From positions 1 through 4,648 of the IMG/VR virus record IMGVR_UViG_2645727715_000001: a stretch of 4,648 nt of DNA; one strand, written 5' to 3'. The stretch is from a virus (taxonomy: Duplodnaviria > Heunggongvirae > Uroviricota > Caudoviricetes). This document shows, in pieces, positions 1 to 4,648 of this stretch (within the stretch, counting starts at the first letter, position 1; each line of letters opens with the position of its first letter). The notes under the pieces are model-generated. The model had not been told where the DNA came from. It worked only from the letters and a program-made list of their open reading frames with translations, and did no database searches. The position numbers and the translations under genes were made by a program.

Positions 1-303
1 CTACTGGATGAACGGGAAAGGAACCAGCAATACATCAAATCCCGCGACCAGGAGAACGAGGATATTGCGCTAACGGTAGGGAAGTTGCGCGTTGAGCTTG
101 AGGCAGAAAAACAGCGGGCAAAGGATCTGTTTATGGAAAATGCTCGGCTTAAGTCAGGTATAGCCGGTCTGATACACCTCGGTATTCGATATGCAGATGT
201 TGATGTCATGAAAATTGCTGGAGATGCCCAGCTTTCTACCCCATGCACTGACAGCATCATAAACAGCATTGCAACAGGCATTCGCATCAACGGAGGTGAG
301 TAG
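1..303 (+). CDS. 5-prime-truncated ORF continuing upstream of the window; hypothetical prophage protein, C-terminal ~100 aa with a charged helical stretch (LRVELEAEKQRAKDLFMENARLKS)
   Basis: Frame 1 is open from base 1 with no stop until TAG 301-303; the tool ORF 85-303 is only its TTG-initiated tail. Same strand and orientation as all downstream genes. Confidence 0.55.
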   Translation, partial: LLDERERNQQYIKSRDQENEDIALTVGKLRVELEAEKQRAKDLFMENARLKSGIAGLIHLGIRYADVDVMKIAGDAQLSTPCTDSIINSIATGIRINGGE

Positions 304-479
304 TGCGTGTGGCATGTATTGGCTTGTTACCGTACCCGACTCGTTTTTGGGCTTCTGCGCTAATTGCAAAGCCACAGGTCCTGATGGCTGACAACATCAC
401 CCCAGCACCAAAGCGCCGCCATACCGGTATTGCAGCGGCACGACGAGCAGCAAAGAGACGCAGGAGAGCAAAGCGATGA
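303..479 (+). CDS. Possible small ORF (58 aa, GTG start) with hydrophobic N-terminus and strongly Arg/Lys-rich C-terminus (AARRAAKRRRRAKR); below the 60-aa cut-off of the ORF track
   Basis: GTG at 303 overlaps the upstream stop (taGTG) and lies 6 nt after GGAGG (292-296); frame 3 is open to TGA 477-479, which overlaps the ATG of the next gene (ATGA). It fills an otherwise unusual 172-nt gap in a coupled operon. Alternative ATG at 384. Confidence 0.3.
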   Translation: MRVACIGLLPYPTRFWASALIAKPQVLMADNITPAPKRRHTGIAAARRAAKRRRRAKR

Positions 480-664
480 AAAACCGTAAAGCAAAGATTC
501 TGTTAGTTCGTAGAAACGCTCCTGGCGTCTGGCAGTGGGTGAGACTCAGCAACCGACGGATGGGGTTAATGAAACATTACGGGATGATGGATTGTTGGTT
601 TTGCAAAAAGCCCAGCGCGGCGCAAAACCGCTGGAAAAACCACTTGCGCACTAAAGGAGAGTGA
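476..664 (+). CDS. Small very basic protein, 62 aa (16 Lys/Arg vs 2 Asp/Glu); possible nucleic-acid-binding protein, function unknown
   Basis: ATG 476 preceded by AGGAG (462-466) at 9-nt spacing; stop TGA 662-664 followed 1 nt later by ATG 666 of the next gene. Confidence 0.55.
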   Translation: MKNRKAKILLVRRNAPGVWQWVRLSNRRMGLMKHYGMMDCWFCKKPSAAQNRWKNHLRTKGE

Positions 665-670
665 TATGGC
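653..670 (+). repeat. 18-bp gene-junction repeat AAAGGAGAGTGATATGGC, copy 1 (stop of ORF 476-664, RBS and start of ORF 666-1181)
   Basis: Exact identity with 1553-1570, read directly from sequence; both upstream proteins end in KGE. Confidence 0.9.
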
Positions 671-1181
671 GTTAACACACCGCGAACTCTGTCAGATTGC
701 GTACAAGTTCCTTAAGCGCAACGGGTTCAAGGTTTGTTTTCATGACCGCTTTATAGCTGTAACCAGTACCGGAGAACAGCCAGATGCTATGGGATTCAGA
801 AATTCAGCATCATGCCTGATAGAGGCGAAATGTTCTCGTGCTGACTTGTTGGCAGATAGAAAAAAGCGTTTTCGTAAAAATCCGTCTCTTGGAATGGGCG
901 ACTGGCGATTCTTTATTAGTGAGCCGGGAATTATTTCAATTGAGGATTTACCACCTGGCTGGGGATTACTTCACGTTGTTAACGGAAGAGTACGGAAAGT
1001 ACATGGGTGGCCCAAGGGTAATTGCTGTTGGGGTAATCCTGACGATAAGCCATTTACTGGAAATAAGCAGGTTGAATGCGATTACATGTTATCTGCATTA
1101 AGGCGTATGGAGTTGAGAGGGCACCTTAATGAAATATATGACGGTGTAATTGTTAATAAGAAAGAAGGAAACGCGGCATGA
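666..1181 (+). CDS. Putative PD-(D/E)xK-fold nuclease-like protein, 171 aa, with Cys/Trp-rich C-terminal region (GNCCWGNPDD...ECDY)
   Basis: ATG 666 with AGGAG 6 nt upstream. N-terminal region shows E7, P39-D40 followed by hydrophobic residues, then hydrophobic-IEAK (E53-x-K55) followed by a basic helix (RADLLADRKKRFRK), the classic spacing of a PD-(D/E)xK core. Stop overlaps next start (ATGA at 1178-1181). Fold assignment is motif-based only. Confidence 0.7.
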   Translation: MALTHRELCQIAYKFLKRNGFKVCFHDRFIAVTSTGEQPDAMGFRNSASCLIEAKCSRADLLADRKKRFRKNPSLGMGDWRFFISEPGIISIEDLPPGWGLLHVVNGRVRKVHGWPKGNCCWGNPDDKPFTGNKQVECDYMLSALRRMELRGHLNEIYDGVIVNKKEGNAA

Positions 1182-1564
1182 TCACTATTACCAAAGAGCG
1201 ACTGCTGACAATCAAGCAGTGGCGCGAAACATACGGACCTGGTAGCAACGTTGTACTGCCAGCAGAAGAAGCGGAAGAACTGGCACGGATTGCGCTGGCA
1301 TCGCTGGAAGCAAAACCAATAGGTGCTTTCCACATTGCAGAACAGCAGGTCGATGGCACAAGTGACTACATCAAGGATGGGGAGTGGCCTATTGATAATG
1401 GAATTATTGAGGTCTACGCCGCTCCACCCGTTCCAGTAGTACCGGAAGAAAAACCAATGCCTAATCCTCTTAGCATGTACGCGGTTGATGCTGTTGCCGC
1501 TATTGCAGAGGTGAGAGGCTGGAACGCCTGCCGCGCTGCAATGCTTCAGGGAAAAGGAGAGTGA
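1178..1564 (+). CDS. Hypothetical phage protein, 128 aa; paralog of the N-terminal half of the downstream 315-aa protein
   Basis: ATG 1178 overlapping upstream stop; GAAGGA 1164-1169 as RBS. Shares MxTITxE start, ELARI(A/V)LASLEA(K/E)P and (V/L)Y(A/T)(A/T)PP(V/A)P motifs with ORF 1772-2719, including a 34/35-nt identical DNA stretch. Confidence 0.75.
   Translation: MITITKERLLTIKQWRETYGPGSNVVLPAEEAEELARIALASLEAKPIGAFHIAEQQVDGTSDYIKDGEWPIDNGIIEVYAAPPVPVVPEEKPMPNPLSMYAVDAVAAIAEVRGWNACRAAMLQGKGE
1277..1311 (+). repeat. 35-bp in-frame repeat, copy 1 (GAACTGGCACGGATTGCGCTGGCATCGCTGGAAGC)
   Basis: 34/35 identity with 1937-1971; encodes ELARIALASLEA. Confidence 0.9.
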
Positions 1565-1570
1565 TATGGC
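1553..1570 (+). repeat. 18-bp gene-junction repeat AAAGGAGAGTGATATGGC, copy 2 (stop of ORF 1178-1564, RBS and start of ORF 1566-1775)
   Basis: Exact identity with 653-670. Confidence 0.9.
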
Positions 1571-1775
1571 TATTGCCGCAAGTTACACAATGCATCTCTA
1601 TTGTGACTGCCGCCAGTGTACGGAAGGTGTATATCCAGTGCCAGACTTCGGTGAGTATATAGGTACGTCATGGGCTGGCTGTGCAAAAGAGGCGCGCAAG
1701 GATGGCTGGCGAATAAAGCAAAGACAAACGCGTGCTTTTGCGCCTGGGCATAAAGTTTTGAGGATTAACAAATGA
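1566..1775 (+). CDS. Small Cys-rich protein, 69 aa (C13-x-C15-x2-C18 ... C39); possible zinc-ribbon-like protein
   Basis: ATG 1566 preceded by the same AAAGGAGAGTGAT junction as gene 666-1181; stop TGA 1773-1775 overlaps ATG 1772 of the next gene. Confidence 0.6.
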   Translation: MAIAASYTMHLYCDCRQCTEGVYPVPDFGEYIGTSWAGCAKEARKDGWRIKQRQTRAFAPGHKVLRINK

Positions 1776-2719
1776 CCACTATTACCAGAGAACAAGCTCT
1801 GAAAATTATTGAGGCAGCCGATGAGGTTATTAGTGCGCTGGCCGGAACTAACGAGGATGTTCACCCTGGTAGCGATAACATGCTACGCCTGTGGGATGAC
1901 CTGAATGACCGTTACGCGCCGCCGGAAATTGTGCGTGAACTGGCACGGATTGTGCTGGCATCGCTGGAAGCCGAGCCTGTTCTGTATCAGTCCTGCACTC
2001 GCCCCACCTGGAATAGCGGTGTTCCGTGGACGGAATGGAAAGAACGAAGTCGTGAGTGCTACGAAGACGATTTGCGCTTTACAGACACGCCTGACCATGC
2101 CGGTTGGATATACAAATGTCGAAAACTATATACCACTCCGCCAGCGCCGATAGCGTTAGAGGCCATTGAAAACGCAATTGAATACATCCGCAGTATCGCT
2201 TTTCACATCGATGAAGACGATTACCACGGCAAACATATTGCGTATTTCATGCAGCAAGCATTGGCCTGGCTGGAAGGGCATTCATGCAGCGACGACAGAC
2301 TGGGTAAAGCCGAGAATCAACCAGTACGCGGCAACCAGGCTGCCGAATCCAATCGCGATAATGAGTGGACTGGCAATCCTGATATTGATAACGCCATCAT
2401 CATGCTCGACCGCATAGATACGCTGGAAAATTGCGATGATGACCGTATTGAGGCTGTTAAGGCTGTTTTGCGTAGACTGGCTGGCAACTATCCGGTAATT
2501 CCGGATGGTTGGATAAGCTGTAGTGAGCGAATGCCTGAGAACATTCCCGGAAGTTGTAAAGAGTATCTGGTGTTTGATGGGCTTAATAATAAAGTTCATC
2601 ACGATTACTGGGTTGTCCCTGATGGAGACAGTGCGCCAGTTGCGTCGTTCTGGAATCATTACGGGGCACATGTAACTCACTGGATGCCTCTACCAGAACC
2701 GCCGCAGGAGGCGAAATGA
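1772..2719 (+). CDS. Phage protein, 315 aa, with C-terminal DUF551-like domain (family recalled from memory) and N-terminal module shared with ORF 1178-1564
   Basis: ATG 1772 with GAGGA 7 nt upstream. C-terminus IPDGWISCSERMPE...KEYLVFDG...HHDYWVV...FWNHYGAHVTHWMPLPEPP matches my recollection of the DUF551 pattern found in enterobacterial prophage proteins. Longest ORF in the window. Confidence 0.85.
   Translation: MTTITREQALKIIEAADEVISALAGTNEDVHPGSDNMLRLWDDLNDRYAPPEIVRELARIVLASLEAEPVLYQSCTRPTWNSGVPWTEWKERSRECYEDDLRFTDTPDHAGWIYKCRKLYTTPPAPIALEAIENAIEYIRSIAFHIDEDDYHGKHIAYFMQQALAWLEGHSCSDDRLGKAENQPVRGNQAAESNRDNEWTGNPDIDNAIIMLDRIDTLENCDDDRIEAVKAVLRRLAGNYPVIPDGWISCSERMPENIPGSCKEYLVFDGLNNKVHHDYWVVPDGDSAPVASFWNHYGAHVTHWMPLPEPPQEAK
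1937..1971 (+). repeat. 35-bp in-frame repeat, copy 2 (GAACTGGCACGGATTGTGCTGGCATCGCTGGAAGC)
   Basis: 34/35 identity with 1277-1311; encodes ELARIVLASLEA. Confidence 0.9.
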
Positions 2720-2976
2720 TGGATGTAAAAGAGAAGGTTTTGCAGGTGATGCGTTCCCGGGCTGCCCTGCAAGATAAAGCTCTCGGCGGGAAATATCCAT
2801 TCAGGATGGCAACCTGGAATCTGCGGTTGGCAATGGAGAAGGAATTTCCTGATGAAGAATGGCGTTCGGCAGATTTGCGCAAAATTCTTATGGAGATGGC
2901 TAAAGATGGAACAGTATCCAAAGATACCCATGCCAGCCGGATTGGTCAGGCGGTATGGAGACTGGAGGTGAGGTAA
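2716..2976 (+). CDS. Hypothetical small phage protein, 86 aa
   Basis: ATG 2716 overlaps upstream stop (ATGA) with strong AGGAGG (2705-2710) at 5-nt spacing; stop TAA 2974-2976. Confidence 0.65.
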   Translation: MMDVKEKVLQVMRSRAALQDKALGGKYPFRMATWNLRLAMEKEFPDEEWRSADLRKILMEMAKDGTVSKDTHASRIGQAVWRLEVR

Positions 2977-3050
2977 TAAGCTGGCCTGAAGCATTTGCGA
3001 TTGTAGGCGTAGCTATGGCGATTGCCGCTATTTTTATCTTCTGGGGGTAA
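2955..3050 (+). CDS. Candidate unannotated mini-ORF, 31 aa, single predicted transmembrane helix (METGGEVISWPEAFAIVGVAMAIAAIFIFWG)
   Basis: Frame 3 ATG 2955 to TAA 3048-3050. It exactly fills the only untranslated gap between 2976 and 3053, and its stop sits 2 nt before the ATG of the next gene. No good SD for ATG 2955; GGAGGTGAG at 2964-2972 is downstream of it. Speculative. Confidence 0.25.
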   Translation: METGGEVISWPEAFAIVGVAMAIAAIFIFWG

Positions 3051-3052
3051 CG

Positions 3053-3268
3053 ATGGGAAAATTAACTTTTGTAGTCGAATTTGAGGATGGCAAAGAGCCA
3101 CCTGTTAGCGCCAATCTTGATGTTGCTGGTGGCAGGCTGGTTTCGGTTCTATTTGGTGATTACCGCGACGACTTCTTTCAGCCTGAAGAAGTTGATGTAG
3201 TGCGAGAAGCATTAAACGAGCTAAGTGTTGATAACGATGATGCTCATGCGGAAATCATCAAAAAATGA
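3053..3268 (+). CDS. Small strongly acidic protein, 71 aa (17 Asp/Glu vs 7 Lys/Arg); candidate DNA-mimic or anti-defence-type protein (hypothesis only)
   Basis: ATG 3053 preceded by GGGGGT; residue composition counted directly from the translation; stop TGA 3266-3268. Confidence 0.65.
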   Translation: MGKLTFVVEFEDGKEPPVSANLDVAGGRLVSVLFGDYRDDFFQPEEVDVVREALNELSVDNDDAHAEIIKK

Positions 3269-3332
3269 ACTGACTACTCACTAAATTATCAATTATGGTG
3301 CTATCACCTACGACACCGAGAGAAAATTTATA

Positions 3333-3455
3333 ATGTCAAAAGTAAATGTTTTGATTTTTTCAGCAATTGTTGGCTTTGGTTTTACTGCCGGAGTGCAGAT
3401 TTATATTACGTGGGAAAAAATCATCAACTACGAATGGAGTTGTTTTATTAAGTGA
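3333..3455 (+). CDS. Candidate small membrane peptide, 40 aa (MSKVNVLIFSAIVGFGFTAGVQIYITWEKIINYEWSCFIK), one hydrophobic helix
   Basis: Frame 3 ATG 3333 to TGA 3453-3455 in the AT-rich segment. Ends 7 nt before ATG 3463, and its 3-prime end contains the GAGGT that would serve as RBS for the next gene. It competes with the TTG-initiated N-terminal extension of tool ORF 3367-3756. Confidence 0.35.
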   Translation: MSKVNVLIFSAIVGFGFTAGVQIYITWEKIINYEWSCFIK

Positions 3456-3462
3456 GGTAAGT

Positions 3463-3756
3463 ATGTGGAGAGGTAATAATCATGGCAAAAGCCAGATGAT
3501 ACTTACCGAATATAAGCTAGACCACAAAACCAATAAATCACGCTCAGTATATTTGCTCCGGCACAATAGCCGCGTAAGAAATACCGTGCTGGAACAAAAT
3601 CTGACAGTTGAAATGGATAATTGCGGGGGATTCAAGCCAACAATTTCGCTTGATGATTTTCCTCGTGGTTTAAGCGAAAGAGAAGCAATGCTGAAATTAG
3701 CAGAATGGCTACAAAGATTAAGCATTGCTATTGAAGATAACTGGTCTGAACCTTAA
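3463..3756 (+). CDS. Hypothetical protein, 97 aa if started at ATG 3463 (tool call 3367-3756 uses an upstream TTG)
   Basis: Frame 1 ORF ending TAA 3754-3756; ATG 3463 has GAGGT (3454-3458) upstream, though at short spacing; alternative in-frame ATG at 3496. Followed by a perfect hairpin-forming palindrome at 3789-3805. Confidence 0.5.
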   Translation: MWRGNNHGKSQMILTEYKLDHKTNKSRSVYLLRHNSRVRNTVLEQNLTVEMDNCGGFKPTISLDDFPRGLSEREAMLKLAEWLQRLSIAIEDNWSEP

Positions 3757-3788
3757 ATTTATATGATGACACTAAAACATTTTCTTGA

Positions 3789-3805
3789 CCGCCCATTATG
3801 GGCGG
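3789..3805. repeat. Perfect 17-bp palindrome CCGCCCA-TTA-TGGGCGG (7-bp GC-rich stem, 3-nt loop); possible RNA hairpin or dimeric-protein binding site
   Basis: Read directly; located 33 nt downstream of stop 3756; a TTGACC hexamer (3785-3790) abuts it. No U-tract follows on either strand. Confidence 0.6.
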
Positions 3806-3990
3806 CAGCCGCAGGCTATGACTTTAATTATATGGATTGCATGTCTTGTACTGCCAATGCATACGACCATTCGTTCATCCTGCTGTTTAATTCTTTAAGA
3901 ATATTGCCGGAAACAGTATTTCTTAGGTGATGGAATGACTGATATTGCCAAAATGAACATTGAAGAATGGACTAAGGAATGTGAAAAGAA

Positions 3991-4146
3991 ATGGCGCAAA
4001 AAGAAATGACCAGAATCACTGAAGAGCGCATATCAGAGATTATTTCCCGTATCGAAATGTATGGTCACGGTGCTGGATATACGGCAGATGAAGTATTGGA
4101 AATAGCCCAGCAGATGCTGGCCTTGAGACAAAAAAGAGCAACATGA
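3991..4146 (+). CDS. Possible short ORF, 51 aa (MAQKEMTRITEERISEIISRIEMYGHGAGYTADEVLEIAQQMLALRQKRAT); may be a fragment of a disrupted gene
   Basis: Frame 1 ATG 3991 to TGA 4144-4146. It is overlapped by a 24-codon ORF (3935-4009, frame 2, good AGGTGA RBS) and followed by a frame 2 ORF, so the region looks frame-broken. Confidence 0.3.
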   Translation: MAQKEMTRITEERISEIISRIEMYGHGAGYTADEVLEIAQQMLALRQKRAT

Positions 4147-4162
4147 AAGCAATACGTGTAGA

Positions 4163-4552
4163 TTGAATTTTGAGCAGTGGCTGGAACAGCAACGCGGGAA
4201 AATCGATGTGGACTGTGGTTGTGTGTCCACTGAAACATTCATGCACTGGCTGCGGGTAGCTTACGAGGCTGGCAACTATCCGGATATTCCGGATAGTTCG
4301 GCGCAAGCACCAGGGAAGGGGGGGCTTCCCCGGAGAGCGGATTCGAATTAAGCCGCATGTTTACCGTGAACTGGTTAACCGCCTCCACGATACAGCGATC
4401 AAGTGTGCTGGCACCCAGCAATTACGGGAAAGAATTAGCCGCGTTTTTGGCGAAGTTATTACACCAGATCGTCATAAACAAGCCGAGAAAAGCGGTCTGG
4501 AAAGGAGTCATCTTGAAGCGGCATTAAACATTAAACCGGGCAGTACGCTAGT
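4163..4552 (+). pseudogene. Frame-disrupted or mis-sequenced gene: frame 2 ORF (4163-4351, TTG start) continues without any start codon in frame 3 from 4260 to the end of reliable sequence
   Basis: Frame 3 is open from 4260 onward but has no ATG/GTG/TTG; the frame 2 to frame 3 switch coincides with a G7 run (4318-4324). Deleting one G would join the two into one ORF (...APGKGGFPGERIRIKPHVYRELVNRLHDTAIKC...). Confidence 0.35.
4276..4296. repeat. 21-bp inverted repeat CTATCCGGA-TAT-TCCGGATAG (9-bp arms); also a direct repeat of TCCGGATA
   Basis: Read directly; lies inside ORF 4163-4351, encoding YPDIPDS. Confidence 0.5.
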
Positions 4553-4648
4553 GGGGAAAAATTTTTCCCCGGGAAAAAAATTTTTGGGGTTTTTAAAAAA
4601 ACCCCAAAAAAAGGGGCCCCCTTTTAAAAAACCCCGGGTTTTAAAAAA
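4553..4648. other. Low-complexity homopolymer-stutter tract (GGGG AAAAA TTTTT CCCC GGG AAAAAAA ...), most likely sequencing or assembly artefact at a contig/read end rather than genomic sequence
   Basis: Every base occurs in runs of 3-7, cycling through all four nucleotides for about 96 bp to the end of the window; nothing like this occurs in the preceding 4.5 kb. Confidence 0.7.

Follow-up and report, generated by a model that had tools for sequence, protein, structure and literature searches.

An interlinked array of lambdoid ea/exo-xis-type genes in a P1-like plasmid prophage of Escherichia coli, probably part of a repressor-controlled early operon

Ten open reading frames on the + strand tile positions 1-3268 of the 4,648-nt stretch of DNA analysed here (hereafter the window) and cover 3264 of these 3268 bases (Table 1), which confirms the original prediction of ten consecutive same-strand frames; same-strand genes run on beyond 3268 to the end of the window, making the chain longer than predicted. 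The near-universal coupling by ATGA or TGAnATG overlaps that had been proposed holds for seven of the nine junctions (TAGTG, a 1-nt overlap, once; ATGA four times; TGAtATG twice) but not for the two involving ORF9, namely a 22-nt overlap with ORF8 and a 2-nt spacer before ORF10. The longest chain of abutting ORFs (30 aa or more) comprises at least 10 members on the + strand (12 by the script when alternative ORFs are included) and 4 on the - strand, and chain length never exceeded 4 in 300 shuffles. Moreover, the expected AGGAG-type ribosome binding sites are mostly strong by anti-SD duplex energy, with ORF2 (GGAGGT, -10.8 kcal/mol), ORF3, ORF4, ORF6, ORF8 (AGGAGG, -10.3 kcal/mol) and ORF10 in the best ~4% of window positions, moderate sites for ORF5 (GAAGGAA) and ORF7 (GAGGA), and a weak one for ORF9. 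The full-length relative L129 has an unbroken run of 14 junctions of the overlapping or 1-nt kind, beginning ~3 kb upstream of the window. The geometry of the junctions thus suggests termination-reinitiation coupling, in which ribosomes would pass from gene to gene: every start codon either touches or overlaps the stop before it (ATGA, GTGA, TAGTG or TGAtATG), and its Shine-Dalgarno sequence lies within the final codons of the upstream gene.

Table 1 Features of the window, with coordinates and the evidence on which each assignment is based
Feature	Position	Strand	Evidence
ORF1, C-terminal 100 codons of a 162-aa Ead/Ea22-family protein	1-303 (partial)	+	Pfam PF13935, E=3e-13
ORF2, 58 aa, very basic (pI 12), GTG start overlapping the ORF1 stop (TAGTG)	303-479	+	phrog_13831, E=5e-40, full length
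ORF3, 62 aa, basic, ATGA overlap with ORF2, ends ...TKGE*	476-664	+	phrog_1380, E=3e-38
Portable joint, copy 1, AAAGGAGAGTGATATGGC	653-670	+	exact direct repeat with 1553-1570
ORF4, 171 aa, predicted PD-(D/E)XK-fold nuclease-like protein	666-1181	+	phrog_9263, phrog_631
ORF5, 128 aa, acidic, ATGA overlap with ORF4, ends ...GKGE*	1178-1564	+	PHROGs 60, 5117, 3323
Portable joint, copy 2, identical 18-mer between ORF5 and ORF6	1553-1570	+	direct repeat
ORF6, 69 aa, Cys-rich	1566-1775	+	phrog_926, E=3e-35
ORF7, 315 aa, C-terminal DUF551 domain (residues 246-312)	1772-2719	+	Pfam PF04448, E=9e-14
ORF8, 86 aa, basic, 'eaa protein' in RCS47 (gp054)	2716-2976	+	phrog_2814, E=2e-52
ORF9, doubtful, 31 hydrophobic codons	2955-3050	+	ORF listing
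Boundary/spacer between lambdoid-shared block (1-2977) and P1-only block (2978-4551)	2977-3052		homology stops at 2977
ORF10, 71 aa, acidic (pI 4.2)	3053-3268	+	phrog_3876, E=5e-48
ORF11, 40 aa, hydrophobic	3333-3455	+	called in L129, L133
ORF12, 97 aa	3463-3756	+	called in L129, L133; strong SD
5' 90% of a 207-aa gene, PmgT-C/PmgU-like 'putative morphogenetic protein'	3991-4551	+	alignments to pKD0845-2, L129
Low-complexity tail, non-biological, outside the element	4552-4648		runs of 4-7 identical bases

Nine of the ten ORFs matched PHROGs, and in seven of these nine the third-position excess is clear, with variable sites at the three codon positions amounting to 11/17/32 in ORF1, 10/8/41 in ORF4, 31/23/87 in ORF5, 12/8/31 in ORF6, 34/32/89 in ORF7 and 4/0/18 in ORF10; the seventh, ORF8, is intact in 7 out of 7 full-length homologues. 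For ORF2 and ORF3 the excess is weak, and their support comes from in-frame indels, preserved frames and a synonymous share above the neutral expectation: all indels in diverged ORF2 homologues are multiples of three (3, 21, 21, 21 and 6) with 20 synonymous vs 26 non-synonymous codon changes, and ORF3 is intact in 15 out of 15 full-length homologues with 55 vs 100 such changes. ORF2, annotated in RCS47, MH422554 and pUTAK-8-2 and uncalled in the related loci L129-L134, is probably a real gene. ORF9, on the other hand, is probably none, because it has no PHROG match and no third-position excess (8/7/9), carries an internal stop in the SJ46 homologue, is not called by gene callers and straddles a mosaic boundary. 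Discounting it leaves nine real-looking genes in 1-3268 and a spacer of 76 nt at 2977-3052, in which no significant RNA fold was found.

The gene content is of the lambdoid early-left (ea/exo-xis) type, as judged from the Pfam assignments of the Ead/Ea22-family and DUF551 proteins. ORF1 (PHROGs 11761 and 368; ending ...GIRINGGE*) belongs to a gene that starts 186 nt upstream of the window and lies at 8044-8532 in L129. ORF5 and ORF7 have in common an N-terminal module (M-x-TIT...ELARI-LASLEA; direct repeats D1 and D2), which in ORF7 is followed by a middle region and the DUF551 domain, with ATGA overlaps at both ends of the gene; a protein identical to ORF7 is annotated as 'DUF551 domain-containing protein [E. 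coli]' and occurs in 178 blocks of the searched collection. Some differences are private to the window: in ORF6, an inserted A (1717) and a missing A (1725) alter three or four residues (RIKQRQT vs RISKDKT in the relatives), and ORF10, which matches profile positions 1-71 of 77 of its PHROG, stops at 3268 because of indels at 3265-3275, its relatives having 77 aa and the true end being at about 3284. Likewise, the 207-aa gene (88% identity to P1 pmgT/pmgU) is split into three ORFs by extra homopolymer bases at 4130 (A7, not A6) and 4318 (G7, not G6), and its last ~65 nt are missing from the window. The codon-position variation of ORF12 is 17/8/41.

ORF4 has 324 homologues across Enterobacterales, in which D40, E53 and K55 are invariant (alignment A3) and fall in the strands expected for a PD-(D/E)XK fold. 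The best Foldseek match of its AlphaFold2 model (pLDDT 84) was 3dnx, i.e., SPO1766 (E=5.5e-6, TMq 0.58), the next hits being Hjc, the R2 endonuclease domain, HincII and NucS. We therefore predict a PD-(D/E)XK nuclease-like protein closest to MmcB/SPO1766, although ORF4 differs from the known families in that it matched no Pfam or NCBIfam model at E<=0.01 and is a candidate nuclease only.

The 18-nt joint AAAGGAGAGTGATATGGC is present twice in the window. Its first copy carries the Shine-Dalgarno sequence (AAGGAG) and the K-G-E codons that close ORF3, then the TGA stop, a single spacer base and the ORF4 start, ATG-GC. The same 18-mer was found in at least 120 IMG/VR viral contigs, where it connects 15 protein clusters on its upstream side with 14 on its downstream side, giving at least 39 gene-pair combinations; conservation reaches ~20 nt further upstream and ends right after ATGGC, giving a ~35-nt joint (...GGCATTCGCATCAAAGGAGAGTGAtATGGC) common to otherwise unrelated gene pairs. 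Lambda ea22 ends with the same conserved joint (...GIRIKGE-TGA), and the joint accounts for the hitherto unexplained '+GE' C-terminus of Ea22 proteins. In loci chosen because they contain the 18-mer, 59% of the 359 homology endpoints fall no more than 30 nt from a gene junction (18.5% expected), and leaving out the two 18-mer junctions still gives roughly 47% vs ~15% expected, an estimate from the breakpoint table. Going by these comparisons, the array genes are exchangeable cassettes of lambdoid ea/exo-xis type, and the joints would act as the homologous exchange sites that assembled the array. Conservation of the joint could in part be due to selection on an efficient initiation region and not to its use in recombination.

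A mosaic of this kind might be mostly evolutionary debris, with recombination scars, decaying cargo, hitch-hiking ORFs and a coupling that has no present function. RefSeq flags many pieces as pseudogenes in sister plasmids, ORF9 is not conserved, lambda retains a relic of the joint without the downstream gene, and classical P1 grows while lacking the whole 7.5 kb (L129 4973-12490). We regard this explanation as very improbable, since seven ORFs show a clear third-position bias, ORF2 and ORF3 have in-frame indels and preserved frames, ORF4 keeps its catalytic-type residues in all homologues and the identical 315-aa ORF7 is widespread; furthermore, the ORF4 copy behind at least one 'frameshifted' flag is intact and identical, which makes that flag an annotation artefact.

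Positions 1-4551 belong to a P1-like plasmid prophage of E. coli and are an ordinary part of it; both their sequence and their gene organisation are already known. Every alignment ends at 4549-4551, before the tail, and 1-4551 align at 99.7% identity with L129, L132 and L133. These contigs measure 53.6-95.8 kb, two of them being ~96 kb long, and carry pap, hot, humD, phd-doc, lpa and pacAB as well as the C1 repressor gene, complete in L129 and L133 and cut by the locus end in L132. Only P1-like contigs aligned end to end at this identity, and the proposed location inside a prophage is borne out. Since the window holds neither flank, its context rests on these 99.7%-identical relatives, which carry the array at the pap-to-hot locus, the 'variable region 8' of P1-like phage-plasmids (PMC9603915). 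JL22, RCS47 and SJ46 have related replacement clusters with ea22/eaA-type genes at this locus, whereas the first ~4.2 kb of the window is missing altogether from classical P1, whose pmgT is a fusion that joins the 5' portion of a 242-aa ASCH-like gene to the 3' portion of the 207-aa one.

The original prediction had described a lambdoid accessory operon under antitermination, to be placed between integrase/excisionase and recombination genes. Block 1-2977, of which ORF8 is the last gene, indeed occurs at 99.5% identity in exactly such a position in the P22-like lambdoid prophage L131 (cI, N-like antiterminator phrog_271, Nun-like protein, cIII, kil, erf, abc2, ..., Ea22, array, xis-like gene, int and the host gene sbcB), Stx phages have pieces of the array (93-97% identity) between exo/bet and xis/int, and a third prophage type, L134, also has the block. 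The P1-like element would have acquired these genes in one piece from lambda-like phages. Lambda expresses its exo-xis region from pL (PMC7093339). The window might accordingly be read as part of the early-left operon transcribed from pL in an integrated lambdoid prophage, with N-type antitermination, but we consider this quite unlikely: homology to L131 and the Stx phages ends at 2977, positions 2978-4551 have no lambdoid counterpart and matched, among phages, only P1-like ones, with 432 out of 452 places on plasmids (~95 kb) and 20 chromosomal, and the last part of this segment shares homology with P1 pmgT/pmgU. Thus the gene content and the need for a single upstream promoter stand from the lambdoid proposal, and the setting does not, being a P1-like element with the C1 operator OpmgT instead of pL/N. 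No antiterminator has been demonstrated in P1 (PMC10695390).

Regarding transcription, a scan of the whole window found no sigma-70-like site on the + strand and three on the - strand, compared with 7.4 expected from shuffles for both strands, although such a simple scan would miss weak or activator-dependent promoters. The sole + strand terminator-like site in 1-3268 is a weak 6-bp hairpin at 3015-3031, absent from the minimum-energy fold (z = -0.76), so the claim that this part contains no recognisable internal promoter or terminator is upheld. A one-strand coupled chain of this kind needs an upstream promoter. The P1 GenBank record annotates OpmgT (Op88) and P1/P2pmgT directly after pap, and this stretch is conserved in all four elements that were aligned; the operator differs by one base in RCS47 and is identical in the other three. 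In L129 the operator lies at 4083-4099, and + strand terminators are predicted at 3524-3552 and 12880-12909; the second scores dG -20.3 and z -5.1, and none of comparable strength lies between the two. We therefore propose that the window probably forms the distal half of a long operon expressed early under repressor control, with PpmgT, operator occupancy and terminator being sequence predictions or annotation transferred from P1. Transcription would start at PpmgT, overlapping the C1 operator OpmgT (formerly Op88), would span ~8.8 kb with about 19 same-strand genes, and would end at the strong hairpin-plus-U terminator before hot; the genes would be silent in the lysogen and co-expressed upon C1 inactivation, early co-expression being suggested by the repressor operator.

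Alternatively, the array might give rise to several transcripts from internal promoters (weak sigma-70, Lpa-dependent late or stress-dependent) that escape a consensus scan. A weak Lpa-type late-promoter-like site is present at 3496, the spacers downstream of 2977 (76, 48 and 234 nt) could hold internal signals, and a predicted, unverified extra promoter 'p1' upstream of lambda ea22 has been discussed (PMC7093339). We judge this alternative unlikely, given the empty + strand scan over 4.6 kb, the window without a C1 operator, positions 1-3268 without a P1 late-promoter-like site, and 14 consecutive junctions that leave no non-coding room for a promoter.

With respect to function, PADLOC matched no known defence family, leaving the suggested defence/anti-defence role without support from this tool, and the P1 genes at the pap-to-hot locus are non-essential (PMC10695390). 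By analogy with the exo-xis literature and from the predicted ORF4 fold, the products, which are dispensable accessory proteins, most likely act in host or phage DNA transactions and in the lysis-lysogeny balance. The array resembles the pL-expressed exo-xis or 'ea' region of lambdoid phages (lambda ea22, ea8.5, orf60a/61/63; P22 ea genes) in its Ead/Ea22 and DUF551 proteins, small same-strand accessory genes, predicted early repressor-controlled expression, dispensability, the position of the 3-kb block in the P22-like prophage and the joint at the end of ea22; it differs in its C1 operator, in the lack of an N/nut system and in its location on a P1-like plasmid prophage, and contains none of lambda orf60a/61/63/ea8.5.

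A further parallel is the ninR region of lambda, reportedly described as a 'chain of interlinked genes' by Kroger and Hobom in 1982 (Gene 20:25, cited in PMC7166090), which likewise consists of small same-strand accessory genes with ATGA-type stop/start overlaps on a long early transcript. The window differs from it in genes and operon; one prophage, L134, does have the array between replication genes and terminase.

The plus strand of the window carries a chain of ten reading frames, ORF1 to ORF10 (see the table), within which 3264 of the 3268 bases of positions 1-3268 fall. The junctions between them comprise one TAGTG join with a 1-nt overlap, four ATGA overlaps, two TGAtATG joins, one 22-nt overlap and one 2-nt spacer. 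Counting ORFs of at least 30 aa, the abutting chain has at least ten members on the plus strand (12 with alternative ORFs) and four on the minus strand, while in 300 shuffled versions of the window it never exceeded four; the length of the plus-strand chain is far beyond chance. The original prediction of ten consecutive frames with ATGA or TGAnATG joins thus holds for the chain itself, but only seven of the nine junctions are of these kinds. Seven of nine likewise show the stop/start overlap or gap of a few nucleotides, with the Shine-Dalgarno (SD) sequence inside the upstream gene, that marks coupled gene chains. Nor does the chain end at positions 1 and 3268, as had been proposed, since it runs past both ends. 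In L129, a nearly identical P1-like phage-plasmid contig that serves as our reference for the flanks, 14 junctions in a row, from 5293 to 11205, are either overlaps of 8, 4 or 1 nt, GTGA overlaps included, or single-base spacers. That small genes can overlap in chains within long early phage transcripts has been known since the work on the lambda ninR region, where such a chain was reportedly described by Kroger and Hobom in 1982.

Reading frames of the plus-strand chain in window coordinates
Feature	Position	Strand	Source
ORF1	1-303, open at window edge	+	ORF tiling
ORF2	303-479, GTG start	+	ORF tiling
ORF3	476-664	+	ORF tiling
ORF4	666-1181	+	ORF tiling
ORF5	1178-1564	+	ORF tiling
ORF6	1566-1775	+	ORF tiling
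ORF7	1772-2719	+	ORF tiling
ORF8	2716-2976	+	ORF tiling
ORF9	2955-3050	+	ORF tiling
ORF10	3053-3268	+	ORF tiling

The starts of ORF2, 3, 4, 6, 8 and 10 rank among the best ~4% of all window positions in anti-SD duplex energy; values are moderate for ORF5 and ORF7 and weak for ORF9. Consensus scans found no sigma-70-like site on the plus strand of the entire window and a single, weak terminator-like hairpin on that strand within 1-3268, at 3015-3031, which lies outside the minimum-energy fold of its spacer (z = -0.76) and was rejected. The proposal that the chain has no recognisable internal promoter or terminator was therefore borne out. Furthermore, the P1 C1 operator was not found anywhere in the window, and a search for Lpa-type late promoters gave none within 1-3268 and one weak site beyond the chain, at 3496. 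An Rfam search at E<=1 returned one match, at chance level.

Nine of the ten ORFs match PHROG families, all of unknown function, and Pfam matches are confined to Ead_Ea22 in ORF1 (PF13935, E=3e-13) and DUF551 in ORF7. Among homologues in the fetched loci, variation is concentrated at third codon positions in ORF1, 4, 5, 6, 7, 8, 10 and 12, the last being a further plus-strand ORF of the window, and the signal is weaker in ORF2 and ORF3. Homologues of these two keep open frames, with synonymous changes in 35-43% of changed codons, above the roughly 25% that we estimate for neutral change, and every indel in diverged ORF2 homologues is a multiple of three (3, 21, 21, 21 and 6). ORF9, on the other hand, has neither a family match nor a codon-position signal; its changes are 0 synonymous vs 3 non-synonymous, the copy in the related phage SJ46 contains an internal stop, six independently annotated contigs leave it uncalled, and it spans the border of two mosaic blocks behind a weak SD. 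ORF9 is thus probably not a gene, which amends the earlier description of ten consecutive reading frames.

Some features of the window are private to it. It differs from all close relatives at 596 and 598, at 1717/1725, in 3265-3275, at 4130, at 4318 and at 4540-4543, and these differences are probably sequencing errors of the read-end or base-calling type. The pair at 1717/1725 is a compensating +A/-A within ORF6 that alters three or four residues, the indels at 3265-3275 leave ORF10 at 71 aa instead of 77 (6 aa shorter), and homopolymer runs are one A too long at 4130 and one G too long at 4318, so that a 207-aa gene (from 3991 on) is broken up into three ORFs. The layout of the chain in 1-3268 survives these differences, save for the ORF10 stop. 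All alignments stop at 4549-4551, and the following 97 nt (4552-4648), a low-complexity stretch with runs of 4-7 identical bases (GGGGAAAAATTTTTCCCC...) and no match in any relative, looks like an artificial read-end or assembly tail; it yields three spurious terminator-like matches.

The comparison with relatives places the array in a P1-like plasmid prophage. The closest nucleotide matches of the window are E. coli plasmids of ~95 kb and P1-like phages (RCS47, SJ46 and "Punavirus P1"), and Stx-converting lambdoid phages match it in parts only. Three contigs of 53.6-95.8 kb (L129, L132 and L133) align with window 1-4551 end to end at 99.7%. As the window has no flanks of its own, its surroundings were read from these relatives, which are P1-type replicons with pap (HAD_PNKP) on one side of the array and hot, humD, phd-doc, pdcB, lpa, pacA and pacB on the other; beyond the pac genes lies the C1 repressor, whose gene is complete in L129 and L133 but truncated in L132, where the locus ends. 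Positions 2978-4551 occur at 432 plasmid places vs 20 chromosomal ones and, among phages, in P1-like phages only, and 4261-4549 is 88% identical to P1 85182-85466 (pmgT/pmgU). The region from pmgT to humD has been described as "variable region 8" of P1-like phage-plasmids (PMC9603915), and on these alignments the array is part of a P1-like plasmid prophage, in a known variable region filled with lambdoid ea / exo-xis-type cassettes. The locus accordingly belongs to a prophage, as had been expected, and the study corrects its placement to a P1-like plasmid prophage with a C1 operator, not a lambdoid pL operon. Sequence and locus are already known: many public assemblies of E. coli plasmids and prophages contain near-identical copies, and a look-up of the exact ORF7 protein alone located it in 178 blocks of the assembly collection. 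The practical interest of P1-like phage-plasmids lies in the resistance genes that they carry in such variable regions.

In classical P1 (L005, AF234172) positions 13700-15183 match L129 3489-4972 and positions 15183-15529 match L129 12491-12840; since only these flanking segments are matched, the 7.5 kb array is absent from classical P1. Its pmgT joins the 5' part of a 242-aa ASCH-like gene to the 207-aa gene's 3' part, read in a different frame, and appears to be a deletion-fusion gene. The overlapping pmgU is, judged by position alone, probably the in-frame remnant of the 207-aa gene. When P1 14489-15558 is set against L129 4278-5006 and 12222-12845, the first ~231 codons of pmgT correspond to the ASCH-like gene and the last ~77 come from that 3' part in another frame; at the fusion point, where the 7.5 kb of array are gone, microhomology is at most 1-2 nt. 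The P1 genes at the pap-hot locus are non-essential (PMC10695390).

The control signals of the array lie outside the window. The feature table of GenBank AF234172, our source for the P1 annotation, places the C1 operator OpmgT (formerly Op88) directly after the pap stop, overlapped by the predicted promoters P2pmgT and P1pmgT. This stretch is conserved in pKD0845-2, MH422554 and RCS47, P1-like elements with an array of this type, with an identical operator in three of four aligned sequences and one base changed in RCS47. In L129 the operator match likewise follows pap, at 4083-4099, 4.1 kb upstream of the window, and the locus holds three operator matches, against 0.02 expected by chance. Strong plus-strand hairpin-plus-U sites were found at L129 3524-3552, before pap, and at 12880-12909, with none comparable between; the latter terminator-like site (dG -20.3 kcal/mol, z -5.1) lies ~100 nt past the last genuine base of the window. 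On the basis of the operator/promoter stretch and the bracketing hairpin-plus-U sites, one unit of ~8.8 kb with about 19 genes is predicted, of which the window, corresponding to L129 8230-12780, would form the distal half. In the lysogen such a unit would be under C1 repression, with early expression upon induction. The pap-hot array genes are not mentioned in the P1vir RNA-seq paper. For P1 no antiterminator has been demonstrated, though one is suspected (PMC10695390).

The PpmgT leader (L129 4181-4267 and 4132-4154) is conserved from P1 to all array-bearing relatives. It contains a GC-rich hairpin, ACATGCCG...CGGCATGT, with a U-run on the opposite strand only, and an unannotated hydrophobic ORF of 28 codons (MNTAFKIIMAAIYFWLFSITFGGIVAHG) with a good SD, at a place where SJ46 annotates a "membrane protein". 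A small hydrophobic ORF also occurs in the window as ORF11 (3333-3455). Between leader and window, L129 4278-8044 (likewise L132 and L133) encodes the ASCH-like protein, a second Ea22 paralogue (288 aa), a DUF4752 protein and several unknowns, while pKD0845-2 and p3CM-97kb have a protein with a PAPS-reductase domain at that place instead; because the relatives differ here, gene content upstream of the window is as variable as within it.

The same block of genes is also found in other prophages. Window 1-2977 is 99.5% identical to a segment of the P22-like lambdoid prophage L131, in which cI, an N-like antiterminator (phrog_271), a Nun-like protein, cIII, kil, erf and abc2 lie upstream of the block and a xis-like gene and int follow it, with the host gene sbcB adjoining. 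A third prophage type, L134, carries window 1-2721 at 99.8% identity between replication genes (DnaT, lambda-P-like) and terminase. By these alignments the block occurs in three different prophage architectures, each time apparently inside a one-strand early operon. In its content the window resembles the lambdoid exo-xis/ea region, which combines an Ead/Ea22 gene with small accessory genes on the same strand (here PF13935, DUF551 and nine ORFs with PHROG families). In its position it differs: the place between exo/bet or erf and xis/int of an integrated lambdoid prophage is taken by the identical block of L131 and by pieces in Stx phages, and not by the window, whose positions 2978-4551 are P1-specific. 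The proposed location between recombination genes and xis/int therefore suits the sister copy in L131 but not the window itself. More broadly, the lambdoid interpretation had the type of organisation and the source of the genes correct, but not the replicon or the control system. In a 2014 survey of 24 temperate coliphages, the lambda-like group and the P1-P2-Mu group showed no sign of recent exchange (PMC3945230); block 1-2977 clearly exemplifies exchange of this sort.

A hint as to how such blocks are assembled comes from the gene junctions. Two junctions of the window, ORF3/ORF4 and ORF5/ORF6, each carry a copy of the 18-mer AAAGGAGAGTGATATGGC, which combines the SD of the downstream gene, the last codons of the upstream gene (K-G-E) with TGA, one spacer base and ATG-GC. 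It forms the core of a joint of ~35 nt, ...GGCATTCGCATC AAAGGAGAG TGA t ATGGC, in which conservation extends ~20 nt upstream (GC-GGCATTCGCATC, encoding "AGIRI") and collapses directly after ATGGC. In IMG/VR the 18-mer is present in at least 120 contigs; among the 127 occurrences listed, 118 are flanked on either side by correctly framed ORFs of 30 aa or more, and these ORFs fall into at least 15 upstream and at least 14 downstream protein clusters in at least 39 combinations. A scan of species-representative genomes (596 Gb) gave 58 matches, mostly chance hits in unrelated MAGs, for which we estimate about 17 expected by chance; only those in Enterobacter and Escherichia look genuine, and the scan is uninformative on further host range.

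The end of ORF1 is a variant of this joint (GGCATTCGCATCAACGGAGGTGAGTAGTG, coding GIRINGGE*), and the window contains three unrelated proteins with a GGE or KGE C-terminus. All Ea22 proteins have been reported to end in K/R-G-E despite unrelated C-terminal domains, with "significance unknown" (PMC7093339). Our comparison suggests a simple, testable explanation, in which the "+GE" tripeptide would be the translated Shine-Dalgarno sequence of the next gene, inside the conserved joint. The end of lambda ea22 (NC_001416 2340-2375, minus strand) carries the same joint, GCTGGCATTCGCATCAAAGGAGAGTGA, which is followed by ~190 nt of non-coding DNA instead of an ATG. Because the following ATG is missing, the joint there would be a relic, and it looks like one left by loss of a downstream cassette.

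Homology breakpoints also cluster at junctions. Between the window and the fetched loci, which are biased towards 18-mer carriers, 59% of 359 breakpoints lay within 30 nt of a gene junction, against 18.5% expected; without the two 18-mer junctions, we estimate from the breakpoint table roughly 47% against about 15% expected. Other hot spots are domain borders within ORF1, ORF5 and ORF7, among them an N-terminal module shared by ORF5 and ORF7 and a 32-nt repeat (2479-2510 and 4267-4298), which is likely to be a recombination hot spot. The module (M-x-TIT-K/R-E ... ELARI-LASLEA) lies at 1178-1312 in ORF5 and at 1772-1806 and 1937-1971 in ORF7, where an extra segment of ~130 nt splits it; many breakpoints fall at its end (1305-1319). 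The two copies of the direct repeat are 91% identical, contain the palindrome ATCCGG-n5-CCGGAT and code for AGNYP-x-IPD, one in the linker before the DUF551 domain of ORF7 and the other in the 207-aa gene, where homology to P1 sets in again 5 nt upstream of the repeat. In JL22, another P1-like relative, the homologous stretch is annotated as part of eaA. Additionally, phrog_9263 (230 positions) aligns with ORF3 at 1-61 and with ORF4 at 62-230 (window 476-1181), and phrog_12350 links ORF3 with a different upstream part; in some phages, therefore, cassettes are annotated as fused, or truly are fused, across the TGAtATG joint.

That homologous exchange targets conserved sequences at gene boundaries is an idea already established in work on phage mosaicism (PMC3974807, PMC3945230). 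It is possible, although we regard this as tentative and somewhat short of probable, that the ~35-nt joint is more than a good initiation region and serves as a shared linker through which phage Rad52-type recombinases swap accessory-gene cassettes while coupling is kept, that is, as an integron-like system that would work by homologous recombination and span lambdoid, P22-like and P1-like temperate phages of Enterobacteriaceae. If so, the "+GE" of all Ea22 proteins would be a by-product of the joint, and the recent transfer of a 3-kb block between the lambda-like and P1 groups, of a kind not seen in the 2014 survey (PMC3945230), would be accounted for. The discovery value of the locus is small, and only the portable joint and the "+GE" explanation, which offer a testable account of these protein ends and of accessory-array shuffling, go slightly beyond what has been published.

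As to the proteins themselves, host takeover or anti-defence could conceivably be among their roles. Published work on lambda and Stx phages gives the exo-xis region an influence on the balance between lysis and lysogeny, with Ea22 favouring lysogeny (PMC7093339, PMC3824215). ORF2 and ORF3 are very basic, ORF5, ORF7 and ORF10 acidic, and ORF6 is Cys-rich. Searches of the ten ORFs against NCBIfam and PADLOC gave no family beyond Ead_Ea22 and DUF551 already found with Pfam, and none of the PADLOC defence models matched; a sub-threshold PglZ fragment in ORF5 (E=0.0016, 14.9 bits) was disregarded. PDB sequence searches with ORF4, ORF7 and ORF8 yielded nothing meaningful, and the AlphaFold2 model of ORF7, built from a shallow alignment (69-100% identity), was unusable (pLDDT 40).

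For ORF4 (171 aa), a widespread protein of unknown function with 324 homologues across Enterobacterales, we can now add a predicted fold. D27, E37, D40, E53 and K55 are invariant residues, the last of these together with D40 and E53 invariant in 34 sequences. The AlphaFold2 model (pLDDT 84) shows the alpha-beta-beta-beta-alpha-beta core and the D...(D/E)-x-K motif of PD-(D/E)XK nucleases; its best Foldseek match is 3dnx (SPO1766, E = 5.5e-6), followed by the PD-(D/E)XK nucleases Hjc, R2-EN, HincII and NucS. In sequence searches ORF4 matched no Pfam or NCBIfam model at E<=0.01, Pfam MmcB-like included, and no PDB entry. From fold and structural matches, ORF4 is thus predicted to be a nuclease-like protein overlooked by sequence models.

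Two observations concern the integrity of ORF4. A common truncation at 37 aa was rejected as an artefact of the cluster representative used, most copies being intact. RefSeq/PGAP calls the ORF4 homologue of pKD0845-2 (L001 9666-9844), and likewise those of L127 and L128, "frameshifted" and leaves the remainder unannotated; for pKD0845-2 the frameshift was also rejected, the 171-aa ORF there being intact and identical to that of the window. Several "pseudogene" flags in this mosaic region may be artefacts of comparison with differently assembled reference proteins.

Follow-up and report, generated by a model that had tools for sequence, protein, structure and literature searches.

An 18-bp sequence, AAAGGAGAGTGATATGGC, that forms the boundary between two pairs of genes in the window (the whole 4648 nt stretch analysed here) is found, unchanged or nearly so, between many unrelated genes in hundreds of Escherichia coli temperate phages. 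From its sequence, it is a strong Shine-Dalgarno (SD) and a predicted coupling signal, and it probably also acts as a conserved coupling junction that serves the early accessory-gene operons as a shared short-homology linker. The genes on either side of it appear to be reassorted, while the junction itself stays constant.

The repeated junction and its translation signal

An exact match scan found AAAGGAGAGTGATATGGC at 653-670 and 1553-1570, on the + strand in both cases, as the first-pass annotation had reported, and no further matches with up to 3 mismatches were found elsewhere in the window on either strand. Two matches were reached in 0 of 200 dinucleotide shuffles. The repeat is maximal, as the base before the two copies is t or a and the base after them is g or t. 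With the flanking bases different at once, no longer duplication extends beyond the 18-mer. The features of the window that are relevant here are:

278..305, + strand, degenerate boundary relative, GGCATTCGCATCAACGGAGGTGAGTAGTG, with which the Ead/Ea22-like gene of the window ends
476..664, + strand, U0, upstream gene of copy 1, 62 aa, phrog_1380 (PHROGs 'unknown function'), ends ...TKGE-TGA
653..670, + strand, junction copy 1, AAA GGA GAG TGA T ATG GC
666..1181, + strand, D0, downstream gene of copy 1, 171 aa, starts MA, PD-(D/E)xK nuclease-like
671..1570, + strand, unit of D0, U11 and one junction copy, 900 bp, bounded by the two direct repeats
1178..1197, + strand, conserved gene start ATGA(T/C)CACTATTACCA (M-I/T-T-I-T), repeated at 1772-1791
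1178..1564, + strand, U11, upstream gene of copy 2, 128 aa, phrog_5117, ends ...RAAMLQGKGE-stop (TGA)
1277..1311, + strand, 35-nt direct repeat, copy 1, 97 % identical to 1937-1971, inside paralogous N-terminal domains
1553..1570, + strand, junction copy 2, the 18-mer again without change, preceded by the 128-aa gene (...GKGE-stop) and followed by the 69-aa gene (MA...)
1566..1775, + strand, D2, downstream gene of copy 2, 69 aa, Cys-rich, phrog_926, starts MA
1937..1971, + strand, 35-nt direct repeat, copy 2

Copy 1 contains K-G-E and the stop codon of the 62-aa gene, the SD AAGGAG, a 1-nt spacer and, at its end, the ATG and the first 2 bases of the Ala codon of the 171-aa gene. Both copies read K-G-E-stop, one spacer base, M-A, and the open reading frames (476-664/666-1181 and 1178-1564/1566-1775) bear out the earlier description of KGE-stop upstream and MA downstream. 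The 18-mer includes both the stop and the start codon, and this holds for the two window copies as for every context examined. No match to Pfam or NCBIfam was found for the four genes flanking the junctions, and their PHROGs families are all of 'unknown function'. The N-terminal part of U11 is paralogous to the N-terminus of the next protein, a DUF551 protein. The product of positions 1-300 matches PF13935 (Ead/Ea22-like; 50.9 bits, cut-off 27), and the degenerate relative at 278..305 ends its gene with ...GIRINGGE-stop, overlaps a GTG start (SD -15.4 kcal/mol) and has the GGCATTCGCATC tail that is found before the 18-mer behind most Ea22-like genes.

The predicted SD:anti-SD duplex of the junction with the 3' end of 16S rRNA has an energy of -14.4 kcal/mol, compared with -4.1 +/- 2.8 kcal/mol for random 20-mers from the window. 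In the TGA-T-ATG arrangement, AAGGAG ends 6 nt before the ATG, and the SD lies inside the upstream open reading frame. This is the layout of a coupled junction, with the stop a few nucleotides from the start and an SD spacing within 5-9 nt, and we infer that downstream translation is coupled to upstream termination. No promoter-like or terminator-like site was predicted on the + strand at or near 653-670 or 1553-1570, and no Rfam RNA family was found in the window. A structured RNA at the junction was considered and dropped, as there was no Rfam match and the flanks are too variable for a conserved structure.

Dydecka et al. 2020 (PMC7093339) noted that the Ea22 proteins they compared all have K/R-G-E as their last residues, although the C-terminal domains are unrelated; they gave the significance of this '+GE' motif as unknown. 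This is the same feature at the protein level, described there as a protein motif and here as a nucleotide junction. The nucleotide sequence would explain the '+GE' tail as the translation of the junction (AAA GGA GAG, i.e. an in-frame SD AAGGAG), because proteins that are not Ea22-like carry the same tail wherever the junction follows. For annotators, this is a warning that a tripeptide common to several C-termini can reflect a nucleotide signal and need not be a protein motif.

Distribution of the junction and assortment of its neighbours

The census drew on IMG/VR, INPHARED and complete E. coli genomes. The first-pass annotation had expected the 18-mer to be constant at gene boundaries of related phages while the flanks vary, and this is what was found. 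Among the matches listed, more than 120 IMG/VR viral contigs, which is a lower bound, carry the exact sequence where two genes meet. The 36-mer made up of the Ea22 tail and the junction is present in 428 phage records and in 2656 of 5426 complete E. coli genomes, in up to 8 places per genome. The junction is abundant in lambdoid and Stx phages and was also found in BP-4795 and P27. However, the window itself is from a P1-like IncY phage-plasmid and not a lambdoid prophage, and the junction is present outside the lambdoid phages in P1/P7-like phage-plasmids. Phage lambda has a half-decayed copy at the 3' end of ea22, with the left half kept and no coupled gene after it, and HK620 has a variant with 2 mismatches between hkaG (Ea22-like) and hkaF. 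A scan of genome contigs gave 58 matches to the 18-mer (estimated chance expectation in the 2 x 596 Gb set, about 17), mostly in unrelated MAGs from many phyla, and only those in Enterobacter (2) and Escherichia (1) looked genuine. This contig set holds one genome per species and is uninformative for a prophage feature.

The 18-mer is identical in 123 of 160 distinct contexts. In the near-variants, mismatches cluster at positions 13, 17 and 18, with a single change in positions 1-6 (AAAGGA of the SD) and none in the stop codon (positions 10-12).

Assortment was assessed for the 118 occurrences with full flanks among the matches listed. At the DNA level, these fall into 21 upstream and 16 downstream clusters joined in 47 combinations, and 54 two-by-two sub-tables contain all four combinations (four-gamete test). 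At the protein level there are about 5 upstream families, mostly Ead/Ea22-like, and 14 downstream families, one of them represented by an HNH endonuclease gene (D13). By BLASTP, 16 of the 21 upstream clusters group with Ead/Ea22, and the representative of one, U12, matches PF13935 with 65.9 bits. As these 16 belong to one mosaic family, upstream protein-family diversity is smaller than the DNA clusters suggest, and to speak of 21 'unrelated' upstream genes would be an overstatement. Exchanges within ea22, and not at the junction, could account for some of this upstream diversity. The genes that close with the tail and junction also include some that are not Ea22-like, namely U0, U1, U7, U11 and variants of D2, D14 and D15. 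Overall, there are at least 57 immediate contexts.

The exact-match contig set was ascertained on the 18-mer, a bias that is removed in sets anchored on a gene. At D0-anchored loci the exact 18-mer was found in 70 of 80, the rest having 1-2 mismatches, and at U0-anchored loci in 77 of 79. The gene after U0 is the 171-aa gene in 33 of the 79 loci, the 69-aa gene in 42, and one of four other genes, found once each, in the remainder. The gene-anchored sets thus agree with the assortment among the listed matches, and the earlier view that the junction is conserved while the modules around it reassort appears to hold.

Identity in the anchored comparisons is about 0.95 on the shared side and falls to about 0.1-0.3 immediately 3' of base 18. 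On the 5' side there is only a weak tail of 12-25 nt, and identity is gone within about 0-20 nt of the left edge. For the 4937 pairs that differ on both sides, the exact match has a median length of 18 nt, and only 29 % of unrelated context pairs have 23 nt or more in common (both among the matches listed). The 18-mer is therefore not part of longer duplicated flanks, the possibility that the first-pass annotation had raised against its own reading. When the 18-mer junctions were compared with ATGA-overlap junctions of the same genes, the numbers of neighbour clusters were 12 versus 5 and 6 versus 3. However, ATGA-overlap junctions, which are without long shared sequence, also have variable neighbours, and mosaicism at gene boundaries thus does not strictly require a linker.

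The 900-bp unit and the nuclease-like gene

BLAST comparison revealed that phage RCS47 corresponds to the window but for the 900 bp between the two copies, which it lacks precisely, with 475-670 joined to 1553-1791 via a single 18-mer. The proposal that the genes between the copies are a swappable unit is supported to this extent. However, a second junction downstream of D0 was found in only 8 of 80 loci (similar two-junction units are 900-978 bp), and most loci thus differ from the window, which has the two-junction cassette. The usual event would therefore be an exchange at one junction only. Junction-flanked intervals range from 196 to 1104 bp, with up to three copies per locus. All three joints in RCS47 and MH422554 lie in short direct repeats of the window. 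The 35-nt repeat is the crossover point that yields hybrid EaA/DUF551 genes in MH422554, RCS47 and P7, and the ATGA(T/C)CACTATTACCA start, common to all five gene clusters downstream of D0, is a third short repeat, where the RCS47 arrangement switches.

D0, which equals Upf89.0 of phage P7, had been described as nuclease-like from the sequence, and structure comparison agrees. A PDB sequence search found nothing significant and a fold search was needed. With the AlphaFold model (pLDDT 84), the best Foldseek match was 3dnx (E 8.7e-6, probability 1.0), and the remaining weak matches, which include Hjc, the R2 endonuclease domain, HincII, Can2 and Bax1, are almost all PD-(D/E)xK nucleases. The motif D40...E53-x-K55 is invariant in 40 homologs. 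With a modelled restriction-endonuclease-like core and the D...(D/E)-x-K motif, D0 fits the PD-(D/E)xK superfamily and is a putative nuclease.

Among the matches listed, D0 is the commonest downstream partner of the junction (39/118) and is present in 44 of 120 junction-bearing stretches. It is absent from the whole genome of HK620, which has a junction variant, and there is no support for dependence of the junction on D0. Nor is the junction intrinsic to this gene, as D0 homologs in Cronobacter, Serratia, Morganella and Providencia and in F-like plasmids (60-88 % identity) are without it (8-12 mismatches) and use quite different ribosome-binding sites (RBSs). The junction thus appears to belong to the phage gene pool rather than to a gene.

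Probable exchange at the junction, alternatives and related systems

In lambdoid and Stx phages, the setting of the junction would be the exo-xis/ea region, and in P1/P7-like phage-plasmids its counterpart, the 'hea' region. With the last three codons and stop of the upstream gene, a predicted near-optimal SD and the ATG-GC of the downstream gene all held by the 18-mer, a crossover within it would keep the upstream reading frame, a correctly spaced RBS and the downstream reading frame intact, and recombinants would be viable. Exchange between co-resident phages or prophages would reassort what lies to the left and right of the junction, and exchange between two direct copies in one genome would delete or insert the gene or genes between them. 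Candidate agents are Rad52-like annealases (Red-beta/RecT/Erf) and RecA, and replication slippage could account for deletion within a genome. From these comparisons, we infer homology-driven exchange at the 18-mer. The minimal efficient pairing segments quoted are 23-27 bp for Red-beta and 31-34 bp for RecA; as 18 bp is below both, low rates per infection are to be expected.

The 18-mer could instead be merely a conserved RBS and coupling signal inherited with the 3' ends of ea22-family genes, with illegitimate joins made anywhere and selection keeping those at gene boundaries (the Hendrix/Juhala model). We consider this unlikely, although several observations fit it. The SD is strong, AAAGGA and the stop are near-invariant while the spacer and second codon vary, which suggests purifying selection on function, the upstream partners are mostly Ead/Ea22-like, lambda retains the left half on ea22 with no coupled gene following, and ATGA-overlap boundaries also have variable neighbours. 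Moreover, illegitimate recombination is a live alternative in the literature. Whether phage mosaicism stems from exchange at short conserved sequences or from random illegitimate joins sorted by selection is, according to PMC3945230, still debated. However, this explanation would need in-register illegitimate joins in the same 18 nt for the 47 combinations among the matches listed, and positions that an RBS can dispense with (T13, the GC of codon 2, and synonyms for AAA, GGA, GAG and TGA) are identical in 123 of the 160 contexts. It also leaves aside that the tail and junction end genes that are not Ea22-like, that D0 homologs elsewhere are expressed from other RBSs, i.e. the gene does not need the 18-mer, and that the RCS47 and MH422554 joints are all within direct repeats.

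Far less probable is that the 18-mer is the site of a dedicated enzyme, either of a homing type, in which D0 cuts empty junctions and repair copies the cassette, or integron-like. The frequency of the PD-(D/E)xK-like D0 among downstream partners, the HNH endonuclease gene as a further partner and the presence or absence of the 900-bp nuclease-gene unit precisely between the repeats would be consistent with such an enzyme, but the junction also serves 13 downstream families other than D0 (among the matches listed), and D0 is missing from HK620 and from most of the listed junction stretches, while its homologs in other genera and F-like plasmids are without the junction. No inverted repeat, dyad symmetry or attC-like repeat was found at the 18-mer. 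No integrase or recombinase is consistently adjacent, and no integrase was found in the annotated neighbourhoods of P7, RCS47, MH422554 and pB16EC0630-4. Integron cassettes resemble the junction genes in being small, promoterless, co-directional accessory genes with a recurring site and presence or absence of single cassettes. In contrast to attC, the 18-mer is without an integrase or inverted repeat and lies inside coding sequence and RBS, and the exchange would be homologous. A chance repeat, or the core of a longer duplication in the contig, is practically excluded. SD-stop-start strings are compositionally constrained and nothing else favours it, whereas the shuffles, the immediate difference of the flanking bases, the recurrence of the same string in hundreds of independent phage and genome records (more than 120 contigs and 47 combinations among the matches listed) refute it.

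The preferred reading, a linker exchanged through short homology, places the 18-mer in a known kind, the 'boundary' or 'linker' sequences of lambdoid phages (Susskind & Botstein 1978; the modular theory of Botstein 1980; Clark, Inwood, Cloutier & Dhillon 2001). In the summaries given in PMC3029335 and PMC3945230, these are short sequences at gene boundaries of early operons, conserved between otherwise unrelated neighbouring genes and proposed as sites of homologous recombination that reassort modules. Judged by sequence, the 18-mer is one of them, as it shares the short conservation, the unrelated flanks, the location at a gene boundary, the independent assortment and the occurrence in lambdoid early operons; its presence in P1/P7-like phage-plasmids goes beyond the lambdoid definition. 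The literal 18-mer had 0 matches in open-access papers, a search that did not extend to Clark 2001 (the HK620 genome paper), and PMC9836094 contains nothing on breakpoints at boundaries. New here are the census (at least 57 contexts, 14 downstream families, about half of complete E. coli genomes), the presence in P1/P7-like phage-plasmids and the in-frame SD that makes the K-G-E tail.

There is also a parallel with the PeSL (promoter-early stem-loop) cassettes of T4-type phages (Arbiol et al. 2010, PMC2839356; Comeau et al. 2014, PMC4122927). There, small accessory ORFs in hyperplastic regions lie between repeated copies of a conserved expression signal, and where one phage has an ORF between two copies, a related phage has a single copy in its place. 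Recombination between copies is proposed to remove or add cassettes and, at the same time, to provide them with expression signals. The two-copy/one-copy difference matches that between the window and RCS47. However, PeSLs, with a length of about 100 bp, lie between genes and are transcriptional signals (sigma-70 promoter and terminator stem-loop), whereas the junction has no predicted promoter or terminator, is conserved over 18 nt, overlaps both coding sequences and is translational. Mini-circles have been demonstrated for PeSLs, whereas exchange at the 18-mer is deduced by comparing sequences. Genes at the junction also resemble the morons of lambdoid phages (Juhala et al. 2000), likewise small accessory genes that one phage has and a close relative does not. 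Morons come with a promoter and terminator of their own, and their insertion is put down to illegitimate recombination; junction genes differ in having no predicted promoter or terminator of their own and in being joined by a shared coupling sequence.

The sequence comparisons make it quite likely that the junction clearly illustrates a mechanism for swapping small accessory genes that was proposed long ago but has rarely been documented. It offers the short-homology model an unusually clean and frequent case, and one that lends itself to experiment. The site is a defined 18 bp and is found in lambda, in P7, in Stx phages and in about half of the complete E. coli genomes; for the crossover question, there are dozens of combinations that are natural recombinants, and the window and RCS47 form a natural pair with two copies and one. 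A more elaborate version, which is improbable, would make the 18-mer a self-propagating translational linker and the ea/hea operons an integrase-free cassette array shared by lambdoid and P1-like lineages, with the sub-MEPS 18-bp exchange actively stimulated, for example by the annealase of the phage itself during early transcription and replication of the operon, or by breaks made by the PD-(D/E)xK or HNH nucleases that are frequently adjacent. The lambdoid and P1-like lineages are usually considered genetically separate, and P1-like phage-plasmids frequently carry resistance genes; the junction connects the accessory-gene pools of Stx-converting lambdoid phages and P1-like phage-plasmids. 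In Klebsiella and in Cronobacter, the pool has a shared version of its own, found behind different upstream genes.

The junction and its setting in the window

The first-pass annotation had reported a single stop-RBS-start string at two gene boundaries, with KGE-stop ending the upstream protein and MA beginning the downstream protein at each. Exact copies of the 18-mer, AAAGGAGAGTGATATGGC, occupy 653-670 and 1553-1570 (+ strand), with no third site anywhere in the window at up to 3 mismatches, and two matches were obtained in 0 of 200 dinucleotide-preserving shuffles of the window. As the bases adjoining the copies (repeat family D6) are unlike on both sides, the repeat extends no further than the 18 bp and is not what remains visible of some larger duplication, and the worry that it merely belonged to longer duplicated flanks can be set aside. 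The ORF map agrees with the reported protein ends at both copies. The window genes, all co-directional, include:

1-300: Ead/Ea22-like protein, C-terminal part (first 300 nt of the window)
476-664, + strand: 62-aa ORF, C-terminus ...TKGE-TGA
666-1181, + strand: 171-aa ORF (PD-(D/E)xK nuclease-like), N-terminus MA
1178-1564, + strand: 128-aa ORF, C-terminus ...GKGE-TGA
1566-1775, + strand: 69-aa ORF, N-terminus MA
1772-2719: DUF551 protein, 315 aa

The 18-mer is read as AAA GGA GAG TGA / T / ATG GC: the upstream gene closes with three codons and its stop, a single spacer base follows, and the downstream gene opens with its ATG and the GC of an Ala codon. The Shine-Dalgarno core, AAGGAG, ends 6 nt before the ATG. 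With the established sequence of the 16S rRNA 3' end, the 20-nt stretch ahead of each junction ATG has a pairing energy of -14.4 kcal/mol, compared with -3 to -12.3 kcal/mol for the remaining window gene starts and -4.1 +/- 2.8 kcal/mol for random 20-mers. Only the related boundary at 278-305 (Ea22 end) is stronger, at -15.4 kcal/mol. No promoter or terminator was predicted on the + strand at or near either junction, and no Rfam families were found in the window.

Dydecka et al. 2020 (PMC7093339) noted that every Ea22 protein ends in a '+GE' tripeptide, the significance of which was given as unknown. The K-G-E tail is AAA-GGA-GAG, the Shine-Dalgarno sequence of the downstream gene read in frame, and non-Ea22 proteins also end in K-G-E wherever the junction follows; the junction would resolve this published loose end.

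Window positions 1-4551 are a 99.6 % match to the E. coli IncY plasmid pB16EC0630-4 (CP088789), and the neighbourhood there (3'-phosphatase, DNA polymerase III theta, phd/doc and pdcA) is of the P1-like phage-plasmid type. In P7, the equivalent block lies after an operator annotated 'Op(hea)'. The window DNA also matches lambdoid and Stx-converting phages piecewise (93-97 % identity). Given these phage matches and the Ead/Ea22-like and DUF551 genes, the setting corresponds to the exo-xis (ea) accessory region of lambdoid phages. The source is a P1-like phage-plasmid and not a lambdoid prophage, although the junction is found in lambdoid phages too.

The last ~97 nt (4552-4648) consist of homopolymer-run blocks (GGGGAAAAAATTTTTCCCCGGG...TTTTAAAAAA) that form artificial hairpins and yield spurious 'terminator' hits. 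They are absent from CP088789 and from all phage matches, which end at 4549-4551, and are almost certainly a sequencing or assembly artefact at the contig end.

Flanking genes and spread

An exact-match scan of IMG/VR for the 18-mer recovered at least 120 contigs, with 131 occurrences among the matches listed, including the window's own two. For the 118 listed occurrences with at least 200 nt on each side, 200 nt upstream and 200 nt downstream were clustered by BLASTN, which gave 21 upstream clusters (U), 16 downstream clusters (D) and 47 distinct combinations among the matches listed. The window copies are U0/D0 (62-aa and 171-aa genes) and U11/D2 (128-aa and 69-aa genes). All four combinations were present in 54 2x2 sub-tables (among the matches listed), and such four-gamete violations cannot arise by recurrent mutation for whole genes. 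The prediction that the junction is constant and its flanks variable in related phages was therefore confirmed.

The limits of similarity were taken from ungapped identity profiles anchored on the 18-mer, and these comparisons show, at the sequence level, the pattern of flanks and breakpoints. For the same upstream and a different downstream gene, identity was ~0.95 as far as the 18-mer and ~0.1-0.3 from the very next base onwards. With a different upstream gene, identity was high downstream, with just weak similarity over ~12-25 nt upstream. Pairs differing on both sides (n=4,937, among the matches listed) shared a median exact length of 18 nt, with at least 23 nt shared by 29 % and a maximum of 46. 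Downstream gene similarity was not increased by a common upstream partner (0.93 with, 0.92 without), and so the flanks re-assort freely.

As identity inside the 18-mer is circular in a set selected by it, loci were also fetched via flanking proteins alone, which removes ASCERTAINMENT bias. Among 80 loci for the 171-aa protein, with 27 different upstream 24-mers, the ATG was preceded by the exact 18-mer in 70 and by a version with 1-2 mismatches in 10. The exact 18-mer came after the 62-aa gene in 77 of 79 loci. As the next gene, 33 loci had the 171-aa gene and 42 the 69-aa gene, and each of four other genes was seen once. The opposite ends of D0 and U0, which are ATGA stop/start overlaps, served as the control. 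Neighbours vary there too, less than at the 18-mer ends (5 vs 12 clusters for D0, 3 vs 6 for U0), and all five gene clusters downstream of D0 start with a conserved short stretch, ATGACCACTATTACC (MTTIT...).

When proteins are compared, 16 of the 21 upstream clusters (among the matches listed) prove to be Ead/Ea22-like, with a common N-terminal domain, swapped C-terminal halves and the ends ...AAGIRIKGE or ...AAAGKGE. A seventeenth, U2, is similar to the window's own Ea22 fragment, and U0, U1 (weak Mom-like hit), U7 and U11 make up the rest. The downstream genes fall into 14 unrelated protein groups among the matches listed, including PD-(D/E)xK-like, HNH endonuclease and small zinc-ribbon proteins; variants of D2, D14 and D15 end ...KGE, followed by another junction. 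Based on these partners, the element is best described as the 3' end of an ea22-family gene plus the RBS of the next gene, a combination also transferred to the ends of other genes.

In lambda, the ea22 end (lambda 29844-29874; L352 901-935) reads ...GGCATTCGCATC AAAGGAGAGTGAG ATC GG, a half-decayed junction (AAAGGAGAGTGAGATCGG) with ATG changed to ATC and no coupled gene after it. The ~190 nt without an annotated gene between this junction and ea8.5 may be what is left of a downstream cassette that has been lost. HK620 includes a 2-mismatch variant at hkaG/hkaF, and no junction was found in P22 at up to 4 mismatches. P7 carries a perfect 36-mer (Ea22-like gene tail plus junction) between upf88.3 (Ead-like) and upf89.0 (D0). 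The 36-mer is present in 428 phage records. Of 5,426 complete E. coli genomes, 2,656 carry it, some at as many as 8 places (243 of the 4,915 places are on plasmids), so that a single cell often holds several copies.

Homologs of the 171-aa protein occur throughout the Enterobacterales, down to ~60 % identity. Those in Cronobacter, Serratia, Morganella and Providencia prophages are in nin-type neighbourhoods with 8-11 mismatches to the 18-mer, and those in E. coli F-like plasmids have 9-12 mismatches; the junction is thus a property of the gene pool and not of one gene. Klebsiella alleles (76 % identity; L357-L360) are preceded by a diverged yet recognisably homologous boundary, GCCGCTGGCATCAAGGTGGAGGCTGAGTGATGGC, common to at least three different upstream genes, and Cronobacter loci (L343-L345) have CAGGGGGTGAGTGATGCC in common, behind two upstream genes. 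Thus every host-range pool carries a homogenised version of its own. This is the outcome expected were exchange inside the pool to maintain the sequence, and it suggests a family of host-pool-specific junctions evolving in concert.

The F-like conjugative plasmid homologs are 67-69 % identical to the 171-aa protein (L361 1501-2016; L362-L365 1501-2019). They are located in the psiA-hok interval of the leading region or the traW-traU interval and have a different RBS, without the junction.

Rearrangements at direct repeats

In RCS47, window 475-670 is joined to 1553-1791 via a single 18-mer copy, and RCS47 is therefore the window minus exactly the 900 bp (671-1570) between the copies. Natural REARRANGEMENTS at repeats is also seen in the next two RCS47 joints and the MH422554/P7 joint, each of which lies in one of two further direct repeats present in the window:

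1178 and 1772: MTTIT gene-start repeat
1277-1311 and 1937-1971: 35-nt repeat, 97 % identical, inside paralogous N-terminal domains

The 128-aa gene and the 315-aa DUF551 gene have a paralogous N-terminal segment, MxTIT...ELARIxLASLEA, in common (window 1277-1311 and 1937-1971, also 1178-1212 and 1772-1806). Joints in the MTTIT start and the 35-nt repeat produce hybrid EaA/DUF551 genes (MH422554, RCS47 and P7), with the 35-nt repeat as the crossover point in all three, a case of in-frame domain shuffling at a second short repeat.

Among the fetched loci, successive same-strand junction copies are 196-1104 bp apart (23 spacings, up to 3 copies per locus), a pattern in which the junction punctuates these operons, linking units of one or two genes. 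Only 8 of the 80 D0 loci have another junction within 1.6 kb (units of 900-978 bp). The two-junction unit of the window is uncommon, and exchange at a single junction is probably the usual event. The proposal that the genes between the copies are a swappable unit is thus supported by RCS47, with the reservation that the arrangement is infrequent.

Compared with the window, MH422554 (L121 4475-4495, 4648-4668) is longer by ~150-170 nt, and this insert has a copy of the 21-nt start of the 62-aa gene (window 475-495) on either side. Here too, a rearrangement joint coincides with a short direct repeat. The 230-aa phrog_9263 is an in-frame fusion of the 62-aa and 171-aa proteins across the junction (window 476-1181), and several 240-245-aa 'Ead/Ea22-like' entries (P0009, P0091, P0093 and P0104) have a C-terminal 171-aa domain. 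Such entries may reflect genuine frameshift fusions at the junction or, alternatively, mistakes in gene calling or sequencing. A 97-aa ORF (window 3463-3756 and 3467-3492) is 56 % identical (E 6e-39) to gene D4 (L019), which elsewhere starts directly at the exact 18-mer, and in the window is preceded by GGAGAGGTAATAATCATGGC (repeat family D4), resembling a decayed junction copy.

Origin of the mosaic flanks

The junction is probably a translational-coupling signal that doubles as a homology patch common to many genes. A crossover inside it would leave both ORFs and the RBS intact, and the products would therefore be viable. Recombination between co-resident phages or prophages would reassort the partners on either side of it, whereas genes lying between two direct copies would be lost or gained when those copies recombine or slip. 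Homology-driven exchange, the enzymes responsible and coupled translation are what we infer here. An objection is length, as the minimal efficient pairing segment is 23-27 bp for Red-beta and 31-34 bp for RecA (PMC3945230), and 18 bp is below both. However, Ea22-tail contexts share up to 46 nt, evolutionary time is long and populations are large.

Among 37 non-identical near-variants, changes are mostly at position 13 (spacer) and 17-18 (second codon), with one at positions 1-6 and none at 10-12, leaving AAAGGA and the stop essentially invariant, which is the signature of selection on expression. The main alternative, illegitimate recombination followed by a selection filter, with the junction kept only as an RBS, is nevertheless improbable, given in-register identity over 47 combinations (among the matches listed) and conservation of non-functional positions too. 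Identity at every 18-mer position, freely variable ones included, was found in 123 of 160 distinct contexts, and RBS selection alone does not explain this. That a dedicated nuclease or an integron-like mechanism acts at the 18-mer is very unlikely indeed, since the 18-mer has no dyad symmetry and no consistently adjacent recombinase, and HK620 has no 171-aa nuclease-like gene anywhere in its genome, nor do 76 of 120 junction-bearing stretches among the matches listed contain one.

Exchange by homology at the junction belongs to a kind already known, that of boundary sequences, for which earlier proposals were reportedly made by Susskind & Botstein (1978) and Clark et al. 2001. As HK620 carries a variant, the junction may already be listed in the latter; the literal 18-mer sequence had 0 matches in the searchable open-access literature. 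In mechanism, the junction comes closest to the PeSL cassette of T4-type phages (PMC2839356, PMC4122927), which likewise occurs as two copies versus one between sister phages. However, PeSLs are ~100-bp promoter-terminator units, a definition that the junction fails, and it is neither an integron attC nor a moron. Overall, the module-exchange interpretation of the first-pass annotation is supported, modified in that most upstream partners belong to a single mosaic family, the two-junction cassette is rarer than exchange at one junction and the source is a P1-like phage-plasmid. The junction is an unusually clean, testable and very well-populated new case of a mechanism of still disputed importance.

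Accessory genes that are 93-97 % identical are common to P1-like phage-plasmids (RCS47, SJ46 and P7-like) and lambdoid Stx phages, and the junction links these two accessory-gene pools. De Paepe et al. 2014 (PMC3945230) reported that recent exchanges were confined to members of the lambda-like group or to members of the P1-P2-Mu group, with none between the two; this accessory region looks like an exception to that separation.

Follow-up and report, generated by a model that had tools for sequence, protein, structure and literature searches.

In the window, meaning the whole 4,648-nt stretch of viral DNA analysed here, small genes on the plus strand are packed closely and run in the same direction. 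The open reading frame at 666..1181 (+) starts with ATG, includes its stop codon and encodes a 171-aa protein of the MmcB-like PD-(D/E)xK type. It was present in the ORF list exactly as the first-pass annotation had described it, and we call it the nuclease gene after its predicted activity. Upstream, across a gap of 1 nt, lies a 62-aa ORF at 476..664 (+), a member of phrog_1380 (unknown function) with a pI of 11.6 and 16 Lys and Arg residues. A Shine-Dalgarno sequence, AAGGAG, was read from the sequence at 654..659 (+), 6 nt 5' of the nuclease ATG. Since it falls within the final codons of the 62-aa ORF, coupling of the two genes is tight or translational. Further upstream, a 58-aa ORF at 303-479 overlaps the start of the 62-aa ORF with its own stop codon (ATGA); it belongs to phrog_13831 (unknown function), has a pI of 12.0 with 15 Lys and Arg residues, and ends in AARRAAKRRRRAKR.

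On the downstream side, the nuclease stop codon shares ATGA (1178-1181) with the ATG of an acidic 128-aa ORF at 1178..1564 (+), found in the ORF list and identified with PHROGs as carrying an EaA/Ea22-type N-terminal module. A 69-aa ORF with four Cys (1566..1775, +; phrog_926, unknown function) begins 385 nt downstream of the nuclease gene. The very basic protein named as one flank is therefore there, but the Cys-rich 69-aa ORF given as the other flank is separated from the nuclease gene by the 128-aa ORF. The cysteines of the 69-aa ORF follow the pattern C13-x-C15-x2-C18...C39, and its product is possibly a small zinc-binding protein.

We found 324 close homologues of the 171-aa protein, and a profile built from close homologues retrieved 3255 cluster representatives at E<=1e-3 (2423 at E<=1e-10) from 1.84 billion searched. 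Compared with the Enterobacter and Citrobacter copies (90-91% amino acid and 77-78% nucleotide identity, dS saturated), 50-54% of third codon positions differ and only 8% of first and second positions. The many homologues and the concentration of differences at third codon positions confirm, at the level of sequence, that 666-1181 is a real gene and more than a chance ORF.

No sigma-70-like site was found on the plus strand across the whole window, and no convincing LexA box was found in it. The one CTGT-N8-ACAG match (one mismatch) lies inside the coding sequence and is no more than expected by chance; the operon promoter lies outside the window. The nuclease gene is thus an internal cistron of a long operon.

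Several repeats mark the window. An exact 18-nt direct repeat, AAAGGAGAGTGATATGGC, occurs at 653-670 and 1553-1570, 900 nt apart, and brackets the nuclease gene together with the 128-aa gene. Both copies represent the same gene junction, with ...KGE and the stop of the upstream ORF, a ribosome-binding site, and ATG-GC of the downstream ORF. The repeat looks like a conserved boundary where cassettes swap by recombination. A 35-nt repeat (1277-1311 and 1937-1971, 97% identical) lies in the N-terminal modules of the 128-aa protein and of a 315-aa (DUF551) protein, whose start regions (1178-1212 and 1772-1806) are also similar. Matches to the P1-like phage MH422554 stop at about position 1312, so the 660-bp segment between the 35-nt repeats, with the 69-aa gene, is present here and absent there. 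This suggests mosaicism through recombination in the shared N-terminal modules of the two proteins. In the 315-aa protein, the DUF551 domain follows a linker, AGNYP(V/D)IPD, whose coding sequence is a 32-nt repeat (2479-2510 and 4267-4298, 91% identical). The linker is found again in the short ORF at 4163-4351, possibly what is left of a DUF551-type gene after truncation.

An AT-rich block at 3150-4050 (36-40% GC against about 50% elsewhere) contains small ORFs, among them a hydrophobic 40-aa ORF (3333-3455) and a 129-aa ORF (3367-3756), and is probably of different origin from the rest of the array. The final ~97 bases (4552-4648) consist of homopolymer runs (GGGGAAAAAATTTTTCCCCGGG...), which are the source of the only strong terminator-like hairpins in the window. 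Matches to phage records end at 4549-4551, and the homopolymer end has the look of an artefact of read ends or assembly rather than of biology.

Distribution and genomic neighbours

Over its full length the window matches P1-like, Stx-converting and other lambdoid phages piecewise at about 96% identity, and the nuclease gene itself is 100% identical to copies on ~97 kb E. coli plasmids of the P1-like phage-plasmid type. The gene is present in 931 of 5426 complete E. coli genomes (about 1 in 6), at 1050 chromosomal and 250 plasmid places, and 533 IMG/VR viral contigs encode a relative. Carriers of the clade include prophages, phage-plasmids and conjugative elements. In Shigella phage Ss-VASD, the gene lies in the early-left array, on one strand, in the order kil-gam-recT-exo-ssb-...-Ea22-like-(nuclease)-DUF551-...-methylases-xis-int, a setting that is the exo-xis/ea region.

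Every database source names the gene 'hypothetical'. It was left unannotated at 6191-6702 of MH422554 (L001), a GenBank P1-like phage. On the RefSeq plasmid NZ_CP021537.1 (L002), the copy at 7001-7516 is labelled a 'frameshifted' pseudogene with only 179 nt covered, and its DNA is 100% identical to the intact gene of the window. Published work on the exo-xis region contained no mention of this protein or of any nuclease, and the literature on MmcB and phage, or on PF06319, held passing mentions only.

The 1-nt gap to the 62-aa ORF and the PHROGs profile phrog_9263, which covers both this protein and the nuclease, would fit a three-gene module with the 62-aa basic and 69-aa Cys-rich proteins, such as a toxin-antitoxin system or a nuclease with its regulator. 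We counted linkage in viral contigs with nuclease genes at least 99% identical (80 contigs for the upstream side, 75 for the downstream side). The 62-aa gene adjoins the nuclease gene in 36/80, the full-length 128-aa gene in only 22/75, and the 69-aa gene lies within 2.5 kb downstream in 5/75. Among complete E. coli genomes, a probe for the junction between the 62-aa and nuclease genes was found in 173, against 910 gene carriers, and a probe for the downstream junction in 493. Over 32 loci, one per species, the 62-aa gene was never within 6 kb of the nuclease gene and the 69-aa gene was so once. Together with the 128-aa gene that intervenes before the 69-aa ORF, these linkage counts largely refute the three-gene module, which we consider essentially excluded.

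In 29 one-per-species loci, the two ORFs closest to the gene on either side are heterogeneous mobile-element genes, among them Ea22, DUF551, N6/N4 and C5 methylases, NinG, RusA, PrtN, RdgC, TraC, Pol III theta and excisionase. The contigs that encode two of the relatives are 1-2 kb long, with unannotated neighbours. Distant homologues lie just downstream of a C5 methylase (L028 4384-5991) or an N6/N4 methylase (L034 5049-5804), a few kb downstream of a C5 methylase (L035 1010-2563), or beside the F-type conjugation gene traC (L025 6480-9086 and L031 3076-5628). The nuclease family is thus not restricted to phages.

These methyltransferases, which in L028 and L034 lie no more than about two genes upstream, could be read together with the restriction-endonuclease fold as one half of a restriction-modification pair. 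Against this, they make up 4 of the 115 neighbour proteins scanned across relatives, with none in the window or beside most relatives, and those seen differ in class (C5, N6/N4). Mixed methyltransferase classes are typical of orphan phage methylases. Moreover, the protein lacks a separate recognition domain, and its closest family is MmcB and no type II enzyme. A restriction-modification role is hardly credible, and the linkage data essentially exclude a partner of this kind. The nuclease gene has no conserved partner gene.

Fold, family and active site

Searched directly, the 171-aa protein gave no Pfam match even at E<=1, which leaves it below the PF06319 gathering threshold (22 bits), and no match in NCBIfam or in a PDB sequence search. 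In PHROGs it falls squarely within phrog_9263 (E 2e-123) and phrog_631 (E 1e-94), both without functional annotation, the former being a composite profile that also spans the unrelated upstream 62-aa protein. A faint match was to phrog_5429, 'DNA repair protein' (E 0.003).

We modelled the protein with AlphaFold2 from 29 homologues (pLDDT 80.1, pTM 0.75). The model runs from a helix (5-18) through strands 23-26, 41-45 and 48-54, a second helix (58-64), strand 80-85 and a hairpin (100-105/108-113) to a helix at 134-150. In the model, these elements supply the alpha-beta-beta-beta-alpha-beta fold of a PD-(D/E)xK core. Foldseek against the PDB returned no significant match; the closest solved structure to the model is 3dnx, with 132 of its 146 residues aligned. 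We verified that 3dnx belongs to PF06319, 'DNA repair protein MmcB-like' (E 2e-32), and Steczkiewicz et al. 2012 also list it as MmcB-like (PMC3424549).

Profile comparisons gave support from sequence that does not depend on the model. Built from close relatives only, a profile reached 3dnx at no better than E 0.36, and a diverse profile of 54 family members, 34-55% identical to the query, was needed to reach it (E 9.6e-5). When this 54-member profile was compared by HHalign with an alignment of 20 MmcB proteins, the match had 97.9% probability and E 5.8e-13 over 124 columns. Among the 54 diverse relatives, 16 show weak PF06319 matches (best E 2.9e-4), and the relative P0259 alone clears the gathering threshold, at 23.1 bits. 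By these profiles the protein is demonstrably homologous to the MmcB family, with the catalytic residues in register, and its large clade, borne by phages and plasmids, is either a distant sister of the MmcB-like family (PF06319/DUF1052) or an outlier inside it. Because the window protein fails the formal Pfam threshold, we treat it as a divergent PF06319 branch rather than a curated member. The domain fusions seen in longer relatives (TniB-like, dATP/dGTP pyrophosphohydrolase, DUF551, Ea22) are inconsistent, look like read-through or gene-calling joins with neighbour genes, and offer no hint of function.

The first-pass annotation had proposed a PD-(D/E)xK core from motifs alone, and the model and the profile matches to MmcB proteins uphold it. 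Its family guesses fared unevenly. The MmcB-like option gained support from the HHalign match and from 3dnx as the closest structure, short of the PF06319 threshold. The Hjc, VRR-NUC and Mrr suggestions received no profile match above threshold and no top structural match, and we conclude that the protein is none of the three.

The catalytic core codons span 744..830 (+), with D27 at 744-746, E37 at 774-776, P39-D40 at 780-785 and E53-A54-K55 at 822-830, and the residues sit on strands beta1-beta3 of the model. The residue positions read earlier (E7, P39-D40, I52-E53-A54-K55, CCW 120-122, ECDY 137-140) were all correct, as was the basic stretch after K55 (S57-R58...R65-K66-K67-R68-F69-R70-K71). 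D40 is kept in 54/54 diverse relatives and E53 and K55 in 53/54 each, so the D/E/K residues, whose lack of conservation had been named as grounds for rejecting the nuclease reading, are conserved in homologues. E37 is also kept in 53/54, R81 in 54/54 and E137 in 53/54.

Position 27 is acidic in 53/54 relatives, against just 41/54 for E7, which the first-pass annotation had placed in the catalytic set. HHalign pairs D27, D40, E53, K55, S57, R58, D60 and D64 with the invariant MmcB residues E29, D39, E53, K55, S57, R58, D60 and D64. Because D27, and not E7, aligns with an invariant MmcB residue and is conserved, the putative catalytic centre is better described as D/E27 + D40 + E53-x-K55 (+E37) than as E7 + D40 + E53-x-K55. 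A signature helix follows the catalytic lysine at 834..875 (+), S57-R58-x-D60-(F/L)61-x-x-D64-x-x-K67-x-x-R70, recognised from conservation in the 54 relatives (D60 in 54/54; D64, K67 and R70 in 53/54 each). The string SRADFxxD is also found in 3dnx and MmcB proteins.

Some PD-(D/E)xK folds have lost activity, and the protein might accordingly be a catalytically inert DNA-binding or regulatory factor that keeps only the nuclease fold. Two papers report that genes of the exo-xis region modulate the lysis-lysogeny decision (PMC3824215, PMC8614690). However, all catalytic residues are kept in 53-54 of the 54 diverse members, which is unexpected of an inactivated fold, and we find an inert protein quite improbable.

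The C-terminal half had been read as a Cys/Trp-rich metal-binding or recognition extension. We found no cysteine conserved across the 54 relatives (C9 is present in 8, C24 in 2, C50 in 5, C56 in 1, C120 in 0, C121 in 3 and C138 in 0). The loop with CCW (residues ~119-130, 1020..1055, +) is variable and is the least confident part of the model, with pLDDT <50 at residues 119-123. A Cys-coordinated metal site was rejected on both counts. With 132/146 residues of 3dnx aligned, the strands and helix of the C-terminal half belong to the MmcB fold. Overall, the nuclease core and the MmcB-like homology of the earlier interpretation stood, and the metal-binding extension and the 69-aa flank fell.

Proposed role

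Taken as a whole, the best explanation is a small MmcB-like endonuclease with a role on damaged or branched DNA for the mobile element, to which we give a probability of roughly 0.55. The fold model and the sequence conservation point to a single-domain, divalent-metal-dependent DNA endonuclease of the PD-(D/E)xK superfamily. Its active site would be formed by D40 (beta2) and E53-x-K55 (beta3), plus D/E27 and E37, and the DNA backbone would be gripped by the conserved basic residues R58, K67, R70, R81, R146 and R147.

The gene moves as a stand-alone cassette in long co-directional early operons, in lambdoid and Stx phages within the exo-xis/ea region and in P1-like phage-plasmids within a variable region. 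Since it sits in the lambdoid early-left operon, its product probably appears early, whether after infection or after induction of the prophage. If the protein behaves as MmcB does in Caulobacter, it may then incise damaged or branched DNA, and by doing so could help the element to copy or recombine its genome when the host's DNA is damaged. Caulobacter MmcB, a PD-(D/E)xK family endonuclease whose gene is under SOS control, gives protection from mitomycin C and cisplatin, a phenotype known for this protein alone, and is believed to work on interstrand crosslinks alongside translesion polymerases (PMC9578287).

We also found homologues of the nuclease in lytic jumbo phages, and these MmcB-like genes favour a general DNA-metabolism role over one tied to induction. 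Mitomycin C and like agents trigger prophage induction. A more specific and speculative idea, with the odds well against it, is that the protein serves mobile-element 'escape repair', as an MmcB-type lesion or crosslink endonuclease of temperate phages, phage-plasmids and conjugative elements, made from an early operon so that the element could replicate out of a host whose DNA those agents had damaged, or else is an unrecognised single-gene exclusion nuclease.

Defence genes are often located in variable regions of mobile elements. The nuclease gene is a stand-alone accessory gene in such regions of prophages, phage-plasmids and conjugative elements, and its catalytic site is intact, both of which would suit a single-gene anti-phage (superinfection-exclusion) nuclease that cuts incoming foreign DNA. 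Yet the protein matched none of 5027 PADLOC models at E<=1, and it is a single domain of ~150 aa without a sensor or DNA-reading domain. In lambdoid phages the gene occupies a mid-operon position among early lytic genes and is not a lysogeny-expressed moron with its own promoter. Its conservation is high and uniform (60-99% identity across Enterobacterales), not diversifying, and the lytic jumbo phage homologues also count against exclusion. We consider this explanation unlikely.

As an MmcB-like endonuclease candidate, the protein brings no new architecture or mechanism; the value of the result is the annotation of a very common E. coli prophage gene. The gene is carried on Stx-converting prophages and P1-like phage-plasmids, unnamed functionally in databases, and is now tied to MmcB-like nucleases. 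P1-like phage-plasmids are often carriers of antibiotic resistance. One component of the poorly understood exo-xis/ea region is thereby filled in. A large branch of the MmcB-like family, borne by phages, escapes the Pfam PF06319 model, and the link of a clade of more than 3000 sequence clusters to that family offers a concrete hypothesis that is cheap to test, namely a candidate metal-dependent endonuclease on damaged or branched DNA.

Comparison with Hjc and MmcB

Archaeal Holliday-junction resolvases are relatives of the MmcB-like family, and weak Hjc matches occur in 36/54 diverse relatives. The protein could on these grounds be a dedicated Hjc-type Holliday-junction resolvase that completes Red/RecET-mediated phage recombination. 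All matches to archaeal Hjc (PF01870) and to AHJR-like nucleases were under the family threshold, and structurally the protein resembles Hjc far less than it does 3dnx. Hjc lacks two features of the phage clade, the SRxDFxxD helix and the C-terminal beta-hairpin with its helix. We consider a dedicated resolvase unlikely. Among known anti-phage defence systems, no PADLOC-DB family was matched.

The closer comparison is with the MmcB-like family (PF06319 / DUF1052 / COG5321), whose solved structure 3dnx is SPO1766 of Ruegeria pomeroyi and whose founding member is Caulobacter crescentus MmcB. Identity between the window protein and MmcB proteins is only ~23-28%, with PF06319 not matched. The phage clade has E-x-P-D before beta2 where MmcB has R-V-D. 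It also has a GMGDWRF motif of its own, and its variable loop ahead of the C-terminal helix is longer. Caulobacter mmcB is SOS-regulated (PMC9578287), whereas the LexA search here covered a window that excludes the operon promoter. Finally, classic MmcB proteins are chromosomal and mostly alphaproteobacterial (PMC3424549), in contrast to the phage clade, which resides on prophages, phage-plasmids and conjugative elements.

Follow-up and report, generated by a model that had tools for sequence, protein, structure and literature searches.

A micro-gene of the widespread phage family WPEAF probably occupies an unannotated gap in an SJ46/P1-like operon

The gap between two small, closely packed phage genes in the DNA analysed here (a stretch of 4,648 nt, hereafter the window) can be attributed with good confidence to a genuine protein-coding micro-gene of a widespread phage family, named WPEAF in this analysis, whose product is a predicted single-helix membrane peptide. 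Judged from its sequence features, this product is most likely a translationally coupled, single-pass inner-membrane peptide belonging to the phage early programme. The first-pass annotation had proposed that the gap contains an unannotated small membrane protein of 31 codons; the proposal of a small membrane protein is supported at the family level, whereas a 31-codon gene beginning with ATG2955 is not. The features referred to below are the following:

2716..2976, plus strand: upstream gene, 86 aa, phrog_2814 (1.6e-52), no known function
2955..3050, plus strand: 31-codon ORF starting at ATG2955, with METGGEVI ahead of the core
2964..2968, plus strand: Shine-Dalgarno (SD) core GGAGG, 7 nt upstream of 2976, in the last codons of the upstream gene
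2976..2978, plus strand: start-codon position of the family, ATA in the window and ATG in relatives (TAATG stop/start overlap)
2976..3050, plus strand: conserved core of 24 codons plus TAA, (M/I)SWPEAFAIVGVAMAIAAIFIFWG, with the full signature W-P-E-A-F..V-G.A.A.A
2982..3047, plus strand: one predicted transmembrane helix (Trp10-Gly31 in the 31-aa numbering)
3043..3055, plus strand: junction to the next gene, with GGGGG as SD, TAA at 3048-3050, a 2-nt spacer and ATG 3053
3053..3268, plus strand: downstream gene, 71 aa, phrog_3876, no known function

Operon context and the reading frame in the gap

According to the list of open reading frames, the window is a single long plus-strand array of closely packed small genes. 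It is evidently DNA of an SJ46/P1-like phage-plasmid: identity to the E. coli plasmid pEC13-3 is ~99% over 2307-3916, and identity to Salmonella phage SJ46 (Punavirus, a P1-like phage-plasmid) is 97% over 2678-3916. It maps to a long run of small accessory genes, all in one direction, that lies upstream of hot/humD/phd-doc. The earlier claim about the junctions holds: the successive frames 303..479, 476..664, 666..1181, 1178..1564, 1566..1775, 1772..2719 and 2716..2976 are joined by 4-nt overlaps or 1-nt spacers, and when the mini-ORF is left out, an untranslated interval of 76 nt (2977-3052) indeed remains. The same interval, 76-85 nt in length, is unannotated in pEC13-3, SJ46 and pF1273-3.

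The neighbouring genes of the window provided no functional clue, as all of them correspond to PHROGs of no known function, plus one DUF551. Relatives of the gene at 2716..2976 are annotated as hypothetical or as 'eaa protein'. The product of the gene at 3053..3268 has 71 aa in the window versus 77 aa annotated in relatives, and it is shortened because of homopolymer indels near 3265-3276, where the window differs from pEC13-3 by single bases (A6 versus A7, G versus GG). These indels are probably read errors, and caution is therefore needed with other frameshifts in the window.

Several additional observations concern the same stretch. The genes at 1178-1564 and 1772-2719 share a related N-terminal module (MITITKERLL…ELARIALASLEAKP versus MTTITREQAL…ELARIVLASLEAEP), and both match phrog_60, phrog_3323 and phrog_5117, with the DUF551 end present only in the second. 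A second small hydrophobic ORF (3333-3455, 40 aa, MSKVNVLIFSAIVGFGFTAGVQIYITWEKIINYEWSCFIK) lies in the next intergenic gap and has a weak SD (-3.0 kcal/mol); its equivalent is annotated in SJ46 (J46_0090, 123 nt) and was skipped by PGAP in pEC13-3 and pF1273-3. The last ~100 bases of the window (4550-4648) consist of successive runs of 4-8 identical bases (GGGGAAAAAATTTTTCCCCGGGAAAAAAA...), and homology to pEC13-3, SJ46 and pF1273-3 ends at 4549; this segment looks like a sequencing or assembly artefact and not biology.

The mini-ORF itself is present as it was originally described: a plus-strand frame opening with ATG2955 encodes 31 aa (METGGEVISWPEAFAIVGVAMAIAAIFIFWG), overlaps the 3' end of the gene at 2716..2976 by 22 nt out of frame, and terminates with TAA at 3048-3050, 2 nt ahead of ATG 3053. 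Its hydrophobic stretch has the highest 17-residue hydropathy among the 61 six-frame ORFs of the window (mean Kyte-Doolittle value 2.77). The SD of ATG3053 (-9.7 kcal/mol) is formed by GGGGG, which falls within the Trp-Gly codons (TGG GGG) of the micro-gene, and the TAACGATGGG junction is common to all P1-like relatives. An ORF filling the gap also arises in 9.3% of 20,000 dinucleotide shuffles of the gap, and by itself such an ORF is therefore not significant. Related sequences, though, lift the mini-ORF far above chance.

Conservation of the WPEAF family and the start codon of the window copy

The mini-ORF evidently belongs to a family of micro-proteins with the signature M-[ST]-W-P-[ED]-A-F-x-x-V-G-[IV]-A-x-A-x-A followed by a hydrophobic helix, usually encoded by 27 codons. 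Relatives were gathered in two collections. A DNA pattern scan of viral contigs produced 128 places with ~39 peptide variants, and at all 128 places the ATG lies 6 nt ahead of the Trp codon; a second, motif-based scan yielded 242 confirmed relatives. The fetched loci of both collections were pooled into 118 distinct genomic contexts, which represent copies with an intact WPEAF motif, since the searches needed this motif or its DNA and copies broken there would escape. Across these contexts, the frame, the start position, the SD and the stop are kept, i.e., the frame proposed from the window alone turned out to be conserved in related phages. At 6 nt ahead of the Trp codon, 111 contexts have ATG, five have ATA, one has GTG and one is broken; the ATGA stop/start overlap occurs in 111/118 contexts, an SD core 4-16 nt upstream in 115/118, and a length of exactly 27 codons in 102/118. 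Loci at which the frame is broken while the flanking genes are intact would have spoken against a gene, and these were limited to rare exceptions, namely, two frameshifted copies (L070 and L106) and two read-through extensions (L081 and L103).

A profile built from the window peptide and six relatives was used for an HMM search against 1.84 billion representative proteins, in which 74 representatives sharing the N-terminal signature were found at E<=1e-3, with 21 at E<=1e-10; a homology search with the natural 45-aa variant P0026 returned only 6 close relatives. In 47 cores thinned to <70% identity, W3, P4 and G11 are invariant, the commonest residue at E5, A6, F7, V10, A13, A15 and A17 accounts for 72-98%, and the C-terminal half is variable. 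Some members (P0103, P0076, P0088 and P0070) carry hydrophilic tails of 20-50 residues. In P0042, P0043, P0044 and P0047, the helix contains GCNATG/GCNGTN repeat expansions (…IAMAMAMAMAVAL…) and is longer by 4-8 residues, which suggests slippage-prone coding repeats.

The pattern of substitutions was assessed in 38 distinct intact 27-codon DNA variants using Nei-Gojobori pN/pS. Third codon positions are the most variable (entropy 0.66 versus 0.32 and 0.26 at positions 1 and 2), and pN/pS in the ORF frame is 0.36 overall and 0.33 outside the part covered by the search pattern. In the other two sense frames, pN/pS ranges from 0.89 to 1.93, and stops are present in 35/38 and 38/38 variants. The amino acid sequence is thus evidently under purifying selection. 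Moreover, the motif is written as TGG CCA CAA GCA TTT in contigs of 35-38% GC versus TGG CCC GAA GCC TTC in contigs of 62% GC; the same residues encoded by different codons across GC backgrounds exclude a conservation confined to the DNA. All variants also have an open mirror antisense frame, with a pN/pS of 0.42; this is an expected mirror artefact because the wobble positions are shared, and the first start codon and the extent of the antisense frame differ by context. The antisense ORF 2946..3101 is therefore not supported as a real gene, as neither its start nor its length is conserved. Folding of 2960-3070 gave an RNA structure no better than that of shuffled sequences (z = 0.01), an Rfam search found no match in the gap, and the single weak hairpin resembling a terminator (3015-3031) is no more than shuffled sequences would yield (0.7 expected).

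Where does translation of the micro-gene start? The GGAGG at 2964..2968 has an SD:anti-SD duplex energy of -10.6 kcal/mol, and only 0.7% of window positions score equally well. In the alignment, SJ46 and pF1273-3 read TAATG versus TAATA in the window; in these relatives, an ATG overlapping the stop of the preceding gene begins the same frame as the window core, and in the window the TAA stop of the gene at 2716..2976 (2974-2976) overlaps the same family start position. The SJ46 product is MSWPEAFAIVGVAMAIAAIFIFWG (24 aa), and the pF1273-3 product is MSWPEAFTTVGIVMAAALGLYSICRWW (27 aa); pF1273-3 has many base differences and a 9-nt in-frame insertion, and the hydrophobic helix is nonetheless kept. 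The model of 31 codons from ATG2955 does not fit these data: the conserved start is at 2976, 21 nt further on, and the SD of ATG2955 reaches -4.8 kcal/mol, a value attained by 20% of window positions. As ATG2955 has a weak SD and is not conserved, the native product should have ~24 codons and not 31. A 31-aa product is possible from the ATA allele but would not represent the conserved gene.

The window core (ISWPEAFAIVGVAMAIAAIFIFWG) contains every invariant or near-invariant WPEAF residue except the initiator Met, and an SD core lies within 4-16 nt upstream. The copy departs from the family pattern at both ends: the stop/start junction reads TAATA in place of an ATGA or TAATG overlap, and instead of 27 codons with a basic C-terminal residue (…CRWG), the window-type peptide has 24 codons, three below the norm, and ends with FIFWG without the conserved C-terminal Arg. 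The loss of Arg and of three codons could reflect relaxed constraint in the lineage of the window. The ATA allele represents a single G-to-A change, and the ATG version exists on the same background. In SJ46, an in-frame TGA separates the ATG2955 position from the core, whereas this frame is open in the ATA allele, in which ATG2955 is the sole remaining conventional in-frame start (ATG, GTG or TTG); the TGA-closed upstream frame was seen only with ATG alleles, among small numbers of related copies.

The window copy would accordingly appear either to have weak expression, initiated at ATA by way of the intact strong SD or at ATG2955 to give 31 aa, or to be a recent start-loss allele. The strongest competitor of the main interpretation is the second of these options, i.e., that the micro-gene of the window is a recent pseudogene, silenced by the ATG-to-ATA change with too little time for decay, and that the gap is effectively untranslated. 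We consider this a serious possibility, albeit not the favoured one. ATA at the family start is confined to the lineage of the window (5/118 contexts), the remaining ATG2955 has a weak SD, three codons and the conserved Arg are already missing, and the downstream gene has its own SD and does not need the mini-ORF. On the other hand, the allele is common, with 119 complete E. coli records matching 2940-3075 at >=99%, and no further damage is visible: the full signature is present in all copies, and upstream as far as ATG2955 the frame remains open. In addition, an ATA codon behind a strong SD and beside a terminating ribosome can give low-level initiation.

Genomic contexts of the WPEAF gene

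The WPEAF gene is carried by the virulent phage Av-05, by Stx/lambdoid phages (933W, VT1-Sakai) and SJ46/P1-like phage-plasmids, and by distant phage contigs with GC contents of 35-62%. When 2940-3075 served as a blastn query, many E. coli prophages proved to have the core behind a DUF551 gene, and of the 5,426 complete E. coli genomes, hundreds gave a match to the query core. The gene is present and unannotated in 933W, Stx2 II, VT1-Sakai, SJ46, ArgO145, vB_EcoS-666R9 and Av-05; indeed, all annotated records examined (reference phages, PGAP-annotated plasmids and chromosomes) omit it. The prophages of K-12 are not known to contain the relevant ea-type genes. The strict DNA pattern was found at two places only in genome contigs, a count that has no bearing on taxonomic range. 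The only match outside Escherichia genomes (L132; JQCU01000559.1, 369 bp, from an Acinetobacter idrijaensis assembly) is probably contamination by enterobacterial DNA.

The surroundings of the gene are variable. In 933W, it lies just upstream of sokW/hokW, with ~150 nt separating it from the start of the next annotated gene; the VT1-Sakai copy precedes xis-int, with xis ~400 nt downstream. By gene order, WPEAF occupies the distal end of the ea regions of both these phages. ArgO145 and 666R9 have an oppositely oriented gene after it, and in the virulent myovirus Av-05, the WPEAF gene fills an 82-nt gap and ends 2 nt ahead of the next gene. In general, the preceding gene is DUF551, ORF86, Ea22-like, HTH or another gene, and the following genes are hok/sok, xis-int, DUF4222 or phrog_3876. 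Distant members are likewise found within arrays of overlapping small phage genes, for example, behind a Cro-like HTH gene, ahead of a DUF3799 gene or close to a homologue of a phage ejection protein. Together with megablast matches that break at ~2977 and ~3041, flanking the core, this distribution indicates that the WPEAF gene is an independent mosaic module. The upstream partners are too varied to infer a specific partner.

One of the junctions recurs in different combinations. The 3' end of DUF551 (…LPEPPQE..*, GGAGG followed by ATGA; window 2690-2722, L005, L006, L042 and others) is a conserved coupling junction that carries different downstream genes, namely, ORF86 in the window and the WPEAF ORF directly elsewhere; megablast homology blocks begin at this junction, which therefore suggests a mosaic recombination joint. 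A DUF551 fusion was also considered and rejected: a 27-aa peptide that clustered with 121-aa DUF551 proteins proved to be a clustering artefact, and those proteins do not contain the peptide. In-frame fusions of an Ead/Ea22-like protein to the WPEAF peptide do exist in P0055 (143 aa) and P0058 (206 aa). In such contigs (among them L239, 156-776), the Ead/Ea22-like frame runs into the peptide without a stop, and a DUF4222 gene comes next; the protein predicted from the fusion is soluble and carries a WPDAF helix at its C-terminus.

In O157 and O26 prophages, WPEAF is followed by an annotated 34-aa hydrophobic ORF and then by hokD. This ORF (MSDDISLAMEGALAVVAVVGVYCLVVFLMDRLGN; 932-1036 of both L004 and L005, O26 and O157:H7 prophages) lies ~40 nt after the WPEAF ORF, and in Stx-type prophages the WPEAF ORF, the 34-aa ORF and hokD form three consecutive genes for small membrane peptides.

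Predicted peptide and its possible role

The AF2 model of the 31-aa reading contains one helix at residues 10-30 with a pLDDT of ~95, and the METGGEVIS extension has lower confidence and no helix. After the helix, the 47 cores show a basic excess (K+R 2.1 versus D+E 0.9). According to the positive-inside rule, an N-out/C-in topology is suggested, in which the short acidic N-terminus (M-S/T-W-P-E) probably faces the periplasm and the basic C-terminal end probably faces the cytoplasm in most members. The small-residue face V-G-x-A-x-A-x-A would suit helix-helix packing.

No significant match to WPEAF peptides was found in Pfam, NCBIfam, PHROGs, PADLOC or PDB. The nearest scores were 14.7 bits to KdpF TIGR02115 (cut-off 26.85), obtained for one family variant only and not for the window peptide, and 16.4 and 14.0 bits to Pfam DUF7512 and DUF883_C, below the gathering threshold of 27; the PHROGs phrog_4493, phrog_4612 and phrog_38566 aligned with the hydrophobic stretch only, at non-significant E-values of 0.01-0.18. 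The 31-aa sequence of the window was absent from a collection of 15 billion proteins by exact look-up. Family members have nevertheless been deposited as 'hypothetical protein' or 'bacteriophage protein' (AOM45384.1, ASL59204.1, EIL24003.1, ETJ68712.1, UVY42991.1 and RefSeq WP_250221393.1), and none of these entries has a name, a domain or a publication. UVY42991.1 (24 aa, SJ46-type) is the window core with Met for Ile at position 1, and WP_250221393.1 (45 aa) has been lengthened to an out-of-frame ATG further upstream, similar to the 31-codon model. The WPEAF motif was not found in the full-text papers searched, nor in the supplementary material of three small-ORF surveys (Hücker 2017, Fesenko 2024, Sberro 2018).

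WPEAF appears as an uncharacterised member of a familiar kind, the small phage membrane proteins, and three groups of known systems are useful for comparison. KdpF, AcrZ, MgtS, PmrR and Caulobacter SidA are non-enzymatic peptides of ~25-50 residues with one helix that bind larger membrane proteins. WPEAF is of comparable size and has an invariant small-residue helix face, but it shows no sequence relationship to them and, unlike them, is phage-borne and translationally coupled in early operons. Lambda Kil, Qin DicB and P1 Icd are products of small, non-essential, mosaic accessory genes of early-left operons. WPEAF is found in the same kind of operon, whereas these proteins are soluble or peripheral and unrelated in sequence and WPEAF is a predicted integral helix. 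The type I toxins (Hok/Gef, TisB, DinQ, ShoB and Ibs) are likewise short, hydrophobic and located on mobile elements, and hok adjoins WPEAF in some prophages; WPEAF differs from them in having no evident antisense RNA or translational lock, with a strong exposed SD and coupling to the upstream gene.

These similarities raise the question of whether the peptide is a membrane-damaging toxin (type I or holin-like) that kills or arrests the host upon early gene expression. Its size and hydrophobicity resemble those of TisB, DinQ, ShoB and Ibs, and in Stx prophages it adjoins hok/sok loci and another 34-aa hydrophobic ORF. Nevertheless, we regard this explanation as unlikely. The Hok/Gef and other toxin models of Pfam, NCBIfam and PADLOC gave no match, and the adjacency to hok varies by context. 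The Hok-type arrangement of an overlapping leader ORF and an antisense RNA with folded mRNA was not detected either (no Rfam match, z 0.01), and the strong SD is unshielded. In addition, the invariant small-residue face suggests specific packing over bulk disruption.

Still less probable, in our opinion, is that translation of the ORF serves solely as a coupling bridge between the two flanking genes, handing ribosomes on to the downstream one, and that the peptide is functionless. A bridge would agree with the 5' stop/start overlap and the 3' spacer of 2 nt seen in the P1-like context and in Av-05, and with the final codons that double as the SD of the next gene. However, purifying selection acts on the peptide, which is conserved across backgrounds of 35-62% GC, and the ORF is kept without a close following gene in 933W, VT1-Sakai, ArgO145 and 666R9; conservation of the peptide in such contexts makes a pure bridge role unlikely. 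Finally, it is scarcely credible that the gap contains no sense gene at all, either as a chance frame in a spacer with a terminator or an RNA or DNA signal or as a by-product of a real antisense ORF, since the shuffled gaps (9%), the hairpin and the open mirror frame that could favour this view are largely overruled by the comparative family data, with the hairpin count and the fold being similar to those of shuffled sequences, Rfam giving no match in the gap, and the antisense frame having no conserved start or length and a pN/pS that is low by the mirror effect.

Taken as a coupled micro-gene, WPEAF may operate as follows. The canonical gene has 24-27 codons, and its ATG, located 7-10 nt after GGAGG, overlaps the stop of whichever gene precedes it, so that ribosomes ending the upstream gene could reinitiate at the overlapping ATG (translational coupling). 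The peptide would be made alongside phage early or accessory genes and would insert into the inner membrane with the N-out/C-in orientation. Its invariant small-residue face may pack against another helix, and the peptide could then bind or perturb a host membrane component. In the P1-like context, the last codons (TGG GGG) form the SD of the next gene, and translation of the micro-gene may aid that gene. Among possible functions, we rank modulation of a host membrane component first, followed by toxin-like membrane perturbation and then by a role as a coupling bridge only.

A more far-reaching idea, which we consider rather doubtful, is that WPEAF represents an unrecognised class of phage micro-effectors whose G-x-A-x-A-x-A face docks on a conserved machine of the host inner membrane. 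If this were true, such effectors would be conserved from low-GC to high-GC phages, including Shiga-toxin phages, and their targets could be, for example, components of division, transport or DNA entry; host physiology would be altered or rival phages excluded, and the Ead/Ea22-like fusions (P0055 and P0058) would mark membrane tethering of neighbouring early proteins.

Regardless of function, a conserved gene has been systematically missed by standard pipelines, including in the medically important Shiga-toxin phages 933W and VT1-Sakai and in the records of P1-like phage-plasmids examined. The WPEAF signature can be used by annotators, and the peptide is a compact candidate for phage-host membrane interaction. 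The ATA allele, in turn, may serve as a natural experiment on how important it is, to the phage-plasmid and to downstream gene expression, that the micro-gene is translated.

Follow-up and report, generated by a model that had tools for sequence, protein, structure and literature searches.

The open reading frame at positions 3053-3268 of the window, by which we mean the whole stretch of 4,648 nucleotides that was analysed, is a genuine gene under purifying selection and a member of the protein family PHROG 3876. Its product consists of a conserved N-terminal module and an acidic C-terminal half, and the copy in the window is a truncated allele of a protein with 77 amino acids. The best explanation for these proteins might be that they are stand-alone, stoichiometric binding proteins of the decoy type, the acidic tail of which would lie on a basic surface of a host or competitor protein; the probability we assign to this reading as a whole is roughly 0.4. 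The part of it that concerns identity and anatomy is near-certain, and the part that concerns the mechanism is a tentative suggestion, which we regard with some doubt. The features discussed below are the following.

2978..3456, plus strand: swappable cassette of micro-ORF, acidic protein and 40-aa membrane peptide, 479 nt; present in SJ46, 813R1 and J6 p1
3043..3047, plus strand: Shine-Dalgarno-like run GGGGG, 5 nt before the ATG; sequence read directly
3053..3268, plus strand: coding sequence of the acidic protein, a truncated allele of the 77-aa PHROG 3876 family (SJ46 gp091, YP_009293548.1; WP_000517420.1)
3053..3160, plus strand: conserved N-terminal module, residues 1-36, MGKxTFVVEFEDGKEPxV...GGxLxxVxFxD
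3161..3265, plus strand: acidic C-terminal half, residues 37-71, net charge -7, with the DYRDDFF junction and two predicted amphipathic helices
3260..3284, plus strand: truncating lesion together with what remains of the ancestral 3´ end, from the comparison with close relatives

An acidic member of the PHROG 3876 family

The ORF begins with ATG and, with the stop codon included in its coordinates, encodes 71 amino acids (MGKLTFVVEFEDGKEPPVSANLDVAGGRLVSVLFGDYRDDFFQPEEVDVVREALNELSVDNDDAHAEIIKK). A preliminary description of this DNA had reported a 71-aa product with 17 Asp/Glu against 7 Lys/Arg, clustered in DD, EE and DNDD patches. Our recount agrees with these figures, since the protein contains nine Asp and eight Glu versus four Lys and three Arg, and the three patches could all be located (residues 39-40, 45-46 and 60-63, respectively); the pI is 4.2 and the net charge about -10. 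The ATG is preceded by a Shine-Dalgarno-like run, and the stop codon of an upstream micro-ORF (3048-3050) is located only 2 nt 5´ of it, which suggests translational coupling. A scan for promoters and terminators around the gene remained at chance level, and an Rfam scan of the whole window gave no matches.

The protein matches the PHROG 3876 profile with an E value of 5.2e-48, its residues 1-71 aligning with positions 1-71 of the 77 profile positions. All relatives (106 at 90% clustering, 173 representatives at 50% clustering) come from Enterobacterales, and none of them carries an assigned protein name. Compared with the copy in the phage-plasmid vB_EcoM-813R1 (813R1), dN/dS is about 0.07 in the N-terminal and about 0.04 in the C-terminal half. 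In comparisons with distant homologues, pS is about 0.75-1.0, that is, saturated, and pN amounts to 0.11-0.23 in the N-terminal 40 codons and to 0.23-0.37 in homologous C-termini. Since synonymous sites are saturated and pN is nevertheless low, the conservation is one at the protein level. This rules out that the 5´ end is conserved as a linker for recombination at the DNA level. Likewise, an ORF that arose by chance and is not expressed, as might be suspected for a short reading frame without a Pfam family, is ruled out by the conservation pattern (dN/dS); with the profile match (E = 5e-48), hundreds of homologues, strong purifying selection and the Shine-Dalgarno-like run against it, its probability is close to nil.

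Scans of the window protein against Pfam, NCBIfam and PADLOC, the library of the latter holding defence-system proteins and no anti-defence proteins, did not give any matches. PDB profile searches with the family alignment as well as with the module alone returned noise only (E of at least 0.2), and neither Ocr, ArdA, ArdB-KlcA nor any solved structure matched the window protein in sequence, profile or fold. The domains DUF551 (PF04448), Ead_Ea22 (PF13935) and Tad2-like (PF11195) are absent from it and were seen only in proteins that share its module. A homologue of known function was not found, and this includes the homologue with a known unrelated function that the preliminary description had named as an argument against its proposal. 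Searches of the literature by sequence motif and PHROG identifier found no mention of the family, and the window sequence is absent from the supplements of the two accessory-gene screens by Silas et al. Apart from its entry as PHROG 3876 the family is unstudied, and the 36-residue module with its acidic tail appears to be undescribed.

All close relatives are 77 amino acids long and end with ...EIIKKMELLTH, whereas the window copy stops at K71. Over these 71 residues it is 100% identical to the SJ46 protein and 97% identical to the one from 813R1. The difference in length results from a lesion at about 3260-3277, in which a run of A is one base shorter, TGG is changed to TG and CTA to ACT. The sequence is thereby 2 nt shorter in total, a premature TGA is generated at 3266-3268 and the ancestral TAA (3282-3284) is now out of frame. 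The lost tail, MELLTH, contains the motif ELLT-Y/H (K-x-E-L-L-T-Y/H), which is conserved across the subfamily with 76-83 amino acids, lacking from the window copy and, in the structure model of the 77-aa protein, paired as a bridge with residue 42. The exact 71-aa form has been recorded on a single contig (4648 nt) and is a singleton allele. Either a true mutation or an error in the local assembly could account for the lesion, and the function of the truncated copy may be impaired.

A portable module and its acidic tail

In 150 diverse sequences, G13 and G27 of the module are invariant, and T5, V7, D12, E15, P16, G26 and D36 are conserved to at least 90%; residues 37-77 vary in sequence across the family. 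A profile search through the whole library revealed many proteins that match only positions 1-40 and then carry other C-termini. Clustering of 162 C-termini yielded up to about 40 groups not linked by BLAST, eight of them with at least two representatives; forty is a maximum, since frameshifts or truncations seem to account for some of the singletons. Five members contain a fusion of the module to DUF551 (including P0144, P0148, P0193 and P0230), and in one member it is fused to an Ead_Ea22 coiled coil (P0146). In P0190 (206 aa), the module is followed by an acidic linker and a Tad2-like Thoeris anti-defence domain (PF11195, E = 1e-12), a sole case that stems from a single contig of 1205 nt.

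Searching with a profile of the module only, we found a large set of proteins with 46-70 amino acids, such as P0277 (46 aa, 95 member sequences) and P0332 (61 aa, 72 contigs). The minimal relatives with 46 amino acids consist of the module and a polyacidic tail (e.g. ...RDALEEPEEDDD), and in the smallest relatives this acidic tail has only about 10 residues (e.g. ALEEPEEDDD). Since the module is found alone as well as with many different C-termini, it is an autonomous, portable unit and, judging from the sequences compared here, the acidic tail is its most constant companion.

The acidity is found throughout the family. Averaged over 46 full-length relatives, the net charge is -11 (individual values from -16 to -3), and -7.7 of this falls in the C-terminal half. 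For 275 module-bearing proteins, we determined the charge of the 15 residues following the module, which is on average -4.3 in forms with up to 50 amino acids, -5.1 in those with 51-70 and -2.9 in those with 71-86. A net charge of -3 or lower was found for these residues in 95% of the 51-70-aa forms and 71% of the forms with up to 50 amino acids, and the whole tails after the module are negative in each length class. Nine positions are acidic in at least 70% of the sequences (E9, E11, D12, E15, D36, D39, D40, E45 and D48), and helix 44-57 has a conserved acidic face, which in a helical wheel is that of an ordinary amphipathic helix. With -0.11 to -0.165 charges per residue, the homologues belong to the most acidic 10% or so of the 84 genes called in related phage regions (mean -0.014 charges per residue, SD 0.065), and a few other small genes there reach the same acidity.

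The high net negative charge that characterises the DNA-mimic class is thus present in the window protein (net -10 over 71 residues, pI 4.2) and in its family (mean -11). That the charge has been conserved despite the turnover of the sequence takes us further than the preliminary description, which looked at one sequence, and is the chief argument for a function that depends on charge. However, many exo-xis/ea-type proteins are acidic (PMC10834534), and therefore composition alone discriminates poorly. The conservation of the acidity may also reflect solubility or general selection. Furthermore, the best-conserved acidic positions (E9, E11, D12, E15, D36, D39 and D40) are located in turns and junctions of the module and may be structural instead of forming a charge array.

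AF2 with an alignment of 50 sequences predicted a beta-hairpin (residues 18-25 and 28-36) and two helices (pLDDT 78, pTM 0.40). With 150 sequences, the prediction for the 77-aa protein reached a pLDDT of 90.5 and a pTM of 0.62 and has helices at residues 37-40, 44-56 and 62-74; here, the N-terminal part is largely extended and a short hairpin is present only at the GG turn. Thus, the two models differ on the N-terminal strands. In the model of the 77-aa protein the first strand (TFVVEFE) does not have a partner inside the monomer, an arrangement that would be compatible with strand-mediated self-association or with binding to a target.

Function might be confined to the 36-residue module, with the acidic helices as a dispensable spacer or solubility tail that mosaic recombination has left behind and the window copy as a decaying pseudogene. 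This would fit the presence of the module alone in 46-aa proteins and together with many unrelated C-termini, as well as the singleton window allele, which lost the conserved tail via clustered indels. But the C-terminal half is itself under purifying selection, as the low dN/dS against 813R1 (about 0.04) and the pN of 0.23-0.37 at saturated pS in distant pairs show; its charge and amphipathic helix pattern are conserved and even the minimal proteins have kept a polyacidic tail. We consider such a restriction of function to the module improbable.

Three genes of the window (1178-1564, 1772-2719 and 3991-4146) have in common another shuffled head at the N-terminus (M-x-TIT-K/R-E ... ELARIALASLEA-E/K-P; PHROGs 60, 3323, 660 and 5117), which precedes differing C-termini, including DUF551. 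The same head opens a 304-aa gene (L010 4087-5001) located just upstream of the acidic-protein homologue in Salmonella virus PAT1.

Genomic surroundings in P1-like, lambdoid and epsilon15-like elements

Megablast with the window found P1-like phage-plasmids (Punavirus SJ46, vB_EcoM-813R1, RCS47 and isolates named 'P1'); these matches identify it as the variable accessory array of a P1-like phage-plasmid from the SJ46 lineage. The array consists of co-directional unannotated genes between the polynucleotide kinase/phosphatase gene and hot/humD/phd-doc and holds EaA-like, DUF551 and Ead/Ea22-like genes, which are otherwise typical of lambdoid phages. In the window, the neighbours of the acidic-protein gene include a DUF551 protein, and EaA- and Ea22-like genes are present in syntenic P1-like records. 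By its position, the gene belongs to the exo-xis/ea-type accessory genes of temperate enterobacterial phages. P1-like phage-plasmids, which occur commonly in E. coli and Salmonella, disseminate resistance genes, and their variable accessory array is essentially unannotated.

Within the array, the acidic-protein gene is part of a swappable cassette, in which it is flanked by the micro-ORF and a gene for a 40-aa predicted membrane peptide. The cassette is replaced cleanly between flanks of 94-99% identity in RCS47 (L012 3862-4158) and MH422554 (L011 3967-4263), the former carrying at this position a segment of about 300 nt with an ASCH-domain gene and the latter a different, unannotated segment of about 300 nt. 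The micro-ORF (window 2955-3050, core 2976-3050) encodes a small hydrophobic peptide, MSWPEAFAIVGVAMAIAAIFIFWG in SJ46; in 813R1 it has diverged, yet it is still open and hydrophobic. In the window, its ATG has become ATA (G to A at 2978), and the only possible start is an in-frame ATG at 2955 that overlaps the preceding gene. The 40-aa peptide (window 3333-3455, MSKVNVLIFSAIVGFGFTAGVQIYITWEKIINYEWSCFIK) is nearly identical in SJ46 and 813R1.

The three reading frames might form a membrane cassette, in which the acidic protein would be the partner of the flanking hydrophobic peptides and, for example, neutralise a membrane-active peptide. They are swapped as one unit of 479 nt in P1-like elements, with the stop codon of the micro-ORF (24-31 aa) 2 nt from the ATG and the 40-aa peptide downstream, and frame and hydrophobicity of the micro-ORF have survived the divergence in 813R1. 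However, the homologues in lambdoid and epsilon15-like prophages do not have flanking peptides and the start codon of the window micro-ORF is mutated, which makes such a partnership very unlikely.

The 77-aa form is encoded on 223 PLSDB plasmids, which are mostly non-mobilizable and, among the matches listed, mostly 80-117 kb in size. The cassette is present in 219 of 5426 complete E. coli genomes (about 4%), with 207 of 224 places being plasmid-borne, mostly on plasmids of about 95-100 kb, and its gene is annotated as 'hypothetical protein' throughout. Altogether, about 220 sequenced plasmids and numerous prophages of Enterobacterales carry the acidic family, and each copy is labelled 'hypothetical protein'.

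Two further observations concern the composition of the array. The GC content of the window falls from about 0.50 to 0.36-0.41 at about 3150-4050, a region that covers the 3´ part of the acidic-protein gene and the next small genes, and increases once more beyond about 4050, which would fit a mosaic origin of the block. At window positions 666-1181, a basic protein of 171 amino acids (pI 9.3) is encoded, which has strong matches to PHROGs 9263 and 631 and a weak one to a 'DNA repair protein' PHROG. Products of 288 amino acids from related lambdoid operons show weak MmcB-like (PD-(D/E)XK nuclease) matches, and the 171-aa protein may come from an accessory gene with a nuclease fold.

The consensus of the P1 C1 operator is ATTGCTCTAATAAATTT (PMC8546580). 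A scan of SJ46 with this consensus gave four matches in 18 kb, compared to 0.11 expected. One of them, identical at 16 of 17 positions (L001, SJ46 5462-5478), is located right after the kinase/phosphatase gene, where it abuts a promoter-like -10 and lies directly upstream of the array. The other three are found before pmgS (3321-3337 and 3370-3386) and just upstream of lpa (15872-15888). The 15-nt core of the 16/17 site is present at the same position in 813R1 (L002 1742-1756) and RCS47 (L012 546-560). The window begins downstream of these sites and does not contain any C1 site, and between the 16/17 site and the acidic-protein gene we found no convincing terminator on the same strand. Judging from the conserved C1 site upstream and the lack of a convincing terminator, repression of the array in the plasmid prophage and its early expression are both probable.

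The homologue closes the early-left (pL) operon of lambdoid prophages from Citrobacter, Enterobacter and their relatives, where the gene order is N, kil, gam, recT, exo(YqaJ), methyltransferases, TraR-like zinc finger, NinX, DUF4222 and/or DUF7694, acidic-protein homologue, xis and int. The gene thus sits at the xis-proximal end of the exo-xis region, the spot that is taken by ea8.5 and orf55 in lambda (PMC8614690). In epsilon15-like prophages and in Salmonella virus PAT1, it follows DnaT, RuvC, Lar_restr_allev and Ead_Ea22 and precedes the terminase genes. Some of the neighbours in the early operons have links to anti-restriction or anti-nuclease functions (Dam and C5 methyltransferases, Lar_restr_allev and GamL), but the same operons also carry recombination, TraR-like and uncharacterised genes, and the association with anti-restriction is loose. 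With these relatives in pL operons, the conserved C1 site and the charge conserved in 46 relatives, the premises of the preliminary description, namely a phage early region and an accessory, acidic protein, have held up.

We found no neighbour that is constant across the P1-like, lambdoid and epsilon15-like contexts, and therefore the protein probably acts alone. A role as Xis/excisionase is ruled out, since a separate HTH/Xis gene is located downstream in the relatives. A two-gene partnership with DUF4222 or DUF7694 is likewise ruled out, as both are absent from the P1-like and epsilon15-like contexts, and so is a type II antitoxin, since there is no toxin adjacent in any context.

Directly 3´ of the homologue, we observed a conserved stretch in four different lambdoid prophages (L003, L004, L006 and L007, about 6259-6345). 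It reads as a spurious ORF (MSWLLGAKALPRYP...) and probably represents a conserved element without coding function that separates the last pL gene from xis.

The positions in the genomes are also the basis for the main rival of the decoy reading, according to which the protein would be a modulator of development or host physiology like Ea22, Orf63, Orf61 and Ea8.5 from the lambda exo-xis region, tuning lysis-lysogeny, host replication or division rather than countering host defences. Where exo-xis/ea-type proteins have been investigated, which is the case for a few of them, they influence lysis-lysogeny and the physiology of the host (PMC10834534, PMC8614690). The family shares several properties with the exo-xis proteins (Ea22, Ea8.5, Orf63, Orf61, Orf60a and Orf73), which are small early-left accessory proteins encoded between the recombination genes and xis/int, dispensable for growth and composed of a mosaic head and a variable C-terminus with mostly acidic C-terminal domains (PMC10834534, PMC8614690), as in the Ea22 variants (PMC10834534). 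In addition, the lambdoid relatives occupy the ea8.5/orf55 spot (PMC8614690) and the window is rich in EaA, DUF551 and Ea22-type genes. On the other hand, there is no sequence, profile or fold similarity to these proteins, including the PDB structures of Ea8.5, the Ea22 C-terminal domain and Orf63, and the module is neither the Ea22 head nor its coiled coil. Furthermore, the family is not confined to lambdoid phages but is also found in epsilon15-like prophages, next to the terminase genes, and in P1-like ones, which do not have the lambda-type decision circuitry. Such a modulator role is conceivable, but we regard it as doubtful.

A putative decoy-type inhibitor

According to the decoy reading, the acidic protein would act alone as a stoichiometric binder that is made early in lytic growth. 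The module would supply the fold or a docking surface, possibly with strand-mediated self-association, and the conserved negative tail would cover the basic surface with which a host or competitor protein binds nucleic acids, making the acidic protein a decoy-type inhibitor. Its target might belong to the defence nucleases, the nucleoid proteins or the factors for replication or transcription. We propose this because of the conserved charge, the portable module, the early-operon context, the compact model with amphipathic helices (pLDDT 90.5) and the variable presence or absence of the gene.

The preliminary description had put forward a DNA mimic or anti-defence factor as a hypothesis based on composition; with the present evidence, which neither supports nor refutes this, we cannot tell. 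An anti-defence function would be favoured by the negative tail, the operons with methyltransferases, Lar and Gam, the presence/absence polymorphism and the one Tad2-like fusion.

A special case of the decoy proposal would be a DNA mimic of the Ocr/ArdA type, in which surface carboxylates would resemble the backbone of DNA and the protein would tie up type I restriction-modification or BREX complexes. T7 Ocr (gp0.3), ArdA and the non-mimic ArdB/KlcA are, like the window protein, small and strongly acidic and are encoded in early regions of mobile elements; the net charge of -10 over 71 residues, kept negative in the family, the early operon context and the orphan methyltransferases and Lar nearby would fit such a function. 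With about -0.14 per residue, the window protein has a lower charge density than Ocr (about -0.24 per residue), and it is about half the size of Ocr-type mimics. Moreover, it lacks sequence, profile or fold similarity to the solved DNA mimics, and its strongest conservation is in the 36-residue module and not in an elongated helical charge array. P1-type phages, in addition, are reported to shield their DNA already with injected Dar proteins (PMC12810830). We consider a DNA mimic in this strict sense unlikely.

The fusions allow a more far-reaching proposal. Some relatives join the module to the domains of the Tad2 (PF11195), DUF551 and Ead_Ea22 proteins, none of which is carried by the window protein. 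Module and acidic tail might define an undescribed superfamily with a new fold, consisting of phage inhibitors of a host nucleic-acid-binding protein that is a target for defence or takeover, and the head might have been recombined with DUF551, the Tad2-like sponge and the Ea22-type coiled coil as a modular anti-defence toolkit. This is a speculation that we think is rather unlikely to be correct in full. If the acidic tail does act on a host protein that binds nucleic acids, the shuffled module would help to explain the mosaic DUF551/Ea22 proteins of the exo-xis region, a long-standing part of the 'dark matter' of lambda. If, in contrast, the decoy reading is false, acidic composition alone would be a weak predictor of function in exo-xis/ea-type genes.

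Small acidic inhibitors that combine beta and alpha elements are known from other phages. The UDG inhibitor p56 of phi29 and the RNA polymerase inhibitor Gp2 of T7 have 55-65 residues, a short beta-sheet plus helix and an acidic surface, and they occupy the DNA-binding site of a host enzyme. The resemblance of the window protein to p56 and Gp2 lies in this general build. Should the acidic tail indeed inhibit such a host protein with affinity for nucleic acids, the few decoy-type inhibitors known from phages would be joined by a family with a new fold.

Follow-up and report, generated by a model that had tools for sequence, protein, structure and literature searches.

The low-GC segment at positions 3270-3990 of the window (the whole 4,648-nt stretch of DNA analysed here) probably carries three small accessory genes, each shuffled on its own, within a long rightward operon, rather than a self-contained two-gene module. 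In this arrangement, gene 1 (3333-3455) encodes a predicted 40-aa single-pass inner-membrane protein and gene 2 (3463-3756) a putatively cytoplasmic 97-aa protein of the N15 gp44/lambdoid nin-region family; gene 3 (3763 onward), formerly encoding a 124-aa membrane protein, has been inactivated here by a 128-bp microhomology deletion. The main value of this finding lies in annotation and in candidate lists: a genuine 40-codon membrane-protein gene, called in three phage genomes, is missing from all ten annotations of complete P1-like plasmids examined, elements that often carry resistance genes; and the 97-aa family, widespread in enterobacterial temperate phages, has a confidently predicted fold without a structural relative. 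Further, three false leads were removed: the toxin-antitoxin-like pairing, the hairpin as a terminator and the additional hydrophobic mini-ORF.

Genomic setting and composition

GC content falls from 0.491 at positions 1-3200 to 0.374 at 3270-3990, in agreement with the compositional drop noticed in the initial annotation, which had been made from the sequence letters alone; the same segment is the lowest-GC 720-nt stretch of a 10.8-kb relative, L001 (0.375, approximately 3.5 sd under a mean of 0.477, with sd 0.029). The window displays 99.5% identity to J6 p1, an Escherichia coli P1-like plasmid of ~95 kb, and sits upstream of hot, humD, phd/doc and pacA on the P1-like plasmid. It is part of the low-GC hypervariable region 8 (pmgT-humD) of P1-like phage-plasmids, which has been published as variable and low in GC (PMC9603915). 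Neighbouring genes are of the Ea22-like, Eaa/DUF551 and DUF4752 types, and gene ends abut or overlap throughout. The proposal that this region represents low-GC accessory cargo was supported; that of a single inserted segment was not borne out, as several gene modules were found, each of them exchanged independently.

Upstream of the peptide gene, a 77-aa gene has its true stop at about 3282-3284 in relatives, and it is followed by a non-coding spacer (3285-3332, + strand). Variable positions account for 20 of 49 alignment columns of the spacer among 11 relatives, exceeding the variability of the flanking genes, and the spacer accommodates a 1-nt indel. It contains GAGAGA (3318-3323), a weak ribosome-binding site rich in purines, and AGGA occupies the equivalent position in the divergent allele p13ZX36.

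A 40-codon membrane-protein gene family

The 40-aa ORF (3333-3455, + strand; MSKVNVLIFSAIVGFGFTAGVQIYITWEKIINYEWSCFIK) was present as initially described, and the single helix attributed to it was recovered as one predicted transmembrane segment, with a Kyte-Doolittle 19-residue maximum of 1.83 (usual transmembrane cut-off, 1.6). Its product matched the phrog_5525 profile over the entire length (E 1.2e-23; residues 1-40 aligned to the 40 profile positions) and corresponds to SJ46 gp090 (YP_009293547.1), which is 95% identical and likewise lies directly before the 97-aa gene; the allele in the window carries a rare A34E change. The peptide had been described as unannotated, which holds for plasmid records, where PGAP skips it (0/10 complete P1-like plasmid records examined), whereas it is annotated in SJ46 (gp090), EC.W1-9 and phiv142-3. 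Approximately 225 PLSDB plasmids carry the 40-aa ORF, with a full-length tblastn match (at least 80% of the query) in 224/225, and the frame was open in all 83 IMG/VR and genome loci. Two plasmids harbor an in-frame 9-nt insertion, and alleles with stop loss (47 aa), start loss or N-terminal truncation also occur.

Coding constraint was assessed in two clades of the peptide. In the P1-like clade (clade 1), dN/dS was 0.60, with 0.53 for an alternative frame; variable sites were distributed 12/7/10 by codon position, the absence of stops was not significant (P = 0.16), and the coding-constraint test on this clade alone is underpowered and ambiguous. The coding status of the peptide was settled only by a second clade (clade 2), of ~45-56% identity, in which the 40 codons are kept and dN/dS is 0.08-0.16 in frame, with values of about 0.6 to 16 for the alternative frames. 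Between the clades, the second codon position is the best kept (21/27/18 of 40 by position). Conservation of the 40-aa frame, which had been put forward as a check, was thus strong in clade 2 and weak in the P1-like clade. The clade 2 members, including Orf32 of the Uetakevirus phiv142-3, resemble the peptide of the window in their layout of a transmembrane segment plus an amphipathic tail and share with it the motif GFG..AG..YI[TA]WE..IN..W; their neighbours are different, namely an upstream Eaa/DUF551 gene, which overlaps the peptide gene by ATGA, and a downstream gene of phrog_536. Judging from these sequence comparisons, the 40-aa ORF is a member of a genuine gene family, phrog_5525, in support of the notion of a real, under-annotated family of protein-coding genes.

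The 97-aa gene and its relatives

The second ORF (3463-3756, + strand), also present as first described, encodes a predicted soluble protein of 97 aa that belongs to phrog_1258, together with N15 gp44, phiKO2 gp43 and mEp235 gp51 (E 1.4e-49, 1-97 of 97). Its dN/dS is 0.14, and homologues were identified in 42 phage records and in about 130 protein clusters (48 clusters at 50% identity). Contrary to its initial description, this gene is not unannotated, as it appears as a hypothetical protein in the annotation of every relative, and this ORF contradicts the statement that a 60-aa threshold would miss everything in the segment. N15 gp44 and phiKO2 Gp43 are homologous to the 97-aa protein over the whole length and have the same size (55-69% identity, a range that by tblastn also includes Mulock); the nin-region members mEp235 gp51 and SPN9CC_0035, whose gene sits between ninF and an HNH endonuclease, display 43% identity over the whole length. 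The phrog_1258 members and the protein of the window share a conserved motif, DFP...E(R/K)EA.LKLA.W..R, in the C-terminal helix, one face of which is invariant (E74, K78, W82, R85). These relatives are encoded in the lambdoid nin region or in the N15 early-right operon, while the gene of the window lies behind a membrane peptide in a P1-like phage-plasmid.

The AlphaFold2 model of the 97-aa protein (mean pLDDT 87.4) shows four antiparallel strands and then a long helix at the C terminus, and the search for structural relatives that the initial annotation had proposed returned no meaningful fold or sequence match among solved structures. Matches to giant proteins (P0140, P0141, P0144) correspond to Ig-like 'NITVQLDAxGNATIT' surface-protein repeats and were judged uninformative, since the likeness is confined to a short strand motif. 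An alternative start at TTG 3367, which yields a 129-aa version called by some pipelines, was rejected: the 32-codon extension has a dN/dS of 1.12, a stop occurs within the extension in a relative, and homologues of 50-70% identity keep the residues after ATG 3463.

Junction and separability of the two genes

The overlap between the peptide gene and the ribosome-binding site of the 97-aa gene, noted at the outset, was confirmed by direct reading of the junction (3453-3465, + strand; AAGTGAGGTAAGTATG): the TGA of the peptide (3453-3455) overlaps the GAGG Shine-Dalgarno sequence of the 97-aa gene (3454-3457), which lies 5 nt ahead of ATG 3463. The adjacency of both genes, with a fixed 7-nt spacing, was found in 65/65 measurable clade 1 loci, and the layout points to translational coupling of the two genes. 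This fixed adjacency within P1-like elements, together with the overlap of stop and Shine-Dalgarno sequence, would also suit a functional pair, and the linkage could exceed that due to shared descent.

Each of the two genes also occurs without the other in other phages, against the initial proposal of a dedicated module formed by a membrane peptide and a small protein. In RCS47 and MH422554, an ASCH gene replaces the 31-aa ORF, the 77-aa gene and the peptide of the window (block ~2977-3462), and homology to the window picks up again precisely at the start codon (ATG) of the 97-aa gene. Furthermore, N15, phiKO2, mEp235 and SPN9CC carry the 97-aa homologue with no room for the peptide, for which tblastn gave a match in no more than 3 of the 42 phage records with the 97-aa gene. 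Conversely, the gene directly downstream of the peptide in clade 2 loci is a phrog_536 regulator-like gene in 16/17 and the 97-aa gene in 0/17, and a Klebsiella grimontii peptide locus has neither of them. The separate occurrence of the two genes thus indicates mosaic accessory cargo instead of a dedicated toxin-antitoxin-like pair. The possibility that the 97-aa gene forms a conserved pair with the 124-aa gene was considered as well and rejected, as neither N15 gp45 nor phiKO2 Gp44 is related to the 124-aa protein, and the divergent homologues of the latter lie behind other, unrelated genes of 79-80 aa.

A third gene interrupted by a deletion

Two further elements, a perfect hairpin and a hydrophobic ORF of 26 codons, had been listed as separate features; both fall within the gene of a 124-aa membrane protein that starts at 3763. 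By alignment to intact relatives, positions 3763-3930 (+ strand) correspond to the 5' part of this gene, a member of phrog_2638 (E 1.5e-62 for an intact relative), with a dN/dS of 0.25 in the N-terminal part. When compared with the intact gene of pEC13-3, SJ46 and eight other relatives, the window shows a 128-bp deletion that shifts the frame, after which 55 aa remain (residues 1-51 plus VFLR); the missing stretch codes for the hydrophobic core (Kyte-Doolittle 2.6), so that the intact phrog_2638 frame with its core is absent from the window. The 124-aa gene is thus inactivated here by a frameshifting deletion. At the junction (3907-3916, + strand), the missing 128 bp had been flanked by imperfect direct repeats, CCGGAAACAG and CCGGAAAAAG; the loss, as read from these repeats, is a microhomology deletion. 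What remains of the 3' end, orphaned at 3935-4009 (+ strand; MTDIAKMNIEEWTKECEKKWRKKK when read in the original frame), runs into the following gene, which starts at ATG 3991. The deletion allele is common to four complete plasmids (J6 p1, TUM13773, TUM9975 and KD0845) and rare overall, with about 4/271 E. coli records and 1/65 IMG/VR loci.

The hairpin CCGCCCA-TTA-TGGGCGG (3789-3805, + strand), with 7 bp and a high GC content, was confirmed (dG -16.7 kcal/mol, z -2.7). It lies 27 nt inside the 124-aa coding frame and encodes part of an invariant D-x-P-x-W-A-A-A; the sequence that follows, CAGCCGCAGG, has no T-tract, and the gene remains intact for ~200 nt past the hairpin in >98% of relatives. 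In homologues of 50-57% identity (L021, L023), at least 2 of the 7 pairs are broken and uncompensated while the amino acids are kept. A function as intrinsic terminator was rejected on account of the missing T-tract and the lack of structural conservation in divergent homologues; from this pattern of retained residues and broken pairs, the hairpin is a by-product of coding. The 26-codon ORF (3818-3898, + strand) does exist as a frame, although its Kyte-Doolittle value of 1.55 falls under the 1.6 cut-off, and it was rejected as a gene: it is out of frame within the 124-aa gene (+1, offset 1 from ATG 3763), and in divergent homologues, in which the 124-aa frame is conserved, it has an unrelated translation without stop.

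The structure model of the 124-aa protein (pLDDT 57, all-helical) is not interpretable. Its hydrophobic region (residues 57-114), exactly the one removed by the deletion in the window, bears a weak local likeness to CptA/YgfX (PF07254); this assignment was rejected (13.6 bits versus a gathering threshold of 27.3, E 0.075), and the match is most likely compositional.

Transcription signals and comparison with known systems

Promoters and terminators were sought by consensus-only scans, which would miss phage-specific promoters such as Lpa-dependent late ones. Within this scope, no sigma-70-like site was detected on the + strand at 2900-4200, and no terminator-like site on the + strand at 3032-4200. 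The promoter-like sites of the region were fewer than in shuffled controls (2 versus 3.3), and one minus-strand site lies at 3488-3460 (9/12 matches). The first strong + strand terminator-like hairpin in a relative follows the next gene (L001 6452-6481). No Rfam family was found in the segment at E up to 1, and no relevant riboregulator or antitoxin RNA.

In Pfam, NCBIfam and PADLOC, none of the three genes matched a family of toxins, antitoxins or defence proteins; for the peptide and the 97-aa protein, these searches (E up to 1) returned a single, non-significant match to CydH, and the PHROG functional categories were equally devoid of superinfection-exclusion or Kil-type homology of the peptide. 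Of the features of type II toxin-antitoxin systems, neither conserved co-occurrence of the pair across elements nor similarity of either product to a known toxin or antitoxin family was observed. The peptide resembles type I toxins (Hok/Gef, Ldr, Ibs, TisB-type) and small phage effectors in having <50 aa, one hydrophobic helix and a location on a mobile element, and it falls within the size (<60 aa) and hydrophobicity expected of type I toxins; however, it shows no sequence similarity to any family of such toxins or of exclusion or Kil-like peptides, and, unlike the stand-alone repressed type I loci, it forms part of a probable polycistronic operon and precedes a putatively coupled gene. The segment further resembles lambdoid moron and ea/nin-type accessory genes, which are likewise small and low in GC, undergo boundary exchange and vary in presence between conserved flanks; in the segment, presence/absence between the same flanks is accompanied by a deviant GC content (0.33-0.40 versus 0.49). 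A moron in the strict sense is an autonomous transcription unit, a definition the segment fails, since the consensus-only scan revealed neither a promoter nor a terminator belonging to it. Searches of the literature, including the supplements of an accessory-gene screen, returned no mention of these accessions, PHROG ids or peptides.

Functional model and alternative explanations

Under the arrangement of three independently shuffling genes, transcription would enter from the upstream ea/DUF551 block and end at the strong terminator-like hairpin located after the next gene, and ribosomes finishing the peptide would help to start translation of the 97-aa protein. The peptide would insert into the inner membrane and may act on a host envelope or membrane target, while the 97-aa protein may serve as a separate cytoplasmic small protein-binding modulator; roles in host takeover, exclusion or counter-defence are guesses. 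Both families are reasonable candidates for functional screens of phage accessory genes.

It is unlikely that the P1-like 40-codon frame is a decaying remnant, or an upstream frame that only loads ribosomes, with the 97-aa protein as the sole product that matters. Such an origin would agree with the clade 1 dN/dS, no better than that of the alternative frame, with the 12/7/10 spread of its variable sites by codon position and the non-significant lack of stops, with the weak GAGAGA site and the failure of PGAP ever to call the gene, and with the stop-loss, start-loss and truncated alleles. Nevertheless, about 290 copies retain both the frame and its length, among them those with the in-frame 9-nt insertion; substitutions are mostly conservative within the helix (A/V, T/S, I/V); the invariant GFG...AG...W..IN..W is common to clade 2, on which purifying selection acts strongly; and the p13ZX36 allele retains an AGGA ribosome-binding site. 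A classical autonomous moron, with its own promoter before the peptide, the hairpin at 3789-3805 as terminator and expression from the plasmid-prophage, would account for the distinct low GC content, for presence/absence between the same flanks in related elements and for a stable hairpin soon after the 97-aa stop; this explanation is highly improbable given that the consensus-only scan found no + strand sigma-70-like site at 2900-4200, and that no T-tract follows the hairpin, which falls within a conserved coding frame continuing intact well beyond it in nearly all relatives and is itself not conserved in divergent homologues.

A dedicated functional unit, for instance a membrane toxin or exclusion peptide controlled by its partner or anchoring it, would fit the strict adjacency and fixed spacing in all P1-like loci examined, the overlap of the peptide stop with the Shine-Dalgarno sequence, and the recurrence of this layout in clade 2, where the peptide is likewise overlapped by a downstream gene of ~115 aa. 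We regard it as quite improbable, since the partner varies by clade (phrog_1258 versus phrog_536) and is missing in K. grimontii, most occurrences of the 97-aa family lack the peptide, searches for toxin, antitoxin or defence relatives were negative, and neither a dedicated promoter, an operator-like repeat, a terminator nor an Rfam antisense RNA was found. There is also a slim chance that the peptide is a portable host-membrane effector, placed as first cistron before differing small cytoplasmic proteins and setting their expression through its own translation. It could then inhibit or modulate an inner-membrane complex in the service of superinfection exclusion or host takeover, its partner being phrog_1258 in P1-like elements and the phrog_536 regulator in Uetakevirus-like phages; if so, the layout would constitute a reusable cassette of a membrane peptide plus a coupled partner, and not a chance adjacency.

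Genomic setting and base composition

The window aligns with P1-like phage-plasmids of the SJ46/RCS47 group, which are E. coli plasmids of ~95 kb; J6 p1 is its best match (99.5% identity), and 314 of the 332 places matching it are plasmid-borne. The composition drop described at 3270-3990 was borne out, with a GC of 0.374 versus 0.491 at 1-3200, and in the 10.8-kb relative (a stretch of J6 p1) the same segment is the lowest-GC 720-nt stretch (0.375; mean 0.477, sd 0.029). By feature, GC was 0.33 in the spacer, 0.325 in the peptide gene, 0.398 in the 97-aa gene and 0.385 in the third-gene remnant, and 0.43-0.56 in the upstream genes. Ea22-like, DUF4752 and DUF551/Eaa genes lie upstream of the segment in J6 p1, and hot (pol III theta), humD, phd/doc, a DUF968 gene and a terminase gene lie downstream. 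The pmgT-humD interval is one of eight hypervariable regions in compared P1-like phage-plasmids, regions that have been tied to low G+C (PMC9603915). Taken together, the segment is ordinary accessory cargo, and its reading as separate mosaic genes within an operon, with a spurious hairpin and third ORF, is well supported. The features reported by the initial annotation (ORFs of 40 aa, 97 aa and 26 codons, and a hairpin) all exist, its observations being confirmed in part and their interpretation upheld in part, as detailed for each gene.

A further mosaic difference in the same region was observed between window positions 1313-2490 and positions 3633-4291 of the J6 p1 stretch; the 315-aa DUF551-type ORF of the window (1772-2719) is intact, and its J6 p1 counterpart is shorter, different, and annotated as partial/pseudogene DUF551 pieces.

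The 40-aa ORF belongs to a small membrane-protein family

The 40-aa ORF (3333-3455, + strand) matches phrog_5525 from end to end (E 1.2e-23). It had been described as unannotated, which holds for PGAP, as no call was made in any plasmid record inspected, but not for SJ46 (gp090), EC.W1-9 and phiv142-3, where it is annotated. By tblastn, the peptide was matched full length (≥80% of the query) in 224/225 plasmids at 75-100% identity; its frame is open in all 83 IMG/VR and genome loci, and a 9-nt insertion seen in two plasmids is in frame.

Conservation of this frame, proposed as a check, was clear in one clade and weak in the other. Among P1-like elements, codon evidence is weak: dN/dS was 0.60 versus 0.53 for an alternative frame, variable sites were distributed 12/7/10 by codon position, and the zero stops among ~30 substitutions were not significant (P = 0.16). 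The decisive evidence that the peptide is a gene came from a second clade, present in Uetakevirus-like phages of E. coli as well as in genomes of Klebsiella grimontii and Pseudescherichia vulneris. Its copies are ~45-56% identical, have 49% GC and a length of exactly 40 codons; among its members (~80% nucleotide identity), dN/dS was 0.08-0.16 in the peptide frame versus about 0.6 to 16 in the other two. Between clades, conservation is highest at the second codon position (21/27/18 of 40), stops are present in the other frames, and the motif GFG..AG..(Y)I.W..IN..W is common to both. One hydrophobic helix is predicted (Kyte-Doolittle 1.83-1.97), in agreement with the single helix first proposed. 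The constraint in the second clade, the codon-position pattern, the shared motif and the predicted helix together establish a real small membrane-protein family, under-annotated and of modest interest; that strong selection still acts on the P1-like copies is less certain.

Unusual alleles were also observed: a stop-loss (TGA to TGG) in two IMG/VR loci (L082, L083) and in protein P0005 yields a 47-aa peptide (…CFIKWGKYVER) that runs on past the 97-aa gene's Shine-Dalgarno and start codon, the L051 allele has Leu instead of Met as first codon, and the match in L086 begins only at residue 7.

The 97-aa protein

The 97-aa gene (3463-3756, + strand) matches phrog_1258 (E 1.4e-49) and shows a dN/dS of 0.14. 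Initiation at TTG 3367, giving the 129-aa product called by some pipelines, was rejected: the extension has a dN/dS of 1.12 and an internal stop in one relative, and W2-R3-G4 following ATG 3463 is kept in homologues at 50-70% identity. Homologues include N15 gp44, phiKO2 Gp43, and proteins of Klebsiella phage Mulock, HK225 and Proteus phages; in mEp235 and P22-like Salmonella phages, the gene sits between ninF and an HNH endonuclease. An exhaustive search gave only 48 clusters at 50% identity. W82 and R85 are invariant, and E74 and K78, among others, nearly so. The AlphaFold2 model is confident (mean pLDDT 87.4), with strands predicted at residues 10-20, 25-36, 41-51 and 57-62 and a helix at 72-95; on this model, the family appears to be an orphan fold of modest interest.

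Multi-stretch matches (E 2e-10 to 6e-4) were also obtained to seven giant surface proteins (P0140, P0141, P0144, P0157-P0160) with tandem Ig-like repeats ('NITVQLDAxGNATITPExIDNGSSDACG'); these probably reflect short strand-motif similarity added up over repeats rather than homology.

A third gene disrupted by a deletion

In an alignment with ten relatives (pEC13-3, SJ46 and eight others), position 3763 onward (+ strand) proved to be the start of a 124-aa membrane-protein gene (WP_033553822-type; phrog_2638, E 1.5e-62). In the window and in J6 p1, a 128-bp deletion flanked by the imperfect repeats CCGGAAACAG and CCGGAAAAAG (junction 3907-3916) takes out its hydrophobic core (Kyte-Doolittle 2.6) and frameshifts the gene to a 55-aa product. 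This allele is rare, being found in about 4/271 complete E. coli records and 1/65 IMG/VR loci.

The hairpin and third ORF had been misread. The perfect hairpin at 3789-3805 is present; it lies 27 nt into the 124-aa gene, codes for part of the invariant D-x-P-x-W-A-A-A motif, and is followed by no T-tract. In homologues at 50-57% identity, at least 2 of its 7 pairs are broken without compensation and the amino acids are kept; the hairpin thus arises as a coding by-product. The ORF of 26 codons (3818-3898), described as hydrophobic, is a shadow ORF in the +1 frame of the 124-aa gene: this frame gives unrelated sequence without the stop in divergent homologues, and its hydropathy (1.55) is under the usual cut-off.

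Gene order, expression and possible function

The peptide and the 97-aa gene had been proposed as a dedicated module. They are adjacent, with fixed spacing, in all 65 P1-like loci where both are measurable, which may simply reflect shared descent because this clade is closely related. Outside P1-like elements, the two genes part company: the peptide was matched in only 3 of 42 phage records carrying the 97-aa gene (tblastn, E up to 10), and N15, phiKO2, mEp235 and SPN9CC have the 97-aa homologue without room for the peptide. In the second clade, the peptide gene overlaps the preceding Eaa/DUF551-type gene (ATGA), and 16 of 17 loci have it preceding a Cys-rich ~115-aa phrog_536 'transcriptional regulator', with the 97-aa gene directly following in none; K. 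grimontii has the peptide without either partner. In RCS47 and MH422554, an ASCH-domain gene (L004 896-1200 in RCS47) replaces window block ~2977-3462, namely the 31-aa ORF, the 77-aa gene and the peptide, with junctions exactly at the 86-aa gene stop and the 97-aa gene ATG. The upstream neighbours of the 124-aa gene also differ in divergent homologues. Such exchange at gene boundaries is the mosaicism that typifies the accessory regions of temperate phages.

Four Uetakevirus-like loci (L006, L015, L016 and L106, about 1607-1954) have the GTG start of the phrog_536 gene overlapping the peptide stop; their phrog_536 protein has a C-terminal CGKCG…CPC motif, and its gene lies just ahead of the small terminase gene.

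Gene ends abut or overlap all along the region, and the peptide TGA shares bases with the 97-aa gene's GAGG Shine-Dalgarno, as initially described. No sigma-70-like or terminator-like site was found on the + strand at 3032-4200, and the Rfam scan of the segment detected no RNA element; in the J6 p1 stretch, the earliest strong terminator-like hairpin of the + strand comes after the next gene (L001 6452-6481), and humD has a good promoter-like site ahead of it. The segment would be transcribed by read-through, with putative translational coupling of the peptide and 97-aa genes and expression alongside neighbouring ea/nin-type accessory genes. A literature search on the three families returned no paper naming them and no described function. 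Our joint reading, held with low confidence, is that the peptide might be an inner-membrane effector acting on a target in the host envelope or membrane, and the 97-aa protein an independent cytoplasmic protein-binding modulator.

A minus-strand promoter-like site (3488-3460, TTGCCA-17-CATACT, 9/12), antisense into the peptide gene, is probably due to chance, since sites of this kind are more frequent in shuffled controls than in the region.

Suspected read errors, a probable contig-end artefact and a neighbouring mini-ORF

Homopolymer lengths differ from all relatives at ~3262-3284, where A6 versus A7 and small changes nearby make the upstream gene stop at 3268 (71 aa, not 77), and at ~4125-4135, where A6 versus A5 leaves a 51-aa ORF (3991-4146) in place of the 207 aa encoded by the downstream gene. 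The 8 gap openings against only 2 mismatches over 2,065 nt of J6 p1 suggest read errors, not real pseudogenes. Identity to J6 p1 ends at 4551; the last ~97 bases (4552-4648) consist of runs of 4-7 identical bases (GGGGAAAAATTTTTCCCCGGG...) with no match in relatives, and have the look of an artefact of sequencing or assembly at the contig end.

Another hydrophobic mini-ORF (2955-3050, + strand; 31 aa, METGGEVISWPEAFAIVGVAMAIAAIFIFWG, Kyte-Doolittle 2.41) is flanked by the 86-aa Eaa-type and 77-aa genes, belongs to no PHROG family and carries no annotation in the records inspected. In most relatives it has 27 aa, M[STN]WPEAF[AT]TVGI[VA]MA[AV]AL[GV]LYSICRW[WG], among them E. albertii p2RM9973, where the upstream gene is different.

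Follow-up and report, generated by a model that had tools for sequence, protein, structure and literature searches.

Reading frames broken at the end of a P1-like phage-plasmid contig: very probably Ion Torrent homopolymer miscalls in an accessory gene

Judged by its sequence, the stretch of DNA analysed here (the window, 4648 nt) is a 4.6 kb contig that belongs to a P1-like phage-plasmid of E. coli and comes from its variable accessory region. In a plasmid similarity search it matched P1-like phage-plasmids of E. coli, Shigella and Salmonella, and the neighbouring genes in these relatives are the ones that P1 has upstream of the DNA polymerase III theta-like gene hot and of humD, phd, doc and pacA. 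A fragment of an Ead/Ea22-like gene and a DUF551 gene are also carried in the window. The locus corresponds to the pmgT/pmgU/pmgV region of P1-like phage-plasmids and lies upstream of hot-humD-phd-doc. This region is one of eight stretches of high variability in P1-like phage-plasmids (PMC9603915), and both pmgT and pmgU were non-essential in a CRISPRi screen of P1 (PMC10695390). The locus itself is an unremarkable representative of this known variable region. The initial annotation had spoken of a prophage gene; the element, with its pmgT/pmgU ... hot-humD-phd-doc context, is a P1-like phage-plasmid and not an integrated prophage.

The features at the 3' end of the window are collected in Table 1. 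Three successive ORFs (3935-4009, 3991-4146 and 4163-4351) in frames 2, 1 and 2, followed by an open frame 3 from 4260, had been described in the initial annotation and were all present as described. They had been taken for one or two genes interrupted by frameshifts. A single gene accounts for 3991-4552; the first ORF is not part of it and represents the C-terminal remnant of the gene upstream.

Table 1. Features at the 3' end of the window (positions refer to the window)
Feature	Position	Strand	Remarks
N-terminal 55-codon remnant of a 124-aa gene (WP_000988655.1, phrog_2638, predicted membrane protein)	3763..3930	+	Deletion-shifted frame ends the ORF early
Deletion junction, 128 bp, CCGGAAA direct repeats	3907..3915		Repeats CCGGAAAC...CCGGAAAA
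Stranded out-of-frame C-terminal tail of the 124-aa gene, 24 aa	3935-4009	+	Frame 2; W619 protein ends ...GDGMTDIAKMNIEKWTKECEKKWRKKK
Accessory gene (WP_000057454.1), first ~186 of 207 codons	3991..4552	+	Read in frames 1, 2, 3; contig end cuts the gene
ORF, 51 aa	3991-4146	+	Frame 1
A6 run, probable overcall of A5	4130..4135		Frame 1 to 2; alignment to relatives
ORF, 62 aa, TTG start	4163-4351	+	Frame 2
Frame 3, open stretch	4260 to window end	+	Reading-frame listing
Conserved 32-nt linker, AGNYPDIPDS, joining N-terminal and PmgU-like modules	4267..4298	+	91% identical copy at 2479-2510, DUF551 gene
G7 run, probable overcall of G6	4318..4324		Frame 2 to 3; alignment to relatives
T5G2 versus T4G3 in relatives (T overcall and G undercall)	4444..4450		Apparent L152F
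Deteriorating base calls	4537..4552		GGGGCAT read GGGCAGT (4537-4543); AGGT read AGT
Non-biological tail, 20 homopolymer blocks of 3-7 nt, 96 bases	4553..4648	+	Collapsed = GATCGATGTACAGCTACGTA

The upstream gene is intact in plasmid W619 (375 bp, L002:1564-1938), where it lies directly upstream of the gene for the 207-aa protein; the 19-nt overlap of ORF 3935-4009 with the start of the latter gene is as in this intact arrangement. With the 128 bp that the window lacks, the upstream gene has lost its hydrophobic central part, exactly between the two CCGGAAA repeats. The same junction was found in TUM13773, TUM9975, J6 and KD0845, each of which matched in a single piece, and in CP088789, CP088846 and CP090076. 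Since the deletion is common to at least seven complete plasmids, it was regarded as a genuine, inherited allele. It resembles known pseudogenes of plasmid accessory regions formed by deletion at microhomologies or repeats, both in the loss of a segment between direct repeats and in the presence of the allele in several independent complete plasmids. This deletion is the only genuine gene decay in 3935-4552 and is unrelated to the homopolymer breaks farther downstream. The remnant that it leaves behind is unannotated in RefSeq.

In every close relative the equivalent of the region from 3991 onward is a single intact 624-bp ORF coding for 207 aa, in place of the short separate ORFs that the initial annotation had envisaged in homologues of a truly divided gene. 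The 624-bp coding sequence is WP_000057454.1 in two RefSeq relatives, and two GenBank relatives have a coding sequence of that length in the corresponding position. When the window was repaired conceptually by taking out a single A (at 4130) and a single G (at 4318), the reading became continuous, and over residues 1-186 all but two (184 of 186) were those of the intact homologue; the two mismatches trace to further miscalls at 4444-4450 and 4537-4543. The reading frame does switch at the A-run and at the G-run, as had been proposed, and the 207-aa gene contains two breaks, not three. The position given previously for the G7 run (4318-4324) was exact, and that of the A-run (4129-4134) was one base too far to the left. 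The gene is most probably intact in the source organism, where its product would be an accessory protein that is non-essential, associated with the C1 operon and PmgU-like in its C-terminal domain.

The 207-aa protein is composed of an N-terminal module (~105 aa), an AGNYPDIPD linker and the PmgU-like C-terminal domain. In a BLASTP search its C-terminal ~100 aa showed 88% identity to P1 PmgU (YP_006562.1) over 99 aa (E = 3e-63), and in a PHROGs profile search residues 92-206 matched phrog_21459 (E = 1.5e-68). Apart from P1 PmgU, the family and protein searches matched nothing but PHROGs of unknown function. Sequence searches of Pfam, NCBIfam and the PDB with the 207-aa protein returned nothing above threshold (sub-threshold noise only), and PmgT gave no match to it in the protein frame. 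The designation 'putative morphogenetic' (Pmg) is an annotation label only.

The comparison with P1 concerns both sequence and layout. The PmgU-like module is shared with P1 in its sequence and in its position upstream of hot-humD-phd-doc. The arrangements differ in that the 207-aa protein fuses this module, in frame and through AGNYPDIPD, to a different N-terminal module of ~105 aa, whereas in P1 PmgU is a separate 111-aa ORF that has a GTG start and shares part of its length with the 3' end of pmgT, which is in another frame. In the P1 record (NC_005856, L007 1807-2876) pmgT extends ~196 nt over the start of pmgU in the alternative frame. The linker, as AGNYP(V/D)IPD, is also present just upstream of pmgU in P1 (L007 about 2497-2540), where it (GYEAGNYPDIPDSS) is read in the pmgU frame, its start coming one codon after a stop. 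The linker has the look of a conserved joint for the exchange of N- and C-terminal modules. The pair pmgT/pmgU in P1 may represent the relatives' fused gene in out-of-frame form, or else the 3' end annotated for pmgT may be spurious.

The two runs at which the frame changes were then compared among records. A5 was present in 46 of 46 fetched loci, and in 43 of these an ORF of 199-229 aa runs through the A-run site; the three exceptions are the PSS-08-1 copy, marked as frameshifted by PGAP, and two loci in which no start motif was found. The A6 version had an exact match in none of 60 plasmid records, and an exact-pattern scan of GTDB genomes for the A6 allele found nothing. For the G-run a 90-nt off-centre query was used. 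None of the plasmid records (303) or E. coli records (315) matched G7 exactly, and all IMG/VR and metagenome matches had G6. From these comparisons the true template would have A5 and G6.

G6 was found in all records with the allele except PSS-08-1, which is one variant of unknown sequencing quality. In that record (NZ_AP027678.1, plasmid pPSS-08-1_2, complete; L006 431-1055) G8 replaces G6C, a +1 change. The G8 may reflect an assembly error, the error-proneness of another platform or real instability of the tract in vivo. If the last of these applied more widely, the linker G-run (G6 in relatives, G7 in the window and G8 in PSS-08-1) would be a hypermutable on/off tract, and only the A-run and the tail would be artefactual. 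An accessory gene of a phage-plasmid would then be switched, with the window as its 'off' variant; we consider this highly improbable.

Another reading invokes recoding or phase variation: the runs would be sites of transcriptional slippage or of programmed +1 frameshifting, or the G-run would serve as an on/off contingency tract. A run of 6-8 G within a coding region, its length differing between the window and PSS-08-1, would suit such a device, as would the overlap of pmgT and pmgU in different frames around the homologous linker in P1. Two successive +1 events would nevertheless be required, and, with a single exception among the records, the homologues carry A5 and G6 and keep one frame across both sites; no frameshift is conserved. 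Efficient transcriptional slippage is known from tracts longer than A6 or G7. Recoding and phase variation are further opposed by the finding that most relatives, P1 included, are without any G-run at the site. Recoding or phase variation of either kind is, in our estimate, exceedingly improbable. Programmed -1 frameshifting at the A-run was considered separately and ruled out, because restoration of the frame needs +1 and the homologues are in frame.

The differences between the window and its nearest relatives point to sequencing error. The nearest relatives (CP088789, CP088846 and CP090076) come from different isolates and are mutually identical in this stretch. Positions 1-4551 of the window match them at 99.7%, with 15 differing alignment columns, every one of which is an indel, a local swap or a shift of a run boundary. 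Homopolymer compression removed 12 of the 15 differences; the remaining three are single bases present or absent, and there were no substitutions. The differences are concentrated toward the contig end: six of the 15 columns fall in the last 423 of 4552 nt (binomial P = 0.0015), and full breakdown begins at 4553. Two of the miscalls, at 4448 and 4537-4550, lie nearer the contig end than the breaks at the A-run and G-run. Compensating pairs separated by a few bases were observed at 596/598, 1715/1725 and 3273/3275, the first two being +A/-A pairs; such pairs indicate over- and undercalls in flow space and not evolutionary divergence. Run-length errors of the same type also occur in unrelated ORFs and in non-coding DNA of the contig, which argues against recoding or phase variation.

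The end of the window had been described as an obvious homopolymer artefact, and this proved to be real: positions 4553-4648 consist of homopolymer blocks only. When collapsed, the tail reads as flows 19-32 followed by flows 1-6 of TACGTACGTCTGAGCATCGATCGATGTACAGC, which we take to be the Ion Torrent Samba flow order; the agreement extends over 20 consecutive flows and would arise by chance with a probability of ~7e-9. The tail did not match the reverse complement of this flow order or the simple TACG and TCAG cycles. No similarity to it was found in the relatives, and no exact-pattern match in IMG/VR or the JGI metagenomes. The string TACGTACGTCTGAGCATCGATCGATGTACAGC is given as an Ion Torrent flow order in bioRxiv 10.1101/201442, and the Samba cycle has a period of 32 flows (PMC3623719). 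A tail that spells the flow order implies that a plus-strand read ends here with multi-base calls for each flow, and the contig probably derives from Ion Torrent data. Two other sources of the tail were rejected: the broad peaks at the end of Sanger reads, which are called as repeated bases, because the order of the blocks is exactly that of the Ion Torrent flow cycle, and a simple 454 cycle, because the TACG and TCAG cycles do not fit.

Known Ion Torrent errors agree with these observations in two respects. The differences in the window are over- and undercalls of run length together with calls of single flows as present or absent, rising toward the 3' end, and its terminal 96 nt are consecutive flows of the 32-flow Samba cycle with multi-base calls. 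The raw indel error of Ion Torrent is 1.6-4.7%, above that of quality-trimmed reads, and low-quality 3' read ends are trimmed (PMC3623719). The present case differs in that a tail positive in every flow, normally removed by quality trimming, was kept in the contig, and in that the platform was deduced from the sequence itself.

We therefore consider it very probable that the broken frames at 3991-4552 are Ion Torrent homopolymer miscalls and not a decayed gene. Flow-based Ion Torrent reads of low effective coverage would have gone into the assembly, and the contig's 3' end would rest on a plus-strand read whose own degrading 3' end had not been trimmed. Run-length errors are to be expected just upstream of such a read end. 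As the flow signal is proportional to homopolymer length, the typical error would be a run that is one base too long or too short. A5 would have been called A6 and G6 called G7, each overcall shifting the intact 207-codon gene into the next frame. Nearer the end the calls would worsen (T4G3 to T5G2 and GGGGCAT to GGGCAGT), and from 4553 the base-caller would report several bases for each consecutive flow, writing out the flow order of the instrument. The true sequence would read CCGGGGCATACGCTAGGTGTCATTGATGCC... and continue to a stop 207 codons after 3991.

The initial annotation had left the choice between a pseudogene and homopolymer indels. Indels are strongly supported for 3991-4552, and real decay was found only in a different gene and by deletion. 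A genuine pseudogene would have gained a real extra base (+1) in each of the two runs by replication slippage, tolerated because the gene is dispensable. Homopolymers are natural hot spots of slippage and PSS-08-1 has its +1 change at the same G-run, but A6 and G7 were absent from all relatives examined. Inactivation could be tolerated given the hypervariability of the region (PMC9603915) and the dispensability of the P1 counterpart pmgU (PMC10695390), and the adjoining upstream gene has truly been disrupted by its deletion; the window nevertheless shows no substitutions relative to the nearest relatives, against ~15 homopolymer-type differences including compensating pairs. These differences moreover intensify toward a tail in which the Ion Torrent flow order is written out, and the repaired protein equals its homologue except at two positions, both of which result from further miscalls. 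We regard a genuine pseudogene as very unlikely.

If the broken frames are Ion Torrent miscalls, the uncorrected errors and the junk tail would make pseudogene calls, protein predictions and variants derived from this contig spurious. The last ~500 bases would be affected especially, with further errors at 596-598, 1715-1725, 3259-3275 and 3433. From the sequence alone, the tail points to the chemistry used and indicates that an untrimmed read end entered the assembly. The approach is reusable as a diagnostic of artefacts in public assemblies: terminal homopolymer blocks are collapsed and compared with the Ion Torrent flow order, and a homopolymer-compressed comparison with relatives is then made.

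Several other ORFs of the window are altered by errors of flow type. ORF 476-664 carries G41W from the error at 596-598, and four residues of ORF 1566-1775 are altered by the +A/-A pair at 1715/1725. ORF 3053-3268 has lost its last six residues, through A7 being read as A6 together with further errors (3259-3275). A flow-type error is also present at 3433.

Farther upstream, the adjacent genes 1178-1564 and 1772-2719 (the latter being the DUF551 gene) contain near-identical 35-nt segments at 1277-1311 and 1937-1971, coding for ELARI(A/V)LASLEA, and have similar starts, M(I/T)TITxE, at 1178-1212 and 1772-1806. The shared segments suggest duplicated or shuffled N-terminal modules.

Follow-up and report, generated by a model that had tools for sequence, protein, structure and literature searches.

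A homopolymer stutter in Ion Torrent flow order at the end of a P1-like phage-plasmid contig

Roche 454 pyrosequencing, like the process to which we trace the tract described here, is a form of sequencing by synthesis in successive flows, is subject to homopolymer-length miscalls, and uses a plain four-step TACG flow cycle. On Ion Torrent instruments (PGM/Proton), errors predominantly take the form of homopolymers called too long or too short, and the error level increases with flow number (Bragg et al. 2013, PMC3623719). The same authors described a 32-flow cycle called “Samba” (PMC3623719), and the corresponding 32-step string, TACGTACGTCTGAGCATCGATCGATGTACAGC, is the flow order supplied to DWGSIM for the simulation of Ion Torrent reads (10.1101/201442). 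The errors characterized in that work stem from the same platform and the same 32-flow order as the tract at the end of our contig. The 14 homopolymer-length errors found elsewhere in this contig represent the ordinary form of Ion Torrent error, whereas the tract represents an extreme form, in which 20 flows in a row are all positive and each is called as 3-7 bases.

The window, meaning the whole stretch of 4,648 nucleotides under analysis, corresponds in full to the 4648-bp record LEKZ01000325.1 from E. coli D92/09 (GCA_001038025.1), as identified through a 71-aa product, shortened by a frameshift, that occurs in this window only, and the tract fills the last 96 nt of that record, such that it terminates a complete record at a true contig end. 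The original prediction had described a homopolymer stutter of ~96 bp at 4553-4648, cycling through runs of 3-7 identical bases of all four nucleotides, and it was right about the coordinates to one base. On the + strand, the 96 nt from 4553 to 4648 read G4 A5 T5 C4 G3 A7 T5 G4 T5 A7 C4 A7 G4 C5 T4 A6 C4 G3 T4 A6, amounting to 20 homopolymer runs, each of 3-7 nt, with all four bases represented. The start of the tract is defined to ±1 base, as G4553 may be real and correspond to the G found after T in the references. Outside the tract, the mean run length in the remaining window is 1.36, and 96 nt hold between 57 and 82 runs in all other stretches, compared with 20 in the tract. Within it, mean run length depends on the nucleotide, in the order A (6.3) > T (4.6) > C (4.25) > G (3.6).

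With each run reduced to a single letter, the tract becomes GATCGATGTACAGCTACGTA, a string that occurs in the cyclic Samba order at position 18 only, spanning positions 18-31 and then 0-5. All 20 of the 20 runs agree with the Samba order in + strand orientation, with no flow skipped, and the chance of such a match is ~7e-9 by simple arithmetic (32 flow stretches over 4x3^19 run orders). The Samba string is further backed by other assemblies, in which stutters fit it exactly over as many as 310 consecutive runs. According to its announcement (PMC4588619), the LEKZ01 genome was sequenced to 16.5x on a 314 chip of an Ion Torrent PGM, and the Torrent Assembler plugin was used for assembly; the announcement thus independently confirms the platform to which the run order alone points. 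A different artefact could be envisaged, namely a 454 tail, a library adapter, enzymatic tailing, or padding introduced by an assembler or scaffolder, given that 454 is also flow-based with homopolymer errors and that adapters and tails do occur at read ends. However, GATCGATGTACAGCTACGTA does not occur anywhere in a repeated TACG cycle, a misfit on which a 454 pyrosequencing artefact was rejected; enzymatic tailing yields one single homopolymer, adapters are fixed complex sequences, padding would consist of N or lack a flow order, and the deposited genome was made on the PGM. We consider an origin of this kind very improbable.

The register between the tract and the sequence that precedes it was examined by simulating the genuine upstream sequence in flow space from many start points and with each of the 32 possible starting phases. 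The simulated phase converges, with T4552 falling on flow 16 in 96% of the start/phase combinations; after flow 16 come one empty C flow and then G flow 18, which is the first flow of the tract. The chance of such a register between tract and upstream sequence is ~1 in 8. Since T4552 lies on flow 16 and every flow of the tract from flow 18 onward is represented, the tract and the upstream sequence look like a single continuous + strand read whose late flows all received multi-base calls. At its other end, position 4648, the tract stops at Samba cycle position 5 (…CAGCTACGTA), and two stutters in a Hymenobacter contig (L010, NZ_MDZC01000125.1), ending at 100 and 511, also stop at cycle position 5. 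This shared end points to a final flow number that is fixed at 6 modulo 32 and that, to our knowledge, corresponds to no standard run length.

The sequence upstream of the tract is P1-like, and closed relatives are available for comparison (Table 1). In addition to the three closest E. coli plasmids, many further P1-like plasmids and phages match positions 1-4551 in a mosaic pattern. Whether in phages, plasmids, or the 5,426 E. coli genomes covered, each match breaks off at 4549-4551, and among the P1-like plasmid and phage records none reaches beyond 4551. Independent assemblies carrying the identical tract in the same context were sought, and none was found. Direct alignment to CP088789.1 and P1 shows that, past the junction, the references continue with the remainder of a 207-aa gene and not with stutter, so that a different, coding sequence stands at the place of the tract. 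In CP088789.1, the next gene downstream of the 207-aa gene is a CDS of 267 nt. The reference sequence over the junction includes …CTAGGTGTCATTGATGCC…, its continuation is also given as …GGTGTCATTGATGCC…, with …ACGCTAGGTGTCATTGATGCCATG… in the junction region, and the references run on with …CTAGGTGTCATTGATGCCATGTTGG… where the window turns into stutter. At the homologous position, the tract is absent in 7/7 retrieved references, and an exact search for it returned 0 matches in viral, genome (185,579 species), and metagenome contig collections. A genuine homopolymer or low-complexity element, such as a phase-variable tract, was rejected on its absence at the homologous position in related genomes.

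Table 1. Coordinates of the P1-like sequence, its error sites and damaged gene in the window, and of the stutters located in other assemblies
Feature	Location	Strand	Basis
P1-like (IncY-type) phage-plasmid DNA	1..4551	+	99.7% identity over the full length to E. coli plasmids CP088789.1, CP088846.1, CP090076.1
14 flow-call errors	596/598, 1715, 1725, 3259, 3266, 3273, 3275, 4130, 4318, 4448, 4537, 4543, 4550		Alignment
Error-dense last genuine stretch	4537..4552	+	Alignment to CP088789.1 and P1
Damaged 207-aa P1-like hypothetical gene (WP_000057454.1 / UGJ32672.1)	3993..4552	+	Reference annotation, three-frame translation
Georgenia sp. SUBG003 NZ_CP180204.1 stutters	L013 1340-2601; L009 3290-3826; L011 7717-8000		Exact Samba order
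Hymenobacter glacialis CCM 8648 NZ_MDZC01000125.1 stutters	L010 1-100 and 147-511		Exact Samba order
Pantoea eucrina LMG 5346 NZ_MIPP01000104.1 stutter	L012 1-317		Exact Samba order

The same kind of stutter is present in unrelated assemblies. A degenerate pattern composed of six Samba-specific flows, G-A-T-G-T-A, each of at least 3 nt, matched the window once and 0 times in 200 shuffles of it. In viral contigs, this pattern gave no match, while in genome contigs it located five stretches belonging to three unrelated organisms. The stutters of Georgenia, Hymenobacter, and Pantoea comprise 20-310 consecutive runs, without a single departure from the Samba order. Like the tract of the window, they are made of short runs (3-8 nt) and are located at the ends of contigs or account for small contigs in their entirety; they differ in being longer (up to 310 runs, 1262 nt) and in the unrelated host sequence. 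As a pattern that follows the order of reagents recurs in assemblies from unrelated phyla, it is not biological.

Besides, these records offer some observations of their own. The Georgenia record NZ_CP180204.1 is labelled a complete chromosome and carries internal stutters of up to 1262 nt (310 runs), which means that the artefact persists into “complete” genomes, beyond the ends of draft contigs. The small contigs of Hymenobacter and Pantoea are wholly or nearly wholly stutter, and the Pantoea contig corresponds to exactly two 32-flow cycles. A literature search for Ion Torrent use in the Georgenia, Hymenobacter, and Pantoea assemblies returned no usable statement. Mean run length per nucleotide is systematic inside each dataset and differs between datasets, the longest runs being those of A in the window and in Pantoea and those of C in Hymenobacter, and the shortest those of T in the Georgenia stretches, which hints at a background signal that is both run-specific and nucleotide-specific.

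These comparisons bear on the reading in which the tract is genuine in the P1-like plasmid of the strain, as an unusual low-complexity insertion or rearrangement junction interrupting the 207-aa gene. The passage of the upstream sequence into the tract is unbroken, and the frame of the gene stays open throughout, as a genuine insertion would allow; nothing else speaks for it. Against it, the run order is identical to the flow order and in register with the upstream flows, none of the related plasmids and phages contains the tract, nor do three large collections, the pattern recurs in unrelated Actinomycetota, Bacteroidota, and Enterobacterales assemblies, and the contig ends within the tract. 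Since the run order matches the flow order and is in register, relatives lack the tract, and the pattern recurs in unrelated genomes, we regard a genuine insertion as extremely improbable and, for practical purposes, excluded. That real D92/09 DNA should mimic the flow order by coincidence is, in our estimate, vanishingly improbable.

On the observed run order, register, platform, contig-end position, absence in relatives, and recurrence in unrelated assemblies, we hold it to be nearly certain that the tract is an Ion Torrent base-calling artefact left in the assembly and not DNA of the organism. The instrument offers one nucleotide per flow in the fixed 32-step Samba order, and a read normally incorporates in some flows only; here, from Samba flow 18 onward, 20 successive flows were each called as a 3-7-base incorporation. 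With all flows positive, the called sequence spells out the flow order itself, its letters stretched to homopolymers. The artefact would then have entered the assembly through the untrimmed 3' end of the read or reads forming the contig end, and we infer that quality trimming before assembly was omitted or failed. As for the physical cause, the most likely one is a loss of real template signal, after which nucleotide-specific background would have been rescaled, with each flow read out as several bases; the systematic run lengths per base (A > T > C > G) favor such background over random noise. When residual template signal was sought in the tract flow by flow, run length showed no clear relation to the incorporation predicted from the reference, and A flows were 5-7 nt long alike whether the reference predicts 0 or 1 incorporation. 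Flow-order stutter is familiar from user reports, and no description of it was found in the literature searched.

The original prediction had read the tract as non-biological in appearance and as resembling either a degraded read end or a synthetic tail. Its non-biological character is borne out by a run order that equals the flow order of the sequencer and by references that differ at the site, and a degraded read end agrees with the PGM-sequenced genome, the position at a contig end, and the flow-ordered runs. The synthetic tail found no support: the tract originated during base calling, without any addition to the DNA itself.

The remainder of the contig bears the milder imprint of the same platform. 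Compared with its closest reference, the window shows 15 differences, of which 14 are homopolymer-length or adjacent flow errors, and the only genuine polymorphism is 3433 A/C, common to one reference. At every checkable error site, the retrievable references (4-7 per site) are unanimous and the window deviates, the homopolymer error rate of the contig outside the tract being ~0.3%. Three of the flow-call errors fall in the final 16 genuine nucleotides, 4537-4552, where G4 is called as G3, a spurious G appears at 4543, and GG is called as G at 4550/4551, which shows that the read was degrading right before the tract.

The genes carried by positions 1-4551 include ead/Ea22-like, DUF551, and eaa genes, in a region located upstream of a DNA polymerase III theta homologue, a gene annotated as “DNA repair protein”, and phd-doc. 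This ead/Ea22-like, DUF551, and eaa region (window 1-3300, compared with references L002 and L004-L007) shows strong mosaicism across P1-like plasmids: for most references, coverage of the window is no more than 42-84% and is broken into several pieces, and the DUF551 genes are marked as partial or frameshifted in several reference annotations.

Flow-call errors have damaged genes of the window itself. The gene at 3053 encodes 71 aa here versus 77 aa in the references as a result of such errors, and the 207-aa gene is spread over three frames, split by an additional A at 4130 and an additional G at 4318, in a copy that is without its last ~22 codons. The correct frame of this gene remains open through the tract, which would append ~32 spurious residues (VGKNFSPGKKFLGFLKKPQKKGPPFKKPRVLK) to a partial gene call. 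The earlier warning that feature calls extending into the tract would be unsafe holds. A 56-aa ORF at 4357-4527, for which a protein look-up returned no record, is a wrong-frame ORF made by the frameshifts. Because flow-call errors split or truncate at least two genes, any ORF-based finding in this window calls for comparison with a closed P1-like reference, for example CP088789.1.

The tract is an artefact of sequencing and assembly, without biological significance or novelty, and its relevance is practical. The last 96 nt, from 4553, should be trimmed before annotation, and prudently everything from ~4537. Gene callers allowing partial genes at contig ends would output ~32 invented residues. 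Reducing each run to one letter and checking the string against the Samba order constitutes a simple and highly specific screen; one degenerate pattern caught three other public genomes. Public assemblies, “complete” records included, can easily be searched for this class of contaminating artefact, and systematic screening for it is feasible.
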